Part shown: one piece after another, positions 1 to 64,000 of the stretch
How positions within the stretch are numbered: position 1 is the stretch's first letter
How the letters are laid out: each line of letters opens with the position of its first letter
Source of the DNA: Candidatus Marinacidobacterales bacterium
GTDB lineage: Bacteria; Acidobacteriota; Vicinamibacteria; Marinacidobacterales; SMYC01
Assembly (NCBI GenBank): GCA_965237955.1
Contig: OZ250169.1
Location: forward strand, 5,408,001-5,472,000
Length of the DNA: 64,000 nt
Direction of reading: 5' to 3'
The notes under the pieces: model-generated
Seen by the model: the letters and a program-made list of their open reading frames with translations, nothing else
The model's database searches: none
Told to the model about the DNA's origin: nothing
Program-made: the position numbers and the translations under genes

Positions 1-2204
1 CAGTTCGGTCCCGCTCGCTGGTTGGTCGAGGGGTCGATGTCTACGAAGGTGATGCCTTCTGGCGCCACGAAACGCTCTTTCTCCTTCCCCGACACTGCTG
101 CTTTCATGAAGCGAGTCCAAATGGGGAGTGCGGCCTGCGAGCCGGTGAGGCCGAGCACGCGGTTGTCGTCGTAGCCGACCCAAACGGCGGCGAGGACGTC
201 CGGTGTGTAGCCCACGAACCAGGCATCGCGGGTATCGTTGGTGGTGCCGGTTTTGCCGGCGGCTTGGGCGGTGAAACCTCGAGCTCGGATCTCCTTGGCG
301 GTGCCGAAGCTCAAAACGCTACGCATCATGTCGGTGACGAGGTAGGCGCTTTCGGGTGAGGCGACCGGTCTCGATACCACCGGACGCTCGCCGATGGTCC
401 CACCCGACGCGTCTTGAAGTGTCGTGTAAAACCGCGGCTCGACCCGCTTGCCGCCATTCGCCAGCACCGCGTACGCTGTTGCCAGCTCGAGCGGGGTGAC
501 TTCAAAAGCGCCGAGAACTAGCGATGGGTAAGGTGAGAGCTCGCTCGACATTCCCATCGCGTTCCAGATGTCGACGACGTTGTCGAAGCCGACGTCTTGG
601 CCGATGCGAGCCGTGGCGACGTTCAAGGACAGCGCGAGCGCGCGCCGGTAGCTGACGCGACCTTCGAAGCGGCGGCTGTAGTTCTGAGGGGTCCACGGCT
701 TTCCGGCCTGGCGGAACGTCGTCGGCTCGTCGACCACCATCGTCGCGGGGGTTACGTTCGCCCGTTTCTCGAAGGCGGCGAGGTAGACGAACGGCTTGAA
801 TGCGCTCCCGGGTTGGCGGTGCGCGTCGACGGCTCGATTGAACTGGCTGGCTCCGTAGCTCTTGGCGCCGACCAGGGCCAAGACGTCGCCGGTTTGCGGT
901 GACAAAGCGACGAGCGCGGCTTGAGGAAGCTCGACGCCGTCCGAAATCTTGCCACGGATCTCCTCTAAACCTTCGACGACCGCTTGTTGGGCGCGATTTT
1001 GAAGATAATGGTCCATGGTCGAGTGCACTACGAGATCGCGCGTTTGCAGGTTGCGTGCGTCGTACTCTTCGAGAAGCTCACGAGTCAGCGCATCGACAAA
1101 ATAGGGCGCTTCGCCTCGGTCTATGGCGCCGTGGACGAGTCCGAGCGGTCGACTCGAAGCGTAGGTAGCGCTCGCTTCATCGAGAAAGCCCGCATCCACC
1201 ATCTGCCGGATCACGACGTTCCGGCGCTCGCGGGTTTGCTCGGGATAACGGAACGGAGAGCTCGCGTTGGGCGCGCGGATGATCGCAGCGAGGACCGCGC
1301 CCTCGGCGACGGTGACGTTGCCGACGTTCTTGCCGAAGAAGATCTGTGCTGCCTGTTCGACGCCGTTGATGCCGAACGAGCCGCGCTGACCGAGGTAGAC
1401 GTCGTTGAGGTAGAGCTCGAGAATCTCGTCCTTGCTCGCACGGCTTTCCCACAAAACCGCGAGGTAGGCCTCGAGAATTTTCCGTCGCCACGTACGCTCC
1501 GGGGTCAGGAAGTAGTTCTTTACGAGCTGCTGGGTGAGTGTGCTCGCGCCCTGGCGTAGCTCGCCGCTCAAGAGATCGGTCGCCAAGGCGCGTGCGATGC
1601 CGATCGGATCGAGTCCTGTGTGCGAGTAAAAGCGTCTGTCTTCCGTCGCGAGGATAGCGTTTTGCACGTGGGGCGGCACCTCGTGGAGGGGTACCCACCG
1701 CTGTTTGGAGCGGTTGGCGCCAAACAACGTCGTCACTGGCACGCGGCCGAACAGGATCCTCTCGAGGCTCACGTCGGAGCGCGACTCGCGTAGCGCCGAG
1801 ACCCACATCCCTTCGAACTCGACCACGACAGGAATCCGAAACTCACCGCGGCGGCGCACGTGCACACCGCCCTTGGCGACGGCAAACGTGGCGGGCTCGT
1901 CCTCGAGTGTTGCCCGCTGCCGGTAGCCGAGATCGTTCAGGAGGCTTATCAGCTCATCCCGAGAAAGGCGTTGTCCGCGCCGAAGCTCGAACGGCTTGGC
2001 GTAAACCGAGGCGGGACGTTCGGTGGACTCGCCTTGAAGCCGGGCGTCGACGAGCGCGGTGAACCGGAGTGTGTGGTAGATGAAGATCGCGGCGACGGCA
2101 AACAGGAACACCGACACAAGACTGAGAAGCCCGACGGCGATCTTGAGCCGACGGGGAGAGTATTTGCGGGGCTTTTTCTTGCGCCTGCTTTTCTTCTTAG
2201 CCAA
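1..2204 (-). CDS. mrcB: Class A penicillin-binding protein (PBP1B-like transglycosylase/transpeptidase), runs off the window start
   Basis: Manual translation from TTG at 2204: MAKKKSRRKKK, a TM helix, then SVYAKPFELRRGQRL (UB2H-like). Later motifs EDRRFYSHTGLD, GASTLTQQLVKN, QPGSAFKPF and KTGTTNDTRDAWFVGY. Not in the ORF track because the stop lies outside the window. Confidence 0.9.
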   Translation of the reverse strand, partial: MAKKKSRRKKKPRKYSPRRLKIAVGLLSLVSVFLFAVAAIFIYHTLRFTALVDARLQGESTERPASVYAKPFELRRGQRLSRDELISLLNDLGYRQRATLEDEPATFAVAKGGVHVRRRGEFRIPVVVEFEGMWVSALRESRSDVSLERILFGRVPVTTLFGANRSKQRWVPLHEVPPHVQNAILATEDRRFYSHTGLDPIGIARALATDLLSGELRQGASTLTQQLVKNYFLTPERTWRRKILEAYLAVLWESRASKDEILELYLNDVYLGQRGSFGINGVEQAAQIFFGKNVGNVTVAEGAVLAAIIRAPNASSPFRYPEQTRERRNVVIRQMVDAGFLDEASATYASSRPLGLVHGAIDRGEAPYFVDALTRELLEEYDARNLQTRDLVVHSTMDHYLQNRAQQAVVEGLEEIRGKISDGVELPQAALVALSPQTGDVLALVGAKSYGASQFNRAVDAHRQPGSAFKPFVYLAAFEKRANVTPATMVVDEPTTFRQAGKPWTPQNYSRRFEGRVSYRRALALSLNVATARIGQDVGFDNVVDIWNAMGMSSELSPYPSLVLGAFEVTPLELATAYAVLANGGKRVEPRFYTTLQDASGGTIGERPVVSRPVASPESAYLVTDMMRSVLSFGTAKEIRARGFTAQAAGKTGTTNDTRDAWFVGYTPDVLAAVWVGYDDNRVLGLTGSQAALPIWTRFMKAAVSGKEKERFVAPEGITFVDIDPSTNQRAGPN

Positions 2205-2210
2205 AGCTCG

Positions 2211-3635
2211 TCAGAATTTGTAGACCTTCATCATGTTGGTGGCGCCGGGAAGCGTCGTGTGCCCGCACACGGTGACCACGACGTCGCCGTCCCCGACGAA
2301 GCCCCTTCGCTTCAAGAACTTCATCGCGAATTCCAACATCGCATCGGTGGTGTCGAAGTGCTCGGCGTGCATCGGGGTTACGCCCCAACGCATGGCGAGG
2401 CGACGGAAGACGCGATCGGAGGGCGTGAAGCCAAGGATGTGACTCTTGGGACGCGAATGGCTGACCAGGCGTACCGTGGAGCCCGATTCGGTGAAGGCGA
2501 CGATGTAGCGTGCGTCGAGCTCTTCGGCCGCCTGTCGCGCGGCGAGTGCAATGGCACGTGCGACGTCCGAGCTATGGAGGAGAGGAAAGTCAGCCGAGCG
2601 TCGGCGCATCGGGCTGTTGCCGATGTGGTTCTCGGTGTGCGCGGCGATGCGGGCCATGGTTTCCACGGCCTCCACCGGGTAGCTACCGCTTGCGGTCTCG
2701 GCGGACAGCATCAGTGCGTCGGTGCCATCGAGGATGGCGTTGGCGATGTCCGAAGCTTCGGCGCGCGTGGGGACGGGTTCATGAACCATCGATTCGAGCA
2801 TTTGCGTTGCGATGATGACGGGGCTCCCGCGCTGGTTTGCTTCCCGGATGATCTCTTTTTGAATCGTCGGTACCGTCTCAGGTGGGAGCTCGACGCCGAG
2901 ATCGCCCCGGGCGACCATGACACCGTCCGCCACTGCCAAAATCTCGCTCAAGTTCTCGACGGCTTTGGGGCGCTCGATTTTCGCGATGATGTGAAGGTCT
3001 TCCTGTCCGTTGTCTTTGAGGTGTTTGCGGAGATCCTCGATGTCTTGCTTGCGTTGCACGAACGACATCGCCATGAAGTCGACGTCCATCTCGATCCCGG
3101 TCAAGGCGTCGTGTCGATCTTTGTCGGTCAGGCTCGGCGTTGATATGAAGACACCGGGAAGATTGATCCCTTTGTTGGACTTCAACGTGGCGCCGTTGAC
3201 GACCTGGGTGATGACGTCTTCGTCGGTCACTTTCTCGACCAAAAGCTCGATGCGCCCGTCGTCGAGCACGATCCGATCGCCCTTCCCGACATCGTGGGGA
3301 AGCTGCTTGTAAGTCGTGGACACACGCTCGGCATCTCCTGGCACGTCGTTGATCGTCACCACGAACTTGGCGCCCGCCTCGAGCTTGACCCCGCCGCTTT
3401 GAGTAACTTTGCCGGTGCGAATCTTGGGGCCCGAAAGATCCTGAAGGCAAGCAACGGCCCGATCGAGTCGATTCGAGATTTCACGAACGTTCTGAATGTT
3501 CTCGCGATGCTCTTCGTGCGTTCCGTGTGAGAAGTTCAGCCGGGCGACGTCGATGCCGGCTTCGATGAGCTTCTCGATCATGCCGTCGCCGGAGGTTGCC
3601 GGTCCGAGCGTGGCTACGATTTTGGTCTTGCGCAT
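2211..3635 (-). CDS. pyk: Pyruvate kinase
   Basis: MRKTKIVATLGPA, RLNFSHG, DLSGPKIRTG, MVARGDLGVE, ATQMLESM. True start is the ATG at 3635 within ORF 2211..3854. Confidence 0.97.
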   Translation of the reverse strand: MRKTKIVATLGPATSGDGMIEKLIEAGIDVARLNFSHGTHEEHRENIQNVREISNRLDRAVACLQDLSGPKIRTGKVTQSGGVKLEAGAKFVVTINDVPGDAERVSTTYKQLPHDVGKGDRIVLDDGRIELLVEKVTDEDVITQVVNGATLKSNKGINLPGVFISTPSLTDKDRHDALTGIEMDVDFMAMSFVQRKQDIEDLRKHLKDNGQEDLHIIAKIERPKAVENLSEILAVADGVMVARGDLGVELPPETVPTIQKEIIREANQRGSPVIIATQMLESMVHEPVPTRAEASDIANAILDGTDALMLSAETASGSYPVEAVETMARIAAHTENHIGNSPMRRRSADFPLLHSSDVARAIALAARQAAEELDARYIVAFTESGSTVRLVSHSRPKSHILGFTPSDRVFRRLAMRWGVTPMHAEHFDTTDAMLEFAMKFLKRRGFVGDGDVVVTVCGHTTLPGATNMMKVYKF

Positions 3636-3637
3636 GA

Positions 3638-4366
3638 TTAACCGAGCGGTGCTTTCGATTCTGTGGGTGTCGCCGGAGCGTGATCGAAGAAACGATACTT
3701 GAGTATCGTCGAGATGATCTTCCATCCGGCGAGAACGGTTCCTTTGACCGTTCCTGTGATTTTGGACTTGCCGATACGACGGTGATAGCTGACCGGGACT
3801 TCCGTTGCGCGCACGCCGGCTCGGGCCGCCTTCGCTTGCATCTCCGCGGTCCAACCGTAGTCGCGATCTCTCATGGAGAGCGCCATCAATGTTTGGTAGC
3901 GAATGGCACGAAAAGGCCCCATGTCGGTGAAATGATAGTCATACAGAAGGCGGATCATCCACGTGGCGAGCCAATTGCCCCAACGTGCCTGCGGGGCGAG
4001 GGCGCCCGGCTCGCGCGAGCCGAGTACTCGAGAGCCGATGACGAAATCGGCTTCGTCGTCGAGGATGGGTTTCACGAGCTCACGCATCTCGGACGGTCGA
4101 TCGCTGTAGTCGCCGTCGACGAAGACGACGATATCCGGCGGACTCTGTGCGAGAGCAGCGATCCCGGTGAGGCACGCCTGACCGTAACCGGCACGTGGCT
4201 CGCGGAGCACACTTGCGCCCGCTTCGCGAGCGACGTCGGCTGTCCGGTCACGGCTGCCGTTGTCGACGACGAAGACTTCGGCAATGAGATCGGCAGGGAT
4301 CTCCGCGAGCACCTTGGGAAGCGACTTCTCTTCGTCCAAGGCTGGAATGATGACTACGATGCGCAT
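3638..4366 (-). CDS. Glycosyltransferase family 2 (DPM synthase-like)
   Basis: MRIVVIIPALDEE, VVDNGSRD, GYGQAC, FVDGDYSD (DxD), GSRVLG. Confidence 0.9.
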   Translation of the reverse strand: MRIVVIIPALDEEKSLPKVLAEIPADLIAEVFVVDNGSRDRTADVAREAGASVLREPRAGYGQACLTGIAALAQSPPDIVVFVDGDYSDRPSEMRELVKPILDDEADFVIGSRVLGSREPGALAPQARWGNWLATWMIRLLYDYHFTDMGPFRAIRYQTLMALSMRDRDYGWTAEMQAKAARAGVRATEVPVSYHRRIGKSKITGTVKGTVLAGWKIISTILKYRFFDHAPATPTESKAPLG

Positions 4367-4469
4367 CAGACATCTCAGTATAGCCGAAATCGGTGATAGG
4401 CTTTGCGCATGAGAGTTTTCTTCGCGGTTGTGAGCCTTTTCACAGCGGTTTTCGCGCACGGGGCGACGT

Positions 4470-4889
4470 TCGACCAGCGAGGACGACATCAGACACATCA
4501 TGCGGCAGGATTTCACGATGACGAGCTCCGATGGCGGGTTGGTGGCTATCGGCGAGGGAAAACCTCATCCGCGTTACTACGGTACGTTTCCCAGAAAGAT
4601 CGCCCGCTACGTTCTGGACTGCGGTGTGGTCAGCCTTCCGCATGCGATCCGCTCGATGACAAGCTTGCCCGCCACGGTGTTCGGGATCGCCGAGTGTGGT
4701 CAGCTCCGTCCGGGCGCGTGGGCGGACATCGTTGTGTTCGACCTCGAAGAGTTCCAAGACCGAGCCACTTACCAGGATCACCAACTTGCCGAGGGCGTTA
4801 CCCACGTGCTCGTCAATGGGAAGCTCAGCTGGGGGAAGCTCAGCGGGGCGGGTGTCCTCGCAGGACGAGTTTTACGCCCCGAAGAGTGA
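4470..4889 (+). pseudogene. C-terminal remnant of N-acyl-D-amino-acid deacylase (amidohydrolase)
   Basis: SSDGG...PHPRYYGTFPR, MTSLPA, GAWADIVVFD, DRATY, HVLVNG, GRVLR; the N-terminal part is absent. Confidence 0.8.
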
Positions 4890-4948
4890 GCGTTAGTATT
4901 ATTGGTTCTCCTGTCGTTTCGGGGGATCTGATTTGTGTTGGAGGGCAT

Positions 4949-5261
4949 GGCCTATGGACGCTGCCGCGATTGTGGAAAACGCCGGAAACTCCGGGCGAGA
5001 GAGGCGTTTAGGGAAAGGTTGTGAGCACGTACAAACGTGGAGCGGCGTTTTCCACAATCGCTTGGAAAACGCTTCGCGTTTCCCACGAGCGCCCACAGGC
5101 CCCTCCTGATATATATACAAGAAAGATTAATTCATATGGAATAAGGAAGGGGGGGCTCGATTAGTGGAGGCTATGGAAAACGCCCTTCCAGGCTTCGAAG
5201 AGAACTCAGTCGTGAGCAAGGTCTGAACGACCAGAACCGTGGGGGCGTTTCCCACAGCCTC
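4949..5261 (-). ncRNA. Putative structured RNA or ssDNA element in the ISL3 leader (two multibranch domains)
   Basis: Stems 4949-4962/5088-5101, 4966-4984/5043-5061 (perfect 19 bp), a short hairpin at about 5064-5084, and 5167-5185/5243-5261. Mismatches are A-C on + and G-U on -. Confidence 0.5.
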
Positions 5262-5386
5262 GTCTCCCGCTGAGGGGCAGTGGCATTTGGTGAGGCCCGT
5301 GGGTTGAGAGGGTAAGCCATGTGTAGATGCGCATCGGCGAGAACGCTAGAATCTTTTTTCCCGAAAGAGAAAAGAGCGTTCCCGCG

Positions 5387-6607
5387 ATGCGCGTTACTAC
5401 GTTAGTCAACAAGCTCATCGGATTGCAAGGCCTGTGGGTCCGAGGTTTCCACTTCCAGGCGGACAAAGCCAGAGTGGTGGTGGATGTAGTACCACGGAGG
5501 AGGAAGCCTCTGTGCGGGATTTGCGGACGAAAGGTCCGCAAGAACAAAGATCGCTACAATCGCTACTGGCGGCACTTGGACCTGTTCGGAGTCCGGACCT
5601 ATCTTCGCTACTCGATCCGACGAGTGGTATGTCGGCGGTGTGGAGTGGTCAGAGAAAAGGTGCCTTGGGCCGACAAGGGAAGCCGCTTTACCAAAAGCTT
5701 CGAACAAGAGGTAGCGTGGCTGGCACAGAGGACGGACGTCAGCGCCGTAGCGAACTATTTCCGAGTGACGTGGCGTTCGGTGCGACGGATCATCCAGCGA
5801 GTGGTTGCCGAGCAGCGGGATGAGCGGCGCGAGCTCGATGGATTGCGGGTGATTGGGATGGACGAGATCAGCTACCGCAAACGCCACAAGTACTTAACAG
5901 TGGTAATAGACCATCTCAGCGGCCGGGTCGTCTGGGCGGGAAAGGAGCGCAAGGCCAAGACGCTGCTGCGGTTTTTCCGCAAGCTCGGACCACAAAGAGC
6001 CGCGGAGCTCGAAGCGGTCAGCATGGACATGTGGGAGCCGTACATAACTGTCGTCGGCAAAAAGGCTCCTCAGGCACGGGTGATCTTTGACCGCTTCCAC
6101 ATCGTCAAGCATCTGAACGAGGCCGTGGATAAGACCCGGCGCGAGCTGGTGCGCGAGCTCAAAGGGACTGCCCGGCGCAACCTCAAGAACACCAAGTTTC
6201 CCCTTCTCAAGGCCAAACACAACCGCAGCGCGAAAGACAAACGGGTGCTCCGCGAGCAGGTGCGAGCTAATCGTCGCCTCTACCGCGCCATGCTTCTGCG
6301 CGACGACTTCATGGACCTCTACACCTACAAAACCGAGACATGGGCCAAGAAGTTTCTCCGAGGATGGCTGCGGCGCGCTATGAGCTCGAGGATAGAGCCC
6401 GTCAAACGCGCGGCGAAGATGATCCGCAGCCACTTCGATGGCGTCATCGCGTGGGTCACGTGGAGACTCAGCAACGGCCGACTCGAAGGAATGAACAACA
6501 AAATCAGGCTGCTGAGCCACCGCAGCTTTGGACTCCACTCTGCCGAAGCTCTCATCAGTCTCGTCTACCTAAACTGTGGCGGTCTCACCCTCGAGAGGAT
6601 CCACTGA
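5387..6607 (+). CDS. ISL3-family transposase
   Basis: Zn finger CGIC...CRRC, IGMDEISYRKRHKY, SMDMW, DRFH, NGRLEGMNNKI. Confidence 0.95.
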   Translation: MRVTTLVNKLIGLQGLWVRGFHFQADKARVVVDVVPRRRKPLCGICGRKVRKNKDRYNRYWRHLDLFGVRTYLRYSIRRVVCRRCGVVREKVPWADKGSRFTKSFEQEVAWLAQRTDVSAVANYFRVTWRSVRRIIQRVVAEQRDERRELDGLRVIGMDEISYRKRHKYLTVVIDHLSGRVVWAGKERKAKTLLRFFRKLGPQRAAELEAVSMDMWEPYITVVGKKAPQARVIFDRFHIVKHLNEAVDKTRRELVRELKGTARRNLKNTKFPLLKAKHNRSAKDKRVLREQVRANRRLYRAMLLRDDFMDLYTYKTETWAKKFLRGWLRRAMSSRIEPVKRAAKMIRSHFDGVIAWVTWRLSNGRLEGMNNKIRLLSHRSFGLHSAEALISLVYLNCGGLTLERIH

Positions 6608-6631
6608 AATGGCAGGAGAGGCGTATTATTA

Positions 6632-8017
6632 ATGATGTCCAAAAAGCTGCTCCCAGGAATCGCTGACAACGTCCTCGCGACGATCGGCAACACACCTCTC
6701 ATCAAGCTCAATAACGTCACCCGCGGTATCGCCGCCACCGTGCTGGCCAAAGTGGAGTTTTTCAACCCGGGCGGCTCGGTGAAAGACCGCATCGGGATCG
6801 CCATCATCGAAGATGCCGAGAAGCAAGGGCTTCTCAAACCCGGCGGCACCATCGTCGAAGCGACGTCGGGGAACACAGGGATGGGGCTGGCGCTCGCGGC
6901 CTCCGTGAAAGGCTACAAGGCCATCTTCGTCATGCCCGACAAGATGAGCGACGAGAAGATCCGGACGCTCGAAGCACTCGGAGCGAAAGTCGTCGTGTGT
7001 CCGACCGCCGTCGAGCCCGAAGATCCGCGAAGCTATTACAAGGTCTCCCGCAAGATCGCCGACGAGACTCCGAATTGTCTCTACGCCAACCAATACCACA
7101 ACCAGGTCAACCCTCAGGCGCACTACGACACCACCGGTCCCGAGCTATGGGAGCAGACCGGCGGGAAGATCGACGCTCTCGTCGTCGGGATGGGGACGGG
7201 CGGTACGATCTCGGGAACCGGCAAGTACTTGAAAGAGAAAAACCCCGATATCCAGATCATTGGCGCCGATCCCGTGGGCTCGCTTTTCTACGAATATTTC
7301 AAGACCGGGAACTTGGGCGCCGCCCACTCCTACAAAGTGGAAGGCGTCGGTGAAGACTTTCTACCGTCGACCATGCATTTCGATTACGTCGACGACGTCT
7401 ACCAGGTAGGCGACAAGGAATCGTTCCTCGCCGCCCGCCGTCTGGGGCGCGAGGAAGGGCTTTTTGTAGGAGGCTCGTGCGGGACGGCGGCCGCAGCGGC
7501 ACTGCGGTACGCCAAAACGCTTCCGGCCGGGAAAGTCGTCGTCGTGCTGCTGCCGGACTCCGGCTCGCGCTACTTGTCGAAATTCTTCAACGACGATTGG
7601 ATGCGACAGAACCGGTTCATGGAAACGGACCTGGGGGAGAGCACCGTGTCCGACCTTCTTGCCTCGAAGCGTATCCAGAACGTCTTCACCGTTTCGTCCC
7701 AAGAGAGCATGGCCAAGGTGGTGCGCACGATGAAAGAGCACAGCATCTCGCAGCTTCCCGTCATGGACGACGGCAAGCTCACCGGGATGATTACCGAGTT
7801 CGCTCTTCTCGAGCACATGGTGCACGGGAGCGCCGGCGCCGACGACCCGATCGAAGCGCTCGTGAGCAAAGAGCACATGGAAGTGGTCTCGCCACGCAAC
7901 TCCCTCGAAGCCCTGGCCGAGGTCTTCAACCGCGGCCATATCGCCGTGGTCCTGGACGAAGAGTCCGTGAGCGGTATCGTCACCAAGATCGATCTCATCA
8001 GCTTCCTCGCCGAATAG
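6632..8017 (+). CDS. cbs: Cystathionine beta-synthase with C-terminal CBS domains
   Basis: IGNTPLIKL, FNPGGSVKDR (PLP lysine), EATSGNTG, GMGTGGT, PDSGSRYLSK, C-terminal CBS pair. Confidence 0.9.
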   Translation: MMSKKLLPGIADNVLATIGNTPLIKLNNVTRGIAATVLAKVEFFNPGGSVKDRIGIAIIEDAEKQGLLKPGGTIVEATSGNTGMGLALAASVKGYKAIFVMPDKMSDEKIRTLEALGAKVVVCPTAVEPEDPRSYYKVSRKIADETPNCLYANQYHNQVNPQAHYDTTGPELWEQTGGKIDALVVGMGTGGTISGTGKYLKEKNPDIQIIGADPVGSLFYEYFKTGNLGAAHSYKVEGVGEDFLPSTMHFDYVDDVYQVGDKESFLAARRLGREEGLFVGGSCGTAAAAALRYAKTLPAGKVVVVLLPDSGSRYLSKFFNDDWMRQNRFMETDLGESTVSDLLASKRIQNVFTVSSQESMAKVVRTMKEHSISQLPVMDDGKLTGMITEFALLEHMVHGSAGADDPIEALVSKEHMEVVSPRNSLEALAEVFNRGHIAVVLDEESVSGIVTKIDLISFLAE

Positions 8018-8018
8018 C

Positions 8019-9170
8019 GTGGCCAGAGCGATCGCGTTCCTGACAGCGGGCCTTTTGGCCGGCTGCGCGTCGAAAGCCGAACGCGACCGAACGCTTCCAC
8101 CCTCTCTGTCGTTCGTCGCCGACTTTTCTGTTGCTTCCGGCATCCGATTCGACACGCTAGGCGACGAACCGTTTGGTGGTATTTCCGGTGTCGCTTACGA
8201 TGCCTCATCGGGAAACTGGATCGCTCTCGCCGATGCCCGGAGCAGCTCGCGTTTCTATGAGCTGTCTGTGGTGTACGACGGTAGCGCGCTCCACGTGCAG
8301 CCCATCGGGTTGACGCGTTTGCACGACGGCGAAGGGGAAGCGTTTCCCGAAAACGTGCTCGATCCCGAAGGCGTTGCTGAGACACCGTGGGGCACGCTAC
8401 TGATCTCGACGGAAGCGGACTCTCGGCGCGAGCCGGTCGTGCAGGCCAAGCTTCTCGAGTTCGACGTGAGCGGGCGATTGTTGCGGCGGTTCGAGTTGCC
8501 GGAAAAATTCGTCGTCAGAGGGTGGCCACCTGACAAAGGCGTCCGCCACAATCTCGGTTTCGAGAGCTTGACGGTGTCGCCAGGCGGCACCAGGTTGTTT
8601 GTCGGTGGCGAAGAATCTCTTCTGCAAGACGGGTCGGAAGCAACGTTCGATCACGGCGCGCTTTGCCGCATTGTCGAGTACCGCGTTGGAGACGGGGAGA
8701 TCGCACCGATTGCGGAGTACGCCTATCCGCTCGGGCCGGTGGCGCGGCCAGCGAAGCTTAACGACGTGGACCTGAACGTGGGACTCGTCGAGCTCGTCGC
8801 GCTTACGGAGTCCAAGCTCCTGGCGCTCGAGCGTGATTTCATTCGTGAGCGTTTCGGCGCGCGACGCGGGATGAACCGAGTCCGCATCTTCTTTGTCGAT
8901 CTCGCCGGGGCCACGGATGTATCCGGCGTCGCGAGCCTAAGAAACGGCGGCGCGTTTCAGCCGGTAGGAAAAGAGCTCTTGCTAGACTTCGATGATATCG
9001 TTCCGAAGCTGTCGTCGGAGTTTCGCCGCCTGGACAACTTCGAGGCGATGGGGCTCGGTCCGGTCCTGCCGGACGGAGGTCGAAGTCTCCTCGTGGTAAG
9101 CGACGACAACTTCAGCGATAGCCAACGCTCGGCGTTTTTTCTGTTCAGCTTAAAGGCGGTGGAAAAGTGA
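8019..9170 (+). CDS. Esterase-like activity of phytase family lipoprotein (beta-propeller)
   Basis: Lipobox LAGC, FGGISG, DPEGVA, NLGFESL, DNFEAM, VVSDDNF. Confidence 0.85.
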   Translation: MARAIAFLTAGLLAGCASKAERDRTLPPSLSFVADFSVASGIRFDTLGDEPFGGISGVAYDASSGNWIALADARSSSRFYELSVVYDGSALHVQPIGLTRLHDGEGEAFPENVLDPEGVAETPWGTLLISTEADSRREPVVQAKLLEFDVSGRLLRRFELPEKFVVRGWPPDKGVRHNLGFESLTVSPGGTRLFVGGEESLLQDGSEATFDHGALCRIVEYRVGDGEIAPIAEYAYPLGPVARPAKLNDVDLNVGLVELVALTESKLLALERDFIRERFGARRGMNRVRIFFVDLAGATDVSGVASLRNGGAFQPVGKELLLDFDDIVPKLSSEFRRLDNFEAMGLGPVLPDGGRSLLVVSDDNFSDSQRSAFFLFSLKAVEK

Positions 9171-9174
9171 CACG

Positions 9175-9882
9175 CTACCTACTCACTCTCCTGATGGTCA
9201 GCTCGTCCGCGTGGGCGCAATCCCCGGACCCGTTTACGAGCGGGAATCTGCGGCGGCGTTCGTAGATGGCGAGTACGCTGAGCGACGCGAACAACACGAG
9301 CCCAGGAGCGACGATCGGGCGCGGCACTGCCGGAGGAAGCGACGCTAACCGCGCCGCCGGGCGGTAGCTGTCCAGCGAGACGATGCCTTGGACGCCTTCC
9401 GGGTTGTGGCAGTGAACGCAGTGCGCGTCGAGGACCGCTTTCGCGGTTGGCCACTCCGATTCCGGCGCGCCGGCGTCGATCCAGTCGACGAGCGTCTTGT
9501 GCGCTTCCGGCGACTCCAGATATTCGCCCATCGTGCCGCCGGTAATCTTCTCCTCGAGTACGGGCAGCACTTCCGCGGCGCGTGCGGCGTCCGAATAGTT
9601 GTCGAGCGGCAGGAATTCGAACGACGCGTCGGAGTGGTGGCACGTCGTGCAGCGATCTTCGAACACGCTTTCGACTCGCGGCCAGTCGCGCTCCGGCGCG
9701 CCATCGTTCACCCACCGCAGAATCGTTTCTCTTTCCTCCGCGGTCTCGAGGAACTCTTCCATCTTGCCTCCGTCGATGACGGCGGCAAGACGAGGCGGAC
9801 GGCCGTAATCTGGTTTGGCGAGGAGTGCTAGAAGGAGGAAACCGGCCGCCGCGAGTGCGACAAGCCCGAGGAGCGGTTTCAT
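9175..9882 (-). CDS. Membrane-anchored diheme cytochrome c with internal duplication
   Basis: N-terminal hydrophobic segment, CTTCH and CVHCH in two homologous repeats of about 72 aa, C-terminal TM helix plus RRRR. ATG at 9882 overlaps the upstream TGA. Confidence 0.75.
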   Translation of the reverse strand: MKPLLGLVALAAAGFLLLALLAKPDYGRPPRLAAVIDGGKMEEFLETAEERETILRWVNDGAPERDWPRVESVFEDRCTTCHHSDASFEFLPLDNYSDAARAAEVLPVLEEKITGGTMGEYLESPEAHKTLVDWIDAGAPESEWPTAKAVLDAHCVHCHNPEGVQGIVSLDSYRPAARLASLPPAVPRPIVAPGLVLFASLSVLAIYERRRRFPLVNGSGDCAHADELTIRRVSR

Positions 9883-10961
9883 CCGTTCTTCATCTGTCCC
9901 CAAAAATTGGTGTGGCCTTCCATGACGCGGTGCATCTCGGTCCGGCTCGGCTCGAGCGACCACTCGCCGCGCTCATGGGTGCTCCCGAGAGCGATGCCGT
10001 CACGGCGCGGGATCATGTACAGCCCGCCGCCGACCATCATGTAGTCGATCTCGGGCTGCGGGAGCAGAAACGTGAGCTGACCTTTGATAGGCGTTAGGGT
10101 CTCGTCACCGAAGAGATCCCGCGCGCCAAGGCCGCTGCAGTTCATGATGACGGACTCGTCGAGTGAGAGTACGTCGACGACGCTCGCGAACGATCGGAGA
10201 ACGACGTCACCGCCGGCGATCCGATAGTCCCGCAGCAAGGCTCTCAGATACGTGGGCGGCTCGATGACCATCGTCCAGCTTCGGCGGACATAAGGCCACG
10301 GAAACGGGTGCTCGCCTGCGGCTAGATCTTGGCCCTCGGGAAAGAGGTCGGCGATGAGACTGCGCGTCGTCGATTCCGGGGGCTGCTCCGATACGCTGTA
10401 GCGAGGTCGCCAGCGAACGCCGTACTCGAGACCGACGTAGTTCTGATAATAGCGGTTCGCGAAACGCGCCGCCTTCACGAACTGCTCGTCGTACGCTTCC
10501 GTCCGCTCGCCCGGGTCCACCGTCGAGCCCGGGCTCCACCACGCCGCGGACATGTTCGAGGTCGTATCGGGCGGGATGTCCTTAGAATAAATGGTCACGT
10601 CCTTGCCCAGCTTTTGGAGGAGTCGCCCGGTAGAGAGACCCATGACACCGCAACCTATTATCGCGAATCGTTCTTCTCCGGTCGTGAGCGCTTTCTCGAC
10701 TGCCAGATGCGACGAGCCCCACGAAAGCGACATGCCGCCGCCACCGTGACCGTAGTTGTGAACGACGGTTTTGTTGCCGAACGTCTCCACTTCGACCCTA
10801 AAGCCCGACGGGCGGAAGGGGCGTAGTCCTACCGTGGTGCGGATGACGCGCTCGCTAGAGACGTTGACTCGGGCGAGGCCCGGGCCCGCACTCCGGCAAC
10901 CTGCTCCGAGTGCCAAGAGGCCGGCGGCTTGCAGCCATTCACGTCGATCCATGGCGGTCAT
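9879..10961 (-). CDS. FAD-dependent D-amino-acid oxidase family protein, Tat/lipoprotein signal
   Basis: DRREWL twin-arginine signal and GAGC lipobox; GLRPFR, HNYGHGGGG, IIGCGVMGLS, NCSGLGA, PIKGQL. Confidence 0.85.
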   Translation of the reverse strand: MTAMDRREWLQAAGLLALGAGCRSAGPGLARVNVSSERVIRTTVGLRPFRPSGFRVEVETFGNKTVVHNYGHGGGGMSLSWGSSHLAVEKALTTGEERFAIIGCGVMGLSTGRLLQKLGKDVTIYSKDIPPDTTSNMSAAWWSPGSTVDPGERTEAYDEQFVKAARFANRYYQNYVGLEYGVRWRPRYSVSEQPPESTTRSLIADLFPEGQDLAAGEHPFPWPYVRRSWTMVIEPPTYLRALLRDYRIAGGDVVLRSFASVVDVLSLDESVIMNCSGLGARDLFGDETLTPIKGQLTFLLPQPEIDYMMVGGGLYMIPRRDGIALGSTHERGEWSLEPSRTEMHRVMEGHTNFWGQMKNG

Positions 10962-11737
10962 TCTATCAACAAGCCGTTCAGCTCGTCGTAGCTCAAGACG
11001 ATTTCCGTCGCCCCGAGGGCGTAAGGCGCGACTTCGTAGGCGTTGTAGTAGAACGTGAGCGCGTCTTCACCGATGGCGAAGTTGTCGGTCAGTGCGAACA
11101 CACCGTTCTCGAAGAACGCGAAACCGGCGTCGGTCAAGCTCATGCCGTCTTCGATGCTGCGCACTTCTCGAAACAGCGCCTGGGCGAGCGGCAAGAGCTT
11201 TGCCTCGTAGTCATCGACCAGCACATCCGACAACGGAATGCTCTCTCCGGTCCGTGGGTCTAGGTTCGAGAAAGTCACCGTCGCCATCCCATGAGCGCAG
11301 CCGGTAAACGAATGCTCGGAAAGGCTCATGCTCAGAATCTCCGACGTGTTGTGGAGAACGAACGCCTTCCGCTCCAGAAACCACGCATGCTCGTAGCTGG
11401 GCTGGTCTTCTTTGAGGCGGCGATACTCGTCGATGAACGCTTGCATCAACGCTTCCACGCTCGGGTAGGATTCCTCGTCTCCGTAGTTGGCGGTGAGGGA
11501 GGAGAACACCGCCTCGGTCACCGCGGTCACGGCGTACCCTTCGGGTGCATCGACGAGAACGGGATAATCGAGGCGGACGTAAGTGCAACCGTCGGCGCCG
11601 GCGAGACAGTTGTCGAACGTCTGCTCTTTGGTGAGCATTTTGAACTCGAGTCGGTCCATCACTTGCGGTGGAGCTTTTCCTTTGTCGGAAGCTTCGCAGC
11701 TCACCAGCACGAGTGCCAGCGAGAACCATATCCTCAT
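10958..11737 (-). CDS. DUF4163/DUF3298 (PdaC-N/RsiV-like) lipoprotein
   Basis: Lipobox LVSC, FTGCAHG (GGAHG-like), FYYNAYEVAPYALG. Confidence 0.8.
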   Translation of the reverse strand: MRIWFSLALVLVSCEASDKGKAPPQVMDRLEFKMLTKEQTFDNCLAGADGCTYVRLDYPVLVDAPEGYAVTAVTEAVFSSLTANYGDEESYPSVEALMQAFIDEYRRLKEDQPSYEHAWFLERKAFVLHNTSEILSMSLSEHSFTGCAHGMATVTFSNLDPRTGESIPLSDVLVDDYEAKLLPLAQALFREVRSIEDGMSLTDAGFAFFENGVFALTDNFAIGEDALTFYYNAYEVAPYALGATEIVLSYDELNGLLIE

Positions 11738-12268
11738 AGACCCGTTAGTATACGGTCAAAGGACGAGCGTAAACACCACGAGTAGGACGAACAGTGTCCC
11801 GTAGGCAGCTCTTGCGCAGACGTCCGTCCGTCGTGCGTCTTCATGGCGTCCGTGTTTGGTGATGCGGCTCGTGTAGATTGCTTCGGCGAGCGAAATTGAA
11901 AACGAGAATCATCGCGCCTACACTCGTCGAAACGAGTGTCTAGACGAATGCGATAATCCGGACGGCGGTTCTATGGGCCATGTGTGCGTTCCGAGCCGCG
12001 CAGCATGGCACAAAAACGAGCAACTCCGCCAGGCGAGGCACACGCGCTACGGAGACATGTTCACCAGGACGATTCTCCGCGATGCGCAGGGGCGTCATGC
12101 CGGGCAGGAAGACCGGTCGACTCGACGTCCACGAATGACCGAGCGTGCGTATGAGGCTAGTAGAACACCGCGTCCTCACCTCGCGCGGCGATGAGGTTGT
12201 CGACGTGCTCCACCAGGGCATCGCGTCGTTTCAGGATACTGCCTATTTCGACTGGAGTCAGGTAGTTA

Positions 12269-12478
12269 TTGGCGTTCTACTTGCTGACCGCGCGGGACGT
12301 CGTCTCGGGCGCCTCGCCCGAAGAAGTTCTTCTGAGAGCGATGAAAGCCGAGCCGGTCCGTCCTTCGCGGTACGTGAGTGGGATTCCCGAGCAGCTGGAC
12401 TTGCTCGTACTTCGGTGTCTGGCACGGAATCCGGACGACCGGCCTCGGACGATGTCCGATGTTGCGTCGGTACCATGA
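12269..12478 (+). pseudogene. Ser/Thr protein kinase C-lobe remnant
   Basis: AFYLLT...PVRPSRYVSGIPEQLDLLVLRCLARNPDDRP (subdomains IX-XI); no N-lobe. Confidence 0.65.
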
Positions 12479-12488
12479 ATCCCGCGCA

Positions 12489-12824
12489 TTAATTGTCGGT
12501 CTTCGGGAGCTCGGGGAGCTCCGCGGGTGGCTCCGGCTTCTCGGCTGGCGTGCTCGGCGGCATGATCACCCAGAGCGCGAGGTAGATCAGGATCCCCCAA
12601 CCGCCGAGGAACGCTGCAATGACGAACGCGATGCGGAGCGCGGTGACGGAAACACCGAACTGACGGGCGAGTCCCGCGCACACGCCCGAGAACATCTTGT
12701 CGTCGAGGTCGCGGTGCCACTCGCCGGCGCCGGGACGCGGGCCTAGCATGCTTCCGCAGTGACGGCACTTGACGGCGGCCTCTTTGATGTCTTCCGCGCA
12801 ATAGGGGCAAGTTTTCGTGCTCAT
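12489..12824 (-). CDS. Zinc-ribbon + PspC domain membrane protein
   Basis: CPYCAE...CRHCG; RDLDDKMFSGVCAGLA...IYLALWVIMP. Confidence 0.85.
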   Translation of the reverse strand: MSTKTCPYCAEDIKEAAVKCRHCGSMLGPRPGAGEWHRDLDDKMFSGVCAGLARQFGVSVTALRIAFVIAAFLGGWGILIYLALWVIMPPSTPAEKPEPPAELPELPKTDN

Positions 12825-12884
12825 GTAGTCCTTTCTCTGAGTTGAACGCCCCAGCTCGCCAGCAGGGGAAGCGATCCATACGCC

Positions 12885-13654
12885 ACCGCTTCGGCGAGCA
12901 CCACGCGCTGGCGGCAATCGGCGTAGATACAGAGGGATACAAGCATGTTCTGGGGCTTCGGGATGGAGCATCGGAGAACCAGATAGTGTGCAAGGCGCTG
13001 CTGGAGGACCTGGTCGAACGAGGCCTGAGCCCAGAGCGGTATCGGCTGTTCGTGATCGATGGCTCCAAGGCGCTACGGGTCGCCGTCGACGCTGTGTTCG
13101 GTACCCACAACAAGGTCCAGCGTTGCAGGAAGCACAAGGAGCGCAATGTGCTCGGTTATCTGCCGCAGGAGCTGAAGCCGCAAGTGCAAGCGAGCCTGCG
13201 TTCGGCCTGGCAGCTCCCAGCAAAGAAGGGCAAAGCGCGGTTGGAGCAACAGGCGAAGTGGCTCGAGGACGACTACCCCTCGGCGGCGGAGAGCATCCGG
13301 GAGGGGCTCGACGAGATGTTCACCATCAACGAGCTCGACCTCCCCGCATCTCTGAAACGCTGCCTTGGATCGACGAACATCATCGAGTCGTGCTTCAGCG
13401 GTGCGCGAGGTCGTACCCGTCGCGTCACCCGCTGGCGCAATGGCAAGATGGTTCTGAGATGGGCCGCTTCGGCTCTGCTCGCCACGGAGAAAAATTTCCG
13501 TCGTATCATTGGATACCAATCGCTACCGATCCTCGAAGCGAAGTTAGCGGAGGTCACTGAGAATCAAGCGCTCGACAAGCACGCCAAAGTCGGGTAAACC
13601 ATGTGTCAGGAGCCGCCACCACCTCGAACCTTCAACTATGGTGGGGGCACCTCC
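12885..13654 (+). mobile_element. 5'-truncated IS256-family element (type B); transposase C-terminal part ends at 13597
   Basis: GASEN, VIDGSKAL, QRCRKHKERN, STNIIES; right end TTCAACTATGGTGGGGGCACCTCC. Confidence 0.85.
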
Positions 13655-14732
13655 CGTTCAACGCGACGCCTCGGATCATCGCTTCATCTTCGAACGTTCC
13701 GTCCGTGCGATTGACCCATAGCTGGTTCGGGTTGCCGTCATTGGCCACGTAGATGTCGGGCCACTCGTCGGCCGTGAAATCGGCCGCAACGACACCGAGC
13801 CCGCTTCCCCCTGCCTGGATTCCCGATTCTGACGTGACGTCGGTGAACGTTCCATCACCGTCGTTGTGATAGAGCGTGTCTAAGGACGGTGGAAATTCTT
13901 GTGGCCCGCAGTAATCGGGCACGTCGTCGAGGCCCTGACACGGATGATCCGGAGCGAACTCTATGTAGTGAGCGACAAACAGATCCAGAAACCCGTCGCG
14001 GTCGTAGTCCAGAAAACTAGCCGATACACTCCAGTGATTCCCGGCGAAGCCAACGTCTGCCGTCGACTCGCGGAACGTGCCATCACCGTTATTGAGATAG
14101 AACGTATCCAAGCCGTAGTTCGTGAAATAGACGTCAGCATCACCGTCGTTGTCAATGTCTCCGATCGCGATTCCCTGTCCGAAGCCGGGATCTCCCAATC
14201 CGCTTTCCCGAGTCACTTCGTGGAACGCTCCGGCGTCGCTCTGACGGAACAGCCGGTTATGGGCAGGCATGTCTTGCTCACCCGGCGGCGGTTGTCGTGT
14301 CTGAAGCAGGTCGAGGTCACCATCGAGGTCATAGTCGAAGAGCGCAACGCCGCCTCCGGTGATCTCGGGCAGAGAAAAGTTCCCGTCGGGCCAAGCCGCG
14401 GGGCTCGAGTACTCGATTCGCTCCGTGATTTCGATGAGAAACGACCGATTGATCGGATCTCCCTCGGCCGCCGTGGGCCGGTTTATCGACGAGGTCGCAG
14501 CAACTACGTGATCCTCTTCGGTTGGAGTCGTGGTGACGGCGACGGCAGGCTCGGGCTCCAAGTCCGCGGATTTTTCGCCACTCTCGCGGTTCGTGCACGC
14601 GGGCGAGACCGTAACTAGAAACAAAAAGCACAGCGCGACGAGAACCATCAAGGTACGTTTCCAAAAGTGAACGCGCGTGTCAATACTTTTCCTTCGGTGC
14701 GGCGGTGGGCGTCGGTTAGCCTTACAATCCAA
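13655..14732 (-). pseudogene. CRTAC1/ASPIC-UnbV FG-GAP repeat protein, 3'-truncated by IS256
   Basis: GGGVALFDYDLDGDLD, DIDNDGDADVY, DYDRDGFLDLF, YVAND; reading frame runs into the IS end. Confidence 0.85.
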
Positions 14733-14902
14733 GCTTTTCCGCCAAGTCGCTCCCTCTTAGGAGCTTATGTAGGCACCCCAACACACGCTGTCAGCTTTCC
14801 TTACAGAGCGGATTCAAATCGCCAGCACGTGCCCGTGGAAATCGCCGCTAACGAACTCTAATTAAACAACTTCGTTTCGCATGCTATCGACGCACTTCTG
14901 TT

Positions 14903-14918
14903 TGGCATGTTGATTGCA
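14903..14918 (+). promoter_or_regulatory. Sigma-54 promoter (-24/-12) with candidate upstream enhancer TGT-N11-ACA at 14789-14805
   Basis: TGGCATGTTGATTGCA = GG-N10-GC, about 45 bp upstream of a PEP-CTERM-type gene. Confidence 0.65.
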
Positions 14919-14962
14919 AAGCAGAATGTCGTGTTTCTTATCCAAGCGTCAGGAGAACCAAG

Positions 14963-15604
14963 ATGACCAGTCCGTGGAAGACAATCCTTATCGGTGGGTT
15001 CGCACTCGCGATTAGTTCAGCCGCTGCCGCCACTCCGTGGCTCGAAATCGGAGACGCCGGAAGCCTGCCTGGAACAGCGCAGATAACAATCGGCGGCGGT
15101 CCGCTCACCATCATTTCGGGGAACATCTTTTCGTCGTCGGACGAGGACATGTATTTGATCAATATCTCCAACCCCGCAGCGTTTTCAGCAACCACGGTGG
15201 GCACCGGAGGTACCGCGTTCGACACGCAGCTGTTCCTGTTCGACTCGACAGGATTGGGCGTGTACACGAACGATGATGCCGTAGGGCTTCGGTCGACGCT
15301 GCCAGCAGCGCACGCGCTCGGCCCGGCACTCCCCGGCCAATACTATCTTGCGATTTCGACCTTCGACAACGACCCCGTCAGCGGAGCGGGCCTCATTTTT
15401 CCCAACACGTTCCCGGGCGTCTTCGGTCCGACCGGCCCAGGTGGAGCCGCGCCAATCACGGGGTGGGCGGGGGCAGGTAGTACCGGAACCTACAATATCC
15501 ACCTAACGGGGGCAAACTTTGGCGTGCCGGTGCCCGGCACCGTTTTGCTCGTCGCCACGGGACTGCTGGGCGTCGGCACGCTGCGACGCCGGCGTCGCAG
15601 CTAA
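14963..15604 (+). CDS. Secreted DVUA0089-like protein with PEP-CTERM/VPLPA-type sorting signal
   Basis: Signal peptide, EIGDAG, FDTQLFLFD, NDD; C-terminal VPVPGTVLL, TM helix, RRRRRS. Confidence 0.8.
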   Translation: MTSPWKTILIGGFALAISSAAAATPWLEIGDAGSLPGTAQITIGGGPLTIISGNIFSSSDEDMYLINISNPAAFSATTVGTGGTAFDTQLFLFDSTGLGVYTNDDAVGLRSTLPAAHALGPALPGQYYLAISTFDNDPVSGAGLIFPNTFPGVFGPTGPGGAAPITGWAGAGSTGTYNIHLTGANFGVPVPGTVLLVATGLLGVGTLRRRRRS

Positions 15605-15617
15605 AGCTGACTTCAAC

Positions 15618-16806
15618 CTAGTCCCCTGGATCTTTAATTACTGTCCAAATTCGATTTGCCATGTGTATCGAGCGTTCGCTGGGCGAACCGAGCGATGGTT
15701 TCGAGGATTTGGTCGGCGGATTTCGTCCACTTGAACGGCTTTGGGTTCTCGTTGTGAGCATCGAGATAGTCTTGTATCGCAACGCGGAGCTGAGGCACGC
15801 TCGTGTGCGAGCCTCGTCGCAAGGCGTGTTCGGTGAGCAAGCCAAAGAAGCGCTCAGCGAAGTTGAGCCAAGAGGCGTGTGTCGGTGTGAAGTGAAAGTG
15901 GAAGCGAGGTCGCTTGGAAAGCCAGCGTTTGATCGCCGGTGTCTTGTGCGTGGCGAGATTGTCGAGCACGACGTGGATGTCCAACTCGCTGGGAACGGCT
16001 GCTTCGATCTCAGCGAGGAACTTCTTGAACTCTAGCGCTCGATGTCGCGCGTAGCACTTTCCGAAGACTTCACCTGTTGCGGCGTCGAGTGCGGCAAACA
16101 GGTCAGTCGTTCCATGCCGAATGTAGTCGTGGGTTTGTCGCTCGGGCTGGCCCAAGCTCATGGGCAGGACAGGTTGAGCACGCTCGAGCGCTTGAATCTG
16201 CGATTTCTCGTCGACACACAGGACGACCGCGTTATCCGGTGGGTTCATATACAGGCCAACAACGTCGCGTACTTTTTCGACCAGTTGTGGGTCTTGCGAG
16301 AGACGAAACGATTCCGAGCGGTGCGGTTGAAGCCCGAACGTTCGCCAAATACGTCCAATCGTCGAATGACTCAGCCCAAGATGCTTGGCCATCGAGCGCG
16401 TACTCCAATGGGTTCTCCCCTTTGGAGTCGTCTCCAGCGTCTTGGTCACGACTTCCTCGATCTGGTCATCGCCGATTTTGCGAGCCGCTCCCGGCCGAGG
16501 TTCGTCGTACAACCCTTCCATTCGTTGTTCTACAAAGCGTCTTCGCCACTTGCCCACCGTGCTCCTCATGGTGTGCATCTTCCTAGCAACTTCCATATTC
16601 GTCAGACCCGCCGCGCAATCCAGCACGATCTTCGCTCGGAAGGCTTGGTGCGGCGAACTACGGCTGCGTCGCGCCAGTCGCGTCAGCGCTTCGCTTTCTT
16701 GAGACGCCAGCTTCAATTCGCCTTTTCGCCGGCCCTTGTGTTTCATGCATTTAGCAGATCACAGAAGGGCCAGTGTTGTCTAGCTTTTTCTGTTCCATGG
16801 GACTAG
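15618..16806 (-). mobile_element. IS630-family element; transposase 15634..16746
   Basis: Ends CTAGTCCCCTGGA / rc CTAGTCCCATGGA (TA/CTAG target); [40 protein letters not shown]. Confidence 0.95.
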
Positions 16807-16818
16807 ACTGAAACGCCA

Positions 16819-16850
16819 TCGGGAGGGCGCTCCACGGCGCGCCCTCCCGT
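16819..16850 (+). terminator. GC hairpin, probably the displaced terminator of the PEP-CTERM gene
   Basis: CGGGAGGGCGC...GCGCCCTCCCG; it would lie about 30 bp after the stop if IS630 is removed; no long U tract. Confidence 0.4.
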
Positions 16851-17130
16851 TCGCGCGTCTGGGTCGTCTTCACGAAGATTGCCACCCAATCGGCACACTC
16901 GAGTCGCAAGCTCAGTGTGTCATCGCGTAGATCGCGATGTTCACGCCGACCGGATAGGCTTTGAGCGAAAATCGATAGAAGTACTCGTCTTCCTCCGCCT
17001 CTCTTTCCCAGCCGTGCTACTCGCACGATCATTGTGGAGTACGGAGAGCGAACGTTCGACACATCTGTGAATGCAGGGCTTCCATGAGCGAACGGCTGGT
17101 CATCTGACTTACTGCCTGCCATGCTTGGGG

Positions 17131-18486
17131 ATGACGAGACCCCACCGAGTTCGCCGGACCTACGACCATCGGCTGCGTGATGCCATCGCCGCGACTGGTA
17201 ATGCGGATCTGTTCCGGGATGTTGCCATCCCGCGCTCGACGCGGCGCACCTGGGCGCGCGGCGATGTTCGTCCCGTAGTCGCTTCGGTCGATGTTGAGCT
17301 GGAGGTCTACGAGCTACTGGAGCAGGTCGATAAACTGCGCCAGCGCGCCAGCCGCCAGGCGGCAGTCATCGGATTGCTCATGCAGCTTTTGAAACTCCGC
17401 GGCGGCAAACTCGACGGCGATCGCGTTCCCGAAGGCGTAAGCAAATCTGCTGTTCTCCGTGCGATCGGGTCGGCGACTGGCCTCCTACCGTTGGGGACCG
17501 CGCTGACGATCGTCGGCATCTCGTCGGCGCGGTATCACTCGTGGAGGCGCAAGGAGGAGGGCTGCGGGCTCGACGATCAACCGAGCTGTCCGAAGTCCTT
17601 TCCCAGCCAGCTCACACGCGACGAAATCTCCACGATGCGGGATTTCGTCGAGTCCGACGCTTATCGCCACATCGCGGTTCGGAATCTGACGCTTTACGCG
17701 CAGCGCCTAGGCAAGCTCTTCGCGTCGACAAGCACCTGGTACAAGATGATCCGCGAGCGCGGCTGGAGGCGCCCCCGAAGGCGGGTGCATCCCGCAAAGC
17801 CCAAAGAAGGACTCCGAGCAAAGCGCCCAAACGAGTATTGGCAGATCGACGCGACCGTGATCCGGCTGACGACCGGAGTCCGCATCTACCTCCAAGCGGT
17901 CATCGACAATTTCAGCCGAAGGATTCTCGCTTGGCGGGTGAGCGACAAGCTGAGCTCGGCAACGACGCGCGAGCTGCTCATCGAGGCCTCGGGGGACCTC
18001 CCTCGCGCCGCAGCGAACGCCAACGTGCTCGTCGTCACTGACGGCGGTTCGGAAAACTTTGGCGAGGTAGACCAGCTTCTCGAGGATTCAAGTTCTCTGA
18101 GTCGTGTGCTCGCCCAAGTCGACATAGTTTGCTCGAACTCTTTGATCGAAGCGTTTTGGCGACAATTGAAGCACGCGTGGCTTTTCCTGAACACCCTCGA
18201 CAGTACGGTGGCCGTGCGGCGTCTCGTCGCCTTCTACGTCGATGATCACAATGAAAAGATCCCGCGCGCCGTTCTCGGCGGTCGTACACCAGACGAGGTG
18301 TACTTCGGCCGTGAGGAGAATCTGCTGGAGCGGCTCTCTGAGCACCGCAAGAGGGCGCAGCGGGTCAGGAGCGCCGCGAATCGAGCAGCGAGTTGCTATC
18401 GCTGCGAACCGTCACGCGCAGGCCCGGCTGCGCGGAACGTCGCCAGAACACGAGCTCGTCGAAAACCTGCTCGGATATTTGCATAA
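17131..18486 (+). CDS. DDE integrase-core (rve) transposase; element probably about 16914-18505
   Basis: PNEYWQIDAT, VIDNFSRRI, TDGGSEN, NSLIEAFWRQLK, GRTPDEVY. Confidence 0.85.
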   Translation: MTRPHRVRRTYDHRLRDAIAATGNADLFRDVAIPRSTRRTWARGDVRPVVASVDVELEVYELLEQVDKLRQRASRQAAVIGLLMQLLKLRGGKLDGDRVPEGVSKSAVLRAIGSATGLLPLGTALTIVGISSARYHSWRRKEEGCGLDDQPSCPKSFPSQLTRDEISTMRDFVESDAYRHIAVRNLTLYAQRLGKLFASTSTWYKMIRERGWRRPRRRVHPAKPKEGLRAKRPNEYWQIDATVIRLTTGVRIYLQAVIDNFSRRILAWRVSDKLSSATTRELLIEASGDLPRAAANANVLVVTDGGSENFGEVDQLLEDSSSLSRVLAQVDIVCSNSLIEAFWRQLKHAWLFLNTLDSTVAVRRLVAFYVDDHNEKIPRAVLGGRTPDEVYFGREENLLERLSEHRKRAQRVRSAANRAASCYRCEPSRAGPAARNVARTRARRKPARIFA

Positions 18487-18680
18487 TGTCTGTGTGAGCA
18501 GCACTGGTGCAAGTTCTCCCTTTGAACGACGTTCACGGCGTTCCAGCAAACATCAAGGGCCTCGGGAATCGCCTCTCAGGCCATGGACACATCAAGTCGA
18601 GTGCGACGTACTTGGGAAACGCGAAAGGAAATTCCTATCGCGAGCCGGCATCAAGCCACCCCTATTGGGGTAGCTGTTGG

Positions 18681-20051
18681 CTATCCTAGTTTGGATGAAA
18701 CCAAGCGTTTTGCAAATTCTTTTGCCTTTTCAGGAATCTGTAGTATTACCGCCGATTCCTTTAACGGTTTGGTGGCATCCATTCCTATCCGCGTTGCTAT
18801 GCCTTCATCCGATGCCGAGGGGTCCAACAGGACTCCCATGGCCCCCTCGACCTTCACCAGGTCCTTATCGGCCTGAAAACGGGTGGAAATTGCCCACAGG
18901 ACCTCTGTTTCATTGAAAACATCGACGTCTTCGTCAACCACCACCACCAGTTTTAGGCAATGATCGACGCCCAGGGCGGTTAAGATGGCCTGTTTGGCCT
19001 GACCCGCAGCCGTCTTCTGCATGGATATATAGGCATGAAACAAACCGCATCCGGAAATGGGCACATGCACTTTCTTAAGCCCCGGAATCGTCCGGGAAAG
19101 GGATTGAAACAGGTCCGCTTCCCTCGGAATAGCCAGAAGGGAACAGTGCTCGGCGGACAAACCCGCAGAGATACTCTGATAAATCGGGTTCTCTCGGTGA
19201 TACAGGGTTTGCGCTTCAAAAACATGCTGGGTGCTTCTAAATGAAGAATAATTGGTGAATTCGCCAAACGGACCCTCAGGCTCTCGAATCCCCGCCAATA
19301 TTTCCCCCTCCAAAACGATCTCCGCATATGCCGGTATGTTAAGGGGCACACTTATTCCTTTTACCACCTCAAAGGGCTCGCCCAGCAGCGCGCCGACGAC
19401 TTCGTATTTGCCTACGGTACTGGGAATCACGCCGATGGAGGCCAAAGAAATTAAAGGATGAACCCCCAGCACACACGCAATGGGGAAGTTTTCACCCTTT
19501 TCCTCCGCCCTTCGTTGAAAATCCCATAACCGTTTGCGCGAGTGCAGGCTTATGCCAAAGCGGTTGCCGCCTTTAAACATCAACCGGTGATACCCCAGGC
19601 TGCTCAGTCCGGTGTCCGGATCGGCGGAAACGATAAGGCCGGCGGTAATGTAGGGGGCCGGATCCGCCTGAAAATGAGTAAGTATCGGTAAAACGGAGGT
19701 GTCAATCTGATCGCGCTCATAAATCCTATAATGGGTCGGCGACTCTTTTATCACGTTTTCCCGGTAATAATTACTTTTGCGGTTGGAATACGTGGCAATA
19801 AGATTTTGTTCATCAGTATCAAACGCAAGCGCCATTCGGGCTCTTGAGCCGAGCAAATTAGCGAGAACAGGAATGGCGGCACCTTTGATATTTTCAAAAA
19901 CGACAATCGGAGATTTACCCCGGTTTTCTAGTTCCGTTAGAATAGCAGTGGCCTCATAGGCAGGATCCACTTCTTCGGTGATATGCATGACTTGATCCGG
20001 GCTTTTGGTTTCCGCTTGATGGATATATGACCGCCAGTCCTGCTTGCTCAT
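18681..20051 (-). CDS. UbiD-family prFMN-dependent (de)carboxylase
   Basis: PYITAG, GYHRLM, EIVLEGEI, EPEGPFGEFTNY, VVVDEDVD, WAISTRFQ, LDPS, GMDATKP; lower GC than the host. Confidence 0.92.
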   Translation of the reverse strand: MSKQDWRSYIHQAETKSPDQVMHITEEVDPAYEATAILTELENRGKSPIVVFENIKGAAIPVLANLLGSRARMALAFDTDEQNLIATYSNRKSNYYRENVIKESPTHYRIYERDQIDTSVLPILTHFQADPAPYITAGLIVSADPDTGLSSLGYHRLMFKGGNRFGISLHSRKRLWDFQRRAEEKGENFPIACVLGVHPLISLASIGVIPSTVGKYEVVGALLGEPFEVVKGISVPLNIPAYAEIVLEGEILAGIREPEGPFGEFTNYSSFRSTQHVFEAQTLYHRENPIYQSISAGLSAEHCSLLAIPREADLFQSLSRTIPGLKKVHVPISGCGLFHAYISMQKTAAGQAKQAILTALGVDHCLKLVVVVDEDVDVFNETEVLWAISTRFQADKDLVKVEGAMGVLLDPSASDEGIATRIGMDATKPLKESAVILQIPEKAKEFAKRLVSSKLG

Positions 20052-20564
20052 AACGGCTCCCTTTTCAACTGAAGTTGTTTGTCTTCGATATCCTGAACGC
20101 CGCCTTTCACTGCAATGGGCATAGGAATTTCAAACGGCCCTCCCAATGTAGAGCTGGGTGAGTGGACCGTCCAGGGAGCCTGATGTGGTGGTCCACCCGG
20201 CTGCTTCCGGTCTGATCCGGGGGCCGATCAGCGATCGCGAGCCGATCGCGCTTCGCCAGTTCAAGCGCTTCGCAGTATTCGGAATCCTCATCGAGCCAGC
20301 GGTAATGGCTGCTCCGTTCGTGTACCTCCACTGAATAGCCCACCCGAAGATGGGTGAACAGACTATTTCCGAAGGATCGTGTCTTTTGACTTCTGGAAAA
20401 AGGTTGAGATCGGCTAACTTGCCGCCCATATCGGCACTTGGGTTTCTGATGCGGATGGCTAGCCCCTTGAGTCCATGGCTGAATAAAGTATCCGCATATC
20501 ATACGTTAGTACCGAAGGTCAATCCATAAGTAGCTGGACAGCTGGAGGGCGCACGTCACGATCG

Positions 20565-23532
20565 TGTCAACGCCGGCCGAAAACTGCGCATTCATGGCGG
20601 ATGAAAATTGCACACCCGAGCCATGGGTGGCGAACCCTATGACGCCGTCGCCTCCGTGTATTTCCTATGAGATTTAGCCGGCGGGTGAGGTTCGTCCGAA
20701 CCCGCCGGATGGAGCGCTCGCCACAGTTCGGAGTGCTCTCTCATGCGGTAACTGTTTCCTCGGATGTTGACGAGGTGGCAGTGGTGCAGAATGCGGTCGA
20801 TGAGAGCGGCGGCCATGACTTCGTCGCCAAGGATCTCGCCCCATTCCTCGAAACTTTTGTTAGAGGTGAGCACGGTCGAAGCGCGCTCGTATCGCCTACT
20901 TATGAGCTGGAAAAAAAGCACCGCGCCGGTCTGGGTGACGGGTAGGTATCCGATTTCATCGACAACAAGCAGTGACGGATAACTGAGAACCGCGAGTCGA
21001 CGAGTGAGGCGGCCCGCGTCACGAGCCTCTTCGAGGGAGGTGATGAGCTCAGCCAGGGTGCCGTAATAGACGCGCCGTCCATTCTGGGCAGCGGCGATGG
21101 CAAGATGAGTTTTGCCCACACCAGTAGGTCCCAATAAGACGACGTTCTCCTTACGTTCAACGAACCCGAGCTCGTGAAGGTTCTCAATCTGCTCGCGTTT
21201 GATCGATGGCTGGAACGAAAAATCGAACTCATCGATTGTTTTGACCGCGGGGAGTCGTGAGGAGCGCATCGCCGCTTGGAGACGACGGTTGTTTCTCAAC
21301 GTGATCTGCGCTCCAAGAAGGTTCTCGATGGCCTCCGCCGTTGTGACCGCACCGCCATCGGCATCAGATAGTACGCGGTCGACAGCTTTGAGCGCGCCAG
21401 GCATCTTTAGGTCGGCCAGCATCGTACGGATCTGCTCACGTCGCGATATTGTGCTCGCCTTCATTGTCCACCTCCAACGAGCCGCGTGTAGACTTCGAGG
21501 GGACGATGCTCGACATCCATCGAAGGCAGTGTGGTTAAGCAGGCTTTTGGAGTTCTTCTCGCGGGTTGGTTTGGCAGTACAAGAGAGCGATATGGCCGCT
21601 CAACGGGATGTGTCCCGAGGTCCGTGGAAAAAGAACGGCGCCCTCCACTCCGTCATCAGAGTATCATATCAGGCGGCAACCTCCGTGTGTTCGAGAACCT
21701 CGCTCAGACGTTGGTAGCCGTCGATGCGTCGTAGTTGAATCTGGCCAGAGGCGATAAGCCCAAACAGCAAAGCGACCGCGGACTCCTCGCTGGAGAACGA
21801 CGCTTGGGTTTTCGTCCGGCGTCGAAACTCGCGGTTGAGATTCTCCAGAGCATTGGTCGTTCGAATCGATTTCCACATGGCACGAGGGAATTCGTAGAAG
21901 GTCAGCAGCTGATTACCGGCCTCCTCTAGGCTTCGGACGACGGCTGGTGCGAGAGGCGTCCACTTGGCGACGAGCTCGTCATAGGCTTTGCGAGCATCGA
22001 TCCCGTTCTTGGCGTAGACGATCCGGTTGTAGTCACGCCGGAGCTCACGGCGTGCGTGCGCCGGGCAATGTTCGAGCAAGTTGGCGCGCTTGTGCTCGGT
22101 ACATCGCTGCAACCGGCACCCCGGCCACTTCTCCAGCGCTTTCGTCAGCCCCTTGTGGCCGTCGCTGATCACTAGCTTGGGAGCCCGGAGTCCTCGAGCC
22201 TGGAGTCCCTCCAGCACGGAGCCCCAATGCGTCGAGGCTTCGCTCACCGCCAGACGCAATGACAACAGACGTTTCTGCCCGTCTGGCGCGACCCCGAGCG
22301 CGACCAGTACGGGTACGCTGATCACACGTTTCGCCATCCGCACTTTCAGGTGGAAGCCGTCCAGGTAAACGATCGCGTAGACCTCCTCGCTGAGAGCACG
22401 GTTCTGCCATTCCTCGAAGCGCTCCTTCAGCCGGCTAACCACGCGAGACACCGCGCTCTTCGATAGGTGCTCCTCACCGAGCAGTGGTTTCAGCGCTTTG
22501 CGGATCCGGCGGCTATTCGCGCCCGACAAGTACGTCCCCAAGATCGCCTCGTCGACCTCACGAGTCCGGCGCGCGTACCGGGGCAACAGCTCGCTCCTGA
22601 ACTCTGTCGTCTCTCCCGTTTCCTCGTCTCGCACGCGGGCTCGTGGCACCCGGAGCTCGCGAGTTCCCACCGACGTCGTCACGCGACGGGTTTCGGCTCC
22701 GTTGCGATATCCACGGCGGTCTTCCGCACGCTCGTAGCTACCACACCCCAGCGCTTGGTTGACTTCTTCCTCGAGCACGACCTCGATTGCCTCCAGTACC
22801 CGCTTACGCAGCCGAAGTTGGACGAACTCCCGGTACTCGCTTACAGACTCCTTCGATATGGTGGTAGGCTTCTTCATGGCGTAATCCTCCTCCTCGCCTT
22901 TCCAGGCGCGGTTTCGTTTTGTTTAACCGGAGGTTACGCCATTCTTATTTCCACGGGAAGCGGGACGGATCCGCTCAACGAGCGGTCTCAGAGTGGCCCT
23001 TTCATCGCGCGCGAATCGTTCTATCGGTCGTTCCTTGGTTGTGCGATGGAGTCGGACGTTGGCGACGTCACTCAGCCAACGCTCGAGCTGAGCATCGAGG
23101 TCGTCATCGTTGATAAAGTGGCGACCGTAGAAGAAGCTTCCTCTCACATAGCGGATTGGCCTTTCCACTTTGCCCTTGGTCTTCGCCCGATACGGGCGAC
23201 ACGCTCTTGTTCGAAACTCCCAGTGGTGGGCGAAGCGGACGAACTCTGGGTTCTCAACGAGAGGGCCACCTTCCCGGCGGTGATCCTCGACGATGACCGA
23301 ACACATCTGGTCAAAAAGGAGCTCTTTGGGAACTCCTCCCAAAAATGCTTCTTGATTCCCTGCTCCAAATACTCTCGTAGTAACACTCGTTTCTCCCTTC
23401 CGTACATCGGCGCCTCCACTCCGGAAACGCCATTCTGATTGAAGGCGCGCCGTCATGTCTGGCACTCCAGACACACGACAACGGCCTCCTTTTACGGATG
23501 GCCGAGTGTGCAATTTACGCCCGCCGCTAACA
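20565..23532 (-). mobile_element. IS21-family element A (istA broken, istB 20637..21464), with nested IS256
   Basis: Ends TGTCAACGCCGGCCG and rc TGTTAGCGGCGGGCG; 6-bp TSD CGATCG at 20559-20564 and 23533-23538; istB GPTGVGKT, VDEIGY; istA KTKGKVERPIRY. Confidence 0.9.
21606..22972 (-). mobile_element. IS256-family type A, copy 1 (1367 bp; transposase 21669..22877) inserted in istA
   Basis: Ends GGATCCGTCCCG / rc GGATGTGTCCCG; TSD GCTCAACG at 21598-21605 and 22973-22980; YLDG, SDGHKGL, QRCTEH, TTNALE. Confidence 0.95.
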
Positions 23533-23624
23533 CGATCGTGAGGCAGTTCGAATATCGCGGAGTGGAGTGGTTTACAAGCTTGTTCCTACGGCTATAGAGC
23601 TATAGTAGTCGGAGGAGGTGTGCA

Positions 23625-24686
23625 ATGAGAGTGAAATATAAGATTGGCAGAATCCTGTCCGCTCTGACATTGCTATGGGGCACGCTTCTAGCGGCGGCCT
23701 GCTCTAACGGCCTTGCTCCCCCTGATGCCACCATCAGATGGAGGGCGCAGTCTGGATTACCCGCCGGCAGTTGGAACTATCAAGACCAGTTCGTGAAGTT
23801 CGCCGAGTTGGTGAATGAGCGGAGCAATGGGCGCCTTGAAATCGAGATTTTCCCCCCCGGTACCATCGTTGATGCCTACGAGCAGTTCAATGCGGTACAA
23901 AAGAAAGCAATCGAAATGGGAATGGGCGTGGGGGGGTATAACGTCAAGCAGGTTCCGGAAGCTTACATCGAACAGGGACTCTTTGGTGTTTTCTCGACGC
24001 TTGAGGACTTTGTGGACTTCTATATCTACTACAAGGACGGGGCTGCCTACGAGCTTATCGACGCCGCTTACAGAGAAAGGGGCTGCCATCTCCTGAAGTC
24101 GCTGGGACCCTCCCCTCTCGTTGTCATTTCCAGAGAACCTCTGAAGACGGTACAGGAATTGAAGGGACTGAAGATCAGGGGCAGCGCGACGGCCCCTGAT
24201 TTGATCACCAACCTGGGTGCTGTTCCGGTGACTTTGGCACCGGCGGAATTGTACATGGCACTGCAAACGGGAACCGTCGATGCAGTGATCATGCCCAATT
24301 ATTCGATCGGCACCTATAATTTTTGGGACGTTGCCAAAGGCCTTATGGGTCCTCCTATTGGTCAGGCAGCCGGAGATATGTACGTCAATCTGGAGGTCTA
24401 TAACAGCCTTCCGGATGACTTGAAAGGGATCTTAGAAGAGGCGGCAGAGGAAGCCATGTTCTATTATGTAGAGACCATTTCCGCAAAGATGGACGAAATA
24501 CTGGAAATCGCGGAAAGGGAGCACGGCGTCACCATCGTCACTTTACCGGATGAAGAGTATGCGAAGATCCTCGAAGCGGCAGCTCCTATTTTGGACCAGA
24601 CAGCTGCCCGAAGCCCAAGATCTGAAAAAATTATCCAGCTGATGAAAGAGTATCTGGCAGAGAAGGGAACAAGAGGGACGGACTAA
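23625..24686 (+). CDS. dctP: TRAP transporter substrate-binding lipoprotein DctP
   Basis: Lipobox AAAC, SNGRLEIEIFP, LKGLKIRG, ELYMALQTGTVDA. Confidence 0.92.
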   Translation: MRVKYKIGRILSALTLLWGTLLAAACSNGLAPPDATIRWRAQSGLPAGSWNYQDQFVKFAELVNERSNGRLEIEIFPPGTIVDAYEQFNAVQKKAIEMGMGVGGYNVKQVPEAYIEQGLFGVFSTLEDFVDFYIYYKDGAAYELIDAAYRERGCHLLKSLGPSPLVVISREPLKTVQELKGLKIRGSATAPDLITNLGAVPVTLAPAELYMALQTGTVDAVIMPNYSIGTYNFWDVAKGLMGPPIGQAAGDMYVNLEVYNSLPDDLKGILEEAAEEAMFYYVETISAKMDEILEIAEREHGVTIVTLPDEEYAKILEAAAPILDQTAARSPRSEKIIQLMKEYLAEKGTRGTD

Positions 24687-24830
24687 GGGACTTTCCCCCT
24701 TTGTTCGATTTGGAGATCGGCAATCAATAACTCTTCTCCTCTTTTCCCCACCTACCTGAGGCGTGTCCTTCAAGCGATAGACGCCGCCAGTGAATGGACC
24801 GGTAAGATCAGCGCCTTCCTGATTCCAGGC

Positions 24831-25298
24831 ATGATGTTCATCATGACCTACGAGGTGGTGGCCCGGTATATCCTGAAAAGCCCTACCATTTGGGCGATGG
24901 AGAGCACCCAATACCTTTTTTTGGCCACCACGGCTCTGGGAGGTGCCTATGTCTTGCGCCATGGTGGACATGTCAACGTACCTATCTTGTATGACCGTTT
25001 GAGCACTCGAACCCAAGCGATCGTCGATGTGGTGACCTCACTCTTCTTTTTCTTTTTCATTGTCGCTTTGTTTCGAGCCTCCTGGCTGACCACGGTGGAG
25101 GCGGTGGTCTATCGGGAACATTCACCCACCTACTGGGAGCCCCCCATTTATCCGGTCTATATCGTCATGACCGCCGGTATTTTACTCATCATTCTTCAGG
25201 GTGTAGCCAAATTTGTCCGGAACCTCGCCACAGCGATCACGGGGAAAGTGGAAACTCCAAGCGGGATTGCGAGCGCTCGACAGGATGAGCCGCAATGA
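24831..25298 (+). CDS. dctQ: TRAP small permease DctQ (frame extends upstream without a canonical start)
   Basis: YEVVARY, PTIWAME, GGAYVLRHGGHVNV. Confidence 0.88.
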   Translation: MMFIMTYEVVARYILKSPTIWAMESTQYLFLATTALGGAYVLRHGGHVNVPILYDRLSTRTQAIVDVVTSLFFFFFIVALFRASWLTTVEAVVYREHSPTYWEPPIYPVYIVMTAGILLIILQGVAKFVRNLATAITGKVETPSGIASARQDEPQ

Positions 25299-26608
25299 GT
25301 ATTGGACTGGTCACCGCGATTCTTTTCATTCTTCTGGCCTTACTGCTCCTGTCGGGTCTGCCTCTTGCCTTTGGGTTGGGTGCCACCGCGGTGATACTGG
25401 CTTTATGGAGGATGGGTCCTGAAGCTCTCTTTCTTCTGACCACCACGGCCTTTTCCTCCTGGACCCTTTATATCCTGGTGGCCCTGCCCCTTTTTGTTTT
25501 GATGGCCAACTTTCTTTCACGCTCAGGGATCGCCGATGACCTGTATGAAATGATGTACCACTGGATGGGATCATTGAGGGGAGGATTGGCGATGGGTACG
25601 GTGATTATCTGTGCGCTTTTCGCGGCCATGTCAGGGGTGAGTGCCGCCGGAACGGTCACCATGGGCCTGGTCGCCCTGCCCTCCATGCTGAGGAAAAACT
25701 ATCACAAGGACATCGCCGTGGGCGCAATCTCTGCCGGAGGTTCCTTGGGAATCCTGATCCCTCCCAGCATCATCATGATCGTGTTTGCCAGCCTCACAGG
25801 TGCCTCGGTAGGGAAATTGTTCATAGGAGGGGTCATTCCGGGTCTCGTCATCGCTGCTCTTTTTGTCACCTACATTGGAATCAGGACTCTGATCCAACCT
25901 CATCTCGGCCCCTCGATTCCAGAAGAGGAGAAGATCTCCTGGGGCCGGAAGTTCAGGCTCATCCGGGCGGTGATTCTCCCGGTAGCTCTCGTCTTGCTGG
26001 TGCTGGGATCCATCTACACGGGAATCACCACCCCCACGGAAGCCTCGGCAATCGGAGCCTTCGGAGCTCTGATCTGCACCATCGTCAAGAGGCGCTTTTC
26101 CTGGGCGCTGTTTCAGGAAGCAACACTGGAGGCATTCAAACTCTCCGTCATGGTGGGTTGGATCGTGTTAGGCGCAAAAGCCTTCTCCCATATTTATGCG
26201 GCAACGGGAGCCGGCAAGTTCATTCTTGGCATGATCTCAGGACATGAACTGAGACCATGGCTGATTCTTCTAGCCATGCAGCTGATTCTCTTTATCCTGG
26301 GAATGTTTATCGACCCCATTGGGATCATGATGATCACTCTCCCGGTATTTCTGCCACTGAGTGAAGAATTAGGATTCGATCTCATTTGGTTCGGTGTCCT
26401 CTTTACCATCAATATGGAACTGGCCTATATCTCCCCTCCTTTTGGATTGAACCTCTTCTACATGAAGGGTGTGGTTCCCAACAGTATCGGCATGGGAGAC
26501 ATCTATAGATCCGTCCTGCCTTTTATTGCCCTGGAGGTCCTGGGCCTGGTCCTGGTCATCCTGTTTCCCCAGCTGGTGCTCTGGTTACCGAATGCTATGA
26601 TGAGGTAG
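25295..26608 (+). CDS. dctM: TRAP large permease DctM
   Basis: ALPLFVLM, GSLGILIPPS, TPTEAS, ISPPFGLNLF. Confidence 0.95.
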   Translation: MSIGLVTAILFILLALLLLSGLPLAFGLGATAVILALWRMGPEALFLLTTTAFSSWTLYILVALPLFVLMANFLSRSGIADDLYEMMYHWMGSLRGGLAMGTVIICALFAAMSGVSAAGTVTMGLVALPSMLRKNYHKDIAVGAISAGGSLGILIPPSIIMIVFASLTGASVGKLFIGGVIPGLVIAALFVTYIGIRTLIQPHLGPSIPEEEKISWGRKFRLIRAVILPVALVLLVLGSIYTGITTPTEASAIGAFGALICTIVKRRFSWALFQEATLEAFKLSVMVGWIVLGAKAFSHIYAATGAGKFILGMISGHELRPWLILLAMQLILFILGMFIDPIGIMMITLPVFLPLSEELGFDLIWFGVLFTINMELAYISPPFGLNLFYMKGVVPNSIGMGDIYRSVLPFIALEVLGLVLVILFPQLVLWLPNAMMR

Positions 26609-26610
26609 AA

Positions 26611-26676
26611 GAAATCCAAAATTCAAAACTCAAAATCCGAAACAAGTTCAAAATCCAAAAACTCAAAATTCGAAAC
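26611..26676 (+). repeat. A-rich heptamer repeat tract ((A/G)AAATYC/AAAACTC)
   Basis: gaaatcc aaaattc aaaactc aaaatcc gaaac aagttc aaaatcc aaaaactc aaaattc gaaac. Confidence 0.7.
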
Positions 26677-26702
26677 CTGGAACCCCACTCGCTAAGCCCG
26701 CC

Positions 26703-27205
26703 CTAGTGGTCGCTGGATGCAGCTGTTTCTTTCCCGCCGCGAGCTGCCGAGCGCACATCGCTCTCGATCAATTCCCAGATCTGATCGATATAGTTCAGGA
26801 ACTCTGGGGTGCGTTTGACGGAAAGTTGGCGGGGTCGCTCGAAGGGGATGGAGATACTGGCTTTTACGCGGCCGGGGCGAGAACCAAAGACGATGACCTG
26901 ATCGGAGAGAAAAACGGATTCATCAATCTGGTGAGTAATGAAAAGCACCGTTTTACTCGTCCTTTGCCAGATGCTCAACAGTTCGCTTTGCATGATCTCC
27001 CGGGTCTGTGCAACCAGAGAGGCAAAGGGCTCGTCCATGAGCAACAGATCAGGATCAATCAAGAGAGCCCGGGCCAGGTTCACCCGCTGCTGCATGCCGC
27101 CGGATAGTTCATTCGGATAATGATCCTCAAACCCACTCAGGCCCACAATCTCAAGAACCTCATTGGCTTGTGCCAGGGCTGTGTTCGCTAGTCTGAATTG
27201 GCCCA
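26703..27205 (-). pseudogene. NitT/TauT-type ABC ATPase, C-terminal half only
   Basis: YPNELSGGMQQR, LLMDEPF, FITHQIDE; Walker A lost at the IS256 junction. Confidence 0.85.
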
Positions 27206-29938
27206 GGCACTTGTCAATAATGTTGTGTCCGCGGGCATCATTCTGCCTCGAATCGGGTCTCGAACATGGCGTTGAATTGGTCGAGCGCGCCCTTGACGGT
27301 TGCGGTGACTCGGTGCCATTTGCCGGATTCGAGGGAGGTGACGACAATGCCGAGTTTAAGTTTCGCGGTCTCCTCGGAATGGAAGTATCCACCGCTGTTA
27401 CGACGCAGAATCTCGAGTTGTTTGTTGATGGCTTCGACGGCGTTGGTCGTTGACAGAGAACGTCGTACGCCGTCGGGGTATTTGAGAAAGGCGATGTAGT
27501 GCGGTTGTTTCTTTCGTAGCTCCTTGACGAAGGAGGGGGAGGATTTTTCGAAGCGGTCACAAAGCTCTTCGAATTGAGAAGCGGCGACTTCGGCGCTCCA
27601 AGCGGTTTTGATGGAGCGGAACCTCTTGGTGAACTCAGAGGCGTCCTGCTTGCTGAGATGAGTTTTGGCGTTCCGGAGCATGTGAACGGTACACAGCTGG
27701 ATATCGGAGTTGGGAAACATTCCCTTGGTGACGCCGAGCAAACCCGAGAAGTCGTCGTGGATGACGATCATGACGCGTCTGAGGCCCCGTTCAACGAGAG
27801 AGCGAAGGACAGTTTTCCAACCCTCGAGGTTTTCTGGATCCGTCCCGCTTCCCGTGGAAATAAGAATGGCGTAACCTCCGGTTAAACAAAACGAAACCGC
27901 GCCTGGAAAGGCGAGGAGGAGGATTACGCCATGAAGAAGCCTACCACCATATCGAAGGAGTCTGTAAGCGAGTACCGGGAGTTCGTCCAACTTCGGCTGC
28001 GTAAGCGGGTACTGGAGGCAATCGAGGTCGTGCTCGAGGAAGAAGTCAACCAAGCGCTGGGGTGTGGTAGCTACGAGCGTGCGGAAGACCGCCGTGGATA
28101 TCGCAACGGAGCCGAAACCCGTCGCGTGACGACGTCGGTGGGAACTCGCGAGCTCCGGGTGCCACGAGCCCGCGTGCGAGACGAGGAAACGGGAGAAACG
28201 ACAGAGTTCAGGAGCGAGCTGTTGCCCCGGTACGCGCGCCGGACTCGTGAGGTCGACGAGGCGATCTTGGGGACGTACTTGTCGGGCGCGAATAGCCGCC
28301 GGATCCGCAAAGCGCTGAAACCACTGCTCGGTGAGGAGCACCTATCGAAGAGCGCGGTGTCTCGCGTGGTTAGCCGGCTGAAGGAGCGCTTCGAGGAATG
28401 GCAGAACCGTGCTCTCAGCGAGGAGGTCTACGCGATCGTTTACCTGGACGGCTTCCACCTGAAAGTGCGGATGGCGAAACGTGTGATCAGCGTACCCGTA
28501 CTGGTCGCGCTCGGGGTCGCGCCAGACGGGCAGAAACGTCTGTTGTCATTGCGTCTGGCGGTGAGCGAAGCCTCGACGCATTGGGGCTCCGTGCTGGAGG
28601 GACTCCAGGCTCGAGGACTCCGGGCTCCCAAGCTAGTGATCAGCGACGGCCACAAGGGGCTGACGAAGGCGCTCGAGAAGTGGCCGGGGTGCCGGTTGCA
28701 GCGATGTACCGAGCACAAGCGCGCCAACTTGCTCGAACATTGCCCGGCGCACGCACGCCGTGAGCTCCGGCGTGACTACAACCGGATCGTCTACGCCAAG
28801 AACGGGATCGATGCTCGCAAAGCCTATGACGAGCTCGTCGCCAAGTGGACGCCTCTCGCACCAGCCGTCGTCCGAAGCCTAGAGGAGGCCGGTAATCAGC
28901 TGCTGACCTTCTACGAATTCCCTCGTGCCATGTGGAAATCGATTCGAACGACCAATGCTCTGGAGAATCTCAACCGCGAGTTTCGACGCCGGACGAAAAC
29001 CCAAGCGTCGTTCTCCAGCGAGGAGTCCGCGGTCGCTTTGCTGTTTGGGCTTATCGCCTCTGGCCAGATTCAACTACGACGCATCGACGGCTACCAACGT
29101 CTGAGCGAGGTTCTCGAACACACGGAGGTTGCCGCCTGATATGATACTCTGATGACGGAGTGGAGGGCGCCGTTCTTTTTCCACGGACCTCGGGACACAT
29201 CCTGTTTTCTCGTTGGTGTTTTATGAAACAGCCCAGGACTTTCTTTCTGCCGTCGCGGTGCAGGCCGGTAACGAGGTAGATACAAGCAGGCCGAAGACGC
29301 TCGTCTTCTTTGATTTCGACATACTTACCATCGAAGAAGATGGCGAGCATGTCGGGGTCGATGGGTCGTGAGTTGACGAGCTCGAGCTCCTCGATGAAGC
29401 CCGAGGCGACGGTGTCAAGCTCATCGGGGGAGGCGTTGACGCCCATCTTTCTGAGCGCTGTTTTCGCGGCGTTTACAGAGCGAGAGGAGCAAAGCACTCC
29501 GAAGAGAAGGGACTGGACCTCGTCGGAGTATCCGCGCTCGTAGGCCGGAGGGAGTGAGTTCGGTCGAAACTGACCACTGCGCGTTCTGGGCACGCGGGTG
29601 TCGACGGGGATGGAGCCGACATTCAACGAGCGGTCATAGCCTCCGTTACCTTTGTCGCCGGTGGCCTCGGCAAGGTAAGCGTGGCGCTCGGCTTGCCCCG
29701 CGGCGGAGAGCATCATTCCCAAGAGCTCTCGAACGCTGAAGTTCTCGAGGCCGGCGCTGAGTAGGCGGTCGATTTCGTTGTCGAGAGACTCGGAGAGCGA
29801 ATTTTGTGATACGTTGGTTTTGGGATCTGAAGGCATTGCTTGTTCCTTTCAAGTAAACGGGTCCTTGCCCCAGGGCGGCTACCCTGGGGCTTTTCATTTT
29901 CCTCGCGCTCGCGAGGCGCTTCACGCAGTGTATCTCCG
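27206..29938 (-). mobile_element. IS256-family type C (transposase 29836 to 27238), split by type A copy 2
   Basis: End GGCACTTGTCAATAA at 27206; halves join as ...KHQREN/LEGWKTVL..., HDDFSG, QLCTVH, TTNAVE. Confidence 0.85.
27836..29202 (+). mobile_element. IS256-family type A, copy 2 (transposase 27931..29139)
   Basis: Same ends as copy 1; TSD GGTTTTCT / TGTTTTCT (7 of 8 match). Confidence 0.95.
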
Positions 29939-30249
29939 TCGTCGTCACACACCGACGCATCGGAAACTTCCAATTCGCTAACGGGCAGGTTACGAGAGGC
30001 TCCCCGTAAGTTAACCAAAAAGGGGGGTGCTGAGGGTTGGGTCGCTTCGAGAAAACGCCTCCTGGGGCAAATGAGAGCGTCGGTTTCGAGCCCCGTCGCC
30101 AATTCCGAGATATCCAACGAAATCGGGCTCGCGTACCAATCCTCCTGAGCCGACGCCGTCCACCGTCGCCGAACGCACTTCGCGGCGCGCTCCGCTCTCG
30201 CTCCGGGTTGACTTTGGGCGGGACCGCTTCGCGGCCCCGCTCTTGCTAG

Positions 30250-31715
30250 GCGAGATCGTGGTCCCTTCGTGGTCGTCGCTCTCGCTGAAACGTCGTTCTC
30301 ATTATCAGAGCCGGACACAACATTCAGGTTACTCCCGTGGCGGGCGCCACGAGCGCTGTTATGGCCGCAGCCAGTCGATTTATGAACTCGAGCACTACTT
30401 GGATGTTCTGGTAAGGAAGCCTGGAGCGTTGGCGGGTTCCACGCCGCTCGCGCAATGGCGCGAGAAAGGTCGGTGGCCTGCGAGCTACGACGAGTTGTGG
30501 TCAAAGCTGAACCATCGTCACGGCAAGTTCGAAGGAACCCGCCAGATGGTGGAGCTCGTGCAGCTCGGCCGCGAGCATGGCTACGACAAGCTGCGTGAGG
30601 CGGTAATCCAAGCGCTCGAGCTTGGCTGTACGGATGCGCAAGCGATCCGTCACCTCGTCGAGTCATCGGGTCTTCGACGCGAGCAGGCGCAGACTCTTGG
30701 CGATGTGGAACTCGGAGAGCTCACGAAGTATGAATGTTCCTTGCCGGGTGTCAGCCACTACAACGCGCTGATCGCTGAGGTGAGCTCGTGAACGCGAAGA
30801 GCATCGAACTCCAGAGTATCCGTCAACATTGCAAGACGCTTCGCATGCCGAGCGTGTCAACTCAGTTCCAGAAGATTGCCGAACAAGCGCAGCGCGACAA
30901 GCACAGCTATGTACGCTACCTCGACGTGCTACTCAGTGCCGAGGTCGAGGAACGCGAACACCGCGCGGTTCAAAGACGACTGAAGGAAGCGCAACTGCCG
31001 AGAGCGAAGACGCTCGAGGAGTTCGACTTCTCGCAATCGCCGAAGGTTTCCGCCCGTCGGATACGAGAGCTGGCCGAAGGCGACTACATAGACCAGGCAC
31101 GGCCGGTTCTGTTTCTCGGCGATGCCGGCACCGGCAAGACTCATCTGGCCACGGCATTGTGTGTAGCGGCGTGCCAGCAACGTCGCCGCGTTCGCTTCAC
31201 GACAGCCTCGAGACTCGTCAACGAACTTGTCGAAGCTAGGGAGGAGCACGAACTCTCGCGCGTGATCCGTCGCTACGCCCGCTACGAGCTGTTGTGTATC
31301 GACGAGCTCGGCTACGTCCCGCTTGCCGACGTCGGCGCCGAGCTTCTGTTCCAGGTGGTCTCGGAGCGATGTGAACGGGCGGCGATCGTGATCACGACAA
31401 ACCTGCCGTTCTCGGAGTGGACCCAGGTGTTCACGAATGTCCGCCTGTGCAAGGCACTGCTCGACCGAGTCACGAACCAGGCGCACATACTCGAAACCGG
31501 TACCGGTACCGAGTCCTATCGGTTCCGGCGCACCGTGAAGAGCGAGAAAAAGACCATAAAGGCATGAGTTCGTTGGGTTTCACTCGCCGCGGCCTTCACT
31601 TCGTTACGGCCGCGGAATAAGGAAAGGGGCTTTCTTACGGTTCGTCTTTATTAATCAACAACTTAGGGTGGGCCAAATTAGATGAGCAAAGTGGGCCAGA
31701 CCGGGTGGACAAACA
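30250..31715 (+). mobile_element. 5'-truncated IS21-family element B (istA tail to 30791; istB 30788..31567)
   Basis: [18 protein letters not shown]; [20 protein letters not shown]; terminal repeats GTGGGCCA ending GACAAACA. Confidence 0.88.
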
Positions 31716-32099
31716 CACAGGGCCTCCGTGACGTCCCCGCCCTGACACTCCAGGCCGTACAGAACATTGTTTAACACTGTTCGCCAGGGAAGAAGTGACG
31801 CCTGCTGAAAGACAACCGCCCGGTCCGTGCCAGGTCCTTCGACTGGAGGTCGACTCTACCTTCAGATGGTGGAAGAAGCCATGAAAGAAGGCAATTTTTC
31901 GGTCGAGTACATCCTAAATCTCAGAATGACCCTGGAACACAACCCCTTGCTGGGCAATGTTCCCGATGTCATGGAGGGGATCAAGAAGTACGGGATTATC
32001 CTCAATGTAAAACCGGACCACATGGGGAACGCGCGGGAAAACATCAAGGACTATGGCCATCTTCCATACCTCTAGTCTGCTTTTTTTCAACGATCGGGC

Positions 32100-33116
32100 G
32101 ATGGTTGAGTCCCCTGTAATCTACGCGTCGAAGGCCGCCCACGACGACCCTCTCTACTCACATCCGGAAGGAGAGACGCTAGACATCTTCGAGTTCATCG
32201 CACGCGCTGACGCAGATTCCAGAGCCTCGCAAGCATGGCATTCACTAATATGTTGCGCGCCGATTTATGTAAAGTAGGACCTGTAACGCTGCATTAATAA
32301 AGGATCGAGAGCCAGATAGCTTCACATAATATTTGGCGATCTGAGATTGCGAGGAACTCCAGGAATATCGTTTACGGTGCTTGTCTTCTTCATACCTTTG
32401 TAAAAACATCTCTCTACTTCCTTTTTTAGAGCAATAAAGGAGAGACGCGCGATCGCAACGCGATGGGCTCGAGTCGATTTTTATGTTGAGTGAAAACGAA
32501 CTCAAGTCTTTGGATTCAAGGAAATAGGGAGCGCACTTTGCATAAATAAGCGCGATACATATAAATGAAAATGTATCGCGATACGTTTCCTGTATTTCAG
32601 TGCCTATTCTTCGAAAGCGCGAGCTTGCCGGGCAAAACAAAGCTCACGCTGCAATCGTTCGCTCTGAAGGATACCCAGGCCGCTCAGGATGAGCCTCCAC
32701 TCTCACCGCAAAAGCGCGCCGCTCTGAGAAGAAGCTGGGCGCGCCTCATTCGACGGGTCTATCTTACCGACCCCTTGAAGTGTGAGTGCGGCGGCGAGCT
32801 CCGCGTGATCGCGTTCCTTACCGACGACAAAGTCATTCGAAAGATCTTGTCGCATTTGGCGACGCGAACGACGGACTCTCGCGCTCCTCCCTAGCTCATG
32901 CAGCCGTTCCCCAAAACCCCGTGGTTGTCTCCCGTCAAGCGCGGCCCGAATTCTGCCTGCACTCACCTTCTGCTTCCCTGAAGGATTAGCCACACGTCGC
33001 TTCTGCCGCTCTTGGGCTTTTGCTATTGCTCCAGGACGGACGGCATGGACCTTTCTCTCGTGCACGCTGACAAAATTGGCACCGGCACGCATCCGCCCGA
33101 CATGATTTTTCCTATC
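32100..33116 (+). pseudogene. IS91-like (Y2 HUH) transposase C-terminal remnant with 345-bp insertion
   Basis: LDIFEFIAR..QIPEPRKHGIH/YFSAYS...WARLIRRVYLTDPLKCECGGELRVIAF...RAPP. Confidence 0.8.
32248..32592. mobile_element. AT-rich MITE-like insertion with TA duplication
   Basis: TA at 32246-47 and 32593-94; removal restores CAC TAT TTC AGT; inverted repeat 32248-32275 / 32535-32562 (23 of 28). Confidence 0.7.
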
Positions 33117-33158
33117 TCTTATCCGGAGCGACATAAGAAGAGGAATACGTGATACGTT

Positions 33159-33740
33159 TTACTTCCTGTCGACCCCGGACCAACGCTTGATCGTACCGGC
33201 ATCGAGCCCGAAAAGATCCAATACTCGACATACCGAGTGGTTGATGATGTCATCGATAGTTTTGGGATCGCTATAGAATGCAGGCATAGGAGGTGCTACG
33301 ACCGCACCCATTTCTGCCGCCTGGTAGAGTAACTTGCAGTGCCCGGCGTGCAGCGGGGACTCTCGCGGCATCAACACCAGCCTGCGGCTTTCCTTAAGTG
33401 CGACATCTGCGGCGCGGCAAAGCAAATTGTCGGCATAGGAATGTACTATCGCTGACAGCGTCTTCATTGAACACGGTGCCACAATCATCCCATCGGTGCG
33501 AAAGGATCCGCTGGAGATGCTCGCAGCCACATCATTGGTGCCATGAACAACATCAGCCAGCGCCTCGACCTCTTTCACCGTGTAGTCCGTTTCTATTCTG
33601 ACGTTCATTTTGCCGGTGGCGGACATCACCAAGTGCGTCTCAACATCGTTCTGACTTTGCAAAATCTCAAGGAGTCGTATCCCGTAGATGACACCACTTG
33701 ATCCCGAAATCCCGACAACTAGCCGCTGCATACCATGCAC
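33159..33740 (-). CDS. ubiX: Flavin prenyltransferase UbiX
   Basis: VVGISGSSG, SISSGSF, APCSMKTL, RAADVALKE, RESPL, PPMPAFY. Confidence 0.95.
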   Translation of the reverse strand: MHGMQRLVVGISGSSGVIYGIRLLEILQSQNDVETHLVMSATGKMNVRIETDYTVKEVEALADVVHGTNDVAASISSGSFRTDGMIVAPCSMKTLSAIVHSYADNLLCRAADVALKESRRLVLMPRESPLHAGHCKLLYQAAEMGAVVAPPMPAFYSDPKTIDDIINHSVCRVLDLFGLDAGTIKRWSGVDRK

Positions 33741-33905
33741 TCCTTCGACTACTTACTTAGTGCTGCAGAACAAGTTTAGACGAACGCGCCATGCAGATTC
33801 TTATTGGCCGAATGACATGTCGCGCGTGTCTTTTTTGGAGTGTAGCACCGTTTGTTGATACGATGTTCGAGAACGCATTCGTCTGCACAATTGATGGGTT
33901 GGACT

Positions 33906-34454
33906 ATGGTGGAAAGGTTCTGGGATTTTTCAGTGCGAACCTATGGAGTGTCGGGCGTATCCCAGGCTTGTCTCGCCTTGCAGGACGAGCGCGGTGTTGA
34001 TGTCAACATGCTGCTCTATTGTATCTGGATTGGCGCAACTCGCGGTGTGTTCAACGAACAGTTGTACCGGGCGGCCATGGACTACTCACATGACTGGGCA
34101 GCTCACGTCGTGCGTCCGTTACGAGCGGCGCGAACCTGGATGAAATCGGAAGGTTGTCGCCGGGAAGGGGCGCCGGCCGAATCATGTATGTCCGTTCGCA
34201 AGCGAATCAAGGCCGTCGAGCTCGAAGCGGAAAAGTTGCAACAAGATGCGTTGGAGTCGTTTGCACTGGATCAAGACGGCGAACCCGAAAAGAATAATCA
34301 GGTGATCGCAGCGGTCGAGAACATCAAACGCTATTTCGCGGATATCGAAGTTCATCTCGACAACCGGGTCTGCCAAAACAGCGCGATCGTCGTAGGCGCG
34401 GCAATCGATGGGGCGTCACCGCAGCGGGTGGTGGACGCATTACATGGGGCTTAA
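33906..34454 (+). CDS. TIGR02444/DUF2390 family protein
   Basis: FWDFSVRTY...CLALQDERGVDVNMLL, VRPLRAAR, ELEAEKLQQ. Confidence 0.85.
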   Translation: MVERFWDFSVRTYGVSGVSQACLALQDERGVDVNMLLYCIWIGATRGVFNEQLYRAAMDYSHDWAAHVVRPLRAARTWMKSEGCRREGAPAESCMSVRKRIKAVELEAEKLQQDALESFALDQDGEPEKNNQVIAAVENIKRYFADIEVHLDNRVCQNSAIVVGAAIDGASPQRVVDALHGA

Positions 34455-34769
34455 ACCTGGTGGGGAAAATTCGAGCGGGTCGGCGACGGACGTGGCCTTT
34501 CCCTTTCGTGGGAGCGTGCGCTTGAAATGAATCGGTTTGCCCTACCTAAGCGTGCGGGTTACCGTCTGGTAAACTGGACCGTGTGAAGGTCCGGGCGGTG
34601 ATTCGGTTGCTGAAGGATGGAGAACCTCGAAGGCAATCCCAGGCGACCCGACATCGAGATCTTCAATACGCAGTACGACCGGAACTCCGGCCGCGATCCG
34701 CAGTTGGAAGCAGCCGTAGAGGAGCTGTTGAGCGACCTGCGCTGACGCGCACGACGACAGTCCCTCCCC

Positions 34770-35348
34770 ATGCCTTGCATCGGTGAAGCAGCAGCGCTCG
34801 GCACAGCGCTGTTGTGCTCCTTCACGTCCATTTTCTTCTCGGAAGCCGGCAAGCGTATCGGCGCCTTCAAGGTCAATAAGATCCGGCTGTTGATCGCGGT
34901 TTTGATCTACGGACTCGTGCTGCTGATCAAATCGGGATCGCCCATCCCTACGGGAATCGGCCAGGTCGCCATCTGGTGGCTCTGCCTCTCGTCATTGATG
35001 GGACTGGTCATAGGCGACAGCATGTTATTCAAGGCGTTCGTCGCTCTCGGGCCGCGACTCACCACGTTGGTATTTACCAGTTCACCGATCATGGCCACCA
35101 TTATTGCCTGGGTGTTTCTGGATGAGCAGCTCGGCGCCTGGGACATGCTGGGCATTGCCATCACCATGGCCGGCATCAGCTGGGTCGTGGCAGAGCGGCG
35201 CTATGCCAACACTAAACGCGTGCACGACGATCACCCCGACTCGATGTCGTTCGCCGTCGGAATCCTTCTGGCACTCGGGGGCGCGTTCGGGCAAGCGGCC
35301 GGACTCGTTTATCCAAACAGGCAATGTTGCACGCCGGCGAGGTGGTAG
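34770..35348 (+). pseudogene. DMT/EamA transporter, 3'-truncated
   Basis: GEAAALGTALLC, GLVIGD, LGPRLT, FLDEQL; second EamA repeat breaks off near 35310. Confidence 0.8.
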
Positions 35349-35591
35349 GTGCCTTCGCCTTGGAAAGCCGACGAAGAGGACCGCGCTCGCCTCGACCAGG
35401 GCCGGAAGCTTCCCGCACTCGCGCGCGTCATTGCCACTTGGGGGCTCGCGGTCGCGAGCGAGCGAGCGGGCGATGTCGCGGGCTCCGAGAGCCTCATCGC
35501 CGAGCTCCGCGAGGCCGCGCCCCACAGCGCTCCGCTTCTCCTGATCCCCCCGAGAAACGTCTAGCGTCGTCTTCCGGTGCTAGACTCGGGA

Positions 35592-37007
35592 ATGAGGTTG
35601 CTGACGGTGCTCTTCATCAGCGCCGTGTCGGGCATCGGTTCCGCGGCCCAGGACGATTGGATTCAGGTTCAGAGCCCTCACTTCATCGTCATCACCAACG
35701 CGCGCCGCGGCGAGGCGTGGGACGTGACCGACGAGTTCGAGCGCATCCACGCCGTTTATCAGAGAGCGATCACACGCAAGCCGGACCGTCCTCCGCCGCC
35801 GACGGTGATCTTCGCCGTTACGGACAACCAGAGCTTTCGAGAGCTTCTACCCGACGCTCACGAGGAACTGGCGGGCAGGTTTCTGGAGTCGAAGGATGGG
35901 CCTCGCATCGTGCTCCGTCTCAACGTACCGGCCGAAGTGGGCCATGCGACTCTATACCACGAGTACCATCACGCCATGCTGCGAGCGAGCTATGGTCGGG
36001 GGACGCCGAGCTGGCTCCGGGAAGGTCTAGCCGAGTTCTGGTCGCAAGCAACGATCACGCTCAAAGACGTCGAGATCGGGACGGCCCATGACGCTCACCT
36101 CCAATACCTTCGCCGCCAGACCACCTTCGAGTTGGCTCCGCTGTTCGCGCCGAACGGCTCGACCCACGACATGGATCCTCGTGACCGGCGCGCGTTCTAC
36201 GCGAGCGCGTGGGTGCTCACCCACTGGATCCTGATGGCCGATCGAGGCGACGGCGAAGAGAAACTCAACCGCTACATCGAGAGTATCATGGAGGGTGGCG
36301 ATCCCAACGAGACCTTCGAATCGACGTTCGGGCCGGTCACGAAGGTCGAGTCCGAAGTAAGGCGCTACTTCCGTCAGTCGACGTTTTCGTCCAAGAGATT
36401 CCCGGCTCCAGCCGAGATCAACGAAGCGTTCTCGATTCGAGAGCTGAGCGCGGAAGAATCCGTGGCGCTCCGAAGCCGATTTCTGACGTCTCGCGGGCGA
36501 ACCGCGTCGACCAGAGGTTTGCGGGAGCGGACCGGGACTCTAGGCGTCGGCGCCGAAGCCGAGGGAGTCGAAGCCTTCGAAAGCTACGAGCTCGAACTCG
36601 CCCGCGAGCGCTTCGAAGAGGCCGTCTCCGCCGGCGCGGCGACCCACCTTTCGCACTACTACCTCGCGCTACTCTCCCAACAAGAGGGAGATCGCGCCAA
36701 CGTCGCGTCACGGCTGGAACACACGCTCGATCTCGACCCCGAGTTCGCGCCGGCCATCATCGCGCTCGCCGAGCACTACGCGCGCGAGCCGGAGCGAAGC
36801 GAGCGAGCGCTTGAGCTCGCTCGCCGTGCCCTCGCGCTCACGCCCGACGACCGGTTCGAGCTGGTGCGCCTCGGCCGAACGTTCGTGGCGCTCGAGCTGC
36901 TCGACGCGGCGCAAGACGTTCTCGCCCGCCTCAAAGCGATGCCGTCCGCTCCCGGAAGCGCGGCAATGATTCGCGCGCTAGAGGATGAGATAGCCCGCCA
37001 ACGCTAA
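35592..37007 (+). CDS. Secreted DUF1570-like gluzincin-motif protein with TPR repeats
   Basis: Signal peptide, WIQVQSPHF, HEYHH...PSWLREGLAEF, FYASAWVLTH, C-terminal TPRs. Confidence 0.75.
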   Translation: MRLLTVLFISAVSGIGSAAQDDWIQVQSPHFIVITNARRGEAWDVTDEFERIHAVYQRAITRKPDRPPPPTVIFAVTDNQSFRELLPDAHEELAGRFLESKDGPRIVLRLNVPAEVGHATLYHEYHHAMLRASYGRGTPSWLREGLAEFWSQATITLKDVEIGTAHDAHLQYLRRQTTFELAPLFAPNGSTHDMDPRDRRAFYASAWVLTHWILMADRGDGEEKLNRYIESIMEGGDPNETFESTFGPVTKVESEVRRYFRQSTFSSKRFPAPAEINEAFSIRELSAEESVALRSRFLTSRGRTASTRGLRERTGTLGVGAEAEGVEAFESYELELARERFEEAVSAGAATHLSHYYLALLSQQEGDRANVASRLEHTLDLDPEFAPAIIALAEHYAREPERSERALELARRALALTPDDRFELVRLGRTFVALELLDAAQDVLARLKAMPSAPGSAAMIRALEDEIARQR

Positions 37008-37308
37008 AAACTTAGGAAATTAGATCCCGGTCGCTGCCTGGTGAACGGGCGGAATTGCGCCCGACGGTGTGCGGACGGGGGTTTTCGGTGCGCGGGTATG
37101 GGGATACAAGCGGCCGGTGCGGCATTGAGCCTAGGACAAAGTGTAGCGAGGGTGGTTCGGGCGCACGGGTCTCATCGAAAGACCCCTGAATGGTGCCAAC
37201 CGCTATGCCCGCGGCAGGGAGTCCGGCGGAATAGGAGGGTCCTTGTTATTACGATTTTCGAGATGGTTCAAGATCTGGCGGATGACGGAGGGCTCGGTCG
37301 ATTAGGTT

Positions 37309-39411
37309 TCATAATGCCCCCTTTCCTACAATCCAGGAATTGTGAGAGTTTTTGTTGTCGCGAGGGGTTGTTCGCGGACGGTAGTCCTTCGAAGCCTGCA
37401 CGGCCTGTTTGACTTGTGGTTCGTCGAGGTCGCTACGGCGGATACTCCACGGGACCGATGGCGCGGCCTGAAGGGCAGGCAAGATGCCGCGGCCGATGAT
37501 ACGCCGCACGGTCATGGTGCAGACGCCGAGAATGCTTGCCGCCTCGTTGAGAGTGAGCACCTCGCTCGGCTTGTCGTCGGACCGGTCCAGTGCGGGGAGG
37601 TTGTGGTAGGAACGGTAGGCCCGTACACGGCCCGCGTTCCAGGTTAGCCCCGTGCTCGTGTGGATGCTAATCCGGTTGAGAGTCAAGGCGATGTCGTCAT
37701 CGGAGAAGCGTCCCGCCAACTGCTCCATGATTTTCGAAGTCTTCTCGGCGCCAACGCGGCGATGTCCCGTGGTGTTCTTCCGGACTCGGCGCGTCGAGTG
37801 GATACCGCCCCTCCAGTGAATGACGGCTTCGATGGTGTCGCCGGCCTCGTTGACGTCGGCAACGATCTCCTCGACGAGCGTGCGCACGATGCGCTTTTTG
37901 AGGCGCATGTCCGTCGAAGGATCCTCCCATACCCTCGCGAAGTCTGAGCCCAACGTGAGCAGCTCCTCGGGATCAATCGCGCGCTGGGGTGATGGAGTTT
38001 GCTCCTGCTCGCGAAGACGCTCCTCAAGCGAGCGCACACGCAAAAGCGTCTCGTTCCAGCGCCGCTCGAGCTCACCCGTTACCAGCCGATTCTCAGGGTC
38101 GGAGGCGTCGTACTGGCGGAAGTTCCGCTCGGCCTGGTAGCGCGCCTGCTCCAGCTCCAACTCCACCGCCTGAAGATGCTCGTCCCTATCCTCGACCGCC
38201 ATTCGCCCTGCCGCGACCGCGGCTTCGATCGCGCCTGGCTCCAGCACCTTGAGGACCTCTTCCTCTACCGCTCGCTCCAGGCCGTTTCCACGAAAACCCA
38301 GACAGCTACGCTCGCCGTATTGGGCGACGGCACTCCGACATCGATACAAAGCGACGCCCTGTTTGCCGGAGTAATGCACGTGGAGCTTGCGCCCGCAACG
38401 GCCGCACCGAAGTAGCCCCGCAAGTAGGGCCCCGCCTTGTCGGGGCGCGCCCCTGACCATCCGCCCTTTCATGTTGGCATTCTCCTCCAAGAGCTTCTGA
38501 TTCCGCTCGTATTCCTCCCATGTGATGTAACCAGGATGATGGTCCTTGATCAAGACGGTCCACTCCGAGCGCGGCTTGTGATGACCGCGCGTGACATGGG
38601 CACGCTCGTCCACGATACTCGTGCGCGAACTCGTCCGGCCAAAGGCGTAGGCACCAGCATAGATGGGGTTGTTCAACATGTTCAACACCGTCGTGTAGCT
38701 CGGCAACGCCCAAGCAATCTCCGCATCCAAGCGGCGGCCACGGCGCTTGGGAAGCGCTATCTGCTGTTGACGCAGCCAGAACAAGCTCTGGCGCGCGCTT
38801 CCCAGCTCGCGGAACTTCGCGAACACCATGTCGAGGGCTTGTTGGATGCGCAGGTCAGGCCTCTTCTCGAGCGCGCCCTCTGCTGTCCACTGGAAGCCTA
38901 CCGGTACGAGGAATCGCAGCTCGCCTCTGACCGCCTTCTGATGCCTCGCCTCGAACGAGCGTTGACGAAACAGCGTCAACTCGTACTCGCTCATCGTGCC
39001 CTTGAGGCCGAGCAACAGTCGGTCGTTGCTAAAGCGCGGGTCGTAGATGCCCTCGGGGTCGATGAGCAACGTTCCCACCAAGCCACACAGATCGATCAGG
39101 TGATGCCAGTCGCGGTTGTTGCGGGCCAGGCGTGACGCCTCCAAGCACAAGACAGCTCCCACTGCGCTCAGAGAGACCTGGGCGACCAGTCTCTGGAACC
39201 CGGTTCGTCCAGCAAGAGTGGAACCCGAGCGGCCTAGGTCCTCATCGATCAGTTCCACGTCACCGAAGCCCAAGCTGCCTGCGTGCTCGACGAGCGCATA
39301 CTGCCGACGCTGGGACTCCAGGTTCTCGCGGACTTGTGTCGCGGTCGACTGCCTGACATAGACGATGGCTTTACGCGCGAGATGCTCAGACGTGATCTTG
39401 GCGCTCATCAT
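37309..39411 (-). CDS. Large serine recombinase (resolvase, recombinase, Zn ribbon, coiled coil, C-terminal excisionase-like HTH)
   Basis: YVRQST catalytic Ser, EASRLARN, NPIYAG, HHPGYI, CGRCG, LTLNEAASILGVCTMTVRR. Confidence 0.95.
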   Translation of the reverse strand: MMSAKITSEHLARKAIVYVRQSTATQVRENLESQRRQYALVEHAGSLGFGDVELIDEDLGRSGSTLAGRTGFQRLVAQVSLSAVGAVLCLEASRLARNNRDWHHLIDLCGLVGTLLIDPEGIYDPRFSNDRLLLGLKGTMSEYELTLFRQRSFEARHQKAVRGELRFLVPVGFQWTAEGALEKRPDLRIQQALDMVFAKFRELGSARQSLFWLRQQQIALPKRRGRRLDAEIAWALPSYTTVLNMLNNPIYAGAYAFGRTSSRTSIVDERAHVTRGHHKPRSEWTVLIKDHHPGYITWEEYERNQKLLEENANMKGRMVRGAPRQGGALLAGLLRCGRCGRKLHVHYSGKQGVALYRCRSAVAQYGERSCLGFRGNGLERAVEEEVLKVLEPGAIEAAVAAGRMAVEDRDEHLQAVELELEQARYQAERNFRQYDASDPENRLVTGELERRWNETLLRVRSLEERLREQEQTPSPQRAIDPEELLTLGSDFARVWEDPSTDMRLKKRIVRTLVEEIVADVNEAGDTIEAVIHWRGGIHSTRRVRKNTTGHRRVGAEKTSKIMEQLAGRFSDDDIALTLNRISIHTSTGLTWNAGRVRAYRSYHNLPALDRSDDKPSEVLTLNEAASILGVCTMTVRRIIGRGILPALQAAPSVPWSIRRSDLDEPQVKQAVQASKDYRPRTTPRDNKNSHNSWIVGKGAL

Positions 39412-39571
39412 CGCTCACCTCGCTTTCGCTCTTCGTCACTTCGGCGCGCCGAGCTGCTTCGAGCAGTAGCTGCTGCATCAACTGACGCAGTGTCTCCCGC
39501 GAGGATGTCAGAAGCTCGTTCCAGCGCGGGCGGTCGCTTTCGAACAGACACCCCTGTATCGGTCGTTTCAT
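39386..39571 (-). CDS. Small overlapping ORF (61 aa) of the recombinase element
   Basis: Strong SD AAGGAGGT before ATG 39571; PRWNELL...LMQQLLLEA helix. Confidence 0.55.
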   Translation of the reverse strand: MKRPIQGCLFESDRPRWNELLTSSRETLRQLMQQLLLEAARRAEVTKSESEVSDDERQDHV

Positions 39572-39870
39572 CAGAAGGCACCTCCTTTTGGTGCCCTCTG
39601 GATAACACGGCTCGCAGAAGTTTCCCCATCTCCGACAGTGCCTCCATCGACGCCTGAGGCGAGCTCGCTAACGACAGTCCCGCGCAGTGCACCGCGTCCG
39701 TCATCCACGCCGGCACCGGAACAGGTGTCCCCTCCCGCGAGATGCACTGGTAATACGCCACGCCGCCGTGTCGCTGCACACTGCTCACGCTCAGGCACTG
39801 GCCGCAACGCGGGTGCCAGCGGTAGTGGACCGTTACTGAACCCTGTTCACGTGCAGTATGTGACTGGGTT
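39408..39870 (-). CDS. Accessory ORF (Y4bD/Y4pK, DUF5372-like); start codon supplied only in the excised attP circle (159 aa)
   Basis: Open frame up to the att core: QSHTA...VHYRWHPRCG...VPAWMTD; no ATG/GTG/TTG before 39788 in the integrated state. Confidence 0.7.
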
Positions 39871-41002
39871 GGTGATGAACGAGACGACGCGCATTCGGCC
39901 GCGGCAGTTTTTGCAAATCAACGGGTCGGTTTTGAACACACGGCGGATCAAGTTGGCCCATCGTCGGCGAAGGGTTTTACGCTGAGTGGCGTTGAGCTCG
40001 TTGTCGTCAGGTGCAGGTCGTTTCTTTCGGGTATGTTTTCTTGTTCGTCGGGCGTAGTGACCGTAGTACAAGATCGAATGCTGGTTGGGCTGGAAATCGT
40101 CCGCATTCGGGCTGCTTCGAGGGAATCAGATGTTGCGGGGCTGCTTCGAAGGACCCCTACCGCAAAAATGTGGATGAGCACGCGGGCGAGGAACTCGAGC
40201 GGGTCGAGGAGCTCGGCTTTTCTATTTTTTGATTTGGGCTGATAGAGAACGTAGTTGCTCTTTTTGTCGTAACGGAGTCTTTGTAGGGAGACGGGGCATC
40301 GGACGATGTAGCGAGAAAGGGATTCAAGGGCTTGGGTATCGGAGGGATATAGGTAGACATCATTATCGGTGCTAAAGCCGCTCCTGCGCCACGAACGGAG
40401 AATCTTGATGCGTTCGTCCGAGAGAAGGTCGTGTACTTGAAGAAGTCGAAAGATCTTCTCCCGAAACAGAATTTCCGCGGCGTGGGTGTCGATGTAGGGA
40501 ACAGGAATCCACTGTCCGTCGTCACGCCAGACGCCTCTGGAGACGATGGAGTGCAGATGTGGATTCCACTTCAAGTTGTCGGAGAAGGTCTGTATCGAGG
40601 CGACCATGCCGACGCGAACGTTGCTGTCCTCGACAGCAGCGGCCATGAGCTCGTGGACGGTTTCGTAGCCTGCGCGGGCGAGCTCGGTGAGGAGCTCTCG
40701 GTGGAAGAGAAAGTAGGGGCGGAGCATTTCGGGAATGGAAAAACTCCAGACGGCATGGCCGACGTCTTGCAAAAGCTCCTCTTGAAGAAAAGCTGCGAAG
40801 GCCGCGGCTCTTTTGGCGTCGCATGACGGACAAAGACTCCTGGCTTTGCACGAGAAGCAAGTAAGAATTCACTCCGGCAATCCTCGCAAACGATCCGGGC
40901 GAAACCTCCTTCTGGAACCCCGCAGTCAAAGTACCGTAGCACCACGTTGTCGACGAACCCGCGCCAATACCCATACACTTTTTCGAAGCGGTCCTCCCAG
41001 TG

Positions 41003-43945
41003 TGCGTATTCCAGCCATCGTGAACGCCGAATCCAGAGCAAGCTGAACAGCGAATCCGGTGAAGCCGAACGCTCATCGAAGCGATGAAGTGTTGGGTGAC
41101 CTCCTTCCCACTGATTGAAAACGTGAACCTATCTTACCTGCGTGTTGTGTAGCAAGGGGCGGCAGGTCGGTGCCGGAGGGAGCGGGCGTAAGGAAAGACG
41201 CGAAGCGACCTTCCCGCTCCCGTAGGCAGCGACCTGCCGCGGCCGAACCCCGGGCGATGTGGGGCTGGTTTCGGGGGGTTGCTGGGGTATGGCCTGGCTC
41301 GAGAAGACGCTTCCTGAGGCATTCTCGCGCGTCGTTTTGGCGCCGCATCGTCTGGTACCCCGGGTTTGGCGGTTTCACCCGTTTTTATCGCATCGACGCT
41401 GTGGTCCCTCGCTCGCTCATGCATCGGCGTTGTCAAATGCCTTTGGCGCAGCCTTGGTCTTTCTCAGAGAAGCTCCTTTGAGAGTGATGCGGTGCGCGCT
41501 GTGGAGAATGCGATCGCAGATAGCGTCTGCCTGGTTTGGGTCGCCAATCGCTTCGTGCCACTGCTTGAGCGGAATCTGGGTCGCGATGAGTGTGGAGCCA
41601 CGCTCGGCGCGGTCTTCGATGACCTCCATTAGATCCCGTCTCTCCGATTCTTTCAGCGGGTGAAGCAGCCAATCATCGATAGCCAGTAAGTCCAGCTTGG
41701 CGAGTTTCGTCAAAAGCCGGGCGTAGGAACCATCACCACGAGCGACCGCGAGCTCGTGGAGCAAGCGCGGTGCTCGCACGTAGCATCCGGTGAAGCCGCG
41801 ACGACAGGCCCGCTCCACGAAGGCGCAAGCCAAGAACGATTTGCCAATCCCCGTCGGGCCGGTGATGAGCAGGTTATGGCGCTCACCGACAAAGCGGCAG
41901 TTGCCCAGGCTCAAGATCTGTTCGCGGTTTAAGCCTCGAGGCGCTTGGAAGTTCACGTTCTCCAAACATGCCGGATAGCGGAGCTTTGCCGCTCGCAGTC
42001 GTCGAGAAAGCTTACGCTGTTCGCGGGCGGTCCACTCGGCATCGACCAGGAGTCCCACACGTTCCTCGAAGCTCAGCTCCTTGTATTCGCTCGAGCTCAA
42101 CTGGGTTTCGAACGCGGACACCAAGCCGAACAACTTCATGGCGTTTATCTTTTCTATCGTTTCGGGTGTCAGCATCGGGACTCTCCTCCTTCGTAGTGAT
42201 CCGCGCCTCGGATGTTCTCGTGCTCCTCTCGCGGTTTCGCTTCGGCGTCCGATTCGAGCACCACACGATCCAGACCAGCCGAGAGAATGTTTTTCACCGT
42301 GCGATAGCTGTAAGAGCTCAAAGCTTCCGCTCGTGCGCAAGCGGCCTCGAGACGCTCACTGCCCCAGCGGCTGCCTAGTCGCATGACTCCCAGGCAAGAG
42401 CGAAATCCCTGCTCCGGGTGAGGCCGACTCTCTAGAATCCCCGCAACCAGCCTTCCCGTGGCGCGACCTGACTGCTCCGCCCAGTGGAGCAGCCGCGACG
42501 GCGTCCACTCCAGGTGCTCCCGATGCGAACGTGGCATATGCTCCGGGTTCGTGGAGTAGTGCCCCTTTCCTTTCTTGCGGGGATGCGACGCGACGCGCTT
42601 TCCCTTGAACAGGACCTCCACCACCGAGGCCGTCACCCGTGCCTCGACTTTCTCGTGAATGAGCTGATAGGGAACGCTGTACAAGTTGTTCTCCACCTCC
42701 ACGTGGTAGTCGATGTTCACTCTGCACCGCTTCCACGTCGATAACTCGTAGCTCTCCTGCGGTAGCGGTTTCAGTACGGGCCGGTCTAGCCTTTCGTACA
42801 ACTCCCGCCGACTCACACCGAGCTTCTGCATCGGACGCGCATTCAGGACCTCTAACTTCTCCCAGATGGCTTCGTTCAGTTCCGCCAGGCTGAAGAACGT
42901 GCGATGACGAAGCACCGCCAGGATCCAGCGCTGCGCCACCTGCACTGCCGACTCCACCTTCGCTTTGTCTTTCGGCTTGAACACCCGAGCCGGGACCACA
43001 ACCGCACCGTAATGCGTCGCCAGCTCTTCGTACGTCCGGTTGATCCCTGGCTCGTAACGGTCCACCAAATCCACGCCGCTCTTCAAGTTGTCCGGAACCC
43101 AGATCTCCGTACTGCCACCGAAGTAATCCGACATCCCCTTATGGGCCTTCGCCCACGATTCCAGCGACTGGTTCAGTGTCGCTTCGACGTAGGTGTAACT
43201 GCTCGCGCCCAACGTCCCGACGAACAGCTCCATTTCGACGAGCTCTCCCGTTTTCGGATCGACGATGTGAGGCTTCTTCCCCGAAAAATCGACGAATGTC
43301 TTCTCGCCTGCTCGATGCCGTTGACGCATCGTCGGGTTCAGCTTCTTCTTCCACTGACCGTACAGCTCGCAATAACGGCTGTAGCCGTACGCTCCCGGCT
43401 TATTCTCCGCGTACTCCACCCACAGCTGCAGCAACGTCAGCTCTCGGTGACGCCTCAGCTCCTCGTGGATGTGGGCATAGTCCAGACCCGGCCGTGCGCC
43501 AGACGAGCCCGGCGGCGGAAACAGCCCTGCCTCCAGCTCCCCGCCGCTCAGCTCCTCCGGGAGCGGCCAGCTCAGACCACCCTTCTTCGCCTTGGCCAGG
43601 TACTCACTCACCGTTCCAACCGCCACGCGAAGTGCCTTTGCGATCATGCGGTGAGTAAAACCCAGCTCGTACTTTAACCTTAGAACCTCTCGTATTTTTC
43701 TCATCGATAACCTCTTAGCTGCCATTTCCTAGATCGTCCTCCTTCCGGGTACGACCTAGAGTTGCCTTGAAACGTGCTATCGATGAGCGTTCGCGATGCC
43801 GGAACCGGCGTTCACGTTGCCTGGAATCCGTGTTCACCTTCCCCGGAATCGATGTTCACGATCCCCGGAATCCGTGTTCACGATGCTTTGGAATGGATGT
43901 TCACCTTCGGCTGGAATCTGCGTTCACGATGCCCCGGAATACGCA
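41003..43945 (-). mobile_element. IS21-family element C (istA 42169..43725, istB 41417..42175)
   Basis: Ends TGCGTATTCCAG and rc TGCGTATTCCGG; VDFSG, PDNLKSG, KDKAKVE; GPTGIGKS, IDDW; flanks show no TSD. Confidence 0.93.
43781..43945. repeat. Seven tandem 22-23-bp subterminal repeats (GTTCAC..N..GGAAT) at the IS21 end
   Basis: Units read directly; 3-4 inverted counterparts at 41003-41080. Confidence 0.85.
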
Positions 43946-43969
43946 ATCTAAGACTACCCCCGGGTGCTT

Positions 43970-45398
43970 GAGGATATCCTGAATCTAGTTGAAATCGGTG
44001 AGTGACTCCCTTCAAGATCGTCGGTGTCAAAGCTGACGATCAAAAAGAAAGGAGCCACCCGGTGAGAGCAGATACGAAGAAGAGAAAGAATGCAACACAG
44101 ATGCTGAGGGCGACGCAGGAGCAAGAGTGGTGGGCGGATCAAGTTGTGCATGTGATGCTGGAGGGCAAGCGAGCGCTGGACGCCGCGATGCTCGATGTCG
44201 GACGCCTGGTAGCTGAGACGCTCATGTACATGGAGCGCGAAGAGAGATCTGGGCCAGACTACCATCCTACGTCGTCCGGGCTTCGCAAATGGGCGAGTCA
44301 ACGTGGGTCGATCTATGTCGGTGACCAGAAGCTCCCTGTCGAGCACCCTCGATTGCGGGGCCCGGAGGGTGAGGTCGGGCTGAGAACCTACGAGCAGCTC
44401 AAGAATCGCGGGGGCTTTTCGGAGGAACTCCTGTCGGAGGTGCTTCGGGGAATGTCTGCTCGCAAGTACGAAGAGACGGTGACGGCGGCAGGCAAGGCTT
44501 TCGGTGTGACGCCGAGCTCGGTGTCCCGCCATCTGGTCGAGGCGACGGCGAAGCAGCTGAAGCAGTTCCAGGAGCGCAGTCTCGAAGAGTTTCCGCTCTT
44601 CGCGATGTACCTAGACACGGTCCACCGCGGCGGTCAGGCGTTCGTGGTCGCGCTCGGCGTGGACCGTGAAGGGAAAAAGCTCCCCCTGGGCTTCTGGGAA
44701 GGGGCGACGGAGAACCACGAGATCTGCGAGGAATTGCTGGAAGAGTTGGAGCGACGGGGGTTAAAGCTCTCCAAACGGATCCTCTGGGTAACCGATGGTG
44801 GCGGGGGGATCATCAAGGCGCTCAAAGACCGATACGGCAAGAAGCTCATCCACCAGCGGTGTACTTTGCACAAAGACCGCAACATCCAGCGCCACCTGCC
44901 CAAACGCTACCGCAAGCAGGCACACCACCTCTTCGCGACTGCCTTGGAGCAGAACAGCTACAAGGACGCGAAGAAGATGTTGCAGGAGTTCGAGCGCTGG
45001 CTTCGCGACATCAACGAGTCGGCGGCAGACTCACTCCTCGAGGCACTCGAGGAGGTGCTGATGCTCCACAAGTTGAAGGTCCCCGCTCTACTGCGCCAGA
45101 GCCTGCACTCGACGAATCCTATAGAGAGTATGTTCTCCATGGTTCGTAGTTGCGAGCGCAACATCAAACGCTACCGTAACAGCAAAATGCGCCAGCGATG
45201 GCTCGCCGCTGTGCTGCTGCACTGCGAACAACAGTTCAGACGAGTCAAGGGGCACGCATCCATCGACGTAGTGGTTGCGGCCATCGATGCGATCCAACGA
45301 GAGGACGAGATGCCTGAGGCCGCGTAAGGTCAGGGGCGTAGAGCTGGAAATGACCACGAGTCGCTTATGATGGTTTCAACTAATTCCTTGACATCCTC
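43970..45398 (+). mobile_element. IS256-family type D, intact (transposase ends at 45327)
   Basis: Ends GAGGATATCCTGAAT / rc GAGGATGTCAAGGAAT; TSD GGGTGCTT at 43962-69 and 45399-406; GATEN, TDGGGG, QRCTLHK, STNPIES. Confidence 0.95.
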
Positions 45399-45963
45399 GG
45401 GTGCTTTGATAGAGAAATTGATTGAATAAATACTATTAATAGGTATTATGAATATATGACGCTTTCCAAAATACACTTCATATTAGCCGTGGCCCAACAC
45501 AAGTCCTTTAGTAAAGCCGCTCGGACATCTAATGTCACATAGCCAACCCTCTCTAATGGGATATCTAAGGTTGAAGAAGAGCTTCAGCAAGCTATTTTTT
45601 TAAGATCGACCCGAAGTGTGACATTGACTCAATTTTGGGAAAGTATTTTGCCTTCCGTTCGTTCCATGATCGAGATAGAGAAGTCCATACACAGCAAAGC
45701 TAAGGAGTTTCTCAATCCCAAAAACGTAGTTTTACAGGTAGGAATTTCTCCATTGGTAAACACAAGATTTGTAATTCTTTTGGTTAGTGCATTCAAAGCC
45801 AATCATAAAGATCATGAGGTGATTTTGGTTGAGCAAGATTTAAAGGTACTTCAAGAAAAACTTGTTAGTGGAGAACTAGATCTTATAATTGCACCTAAAG
45901 TTAGTAAAACAGCCATAGGTAATGCACTTTCTATTTATAAAGAACAGCTTTATCTTATTGATC

Positions 45964-48800
45964 GGGGATGTCCCGCCGGATGTTGAATTTGGGGTAGCGG
46001 CGGCTCCTTGGCCGGCCTAAGAATAGGTCTGCCAATAAACGGTCTCCAGAGGGGGACAAGGAGCCACCAGTGCCTAGGAAATCAAAGAAGCCAGTAAGAA
46101 AGCAAACGCACTCGCCTACGGGCAAGGTAGTTGGCCAAGTCGGTCAGATACTGCTACCGATGATAGCTGGGATCGCGGCCACGAAGGCGGATCTGACGGA
46201 ATGGGTGTATGAGCAAGGACTGACAGCTCTGCACCTACTGCTCAGAGAGGACGCCGAGGGAGATCGCGGGGCTCAAGGGCAAGCACGAGAAGGAGCGAAC
46301 TCATAACCACTGGGGGAGCACGAACGGAGAGCTGAGCTTCGGTGGTCGTCGCATCCAAGTGTCGCGACCTCGAGTTCGCTCGAAGTCGGGCGAGGAGGCG
46401 TCGCTTCCACACTTCGAAGCCTTCCGCGAAGAAGACCCGCTTCCAGAGCGAGTGTTGAATCAGATCTTGGTGGGGGTATCGACCCGAAATTACGAATCGA
46501 GTCTGGACAAACCCGCGGCCAAGTTGAAGTCTCGTGGCACGAGTAAGAGTGCCGCCAGCCGTCACCTCGTGAGCCAGACGACTAAGAAGCTCGAGGAATA
46601 CCTGTCTCGGCGGCTAGAGGAGTTCGAGCTTGCGGCACTGATGCTGGATGGCCTTGAGGTGGCCGGACAGACCGTCGTCGTAACTCTCGGTATCACAATA
46701 GATGGAACGAAGGTGCCCCTGGGTATATGGCTGGGCTCGACGGAGAACTCTCGGGTGTGCACCGCGATGTTGCAGGACCTTCTCGAGCGAGGCTTGCGCG
46801 TCGATGCGTCGATTCTCTGCGTAGTGGACGGAGGCAAAGGCATCCGCAAGGCACTCGTCGACGTTTTTGGGGACCTCGCGGTCATCCAAAGGTGCCAGAT
46901 CCATAAACTCCGAAATCTTCGCTCGTACCTTCCCAGAGTCTCGTCACGCCTACGTGCTCCAGACGATGAAGGAAGCCTACAAGTGCAAGAGTGCCGACAA
47001 GGCGCGCAAGCGACTTCAGGCATTGGTGTCGTGGCTCGAGCGAAACGGCTACGACGAAGCTGCCGGAAGCCTTCGTGAAGGGATGGAAGAGACACTCACG
47101 GTCGTGAAGCTCGCGCTGCCCGCCTTACTTCGCCAGTCTCTTGCCACGACGAACGCCATTGAGAATCTCAACGGAACCATTCGCAGAGTATCGAGAAACG
47201 TCAAGCGTTGGAAGAGTCCTTCCATGGTTCGCCGATGGACCGCTCTTGGCGTCGTCACCGCGCAGAAAGAGTTCCGGCGTATCAAAGGCTATCGCCATAT
47301 GGGCGCTCTCGTTCACGCGCTTAGAAGCAAACAGAAATCTCTTGACAGCGATGAGTTTGCTGGATCCGTCCCGCTTCCCGTGGAAATAAGAATGGCGTAA
47401 CCTCCGGTTAAACAAAACGAAACCGCGCCTGGAAAGGCGAGGAGGAGGATTACGCCATGAAGAAGCCTACCACCATATCGAAGGAGTCTGTAAGCGAGTA
47501 CCGGGAGTTCGTCCAACTTCGGCTGCGTAAGCGGGTACTGGAGGCAATCGAGGTCGTGCTCGAGGAAGAAGTCAACCAAGCGCTGGGGTGTGGTAGCTAC
47601 GAGCGTGCGGAAGACCGCCGTGGATATCGCAACGGAGCCGAAACCCGTCGCGTGACGACGTCGGTGGGAACTCGCGAGCTCCGGGTGCCACGAGCCCGCG
47701 TGCGAGACGAGGAAACGGGAGAAACGACAGAGTTCAGGAGCGAGCTGTTGCCCCGGTACGCGCGCCGGACTCGTGAGGTCGACGAGGCGATCTTGGGGAC
47801 GTACTTCTCGGGCGCGAATAGCCGCCGGATCCGCAAAGCGCTGAAACCACTGCTCGGTGAGGAGCACCTATCGAAGAGCGCGGTGTCTCGCGTGGTTAGC
47901 CGGCTGAAGGAGCGCTTCGAGGAATGGCAGAACCGTGCTCTCAGCGAGGAGGTCTACGCGATCGTTTACCTGGACGGCTTCCACCTGAAAGTGCGGATGG
48001 CGAAGCGTGTGATCAGCGTACCCGTACTGGCCGCGCTCGGGGTCACGCCAGACGGGCAGAAACGTCTGTTGTCATTGCGTCTGGCGGTGAGCGAAGCCTC
48101 GACGCATTGGGGCTCCGTGCTGGAGGGACTCCAGGCTCGAGGACTCCGGGCTCCCAAGCTAGTGATCAGCGACGGCCACAAGGGGCTGACGAAAGCGCTG
48201 GAGAAGTGGCCGGGGTGCCGGTTGCAGCGATGTACCGAGCACAAGCGCGCCAACTTGCTCGAACATTGCCCGGCGCACGCACGCCGTGAGCTCCGGCGTG
48301 ACTACAACCGGATCGTCTACGCCAAGAACGGGATCGATGCTCGCAAAGCCTATGACGAGCTCGTCGCCAAGTGGACGCCTCTCGCGCCAGCCGTCGTCCG
48401 AAGCCTAGAGGAGGCCGGTAATCAGCTGCTGACCTTCTACGAATTCCCTCGTGCCATGTGGAAATCGATTCGAACGACCAATGCTCTGGAGAATCTCAAC
48501 CGCGAGTTTCGACGCCGGACGAAAACCCAAGCGTCGTTCTCCAGCGAGGAGTCCGCGGTCGCTTTGCTGTTTGGGCTTATCGCCTCTGGCCAGATTCAAC
48601 TACGACGCATCGACGGCTACCAACGTCTGAGCGAGGTTCTCGAACACACGGAGGTTGCCGCCTGATATGATACTCTGATGACGGAGTGGAGGGCGCCGTT
48701 CTTTTTCCACGGACCTCGGGACACATCCAGTTTGCTGCCTAAGAGTATTCACAGGTGCCGCCGCTACCCGACCAAATTCAACAGCGGCCGGGACATCCCC
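45964..48800 (+). mobile_element. IS256-family type E, frameshifted, with nested type A copy 3
   Basis: Ends GGGGATGTCCCG / CGGGACATCCCC; TSD TATTGATC at 45956-63 and 48801-08. Confidence 0.92.
47362..48728 (+). mobile_element. IS256-family type A, copy 3 (transposase 47457..48665)
   Basis: TSD AGTTTGCT at 47354-61 and 48729-36. Confidence 0.95.
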
Positions 48801-49445
48801 TATTGATCCGGCAGATCGGGATTCTTCGAAGGTTGAAATAGGAGATATCAGAGATAAAACTTTTGTGATGGTACCTGACTCATGCGGTCTCTCAGAAATC
48901 ACCAGATCTATTTTAAGAAGTACCAGTAGAGACTTCAAAGAATATGAGGGAAAAGCCATGACTTATCAAGTCCTCGTTGACTGGTCTGCAAATGGATTGG
49001 GTTGCGTCATTTTACCAGAAAGTAAAATTCCTAAAGGAATAAAAAAAACTTTGATCACCAAACGGTCAAAACCCATCGCTATAGTTTTTGAGGCAAAGTG
49101 GCAGTCTTCACAAAAGAAGATAAAATCCTTCGTTAAACACTTAAAGACAAACTCTGAGAAAATATACTCTGACCTGGTTTGAATTAAAAACGCTCCTAGT
49201 GTTTCATAGATACATGTCTAGGATTGGTAAAGTAAAAGGTTTCGTAAGGCCTATATCGGACAGGAGGTTGTTGTCACGGGAAGGATCGTGCAGACGTTCA
49301 ACTCCGGCAGTGCGTTGTTTTTCAACTTCGATCCGGACTTCAGGCGGACGCTGACGCTGGTGTTGCTGGATGACAATTTCGCTGCGTTCGGCGGGGCACA
49401 GGGGATCGAAGCGGAGTTGAGGGATGTGTCCCGAGGTCCGTGGAA

Positions 49446-49620
49446 GCTCGTCATCGATCACCCGTTGTGAGGCCAACACTTCGTTGAACTCTGCCAGATC
49501 CTCGTCCGTCCAGGTGACGTACCGCGCAAGCCTCGCACGTCGCTCGTGAACGCCGACAGCTCTCTTGAGAATCTCCACGACGGTCGCATTGACGCTCGTA
49601 CCGCGCTCCTCACTGAGTCG
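49446..49620 (-). pseudogene. Antitoxin-like (RHH/VapB-type) fragment next to a solo IS256-A end at 49422-49445
   Basis: ERGTSVNATVVEILKRAVG...TWTDEDLAEF...IDDEL. Confidence 0.55.
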
Positions 49621-49823
49621 CGTCTATGGGAGCGTATTCAGCACGAAATTCTTCCCTGGCTTTCGATCCTTCCCGTAGGTAGCTAAGCGTCGCAACCAGT
49701 TCTCGACAACCAGACCTTCGACGCGCGCTAGATGTTTGACGTTCGTGGTGGAAGCGAACGCGTCGAGCCCGCGCGGCGGGGAAAGACTCCTCGTGATATT
49801 TTCCTCGTTTGGGGAGGCCGGTT

Positions 49824-51165
49824 ATGACTCACCTCTTTCTCATTCTTTTCCTTGCCGCGGCGACGTTTGTTTCGGGCAGCCGGTGGAGCGCTATACCATG
49901 GCGCTCACGGGAGATTCGATCGTCACGCGCAAGCTCTCGGTCTACGAAGAGCCAGAGTTTCTGGAGATGATCGAGCTCATCCGGAGCGCCGACGTCGCTT
50001 TCACGAACGTCGAGATCCTCTTCCACGACTACGAGTCCTACCCCATGGCGGCGGGCGGTGGCACCTATATGAGAGCGCAACCGGAGATCGCGAAGGAGCT
50101 CGCCTGGGCGGGATTCGACCTGGGCTCTCTCGCCAACAACCACTCGGGGGATTACGGTCCACCGGCGATGCTCCTCACCGAGAAGCATGTCCGGGAGGCG
50201 GGCATGACCGGCGCCGGGATCGGGAAGAGTCTCGCGGAAGCGCGCGAAGCCAAGTTTCTCGAGACGACGAAAGCGCGCATCGCCTTCATCTCGGTCGCAT
50301 CGACGTTCCCCGACCACGCGATGGCAAGTGCCACCCGAGACGATATTCCCCCACGGCCCGGGCTCAACCCCTTGCGGCATCAGACGACCTACCGCGTGAG
50401 CCGTGCACGCCTCGAAGCCCTGCGCGCCACGATGGAAGAGCTCTCGATGAATCCTCCCGAGGAAGGCGACTCCTTGAGGTTCCTGCGGTCCCAATTCGTC
50501 GCAGGCGATCCCGCCGATGTGATCACCGAGCCACACGCGGGGGATCTGGCTGCGATCGCCGCCGTGGTTCGAAACGCCGCGCGCCAGGCGGACTACACCA
50601 TCGTCACGATCCATGCGCACGAAGGCGACAAGAGCCGCTTCGTCCCGGCGCAGTTTCTCGTGACGTTCGCGCGGGCGATGATCGACGAGGGCGCCGATGT
50701 CTTCGTGGGACACGGCCCTCACGTACTGCGCGCCGTCGAGATCTACAAAGGAAAGCCGATTCTCTACAGTCTCGGAGACTTCCTCTTCCAGAACGAGACG
50801 CTCCAGAGACTGCCTCACGAAAACTACGCCCGCTACGAGCTGGGAGAGGACAAAGGGCTTGCCGACTTCAACGACGCGCGGTACGAGAACGACACCGTGG
50901 GCTCTCCCGCGACGCCCGAGATATGGGAGTCCGTCGTCGCCAGGCCCGTGTTCGAAGGCGACGCGTCGTGGAGCTACGGCTTCACCCGATCTCTCTCGGT
51001 TTCGGGAAAGCACGAACCGTGCGCGGGAGGCCGATGTTCGCGGACGAGGCGCTGGGACGAAAGATCATCGACGACTTGAAACGACTCTCCGAGCCCTTCG
51101 GGACAGAAATCGACTACGTGGACGGCGTGGGCGTCGTGCGCCTCGCGATGCCCACGAGCAACTAG
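49824..51165 (+). pseudogene. CapA/PgsA-family metallophosphoesterase, two apparent frameshifts
   Basis: LTGDS, FTNVE, LANNHSGDYG, IHAHE, GHGPHVLR, YSLGDF; the signal peptide and C-terminus lie in other frames. Confidence 0.85.
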
Positions 51166-51357
51166 AAATGCTCGGGCTCGTTCTACTCGCGCTGAAATCA
51201 ATAGGAAAAATCAAGGTCCGTTGGCATGCCGGGGAGAGGCAGAACTCAATTTAAAGGGGGTTCGCATGAGTCGTTGGTCAAAGCTGAGCTGAATCCGACG
51301 CGTGGCTAGCGGAATTCACGCGGAGAGGAGCTGCTAGCTCTGATTGAGACACAGCAC

Positions 51358-52481
51358 GGCGTTGGTGCATGAATCAGTTCGGGACACGCACGGAACCTTT
51401 TGGCGGCCCAACTTACTCCCCGACGATCGCTTGGGATTCAGGCTTGCCCAGCTCAGCCATCCGGTTCAATACGTTGCACCCGATCATCGCCTCCCGCTTC
51501 TGCGATTCGTAGCCGCACGCGCGAAGGCTGTTTCCGAGCGTGCGCTTGTACTGAAGAAAAGATTCTCGACGGTGCCCTGTCCGCCCTGTCGACGATACCA
51601 TGACTCCCGCTGCCAGCCTTGGCGTCCGACTTTGCGAATCGTCTCGAGGGTCGCGTTCCGCTGCGCCCACGTGCCCTCGGCGCCGTCCGAAGGCACCGCC
51701 CCTCGTCGAGGTGGGATCACGATCTTGATGTTCGCGGTGCCGACCTCACCGAGCAGCTCATACACTGACCGCGTGTCGTAGGCCCCATCGGCTGTGAAAC
51801 GTCGGATCGGAGAGTCGACCTGTTCGAGCAGACACGGGACAGTGGACGGATCGTCCTCGCTGCTCTTCGTGCGTGTCGCCGCCACGATGAAGCCATCGTC
51901 ATCCACGCCGACATGCAGCTTCCACCATTGTCGACGCGCCTTCGAGCTCTTGCGCCTGTGGACATGCCACTCACCGGCACCCGAGAGTTTGAGTCCTTTC
52001 GAGTCGACAATCAGATGGAGCGCGCCATCATGCGCTCTGGTGGGACAAGGCACGTCGACGTCTTTGTTCCGCCGCGACAGCGTGGTGTGGTCCGGTGCTT
52101 TCAGGTCGAGCTCCATCAACCGCAACAACGAGTCGAGGAATCCCTCGGTCTGTCGGAGCGGAAGGTGAAAGACCATGCGCAACGTCTTAGCCGTCACGAT
52201 TGCCAGATTTCGAGTAGCGCGGCTGGCCACCGCGACGGCCGTTCCGCGGTGGCGTCCAGGCTTCGCGCGCCTCTTGGCTGAACCAGACCGTGATGTCGCC
52301 ACGGCTCTTGAGACCACGCTCATACTCCGGCCAGTTGGTCACGCGATACTTCGTCTTGTATTTGCGGTTCACTCTGGTGGACTTGCGCGCGGCCATGGGT
52401 TCATCTCCTCGATATTCGATGTATCGAGAAGCTGAGTCGAAGCGGTTGCCGGAGATCAAGAGCTATTCATGCACCAAAGCC
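51358..52481 (-). mobile_element. IS5-family (IS903-like) element, frameshifted
   Basis: TIR GGCGTTGGTGCATGAAT / rc GGCTTTGGTGCATGAAT; NWPEYERGLKSRGDIT, PLRQTEGF, PDHTTLSRR, ADGAYD. Confidence 0.9.
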
Positions 52482-52737
52482 CGCCTGCTCTGGCAGTTTA
52501 GCAACGCGACGTCTTTCGAATTCCGCCAATTGGCTTCGCCGTCGCAAAAATACCTCATTGGAGGATACGATGACGGGCTTCGGCGAGGGCGCGCCGGAAC
52601 GGGATGCGGGCAGCCTCGAGCTTGGCGCGAGCGCCGCCGTCTGAGTGCCGCGGGTGAGCGACTGCGACCGACTGGCTGGCCCTATTGAGACGACCATTGC
52701 CCAGACCGTCTCGCGTGTGGTAAGAGGAGAGACAGAA

Positions 52738-54084
52738 ATGAAAATCTTTTTCGATCACATTGAGCTGTGGCTAAGCGGGGCGGCCTTGCTGATCGTCGTG
52801 ATCGTACCCTCCTTGATTGTTCCACCCGACGACGATATCTGGAAGGCGACGGCAATCACCGCCATCAGTGTAGGAACGCTTCATGGCATTATCTTTTGGG
52901 CAGTTCGCAGGCAGCGCCAACGAGCGGAGGAGATGCTTCGGCGCAGCGAAGAACGTGCTCGGCAATCGCAAAAAATGGAAGCCGTGGGCATCCTGGCGGG
53001 CGGCGTGGCCCACGATTTCAACAACCTTCTCTTGATCATCACGGGTCACAGCGACCTCCTTGCTCAGAGCCTCGCTGACGATTCAATGCGCGACAGCGCG
53101 AAGGAGATAGGCAAGGCCGCCGAGCGCGCGTCGTCGCTGACTCGTCGACTTCTTGCTTTTAGCCGCGGGCAAACGCTCGAGCCGAGAGTCGTGGAACTGA
53201 AGTCGCTCGTGAGAGGGATGAAAGAAATGGTGAGACGCCTGATTCGGGAGAGCATCGATCTCGAACTGGTCATCGATCCGCGGCCCGGACGAGTGAAGGC
53301 CGACCCCGGGCAGATCGAGCAAGTGATTATGAACCTGGTTGCCAACGCCGGAGACGCGATGCCGGGAGTTGGCACGCTGTCGATGGAAGTGGCAAACGTC
53401 GATTTCGACGACGGCGACGCCGTCGGGGTTCCGGCAGGCTCCTACGTCATGCTCGCAGTAAGCGACACTGGCTGTGGGATGGATGCAGAAACGCGGAGCC
53501 GAATTTTCGATCCGTTCTTCACTACCAAGAAGCAGCCCCAAAGGACGGGGCTCGGCCTTTCGACCGTCTATGGCATCATAAAGCAGAGCGGAGGAAACAT
53601 CACGGTCGACAGCGACCCCGGGCTAGGGACAACTTTCAAGGCGTTCTTGCCGCGGGTAGAAGAAACGGTCGATCACGCGCCGCGGTCGTCCGGTGCTGCG
53701 ATTGAGGGAGGCACGGAAACGGTCCTGCTGGTCGAAGATGAGTCGGCGGTTCGAGCGCTCATCCGCAAGGTTCTGTCCAGCAAGGGCTACACCGTTCTGG
53801 AAGCGGGCCATCCCGACGAAGCTCTCCGACTCGGAGAGAGTCACGAAGGCCCGATCCATTTGACTCTGACAGACATCGTGATGCCCGGTATGAACGGCCG
53901 GGAGTTGGCCAGACGTGTCATGTCCTCGCGCCAAGAGATGAAGGTGCTCTACATGTCGGGCTATTCACCGGACAGTCATCATGCCATGTTGGAGCCGGAC
54001 GGTGTCCTCCTTGCGAAGCCGTTTTCGCCGGAAGCCCTGCTTCGCAAAGTGCGCGACGTGCTGGATCTGAGCCCGAGAGAGTAG
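52738..54084 (+). CDS. Membrane hybrid histidine kinase/receiver (CckA-like)
   Basis: Two TM helices, AHDFNNLL, NLVANAGDAM, DTGCGM, FDPFFTTK, GLGLS; receiver LLVED, TDIVMP, AKPF. Confidence 0.93.
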   Translation: MKIFFDHIELWLSGAALLIVVIVPSLIVPPDDDIWKATAITAISVGTLHGIIFWAVRRQRQRAEEMLRRSEERARQSQKMEAVGILAGGVAHDFNNLLLIITGHSDLLAQSLADDSMRDSAKEIGKAAERASSLTRRLLAFSRGQTLEPRVVELKSLVRGMKEMVRRLIRESIDLELVIDPRPGRVKADPGQIEQVIMNLVANAGDAMPGVGTLSMEVANVDFDDGDAVGVPAGSYVMLAVSDTGCGMDAETRSRIFDPFFTTKKQPQRTGLGLSTVYGIIKQSGGNITVDSDPGLGTTFKAFLPRVEETVDHAPRSSGAAIEGGTETVLLVEDESAVRALIRKVLSSKGYTVLEAGHPDEALRLGESHEGPIHLTLTDIVMPGMNGRELARRVMSSRQEMKVLYMSGYSPDSHHAMLEPDGVLLAKPFSPEALLRKVRDVLDLSPRE

Positions 54085-54451
54085 CGGCGGCGCTGCGAAC
54101 CCGCCGGGTACCGGCTGTACCAAAGCTGCATCATCCTATTGCCGGTCCGCGGTCGGTGCTTAGAGGTCCGTCAACATCTCCGCGTGTTGCGTCTCCCAAT
54201 TCTGCGAAGATTCCTCCGAAAGCGTCTCGAGACGGGTTCAACTGGGGAAGACATGCGCCCGAAGGCGATACACGCGGAGAGGGGCTCTTCGGCCACGATG
54301 AGCCTGGGCGAAAGCGCGCGACGCCCATGTCATGGGTGATGACGATGGTCGTCGTCTGGCGTTAGCGATCGCCTCGATGTCGCCGAGCCAACCGCCCCTT
54401 GTTTGACACCCAGCCATGAGATAGTTTCTCAACCGACGGAAAGGAGACTTG

Positions 54452-54465
54452 TGTAAATAATTACA
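54452..54465. promoter_or_regulatory. Candidate sugar-regulator operator palindrome
   Basis: TGTAAATAATTACA (12 of 14 palindromic) about 60 bp upstream of the sugar cluster. Confidence 0.35.
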
Positions 54466-54522
54466 GGAGCCTTGGATAATTTCAACTAAGAAAGGACTTG
54501 ATTCCCAAAGGAGGCGAATATC

Positions 54523-54942
54523 ATGGAACGCGCAATCAGATCGATGGTTTTGATGATGACCGTCAGCATTCTAGGTGGCTGCGGACAACAAGCGACTGAA
54601 CAAGCGAAAAAGGAAATGAAACGGATCGGCATGGTAATCGGTATCAAACCGGATATGATCGAAGAATACAAAAGACTTCATTCAGATTCTAATCCTGGTG
54701 TCCGCGACTTGTTGAACGAATACCATATCCACAATTTATCCATATTTCTTCAGGAGATCGATGGCAAGTTCTATGAATTTGGCTATTACGAATATACCGG
54801 GGATGATTTTGAGAGAGATATGGCCAAGCTGGCTGCCGAACCTCGAAACATTGGATGGCTGAAGATCTGTGACCCAATGCAGATTCCGCTTCCCGGTTTG
54901 GAAAGCTGGGCGGAAATGGAGCAGGTATATTTCAACGAATAA
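54523..54942 (+). CDS. L-rhamnose/L-fucose mutarotase (RhaM/DUF718) with lipoprotein-like extension
   Basis: MKRIGMVIGIKP, EYKRLH, NLSIFL, YYEYTG, WAEMEQVY; N-terminal LGGC. Confidence 0.85.
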   Translation: MERAIRSMVLMMTVSILGGCGQQATEQAKKEMKRIGMVIGIKPDMIEEYKRLHSDSNPGVRDLLNEYHIHNLSIFLQEIDGKFYEFGYYEYTGDDFERDMAKLAAEPRNIGWLKICDPMQIPLPGLESWAEMEQVYFNE

Positions 54943-55001
54943 CTCTTGGCAAACGTATCTCGGGGCTGGTTTCTGATGACCGAATAAGAAAGAAGTCACT
55001 A

Positions 55002-56651
55002 ATGCAAAGTTCAGGAGTCACAATTCCAATTGTTGATCTCGTCATCGTTGCAGTTTATCTGCTTGGCATCATGACGATTGGTATTCTTGTGGGATACAAG
55101 AAAAGGGTCGGCAGTGAGGAGTTTTTTCTGGCAGGCAAATCATTGCGGTGGCCCATAATTGGGGCAGCACTGTTTACCGCCAATATCTCGACGATTCATT
55201 TGGTTGGCTTGGCTGCAGACGGATACAGAATCGGTCTGGTCGTCGGTAACTTTGAATGGATGGCTTCGTTTACGCTAATTATCCTCGGACTTGTTTTTGC
55301 CCCTTTCTATTTTCGAAGCAAGATCGGTACGTTGCCTGAATATCTTGAAAGGAGATACAGCAGTGATTCTCGTATGATTATGGCATTCACTACATTGTTG
55401 GGTGCTCTTTTGATCCACATTGGAATAAGCCTTTACGCTGGCGCAAAGGTTATGCAGCATTTCTTCGGAATCAACATCTATGTGTCCATCATTGTTATAG
55501 CAACCATTACCGCGACTTACACCATTATCGGGGGCCTCAAAGCAATCGTAGTTACCGACGCAATCCAGGCAGTCTTGTTGTTGGTCGGCACAGCAATCCT
55601 GACGCTAACCGCTATACTTACCCTGCCAGAGATCGGCATCCATTCCCTGTCACAATTCCAAGAAGCAATTAAGCTCGATCAAATGAGCATGGTCCATGAT
55701 TTCAAGAATAGCGTGACAGGTCATCTAAATGAATACTCGTGGGTTTCGGTCTTGCTCGGCTATCCGATTTTGGGCGTTTGGTATTGGTGTACGGATCAGA
55801 CGATTGTGCAGAAAGTACTTGGCGCTCGAAGTGAACGAGATGCACAGTATGGCGCCATTTTCGCAGGATTCCTCAAGATTTTGCCCGTCTTTCTAATGGT
55901 CTTTCCGGGTGTCTTAGGCTATTTGCTTTTCAAAAATCAGATCGTCGAGCCTAACGATACCTTGCTTGTCATGATGCAGAATCTGTTGCCCACTGGATTA
56001 AGGGGCTTGATGGCTGCTGCTCTGCTTGCAGCCTTGATGAGCACCATCGAGGCGGCTCTCAACAGCACGGCTTATGTTACTGCTGAAGACATTGTCAAGC
56101 GCATAAGACCGAAAACGAAGGACCGATCGCTTGTTTTGATCGGTCGAATAACTGCTGTTGTGGTTATCTTGTTGGCAATGGCGTGGTCAACTCAAGGAGG
56201 AAGATTTACTAGTATTTTCGTAGCAATCAATAAGATACCGATGATGTTTGCACCGGCGATTACCTGCGTTTTTGTTTGGGGAGTTTTTTGGCCTCGTGGA
56301 ACTAAACAAGCTGCCTTGGCGGCCCTCACCCTGGGATCAATTGCGGGGGGAGCGTATTTCCTAGTCGACTTGCCTGCTTTTGGTGATATCCAACTCGTTA
56401 CCGATCCTGAGAAAGGCTTGGGTATACCCTTCATGCAGGTTGGATGGTGGTTGTTCTGTTTCTGTAGTGTGGTTTATGTGATCGTTAGTCTTTTGACTCC
56501 AAAACCTGGTCGCGAACAGCTCGAGAATCTTTGCTGGGAACACCCATTCAGGGCCATCACTCAGAGTGAATCAAAGGGCATTAACGGTCCAGCAGTGGCG
56601 GCAGCCATCTTGTTTGTGACTGTGATTATCCTTTACACTATCTTTCGTTAG
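55002..56651 (+). CDS. Sodium:solute symporter (SSS), sugar type
   Basis: FFLAGKSL, NISTIHLVG, TLPEYLERRY, GGLKAIVVTD, WYWCTDQTIVQ, AALMST. Confidence 0.95.
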   Translation: MQSSGVTIPIVDLVIVAVYLLGIMTIGILVGYKKRVGSEEFFLAGKSLRWPIIGAALFTANISTIHLVGLAADGYRIGLVVGNFEWMASFTLIILGLVFAPFYFRSKIGTLPEYLERRYSSDSRMIMAFTTLLGALLIHIGISLYAGAKVMQHFFGINIYVSIIVIATITATYTIIGGLKAIVVTDAIQAVLLLVGTAILTLTAILTLPEIGIHSLSQFQEAIKLDQMSMVHDFKNSVTGHLNEYSWVSVLLGYPILGVWYWCTDQTIVQKVLGARSERDAQYGAIFAGFLKILPVFLMVFPGVLGYLLFKNQIVEPNDTLLVMMQNLLPTGLRGLMAAALLAALMSTIEAALNSTAYVTAEDIVKRIRPKTKDRSLVLIGRITAVVVILLAMAWSTQGGRFTSIFVAINKIPMMFAPAITCVFVWGVFWPRGTKQAALAALTLGSIAGGAYFLVDLPAFGDIQLVTDPEKGLGIPFMQVGWWLFCFCSVVYVIVSLLTPKPGREQLENLCWEHPFRAITQSESKGINGPAVAAAILFVTVIILYTIFR

Positions 56652-56925
56652 AACAATTCTCTGAAAGACAAGAGCACTATCATGCGACAGGCAATCATGG
56701 TTGAACCGGGGAGTTGGTATGAGAATGACACTCAAGGATGTCAAAATGCCTGAAGAGCAAATTCCAGCTCTGGCTAAGCAGAGTATGGTTTTACCTGATT
56801 ACAAGGGAAATCCGCGTGTGGCAACTGAAGAGGAAATGTTGGCCCTGATCGAGCAGGCATATTTTGGAATTTGACTGGAAGAAACAACCTGTTCGGGGTC
56901 GTTGCAGAAAAGGGGCAGGGCAGAA

Positions 56926-58461
56926 ATGTTAAGAAAGTCGATTGAATTGGCAGCGATATTGACCGTAGTGATAGTGACAACAGGTTTGCTTACCGGCTGT
57001 AAAAATGACCCCGTGATCGAGGAATCCTATAAACCTACCTGGAGATCTCTAAAACGCTATCCAATCCCGCAGTGGCTAAAAGACGGCAAGTTTGGAATTT
57101 ATACGCATTGGGGAATCTATTCGGTACCTGCCCTGGGTCCCAATGGTACCGGCTATGGCCCTGCTATTTATGCGGGTGAAGATTCCGAACAGTATAAACA
57201 CCATGTGGAAACCTACGGTCCTCTTTCGGAATTCGGATACAAGGACTTCATACCTATGTTCAAGGCGGAGAAGTTCGATGCTGACGAATGGGCAGAGCTT
57301 TTTGAAAAGTCAGGCGCCAAATTCGCCGGTCCAGTCGTAGAGCACCACGATGGCTTCGCAATGTGGGATACCAAGTACTCAGAGTGGAATGCTGCGAAGA
57401 TGGGACCGAAAAGAGATGTCGTCGCGGAGTTAGAAAAAGCCATCAAGAAGCGCGACATGAAGTTTGTGACGACATTCCACCATGCCACGAACTGGACTTA
57501 CTTTCCTGTCTGGGACGAGAGCTGCGACTGTTCCGATCCACGGTATTCAGGATTATACGGCCAGATACACGAGAGAGGAGAAAAGCCCAGCAAGGAGTAC
57601 CTAGATGAATGGCACGGAAAAATAATAGAAGTTATAGATAAATATGATCCGGACCTTATATGGTTTGATGGTGGTCTGGCTGGAATAAGGGACGATTATC
57701 ACAAGAACTTTCTGGCCTATTTTTATAACAAATCCGTTGAGCGCGGCAAGGAAGTTGTCGCATCCTACAAAACTCATGATTTTCCGCCTGGCGTTGGTAT
57801 CCAGGACATAGGTGGGATGATGCCTGAGTTGACACATCACATGTGGATGACGGATACCTCTGTGGATGACCCAGCCGCATGGTCTTACACTAAGAACGCG
57901 GGCTTCAAATCGGTAAATACGCTAGTGGATAACCTGGTGGATAGAGTCAGTAAGAATGGATTTCTTTTACTCAACGTTGGTCCCAAACCTGATGGAACAA
58001 TCCCTGAAGAGGCCAAGGAACGTCTGCTGGGGATAGGCGAGTGGCTGAAGGTAAACGGCGAAGCGATTTACGGTACCACGGCGTGGATAAAATATGGAGA
58101 AGGTCCTGCTCATGCCCCTCTGCCCAGAGGCTACTGGGTAGGGGACTACGTCGAATTTCAGAAGAAGCGAAAGAGAGTCCAACTTACAGCTCAGGACATC
58201 AGATTTACCGTTAAGGATAACGTCATATACGCGATTTCTCTTGATTGGCCAAGCGATGAGGTGACAATCAAATACCTGGCTGGCGAAGACGATTATGTTG
58301 GATTGTATGAATCAGAGATTAAATCCGTAAAGATGCTTGGTGTTGATGAAGAACTGGAATGGAAAATGACTGAAGACGGCCTCACAATCAAACCCCCGGA
58401 CAAAAAACCTTGCGAGCATGCTTTCACCTTCAAGATTGAACGCAAAGCATTGAGTCTATAG
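56926..58461 (+). CDS. Alpha-L-fucosidase (GH29), lipoprotein
   Basis: KFGIYTHWGIYSVP, EHHDGFAMW, LIWFDG, SKNGFLLLNVGP, NGEAIYGT; lipobox LTGC. Confidence 0.95.
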   Translation: MLRKSIELAAILTVVIVTTGLLTGCKNDPVIEESYKPTWRSLKRYPIPQWLKDGKFGIYTHWGIYSVPALGPNGTGYGPAIYAGEDSEQYKHHVETYGPLSEFGYKDFIPMFKAEKFDADEWAELFEKSGAKFAGPVVEHHDGFAMWDTKYSEWNAAKMGPKRDVVAELEKAIKKRDMKFVTTFHHATNWTYFPVWDESCDCSDPRYSGLYGQIHERGEKPSKEYLDEWHGKIIEVIDKYDPDLIWFDGGLAGIRDDYHKNFLAYFYNKSVERGKEVVASYKTHDFPPGVGIQDIGGMMPELTHHMWMTDTSVDDPAAWSYTKNAGFKSVNTLVDNLVDRVSKNGFLLLNVGPKPDGTIPEEAKERLLGIGEWLKVNGEAIYGTTAWIKYGEGPAHAPLPRGYWVGDYVEFQKKRKRVQLTAQDIRFTVKDNVIYAISLDWPSDEVTIKYLAGEDDYVGLYESEIKSVKMLGVDEELEWKMTEDGLTIKPPDKKPCEHAFTFKIERKALSL

Positions 58462-58506
58462 GCTACTTTGGTGAACAAGGGCCAGCGACGGCCACCGCCA
58501 CGTGAA

Positions 58507-58557
58507 CCTCTCCCTTGGGGAGAGGTCGAGCGAGCGCAGCTCACCCGGGTGAGGGTC
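58507..58557. repeat. REP-like palindromes
   Basis: CCTCTCCCTTGGGGAGAGG and CTCACCCGGGTGAG. Confidence 0.5.
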
Positions 58558-58659
58558 GCCGAATTAACTGGCACGAAGCGTCCCGCGCGGAGCAATCGGA
58601 GCTCCTCTCGGCCGTGACCAATCGCCCGTGAAGCGATCCTCGCAAAGCATCGACCCCAA

Positions 58660-58926
58660 GGCTTCATGGGCCTCAACTTGGCCCACGGCGGAGAGCATCA
58701 TTCCCAATAGCTCTCGCACGCTGAAGTTCTCGAGGCCGGCAGCGAGGAGGCGGTCGATTTCGTCGTCGAGAGTCTTGGACAGGGAGTTTTGTGATAACGT
58801 TGGGTTTGGGATCTGAAGGCATTGCTTGTTCCTTTCAAGTAAATGGGTCCTTGCCGCAAGGTGGCAGCCTTGGGGCTTTTCTTTTTGGCTCGCGCTTGCG
58901 AGCCACTCCCACGCAGTGTATCTCCG
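58660..58926 (-). mobile_element. Left-end remnant of an IS256 type C relative
   Basis: Homologous to about 29680-29938 (MPSDPK..., ACGCAGTGTATCTCCG). Confidence 0.8.
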
Positions 58927-60922
58927 GAGTCGATCCGATCGGACAGCAACTGAGAGTTCGACCGCTCGGTACGGAGAATCCCTACGCCGTCGTTGTCGGC
59001 GTCGTCGGCCACGTGCGGCTTCACGACCTCACGAGACCACTCTTGCCGCAAATCTACAGGCCTCTCTCCCCGGGCCTCAACTACAAGCGTAGCCCTGCGA
59101 ACGACCGGAGATCCGAAATCCCTGGCGCCTCTGGTTCGCGACGAGATCAAGACAATGAGCCCCGGTGCGGCGATCCAAGACATGCTTCTGATGGAGGAGC
59201 TCGTCTCGAAAGCCGGATCTGTCCCGGGTTCCGTGGAAATAAGAATGGCGTAACCTCCGGTTAACCAAAATCAAAACCGCGCCTGAAAAGGCGAGGAGGA
59301 GGATTACGCCATGAAGAAGCCTACCACCATATCCAAGGAGTCTGTAAGCGAGTACCGGGAGTTCGTCCAGCTTCGGTTGCGCAAGCGGGTACTGGAGGCG
59401 ATCGAGGTTGTGCTCGAGGAGGAAGTGGACCAAGCGCTGGGTTGTGTTAGCTACGAGCGTTCGGAAGGACGCCGTGGTTATCGCAACGGCGCCGAGACCC
59501 GCCGCGTGACGACATCGGTGGGAACACGCGAGCTGCGAGTGCCACGAGCCCGTGTGCGAGACGAGGAAACGGGAGAGACGACGGAGTTCAAAAGCGAGCT
59601 GTTGCCCCGGTACGCGCGCCGCACTCGTGAGGTCGACGAGGTGATCTTGGGGACATACTTGTCGGGCGCGAACAGCCGTCGGATCCGCAGGGCGCTGAAA
59701 CCGCTGCTTGGTGAAGAGCACTTATCGAAAAGCGCGGTGTCTCGCGTGGTTAGCCGACTAAAAGAGCGCTTCGAAGAATGGCAGAGCCGTGACCTGAAGT
59801 CTACGCGATCGTTTACCTGGACGGCTTCCACCTGAAGGTGCGGATGGCGAAGCGTGTGATCAGCGTGCCTGTGCTGGCAGCGCTCGGGGTCTCGCCAGAC
59901 GGGCAGAAACGTCTGTTGTCGTTGCGTCTGGCAGTGAGCGAATCCTCGACGCATTGGGGCTCCGCGCTGGAAGGACTCCAGGCCCGAGGACTACGGGCTC
60001 CCAAGCTGGTGATCAGCGACGGCCACAAGGGGCTGACGAAGGCGCTCGAGAAGTGGCCGGAGTGCCGGTTGCAGCGATGTACGGAGCACAAGCGCGCCAA
60101 CTTGCTCGAACATTGCCCGGCGCACGCACGCCGCGAGCTCCGGCGTGACTACAACCGGATTGTCTACAGCAAAAACGGTATCGATGCTCGCAAAGCCTAT
60201 GACAAGCTCGTCGCCAAGTGGACGCCTCTCGCGCCGGCCGTCGTCCGAAGCCTAGAGGAGGCCGGCAATCAGCTGCTGACCTTCTACGAATTCCCTCGTG
60301 CCATGTGGAAATCGATTCGCACGACCAATGCTCTGGAGAATCTCAACCGCGAGTTTCGACGCCGGACGAAAACCCAAGCGTCGTTCTCCAGTGAGGAGTC
60401 CGCGGTCGCTTTGCTGTTTGGGCTTATCGCCTCTGGCCAGATTCAACTACGACGCATCGACGGCTACCAACGTCTGAGCGAGGTTCTCGAACACGCGGAG
60501 GTTGCCGCTTGATCTGATACCCTGATGACGGAGTCGAGGTGCGCTGTTCTTTTTCCACGGACCTCGGGACACATCCCGAAAGCCCGTGCCCAAGCGCGGC
60601 TGAGCCTCGTATTGATGATCGCGTTCGGAGTCTTCGCCGTCGTGCTCGCTTCGGTGGGTCTGTTCGGTGTGATCCCTACGCTGTGAGCACCCGCAAGGTC
60701 GAGCTTGGAATCCGCATAGCGCTCGGCGCGAGCTCGGCCGTCATTCGAAAGGGAATCTCGCCGAAGGCGGGCGTCTCGTTCTCACCGGCATCCCGCTCGG
60801 TTTCCTGGGGGCGGCGGTGCTCGCGCATTTGATGGGAGGCCTGTTACGGAGTCGCTCCCGTCGACCCCATCACCTACGCGTCTGTTGCTTTGACGCTCGG
60901 CGCCGTGGCGCTCGCCGGCTGC
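58927..60922 (+). pseudogene. ADOP/MacB-FtsX ABC permease C-terminal remnant, split by IS256
   Basis: DPIGQQLR, VVGVVGHVR, VLASVGLFGV, ELGIRIALGA, VDPITYAS. Confidence 0.75.
59215..60576 (+). mobile_element. IS256-family type A, copy 4 (diverged, frameshifted near 59795)
   Basis: TSD CGAAAGCC at 59207-14 and 60577-84; 7-bp deletion relative to the other copies. Confidence 0.92.
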
Positions 60923-63900
60923 TGTCCCCCGCCCCACGATTTCTTTGGACAGTGATTTGAGAGAATACCGAACAGGAGGATCACGATGTCCAGAGGAAGA
61001 AATATAGGGTTCTCCTGTCGTTTCGGGGGATCTGATTTGTGTTGGAGGGCATGGCCTATGGACGCTGCCGCGATTGTGGAAAACGCCGAAAACTCCGGGC
61101 GAGAGAGGCGTTTAGGGAAAGGTTGTGAGCACGTACAAACGTGGAGCGGCGTTTTCCACAATCGCTTGGAAAACGCTTCGCGTTTCCCACGAGCGCCCAC
61201 AGGCCCCTCCTGATATATATACAAGAAAGATTAATTCATATGGAATAAGGAAGGGGGGGCTCGATTAGTGGAGGCTATAGAAAACGCCCTTCCAGGCTTC
61301 GAAGAGAACTCAGTCGTGAGCAAGGTCTGAACGACCAGAACCGTGGGGGCGTTTCCCACAGCCTCGTCTCCCGCTGAGGGGCAGTGGCATTTGGTGAGGC
61401 CCGTGGGTTGAGAGGGTAAGCCATGTGTAGATGCGCATCGGCGAGAACGCTAGAATCTTTTTTTTCCGAAAGAGAAAAGAGCGTTCCCGCGATGCGCGTT
61501 ACTACGTTAGTCAACAAGCTCATCGGATTGCAAGGCCTGTGGGTCCGAGGTTTCCACTTCCAGGCGGACAAAGCCAGAGTGGTGGTGGATGTAGTACCAC
61601 GGAGGAGGAAGCCTCTGTGCGGGATTTGCGGACGAAAGGTCCGCAAGAACAAAGATCGCTACAATCGCTACTGGCGGCACTTGGACCTGTTCGGAGTCCG
61701 GACCTATCTTCGCTACTCGATCCGACGAGTGGTATGTCGGCGGTGTGGAGTGGTCAGAGAAAAGGTGCCTTGGGCAGACAAGGGAAGCCGCTTTACCAAA
61801 AGCTTCGAACAAGAGGTAGCGTGGCTGGCACAGAGGACGGACGTCAGCGCCGTAGCGAACTATTTCCGAGTGACGTGGCGTTCGGTGCGACGGATCATCC
61901 AGCGAGTGGTTGCCGAGCAGCGGGATGAGCGGCGCGAGCTCGATGGATTGCGGGTGATTGGGATGGACGAGATCAGCTACCGCAAACGCCACAAGTACTT
62001 AACAGTGGTAATAGACCATCTCAGCGGCCGGGTCGTCTGGGCGGGAAAGGAGCGCAAGGCCAAGACGCTGCTGCGGTTTTTCCGCAAGCTCGGACCACAA
62101 AGAGCCGCGGAGCTCGAAGCGGTCAGCATGGACATGTGGGAGCCGTACATAACTGTCGTCGGCAAAAAGGCTCCTCAGGCACGGGTGATCTTTGACCGCT
62201 TCCACATCGTCAAGCATCTGAACGAGGCCGTGGATAAGACCCGGCGCGAGCTGGTGCGCGAGCTCAAAGGGACTGCCCGGCGCAACCTCAAGAACACCAA
62301 GTTTCCCCTTCTCAAGGCCAAACACAACCGCAGCGCGAAAGACAAACGGGTGCTCCGCGAGCAGGTGCGAGCTAATCGTCGCCTCTACCGCGCCATGCTT
62401 CTGCGCGACGACTTCATGGACCTCTACACCTACAAAACCGAGACATGGGCCAAGAAGTTTCTCCGAGGATGGCTGCGGCGCGCTATGAGCTCGAGGATAG
62501 AGCCCGTCAAACGCGCGGCGAAGATGATCCGCAGCCACTTCGATGGCGTCATCGCGTGGGTCACGTGGAGACTCAGCAACGGCCGACTCGAAGGAATGAA
62601 CAACAAAATCAGGCTGCTGAGCCACCGCAGCTTTGGACTCCACTCTGCCGAAGCTCTCATCAGTCTCGTCTACCTAAACTGTGGCGGTCTCACCCTCGAG
62701 AGGATCCACTGAAATGGCAGGAGAGGCAAATATAGAATCGAGGGCGGCGCAAGGAGCCCGTAGGGCGACCGAAGCGGCCCCGGATTCAGCGCGACGCGGG
62801 AAGGTCCGTTGGTCGGCCCGGCGGAAGGTAACGGTGGTGCTAGAGCTAATGCGTGGCGTCGAACTGGAGGCGACGAGCCGGAAGTACGCAGTGACGGCGG
62901 CGACACTGACGAGTTGGCGCGATGCGTTTCTGCAAGGAGGCGAGGACGGGCTGAAGAGCCGGACGAGGGAGGTGGCGGACGAGGAGAAGAAGACGCTGAA
63001 GTCCGCAGTGACCGGTCTGGTGATGGACAACGAGCTGTTGAAGGAACGCATCCGGCAGCTGGAGGATGAGAACCCTTTTCTACGATGGAGGTCGAACAGA
63101 TGAGCCGGACCAAGTCGCCCTCCACCGGAACGCCGTATGGTCTGGCCCGTGTCTTGGGGGCCTGGGGCGTGCCCCGGTCGACGTACTATTGGCAACGGAC
63201 TCGGCGGCACAATCCGCTCGAGGCACGCAAGCGCGGACCGAAGACCGCGTTCAGCGACAAGGAACTGACCGAACGGCTCCGGCAGGAGATCGCGGCCTCG
63301 CCGTTTACCGGAGAAGGCCATCGTAAATTCTGGGCCCGGCTCCGGATCGCGGGTGTCCGGACCTCGAAGGCCCGGGTCCTGCGCTTGATGCGGGACGCGC
63401 AGCTGCTGGCGCCCCAGCGGCAAGCGGCGCCCGTCGCCGAGAAGGTGCATACCGGAACCATCGTGACCGAGCGCCCGAATCAGATGTGGGGCATTGACGC
63501 CACGGCCACCGTGACGATCGAGGAGGGCCAGGTCACCGTGTTCGCCGCAGTCGATCATTGCACTGCGGAGTGTGTCGGCATCCATGCGGTCAAACGGGCG
63601 ACTCGTTTTGAGGCCCTGGACCCGATCCGGCAAGGCGTTAACGAGCACTTCGGTGGCTTTCACGCCCGTGGCGCGACAGGACTCCAGCTTCGCCACGATC
63701 ACGGATCGCAGTTCATGAGCGATGACTTTCAGAACGAAATCCGGTTCCTCGGGATCGAGTTCTCGCCCGCCTTCGTCCGTGAACCCGAGGGCAACGGCTG
63801 CATCGAACGTTTTTTCAAAACGCTCAAGGAACAATTGCTCTGGGTTCGCCACTTCCGTTCCATATCGGAACTGGTTCACGCCCTTCAGGAGTTCCGCGCT

Positions 63901-64000
63901 CTCTACAACCGATCCTGGTTGATCGAGCGCCTTGGATTTCAATCTCCGATTCAGGCGCGAGAACGTCTTGCGCTCGAACCGGCTGCTTGATTATGGTGGG
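60923..64000 (+). mobile_element. IS3-family element (orfA starts 60986, split by ISL3, resumes to 63103; orfB 63100..63990)
   Basis: Begins TGTCCCCC; removing ISL3 restores MSRGRNIESRAAQG...WSARRK; orfB WGIDAT, HDHGSQF, NGCIERFF. Confidence 0.9.
61008..62727 (+). mobile_element. ISL3-family element, copy 2 (transposase 61492..62712)
   Basis: TSD AAATATAG at 61000-07 and 62728-35. Confidence 0.95.

Follow-up and report, generated by a model that had tools for sequence, protein, structure and literature searches.

A serine-recombinase element of insertion-sequence genes with an accessory gene predicted to be whole only in the excised circle

The window analysed here, a 64,000-nucleotide stretch of a Candidatus Marinacidobacterales genome, contains a large serine recombinase gene and, ahead of it, an accessory frame (ORF A) that has no start codon before its conserved N-terminal motif. 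How could such a frame be expressed, and what might its product do for the adjoining recombinase? All features below lie on the minus strand.

Extent of the element and its insertion target

The whole element occupies 37299..39873 (2575 bp, one core copy counted) and is bounded by the core ACC at the left junction (39871..39873) and again at the right junction (37296..37298), the two copies (39873-39871 and 37298-37296) being spaced 2575 bp apart; the central dinucleotide is taken as AC from the att symmetry. Identity over three bases is by itself at chance level, as 3-5 base matches were found at other spacings too, and the ends therefore rest on empty-site evidence. The rejoined flanks gave a gapless 235-nt alignment (89%) with a paralogous IS91-like site of this genome that carries no insertion. 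Exactly 2575 bases are missing at this place from contigs of public runs X2, X3, X5, X6 and X18, which bears out the first-pass annotation in placing the element between two matching 3-base cores. Insertion is precise in the element, its relatives and a second element of this genome, with a 2-3 nt common core and no target duplication, and 45 of 56 elements have the same predicted core dinucleotide at their two ends. A repeat search of the element found no terminal repeats. In the position table, attP has inverted symmetry about the core, and the ATG of the junction gene and a His codon CAT are mirror images inside this inverted repeat; this double role of the ATG had been overlooked earlier. 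For the second element (recombinase 43% identical), an empty site that is nearly exact was found (98.75% over 240 nt), and joining its ends gives an in-frame circle ORF of 164 aa.

The interrupted target is an IS91-like (Y2_Tnp) transposase gene, with its 5' part at 39874..40772 and its 3' remainder at 37205..37298. The element and its relatives are inserted in a variety of IS genes (IS66 tnpB, IS91-like, IS21/ISNCY-type and integrase-core IS) with differing cores, and tnpB is entered in either orientation (25 reverse, 11 forward). That the insertion targets are genes of other insertion sequences had also escaped the first-pass annotation. The ORF list and domain search revealed no replication or transfer genes and no phage genes in the element.

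A gene divided by the crossover site

The start-less body of ORF A (39408..39873), which is DUF5372-like and comprises a barrel, helices and a low-complexity tail, lies at one end of the element. At the other end lie a purine-rich ribosome-binding site (37317..37327), whose first bases correspond to the recombinase stop codon of the relatives, and the 5' piece of ORF A (37299..37312), namely the ATG at 37312-37310 plus 11 nt, which in the integrated form runs out of frame into the target. Joining the ends in silico placed this ribosome-binding site and ATG in frame with the body and yielded a 159-aa ORF A, from ATG 37312 to a stop at 39410-39408 overlapping the recombinase ATG. The junction-spanning frame described in the first-pass annotation was thus reproduced, and its arithmetic (2103 + 480 - 8 = 2575 bp) was correct. 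Its claim that the integrated copy has no ORF A start before GTG 39788 was confirmed as well: reading upstream from the element end, a stop closes the frame 15 codons away, the host sequence supplies no ATG, and the first start is that GTG (model residue 29); a product begun there would lack the first strand and loop of the barrel predicted at residues 8-59. A promoter scan of the integrated form gave no minus-strand sigma-70 match. Two other roles for these pieces were rejected: the ATG does not restore the 3' end of the target, since it is out of the target frame in the window and tnpB insertions occur in both orientations, and ORF A is not fused to the target N-terminus in the window, the frames being different.

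Relatives with the same layout span several bacterial phyla. Searches gave 456 relatives among species genomes, besides 475 plasmid records and 3056 A-like clusters; a single-sequence homologue search returned just 5 close relatives. Among the best 80 of the 456, ends were set independently of frame by rejoining the interrupted IS66 tnpB. Of 47 loci scored, 36 had a clear TnpB match on both flanks, with 11 loci scoring under 40 and 6 with short flanks standing outside this count, and in 35 of the 36 the rejoined length was exactly that which places the ATG in frame; the relatives share kinship, so that such counts are not independent. The frame across attP is hence not random among homologues, and no internal ATG precedes the conserved motif in any of 48 junction types, two of the points on which the earlier reading had been open to refutation. 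The frame from the ATG through the YxWHP motif is open in all 56 two-ended elements (geometry assumed for 21), and copy boundaries agree in two multi-copy sets. Paraburkholderia sp. HD33-4 carries three copies, 99.96-100% identical, which points to recent movement. Stops are absent from this frame in all 48 distinct junctions; the other two frames have 3 and 8 junctions with a stop and the mirror strand has 18, and two shuffles predict 22-34%.

The ribosome-site score of the junction ATG averages -7.5 kcal/mol, and 92% of the values are at or below -4. On the mirror arm the figures are -1.7 and 2%, and 1829 internal ATGs gave -2.6 and 23%; by these predicted energies, the ribosome site of the junction gene is confined to one arm. 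A GTG or TTG precedes the motif in 18 of the 48 junction types; in just 1 of these does the ribosome site reach -4 or lower. Together with an in-frame host ATG upstream in 13 of 48, this makes leakage of the ORF A product from some integrated copies possible. Database gene calls of ORF A have scattered, host-derived N-termini.

One trait of the window copy is not shared by the family. A run of five A (37349..37353; four in the relatives) causes a +1 slip in the 3' end of the recombinase gene, which swaps out the conserved xxLPGF-like C-terminus and generates the ATGA overlap of recombinase stop and junction ATG. In the three closest relatives (86% identical) the recombinase stop is a TAG equivalent to 37328-37326, and the distance from the first stop base to the ATG is 15-18 nt in 53 of 56 elements; stop and ATG overlap in only 2 of 56 (the window copy and L035) and are 42 nt apart in 1. 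Conservation of the overlap among homologues, which had been put forward for testing, is consequently not found, and the 100%-coding circle holds for the window copy, because of one extra A at 37353-37349, and not as a family trait. The wider proposal that recombination gates the partner gene keeps its core, in that ORF A can be completed only across attP and is conserved and selected. The extra A is probably a real mutation of the window copy, because run X1 has it in a contig of 816 nt free of errors and it is missing from diverged copies in X1, X3, X4 and X5; the X1 contig disfavours a sequencing error, although X1 may be the source sample.

The search for attP junctions that had been proposed was made in assembled contigs, which drop rare forms. 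It recovered no circle joint among the joints listed for contigs of 8 public runs, and no match to the attP pattern in 103 loci or in viral contigs; 6 matches in metagenome contigs were attributed to chance, with no recombinase or A/B match there. RNA runs contained diverged relatives of the element only and were uninformative on expression.

The encoded proteins and distant relatives

Protein A matches the DUF5372 profile (PF17342) at E 0.04, below the cut-off, while 31 of 57 family members match at E<=0.1 (best 2e-7) and comparison with DUF5372 clusters gave Atlas 0.94; it is likely a divergent DUF5372 branch. Residues ~13-64 are predicted to form an SH3/KOW-like barrel, followed by helices and the low-complexity tail, and an HTH fold is absent from the predicted structure. 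With a Z of 5.5 at best, the fold match is a generic one and uninformative on function. A PDB sequence search gave no match, NCBIfam none for protein A or ORF B, and a viral fold search none at E<=0.001. The domain has nine invariant residues. Values of pN/pS were 0.10-0.36 over codons 10 to 90 (19 pairs) and 1.1-2.5 from codon 14 in the other frames, the junction codons 2-9 being near neutral at the protein level (0.80); judged by these ratios, ORF A is under purifying selection.

The recombinase (37309..39411, 700 aa) has Resolvase, Recombinase and Zn-ribbon domains, all three above cut-off, and a C-terminal HTH_17, its last codons being shifted by the extra A; DUF4368 was not detected in the domain search of the window. 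Within the tail of ORF A, in the +1 frame, lies ORF B (39386..39571, 61 aa), which has its own start, an invariant Gln in a QLxLxL-like motif and a conserved ALADLLL helix. In beta-clamp-binding transposition proteins a QLxLF-like motif contacts the clamp (PMC4549789), and both the ORF B motif and the xxLPGF-like terminus of the relatives' recombinases may be of this kind.

Y4bA-type relatives (recombinase 35-39% identical) extend the comparison. A target motif allowed a unique rejoin at 7 of 11 loci, being absent at L155, L159, L164 and L165, and the frame was kept in 7 of 7, in a test that was not blind, as the motif list was drawn up after inspecting candidate geometries; the initial geometries were in frame by construction and were excluded from the evidence. 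The start lies 11 or 14 nt before the core, a 3-nt difference that retains the frame. These elements have no ORF A tail, and the rhizobial ones have a weak ribosome site (-3.9). The cluster on pNGR234a, presumably genes y4bD-y4bA, has the annotated order DUF5372, HTH, small ORF, recombinase. It resembles the window element in its recombinase (38% identical), in an in-frame junction start and in a DUF5372 protein whose similarity to ORF A was detected by hhalign alone (probability 78%, E 1.8e-5) and missed by the A1 profile with hmmsearch. It differs in its extra HTH gene and ~3.3 kb length, in its target, an ISNCY-type transposase motif, and in the missing tail of its DUF5372 protein, whose gene is annotated with an internal GTG start and ends ~900 nt upstream of the recombinase. 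No description of the ends or a switch of the pNGR234a element was found in the open-licence PMC and bioRxiv papers searched.

A plausible model, its rivals and its place among known systems

Considering the above results, we regard it as very probable from the sequence comparisons that the element carries a split-gene switch, with ORF A whole only in the excised circle. The crossover site divides the ribosome site and ATG from the ORF A body, so that protein A would come from the circle only. The recombinase would excise the circle with factors present while integrated, namely the ORF B product, the excisionase-like HTH at its own C-terminus, or both, and read-through of the recombinase gene would then pass attP and reach ORF A as the next gene. 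Ribosomes ending ORF A at the recombinase start codon might yield more recombinase in the circle, and protein A would shift recombination to attP x attB, integration turning ORF A off. This coupling is perhaps dispensable, because the recombinase start is served by a strong ribosome site of its own (median -10) and the Y4bA-type elements are without the tail. That protein A is a pro-integration cofactor of the recombinase has, in our view, slightly less than an even chance, and we are evenly divided on the model as a whole, a minimal LSR element that inserts in IS genes and uses a circle-only protein A to favour re-integration.

Small proteins adjoining large serine recombinases are often directionality factors (RDFs), and the tight linkage of ORF A to the recombinase (65 of 68 loci) would suit a classical factor, made in the circle, that keeps the circle from re-integrating and helps other copies to excise, as a positive feedback or timer. 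Such a role is unlikely: protein A could not start the first excision because it would be made only after it, ORF B and the HTH_17 domain are already at hand before excision, and a circle without replication or transfer genes would be lost if barred from integrating. SH3/KOW-like barrels are binding modules, and the diverse IS targets with differing cores could point to a factor for target capture or circle protection, whose partner would be a host or IS-encoded one or nucleic acid and not the recombinase core, and which would steer the circle to transposase genes. However, serine recombinases read attB directly, and the one site and orientation per lineage fits recognition by the recombinase, so we consider this reading improbable too.

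It is also conceivable that translation of ORF A alone matters, by a coupling that feeds ribosomes into the recombinase start when the element is a circle, with the protein incidental. In 52 of 56 elements the ORF A stop falls between -2 and +4 relative to the recombinase start, whereas the protein constraint of ORF B alone would keep the ORF A frame open just 21% of the time; yet purifying selection, the nine invariant domain residues and the ~900-nt gap in NGR234 make this explanation very unlikely. We give equally little credence to the in-frame junction as a by-product of fixed att geometry, with protein A made from internal or host starts or never made. Conservation of the ATG by itself could be explained by recombinase binding, because ATG and CAT are mirror-symmetric in att; a junction of single origin would be in frame one time in three, and no circle junction was found in the contigs searched. 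Against this stand the ribosome site on one arm only, the stop-free junctions, the missing internal ATG, and a frame that holds despite the 3-nt start-to-core shift and different arm sequences.

Tn4451 TnpX, a large serine recombinase, reportedly has a circle-junction promoter joined to its gene. In ICEKp1 and ICEclc (PMC13023037), end-joining likewise activates a function thought to favour re-integration; what is joined to the integrase gene there is a promoter, whereas the junction of the window element would supply an accessory gene, distinct from the recombinase gene, with a ribosome site and start codon. SSV-type archaeal integrases also have att within an element gene that is whole only when free (PMC5861418), but there the split gene is that of the tyrosine integrase; the serine recombinase gene of the window element is left intact, and what is cut away is just the start signal and 14 nt of the accessory gene. 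In the integration-dependent immunity shown by mycobacteriophage BPs (PMC4557955), attP similarly lies in a non-integrase gene and recombination is the switch. Integration of BPs removes a C-terminal degradation tag from the repressor, making it active, while in the window element, which is no phage, the split is at the 5' end of the gene, and integration takes its start away and leaves it silent. The LSRs of Durrant et al. (PMC10083194), site-specific or multi-targeting, belong to elements that likewise interrupt conserved target genes; IS66, TnpB and DUF5372 were not found in 8 supplements, nor IS66 in the main text. The open-licence PMC and bioRxiv papers searched described no split-gene, circle-only system; in them an accessory-gene start split by att was not found as a variant of recombination-gated expression.

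We tentatively suggest, at somewhat less than even confidence, an undescribed and widespread class of IS-parasitising serine-recombinase elements with reverse direction control by a circle-only DUF5372 integration cofactor, its start codon forming part of the attP arm, and no excision-only RDF. In the window branch the same tentative reading includes a closed translation loop, from recombinase to A to recombinase. DUF5372, a family with no assigned function that gene callers mis-start, would gain a defined place, and a translation-level route would be added to the state-dependent control of site-specific recombination, in elements that disable IS66, IS91-like and IS21-type elements by their insertion. 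Serine integrases, by the textbook rule, integrate unaided and require help only for excision. If protein A is indeed an integration cofactor, that rule would be reversed here, which would be relevant to integrase engineering.

The element, its ends and its recombinase

The element (37299-39873, minus strand, 2575 bp) carries, in order on the minus strand, the start-less ORF A, the small ORF B and the gene of a 700-aa large serine recombinase (39411-37309, minus strand) with Resolvase, Recombinase, Zn ribbon and HTH_17 domains. Deletion of 37299-39873 in silico restored the end of the interrupted IS91-like Y2 transposase gene, and the rejoined flanks matched an empty paralogue from another part of the genome in a gap-free alignment of 235 nt (89%). 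Exactly 2575 bases were skipped in contigs of five public runs, possibly at paralogous empty sites, and joining the element ends gave a 159-aa ORF starting at ATG 37312. These results showed the first-pass annotation of the element and its junction ORF to be correct. A 222-bp fragment, 94.6% identical to the window recombinase gene, lies at 4097345-4097566 of contig C1 in the same genome (G000).

Conservation of the in-frame junction

Among the best 80 of 456 relatives, which were fetched, most interrupt IS66 tnpB, in both orientations, with TnpB profile matches split at positions 42-48. At 47 scored loci the two TnpB diagonals gave an independent measure of element length. The 36 loci where each flank scored 40 or more were counted; in 35/36 the length was that which puts the ATG in frame, 27 nt ahead of the conserved His codon, and the exception (L052) differed by 2. 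Under this geometry, each of the 56 two-ended elements has an open frame running from the ATG across the YxWHP motif, and in 52 the end of ORF A falls between -2 and +4 nt relative to the recombinase start. A second element in the same genome (43% identical, 2641 bp, core TA; C1:319.8-322.4 kb) sits in a highly multi-copy IS. Its near-exact empty site is at C1:915.4-915.7 kb, and it gave the same in-frame result.

The in-frame junction expected across homologues with independently set ends was thus found, but the ATGA overlap expected with it, and the "100% coding" circle, were not the family rule, because the overlap is made by one additional A in the run 37353-37349 of the window copy, which shifts the last recombinase codons. 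In the three closest relatives the recombinase stop is a TAG that precedes the ATG, and the distance from the first base of the stop to the ATG is 15-18 nt in 53/56 elements. The extra A is present in an exact contig of run X1 and absent from diverged copies. The family arrangement is a short spacer between recombinase stop and ATG, with the ribosome site within. The extra A (37349-37353) also swaps out the conserved xxLPGF-like recombinase C-terminus, so the window copy may be impaired if this end matters.

The in-frame junction could reflect att geometry alone rather than selection on translation, a real rival, since in the inverted repeat of attP the ATG mirrors the His CAT. However, the ribosome site is confined to the ATG arm (-7.5 vs -1.7 kcal/mol), and in-frame stops occur in 0/48 distinct junctions compared with 18 on the mirror strand (22-34% expected; kinship inflates the significance). 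Purifying selection acts on ORF A from codon 10 onward, and junction codons 2-9 are near neutral. Distant Y4bA-type elements differ in arm sequence, and their start codon precedes the core by 11 or 14 nt; ends could be fixed by target motif at 7/11 loci, in a test that was not blind, and 7/7 were in frame, with which the copy boundaries of two multi-copy sets agree. Locus L159 (G019:C82), with provisionally set ends, has an apparent GTG junction start with a strong ribosome site, which would favour a start-codon role rather than a fixed binding base. Also against att geometry alone, none of the 48 junctions has an ATG within the element ahead of the YxWHP motif. GTG/TTG stand ahead of the motif in 18/48 (with a ribosome site in only one), and 13/48 have an upstream in-frame host ATG, so some integrated copies may leak A; database gene calls scatter the ORF A N-termini. 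We consider it highly probable that this is a real, conserved split-gene switch.

As to insertion sites, Y4bA-type loci L141, L156, L157, L161, L163 and L110 are inserted in IS21/ISNCY-type transposases at the K-G/A-K/R-V-E motif, L152 sits in an IS91-like gene at a site other than the window's, and L145-L151 (G053) represent a single element present seven times in one genome, at a variety of GC-rich sites.

Products of ORF A and ORF B, and neighbouring features

The ORF A protein is DUF5372-like. Its AlphaFold2 model (57 sequences, pLDDT 81) has three helices and four strands, and residues 8-59 match SH3/KOW/Tudor barrels at a generic level only (Z up to 5.5, rmsd 1.8 over 48 residues). Since the first internal start would cost A its first strand and loop, the 126-aa product of the integrated form is unlikely to fold according to this model. 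The tail of A shares its DNA with ORF B, read in a different frame, and has no stop before the recombinase start; given the B protein sequence alone, that frame would be open 21% of the time. This points to translational coupling of A to the recombinase. ORF B (39386-39571, minus strand) encodes a conserved 60-aa protein in 67/68 loci (61 aa in the window), with an invariant Gln in a QLxLxL-like motif and an ALADLLL helix, and had no match in Pfam or NCBIfam. This motif and the xxLPGF-like residues in which the recombinases end resemble the QLxLF clamp motif described in PMC4549789; ORF B is a candidate excision or fork-coupling factor.

An IS21-type istA/istB pair (41417-43725) seems to cut the IS91-like target gene in its 5' part, and the adjoining 100 bp (near 41000-41100) have at least 45 near-identical genome copies. 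Two 16-nt repeats, 29 nt apart, lie at the frame break of the IS91-like transposase gene (40109-40153), and run contigs skip about 73-82 nt there, which suggests a small insertion. A 476-aa protein (35577-37007) with an HEYHH motif and weak DUF1570 and TPR matches is a possible peptidase.

The proposed switch and known recombination-gated genes

Recombination-gated genes are already known. Tn4451 reportedly has a junction promoter. Other cases are SSV-type integrases, split by att (PMC5861418), the repressor gene of mycobacteriophage BPs, which contains attP (PMC4557955), and the junction promoters of ICEKp1 and ICEclc (PMC13023037). In none of these does the joining of ends supply a ribosome site and start codon to an accessory gene, distinct from the recombinase gene, in a minimal serine-recombinase element. 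No description of such a split accessory-gene system was found in open-licence PMC and bioRxiv literature, or in the available parts of the Durrant et al. text and supplements.

Integration parts the ribosome site and ATG of A from its body, and the proposal that recombination gates the completeness of the partner gene was supported by the conserved in-frame split gene and by a ribosome site on the ATG arm only. Three copies, 99.96-100% identical and at different sites in one genome, indicate recent movement; the attP circle junction was looked for in contigs of eight public runs, metagenome contigs and viral contigs and was not seen. Excision would use only products of the integrated form, namely the recombinase, its excisionase-like tail and ORF B. 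In the circle, transcription would cross attP, A would be made and recombinase translation would be boosted. As the element lacks genes for replication or transfer, its circle must re-integrate or be lost, and the leading, still tentative, role for A is to tilt recombination toward attP x attB, after which integration would turn A off.

Follow-up and report, generated by a model that had tools for sequence, protein, structure and literature searches.

The window analysed here is a stretch of 64,000 nucleotides from a Candidatus Marinacidobacterales bacterium (contig OZ250169.1, positions 5,408,001 to 5,472,000). It contains a small mobile element that encodes a large serine recombinase (LSR) and interrupts an IS91-like transposase gene. 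The features of the locus, in window coordinates, are as follows.

37297..39873, minus strand: whole element, 2,575 bp plus the duplicated 2-bp core, without cargo
37309..39411, minus strand: LSR of 700 aa, with Resolvase, Recombinase and Zn_ribbon_recom domains and a C-terminal HTH_17
39386..39571, minus strand: OrfB, 61 aa, with its own ribosome-binding site and a stop inside the 5' end of the LSR gene
39408..39871, minus strand: OrfA body, DUF5372-like, with an HYxWHP motif, an SH3/KOW-like model and a stop that overlaps the LSR ATG
37299..37327, minus strand: OrfA ribosome-binding site (37317-37327) and ATG (37310-37312), inside the far arm
37281..37319, minus strand: attR on the LSR strand, the junction downstream of the LSR (arm 37306-37319, core GT 37297-37298, then host)
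39851..39890, minus strand: attL on the LSR strand, the junction upstream of the LSR (host, core GT 39872-39873, arm 39851-39864)
39874..41001, minus strand: 5' portion of the host gene (IS91-like Y2 transposase), which carries a frameshift and, at 40094-40166, 73 bp of inserted sequence
near 41002: start of an IS21 that cuts off the 5' end of the host gene
37203..37296, minus strand: what is left of the 3' end of the host transposase gene, some 30 codons with the stop
37012..37019, minus strand: conserved motif of many hosts, empty as well as occupied, some 265-305 nt beyond the crossover; it likely marks the 3' end of the host element

On the plus strand, the junctions read host, GT, element at 37297-37298 and element, GT, host at 39872-39873, with a spacing of 2,575 bp, and relatives of the element terminate at the same bases. 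The original prediction quoted an attP/attB pair at base resolution, and both strings are indeed rejoins of two genuine junctions around the element; as a contiguous string, the quoted attP has no match in the window with up to three mismatches allowed. When the element ends are rejoined, the 14-bp arms at 37306-37319 and 39851-39864, identical at 10 of 14 positions, lie 16 bp apart with the GT centred between them (7+2+7), exactly as had been proposed; a 2-bp core centred between inverted attP arms is the arrangement that characterizes serine integrases. Three nucleotides, GGT, are common to both junctions. In one relative (L136), AC is followed by C at one junction but by T at the other, so the shared core is AC (GT on the plus strand) and not GG. 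The crossover was correctly placed at the centred GT, but the dinucleotide itself is unlikely to be special, because the matched cores of the wider family take 10 different dinucleotides, with GA not among them.

Two further observations held in part. The overlap of one arm with the last LSR codons (GAL*) is present in this copy but is not conserved, as the LSRs of close relatives stop at 693-694 aa. The little resemblance noted between attB and attP applies to the outer arms, whereas the P' and B' sequences of the family often agree nearer the core (at +6 in 68/93 pairs and at +4 in 52/93). A sigma-70 scan of 37100-40000 gave one site against 0.7 expected. No back-joint of an excised circle was found among the joints listed for the contigs of eight runs, and such contigs drop rare forms; three RNA or RNA-like runs contained fewer than 0.1 of the words.

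The gene content of the 2,575 bp is limited to the LSR, OrfA and OrfB, and a mobilisation module (relaxase, oriT) and cargo genes are absent. The Resolvase, Recombinase and zinc-ribbon domains all score above their Pfam cut-offs, which bears out the identification of the gene as an LSR, and DUF4368 is not among its Pfam matches. Its catalytic motif, Y18-V-R-Q-S22, is intact, and Y18, R20, S22, R94 and R97 are invariant in 53 sequences. The model has long helices at 392-471, forming a coiled coil, and profile matching identifies SPbeta YokA (9dxh, 9dxd) as the nearest solved structures (E 3e-10, over 62-524).

A literature search returned no description of the element family. We examined 189 loci, of which 180 have a junction call; 14 loci that duplicated the window or other loci were left out before the counts were made. 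Automatic labels assigned 106 of the 180 targets to IS66 tnpB, which holds most of the more distant kin, 16 to IS91-like genes and 58 to other or unassigned sequence. When 19 family flanks were tested against Pfam, tnpB was confirmed in 4/4, other flanks were named as rve, IstB, DDE, DUF772, phage integrase, DNA-ligase and kinase, and 5/19 had no informative match. After two of 98 two-ended loci had been set aside as duplicate or N-containing, the cores matched in 83 of 96 unique pairs, against 3-28 when the ends were slid by 1-3 nt. Our end-caller finds the left end by an in-frame walk from HYxWHP and favours purine-rich right ends, so that the OrfA frame and the count of ribosome sites (92/96) are partly built in; the core match is an independent check. 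A DNA search of 401 genomes of the phylum, this one included, gave weak partial matches in two others, and the viral contigs provided one distant relative and no phage context. A link to y4bA / NGRIS-4 of pNGR234a was not confirmed: tblastn of the 15-30 kb region of pNGR234a gave no match, the 1-15.5 kb region was read as annotation alone, and a literature search with both names found no relevant paper.

In the integrated form, the body of OrfA is headless, with no ATG before the HYxWHP motif, and the ATG in the far arm is in frame with the body only when the ends are joined, which gives a product of 159 aa. The join would complete the gene, since it brings the arm ATG and its ribosome-binding site into frame. 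Only 3/96 pairs contain an ATG in the interval from the left arm to HYxWHP. OrfA matches Pfam PF17342 (DUF5372) below the cut-off in this copy (E 0.09) and at E <= 0.001 in 24/97 family members. A PDB sequence search of OrfA found no match, and Foldseek found none at E <= 0.001. The best VIA match of its model (Z 5.3, rmsd 2.0, 48 aligned) is to SH3/KOW barrels, a common fold that implies no function.

The arm ATG could instead be a by-product of arm symmetry, with OrfA internally started or not made and with direction set by OrfB or, as in TnpX, by the LSR alone. The ATG does belong to the symmetric binding arm (ATG opposite CAT), and in 36/96 OrfA bodies a GTG or TTG codon in frame ahead of HYxWHP could start translation without the join; in this copy, however, the first GTG lies downstream of HYRWHP. 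A by-product would also sit poorly with the conservation around the join, where His4, Ser5 and Tyr7 are invariant or nearly so in 97 OrfA bodies, the eight spanning codons contain no stop in any pair with both ends called, and in 91/96 junction pairs the frame continues from the arm ATG as far as the LSR start. We regard this explanation as unlikely.

OrfB has no Pfam or NCBIfam match. Modelled with the LSR, it reaches an ipSAE of 0.76, against 0.00 for the best control, and contacts residues 385-405 and 479-512; the runs agree in at least 91% of contacts, with a partner pLDDT of at least 69. The mark that this complex passed is reached by 116/157 solved complexes and 2/215 mismatched pairs, and this result may stem from resemblance to already solved integrase-RDF complexes (9dxd, for example). 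OrfB is thus predicted to bind the base of the LSR coiled coil, as a candidate directionality factor. Known directionality factors are modelled at the hinge of the zinc domain and coiled coil, according to the portion of that study available (PMC11014563).

The host gene belongs to the IS91 family, although it is in pieces, with a Y2 HUH transposase domain and an N-terminal zinc domain. Its pieces match Pfam Y2_Tnp with E 4e-17 and Zn_Tnp_IS91 weakly; the match to NCBIfam IS91 (E 2e-25) falls under the cut-off because the gene is fragmented. As predicted, attB lies inside this gene, and rejoining it restores the C-terminal frame. We take the conserved motif at 37012..37019 to resemble IS91-family oriIS ends. 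Elsewhere in this genome, three intact paralogous sites continue across the insertion position without a break. The exact empty join (37295 to 39871) was found in Logan contigs of 5/8 runs, with 67 nt on the short side in X5, X6 and X7 and 24 nt in X2 and X3, which come from one sample; these joins may represent paralogs rather than this locus. The host frame runs eight codons into the element and then stops in 7/7 loci. The idea that the element restores the host C-terminus was ruled out, as the arm ATG is out of frame with the host gene. This genome has one full copy of the element and a 222-bp internal fragment (C1:4097345-4097566); no second full copy was found in it, and 1/20 of its predicted target sites is occupied.

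The original prediction envisaged a relaxed, transposon-like choice of targets and suggested mapping other copies to derive a motif. We did so, and the relatives end at the same bases and share F[IVL]-T-E. In each of the 14 close relatives, whose LSRs are 64-87% identical, a junction falls on one and the same Thr codon of this motif in diverged IS91-like transposases, with the second end aberrant in one of them. These 14 are from 15 related loci examined, the last of which, L197 (LSR 59%), has no junction with the motif, and they represent at most 13 events, as L136 and L137 share one flank. The left junctions end in F[IVL] followed by AC in 10/10 and the right junctions continue as T-[EQ]-[PQH] in 9/10; L139 departs from the pattern with a core of TC and a right flank that is atypical. 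The full-length LSRs of this clade form one branch with support 1.0 (FastTree, 55 of 162 LSRs). Between different insertion events, the C-terminal host pieces are 38-76% identical, and the 24-nt target flanks have pairwise identities of 33-92%. A matrix built from the flanks of the relatives, with this locus left out, identified 19 empty sites in this genome at 25.5-50.4 bits, all of which read as IS91-like C-termini or remnants; the next site scored 16.6 bits and the element's own attB 41.3.

With this element and its 14 closest relatives all at one exact codon, it therefore likely homes in on the IS91-type transposase gene rather than inserting loosely. The multi-target label survives in the sense that the element is multi-site (19 empty sites and this one), but only because a specific target motif occurs many times per genome. 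Multi-targeting clades have been defined by one 90% LSR cluster with more than three unrelated 50% target gene clusters, in a study whose accessible text gives DUF4368 as the marker of such a clade, present in 63% of it (PMC10083194). Here, the targets of the close clade are one gene family and one codon, though their divergence might split them at 50% clustering. Few members share 90% identity with another member; the hosts of L141, L142 and L144 (LSRs 89-94%) are 70-76% alike.

It is improbable that the element is nonetheless a relaxed LSR transposon that accepts many unrelated sites and survives in IS91-like copies because it is harmless there. The target DNA sequences do differ widely, and looser behaviour is seen elsewhere in the family: sister lineages with near-identical LSRs sit in unrelated genes (tnpB, DNA ligase, DDE transposases and a family LSR), one of the three identical copies in a Paraburkholderia genome lies outside tnpB, which holds the other two, seven copies of a distant relative (36%) show varied flanks in one genome (G048), and 12/96 pairs have a one-base core mismatch. 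However, survival bias would not select one codon and orientation in 14/14 close relatives whose genomes are full of other dispensable IS DNA, and DUF4368 was not found in the LSR.

A single ancient insertion into an ancestral IS91-like gene, followed by divergence of host and passenger as a composite, would fit the identical position in all close relatives, the flank shared by L136 and L137 and the location inside the presumed host end, but we consider it very improbable, as LSRs 84-88% identical occur in hosts only 38-63% identical (over short C-terminal pieces) and an LSR 64% identical occurs in a host 66% identical to this one, so that the distances do not track, this host is nearer to empty paralogs in its own genome (37/42 nt) than to most occupied hosts, and an interrupted transposase gene is not expected to diverge under protein constraint.

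We thus favour, with a probability of about 80%, a site-specific LSR element at the IS91-like Thr codon, with inferred att exchange and with direction control predicted for OrfA and OrfB. The element likely inserts site-specifically, by means of its LSR, at the Thr codon of F[IVL]-T-E near the 3' end of the host gene. By the known LSR mechanism, the recombinase would excise the element at attL x attR into a circle, which would reinsert by attP x attB exchange with 2-nt overhangs. The LSR would recognise a degenerate motif, some 40 bp long, whose conservation is maintained by constraint on the host protein, so that any of the many diverged IS91-like copies per genome could serve. Insertion would swap the last ~30 host codons for a seven-residue tail and a stop, and this loss probably damages the host transposase. 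Lying inside the presumed 3' end of its host, the element might be mobilised with it through the action of an intact copy in trans. OrfB, translatable when the element is integrated, is predicted to bind the base of the LSR coiled coil and favour excision. Because OrfA would acquire a ribosome-binding site and ATG only when the ends are joined, and because its stop overlaps the start of the LSR gene, we predict a circle-specific product that favours integration.

A bolder proposal, which we put forward tentatively and consider doubtful, is that the family is a widespread, undescribed and minimal 'IS-in-IS' class that uses a protein motif as a DNA address, has a self-contained state sensor and retargets through drifting cores. 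The circle junction would build orfA, and its translation would overrun the orfB start and couple into the recombinase. The circle would then make recombinase without excision factor and integrate, whereas the integrated form would make OrfB and recombinase and excise. Tolerance of a one-base core mismatch would allow core drift and retargeting (IS66 tnpB in both orientations, IS91, IS21 istB, rve). If this were true, the family would offer a natural collection of related recombinases whose targets are mapped and differ from one another.

The favoured reading describes a mobile element specialised in invading the transposase gene of another element, which would both curb and exploit IS91-like elements. 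An att pair resolved to the base, together with as many as 13 natural variants of the target and 19 empty sites in one genome, provides material on how degenerate coding targets are read, OrfB is a testable candidate for the directionality factor that most mined LSRs are missing, and the attP-split gene is offered as a simple switch. Considered as a possible tool, the recombinase resembles a motif-specific or landing-pad integrase more closely than a semi-random one. The target motif is bacterial IS coding sequence, which bears on such use.

Among known systems, Tn4451/Tn4453 (TnpX) and Tn5397 (TndX) likewise move by an LSR through 2-bp cores, and the TnpX and TndX recombinases are about 700 aa long. 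Lyras and Rood reportedly found in 2000 that the Tn4451 circle junction forms a promoter for tnpX. Those transposons, according to the accessible parts of the sources, choose GA sites with little specificity, work without an RDF and bring along genes for mobilisation and resistance. Here we found an AC/GT core at a fixed codon in place of low-specificity insertion at GA, and, unlike Tn4451 and Tn5397, a one-codon target, family-variable cores, a candidate RDF and a start codon supplied by the junction; the LSR resembles TnpX in sequence over the catalytic domain only (E 5e-6).

Serine-integrase IMEs of streptococci and clostridia reside inside the conserved ICE genes traG, maff2 and SNF2 helicase, according to the available sections of the paper (PMC5704250). 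As far as those sections describe them, they share with this element an LSR, a fixed and disruptive site in a gene of another mobile element and very short repeats. This element differs in its size of 2.6 kb, in having no relaxase, replication or cargo gene, in targeting insertion-sequence genes in a non-Firmicute host and in having a gene split across attP. The classes of Durrant et al. 2022 also have computed attP/attB pairs, and there diverse LSRs converge on one coding site (prolyl isomerase) (PMC10083194). IS66 and IS91 are absent from the main text and eight supplementary files searched, and the supplement has one family-like protein, cluster8319, with target genes given as NA and listed att sequences without the arm motifs searched (PMC10083194). 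Unlike in the multi-targeting clade described in the accessible text, DUF4368 was not found in this LSR.

Phage LSR-RDF pairs (SPbeta SprA/SprB, phiC31 Int/gp3, A118 Int/Gp44) have the same domain order and a small partner modelled at the coiled-coil base, but this element has no phage context, an extra C-terminal HTH_17 and an OrfB without a family match. In the integration-dependent immunity of mycobacteriophage BPs, as the available text describes it, integration trims the C-terminus of the repressor (PMC4557955). The two systems share an attP inside a gene of the element and a product that depends on the integration state; integration here, unlike in the accessible account of BPs, removes the ribosome-binding site and start codon of OrfA.

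Two junctions, with GT at 37297-37298 and at 39872-39873, bound a 2,575-bp insert that carries a large serine recombinase (LSR). They have GGT in common, and because the third base differs between the two junctions of L136, a related locus, we define the core as GT on the forward strand, which is AC on the strand of the LSR. The 14-bp arms, identical at 10 of 14 positions, have the GT at their centre with 7 bp on either side, as the original prediction proposed. Its placement of the empty site (attB) in an IS91-like transposase gene also holds: taking the insert out makes the C-terminal frame whole again, Pfam Y2_Tnp and NCBIfam IS91 match the pieces of the host gene, and three unbroken paralogs in the same genome read across the insertion position. 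The exact empty join is present in contigs from five of the eight public runs compared (four studies), where it may represent paralogous copies instead of this locus. The predicted attP string (the joined element ends) is absent from the window, but it and the attB string are both rejoins of two genuine insert junctions. The pair is genuine and base-resolved, and comes from a motif-specific, IS91-targeting LSR mini-element. The element is cargo-free, with three reading frames on the minus strand:

37309-39411, minus strand, LSR of 700 aa with Resolvase, Recombinase, zinc-ribbon and HTH_17 domains (Pfam)
39386-39571, minus strand, OrfB, 61 aa, with its own ribosome-binding site
left element end to LSR start, minus strand, OrfA, a headless reading frame

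The reported overlap of one arm with the final LSR codons (GAL*) is real in this copy but peculiar to it, full-length close relatives stopping at 693-694 aa.

Relatives were gathered from 100 related genomes, GTDB contigs (80 kept of 456), metagenomes (80 kept of at least 587) and viral contigs (one). Fourteen loci have an LSR 64-87% identical and at least one visible end; they represent at most 13 events, since L136 and L137 share one flank. The left junction, seen at 10 loci, always falls at F[IVL]|AC in an IS91-like C-terminus; the right one continues as T-[EQ]-[PQH] at 9 of 10, the exception, L139, having a TC core and an atypical flank. The targets themselves have diverged (33-92% identity across 24-nt flanks, 38-76% across C-terminal peptides). 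Run on the 8.1-Mb genome of the window, a target matrix built without the window locus separated 19 sites at or above 25.5 bits from a next-best site at 16.6; each of the 19 was read by eye as an IS91-like C-terminus or a remnant of one, which with the window locus makes 20 such sites, one of them occupied. Relaxed, transposon-like target choice, as originally suggested, is therefore not supported, and targeting is motif-specific for a repeated gene.

The full-length close members form a single branch (support 1.0) in a tree of 55 of 162 proteins, in which tnpB-targeting proteins were thinned to one in four and unlabelled ones left out. Divergence among the hosts does not follow divergence among the LSRs, which favours repeated insertion at the motif over a single insertion inherited by all close relatives. 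Elsewhere in the same genome, three IS91-like remnants (C1:6010445, 7386977 and 7656524) end at or just past the F-I-T motif and give way to unrelated DNA, possibly as scars of rearrangement at the insertion site; a 222-bp internal fragment of the window LSR gene (95% identical) lies amid unrelated sequences at C1:4097345-4097566.

The suggestion of a multi-target LSR holds for the family at large, whose targets are numerous and for the most part other mobile elements, with some sister lineages switching readily. Junctions were called for 180 of 189 loci, and automatic labels assigned 106 to IS66 tnpB (both orientations), 16 to IS91-like genes and 58 to other or unassigned targets. Pfam supported the tnpB label in 4 of 4 flanks; other flanks hit rve, IstB, DDE, DUF772, phage-integrase, DNA-ligase and kinase families, and 5 of the 19 flanks tested were uninformative. 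Ten core types occur; tnpB targets mostly have GG in the forward and CC in the reversed orientation. The two cores are the same in 83 of 96 unique two-ended pairs, with 12 one base off and 1 two bases off (slid controls, 3-28 matches). Given the known LSR mechanism, the requirement is likely to be an attP/attB core match, with some leak, rather than GT itself.

LSR relatives occur in 494 plasmid records, mostly rhizobial and annotated just as 'recombinase family protein', and 2,637 50%-clusters reach E <= 1e-30, not all necessarily of the element family. A second family element in the window's genome (L037, C1:~319775-322409; 2.68 kb, LSR 43% identical) is 99.4% identical to a copy in related genome G013 and 99.5% to a partial one in G012; right ends fall at one shared H|Y codon within rve_3 integrase-core genes. 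More distant relatives (35-39%) form ~3.4-kb elements with varied, GC-rich flanks, in seven copies in G048 (L118-L124) and three in G035 (L125-L127), and are better candidates for relaxed targeting. Two elements (L100, L196) have inserted into a different LSR of the family, within its zinc-ribbon codons. Further lineages (L128 and L129 in G008; L080, L177 and L183; L014) lie in or beside non-IS targets, namely genes for Ser/Thr kinases and for DNA ligases, and a sequence read by eye as tRNA-like. A serine recombinase of ~560 aa, multi-copy in this genome (e.g. C1:2958649, 7827735) and related ones, shows weak kinship (about 25%).

OrfA appears to be split across attP. When the ends are joined, a purine-rich ribosome-binding site and ATG of the far arm fall in frame with it, giving 159 aa and a stop that overlaps the LSR ATG. 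In 91 of 96 family pairs the joined frame extends as far as the LSR start, a count to be read knowing that left ends were located by means of this frame. The stretch from the arm to the conserved HYxWHP motif contains an ATG in only 3 of 96 pairs, with the caveat that an in-frame GTG or TTG is present in 36. Junction-adjacent residues are conserved (97 sequences), and at all seven close loci the host frame stops eight codons into the element, no host ATG leading into OrfA. OrfA resembles DUF5372, which matches 24 of 97 family members; its model (pLDDT 78) shows a helix and a small SH3/KOW-like barrel, a fold likeness (best Z 5.3) that gives no function.

OrfB is a candidate directionality factor, and equivalents were called as 76 distinct sequences across the 121 loci where a left end was located. 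Its predicted complex with LSR residues 300-680 scored 0.76 (best control 0.00), passing a mark that 116 of 157 solved complexes and 2 of 215 mismatched pairs attain; the runs share at least 91% of contacts, and partner pLDDT is 69 or higher. The modelled interface (385-405, 479-512, 531-540) is the coiled-coil base, the hinge at which known factors are modelled (PMC11014563). The model supports, without demonstrating, binding of OrfB to the LSR, and its pass may partly reflect likeness to solved integrase-RDF complexes.

The ends, core, empty site, common target codon and reading-frame layout are direct observations. From known LSR chemistry, the LSR would excise the element as a circle and reinsert it by 2-nt-overhang exchange, with OrfB predicted to promote excision. 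OrfA would be made from the circle only and favour integration, either directly or through its translation covering the OrfB start and coupling into the LSR. Counting against this mechanism, no circle joint was among those listed in eight contig runs, and the genome holds a single full copy. We speculate that the element rides along on its IS91-like host, since a conserved motif resembling an end is found 265-305 nt past the crossover in the host gene's surroundings here, at 8 of 16 empty sites (read by eye) and in all 5 occupied relatives examined.

The window is rich in insertion sequences, and the host gene is also disrupted by frameshifts, by a 73-bp insert and by an IS21:

40094-40166, 73-bp insert, shared in position by at least three other IS91-like copies in the genome and missing from one
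41002-43945, IS21 (istA/istB), truncating the host gene 5' end; its end has >40 near-identical matches in the genome
21602-22972, 27836-29206, 47362-48732, 59214-60578 and 44002-45327, IS256/Mutator copies

The joint without the 73-bp insert was found in public contigs; the insert is possibly a small mobile one sharing the same hosts.

The tests made here covered the F[IVL]-T-E lineage, the number of its sites across the genome and the modelled OrfB complex. A literature search, with most subscription papers outside its scope, found no description of the element family, and the passages of PMC12884075 covered here mention neither transposases nor insertion sequences. DUF4368, the marker of the multi-targeting clade of Durrant et al. 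(PMC10083194), is absent from the Pfam domains of the LSR; a search of eight supplementary files of that study gave one family-like protein, with targets NA. The closest systems in behaviour are serine-integrase IMEs, which disrupt ICE genes at fixed positions, and LSR transposons of the Tn4451 type (PMC5704250). The element belongs to neither, lacking mobilisation genes, and differs from the Tn4451 type also in core and specificity. The split OrfA gene recalls both mycobacteriophage BPs (PMC4557955) and the Tn4451 circle promoter.
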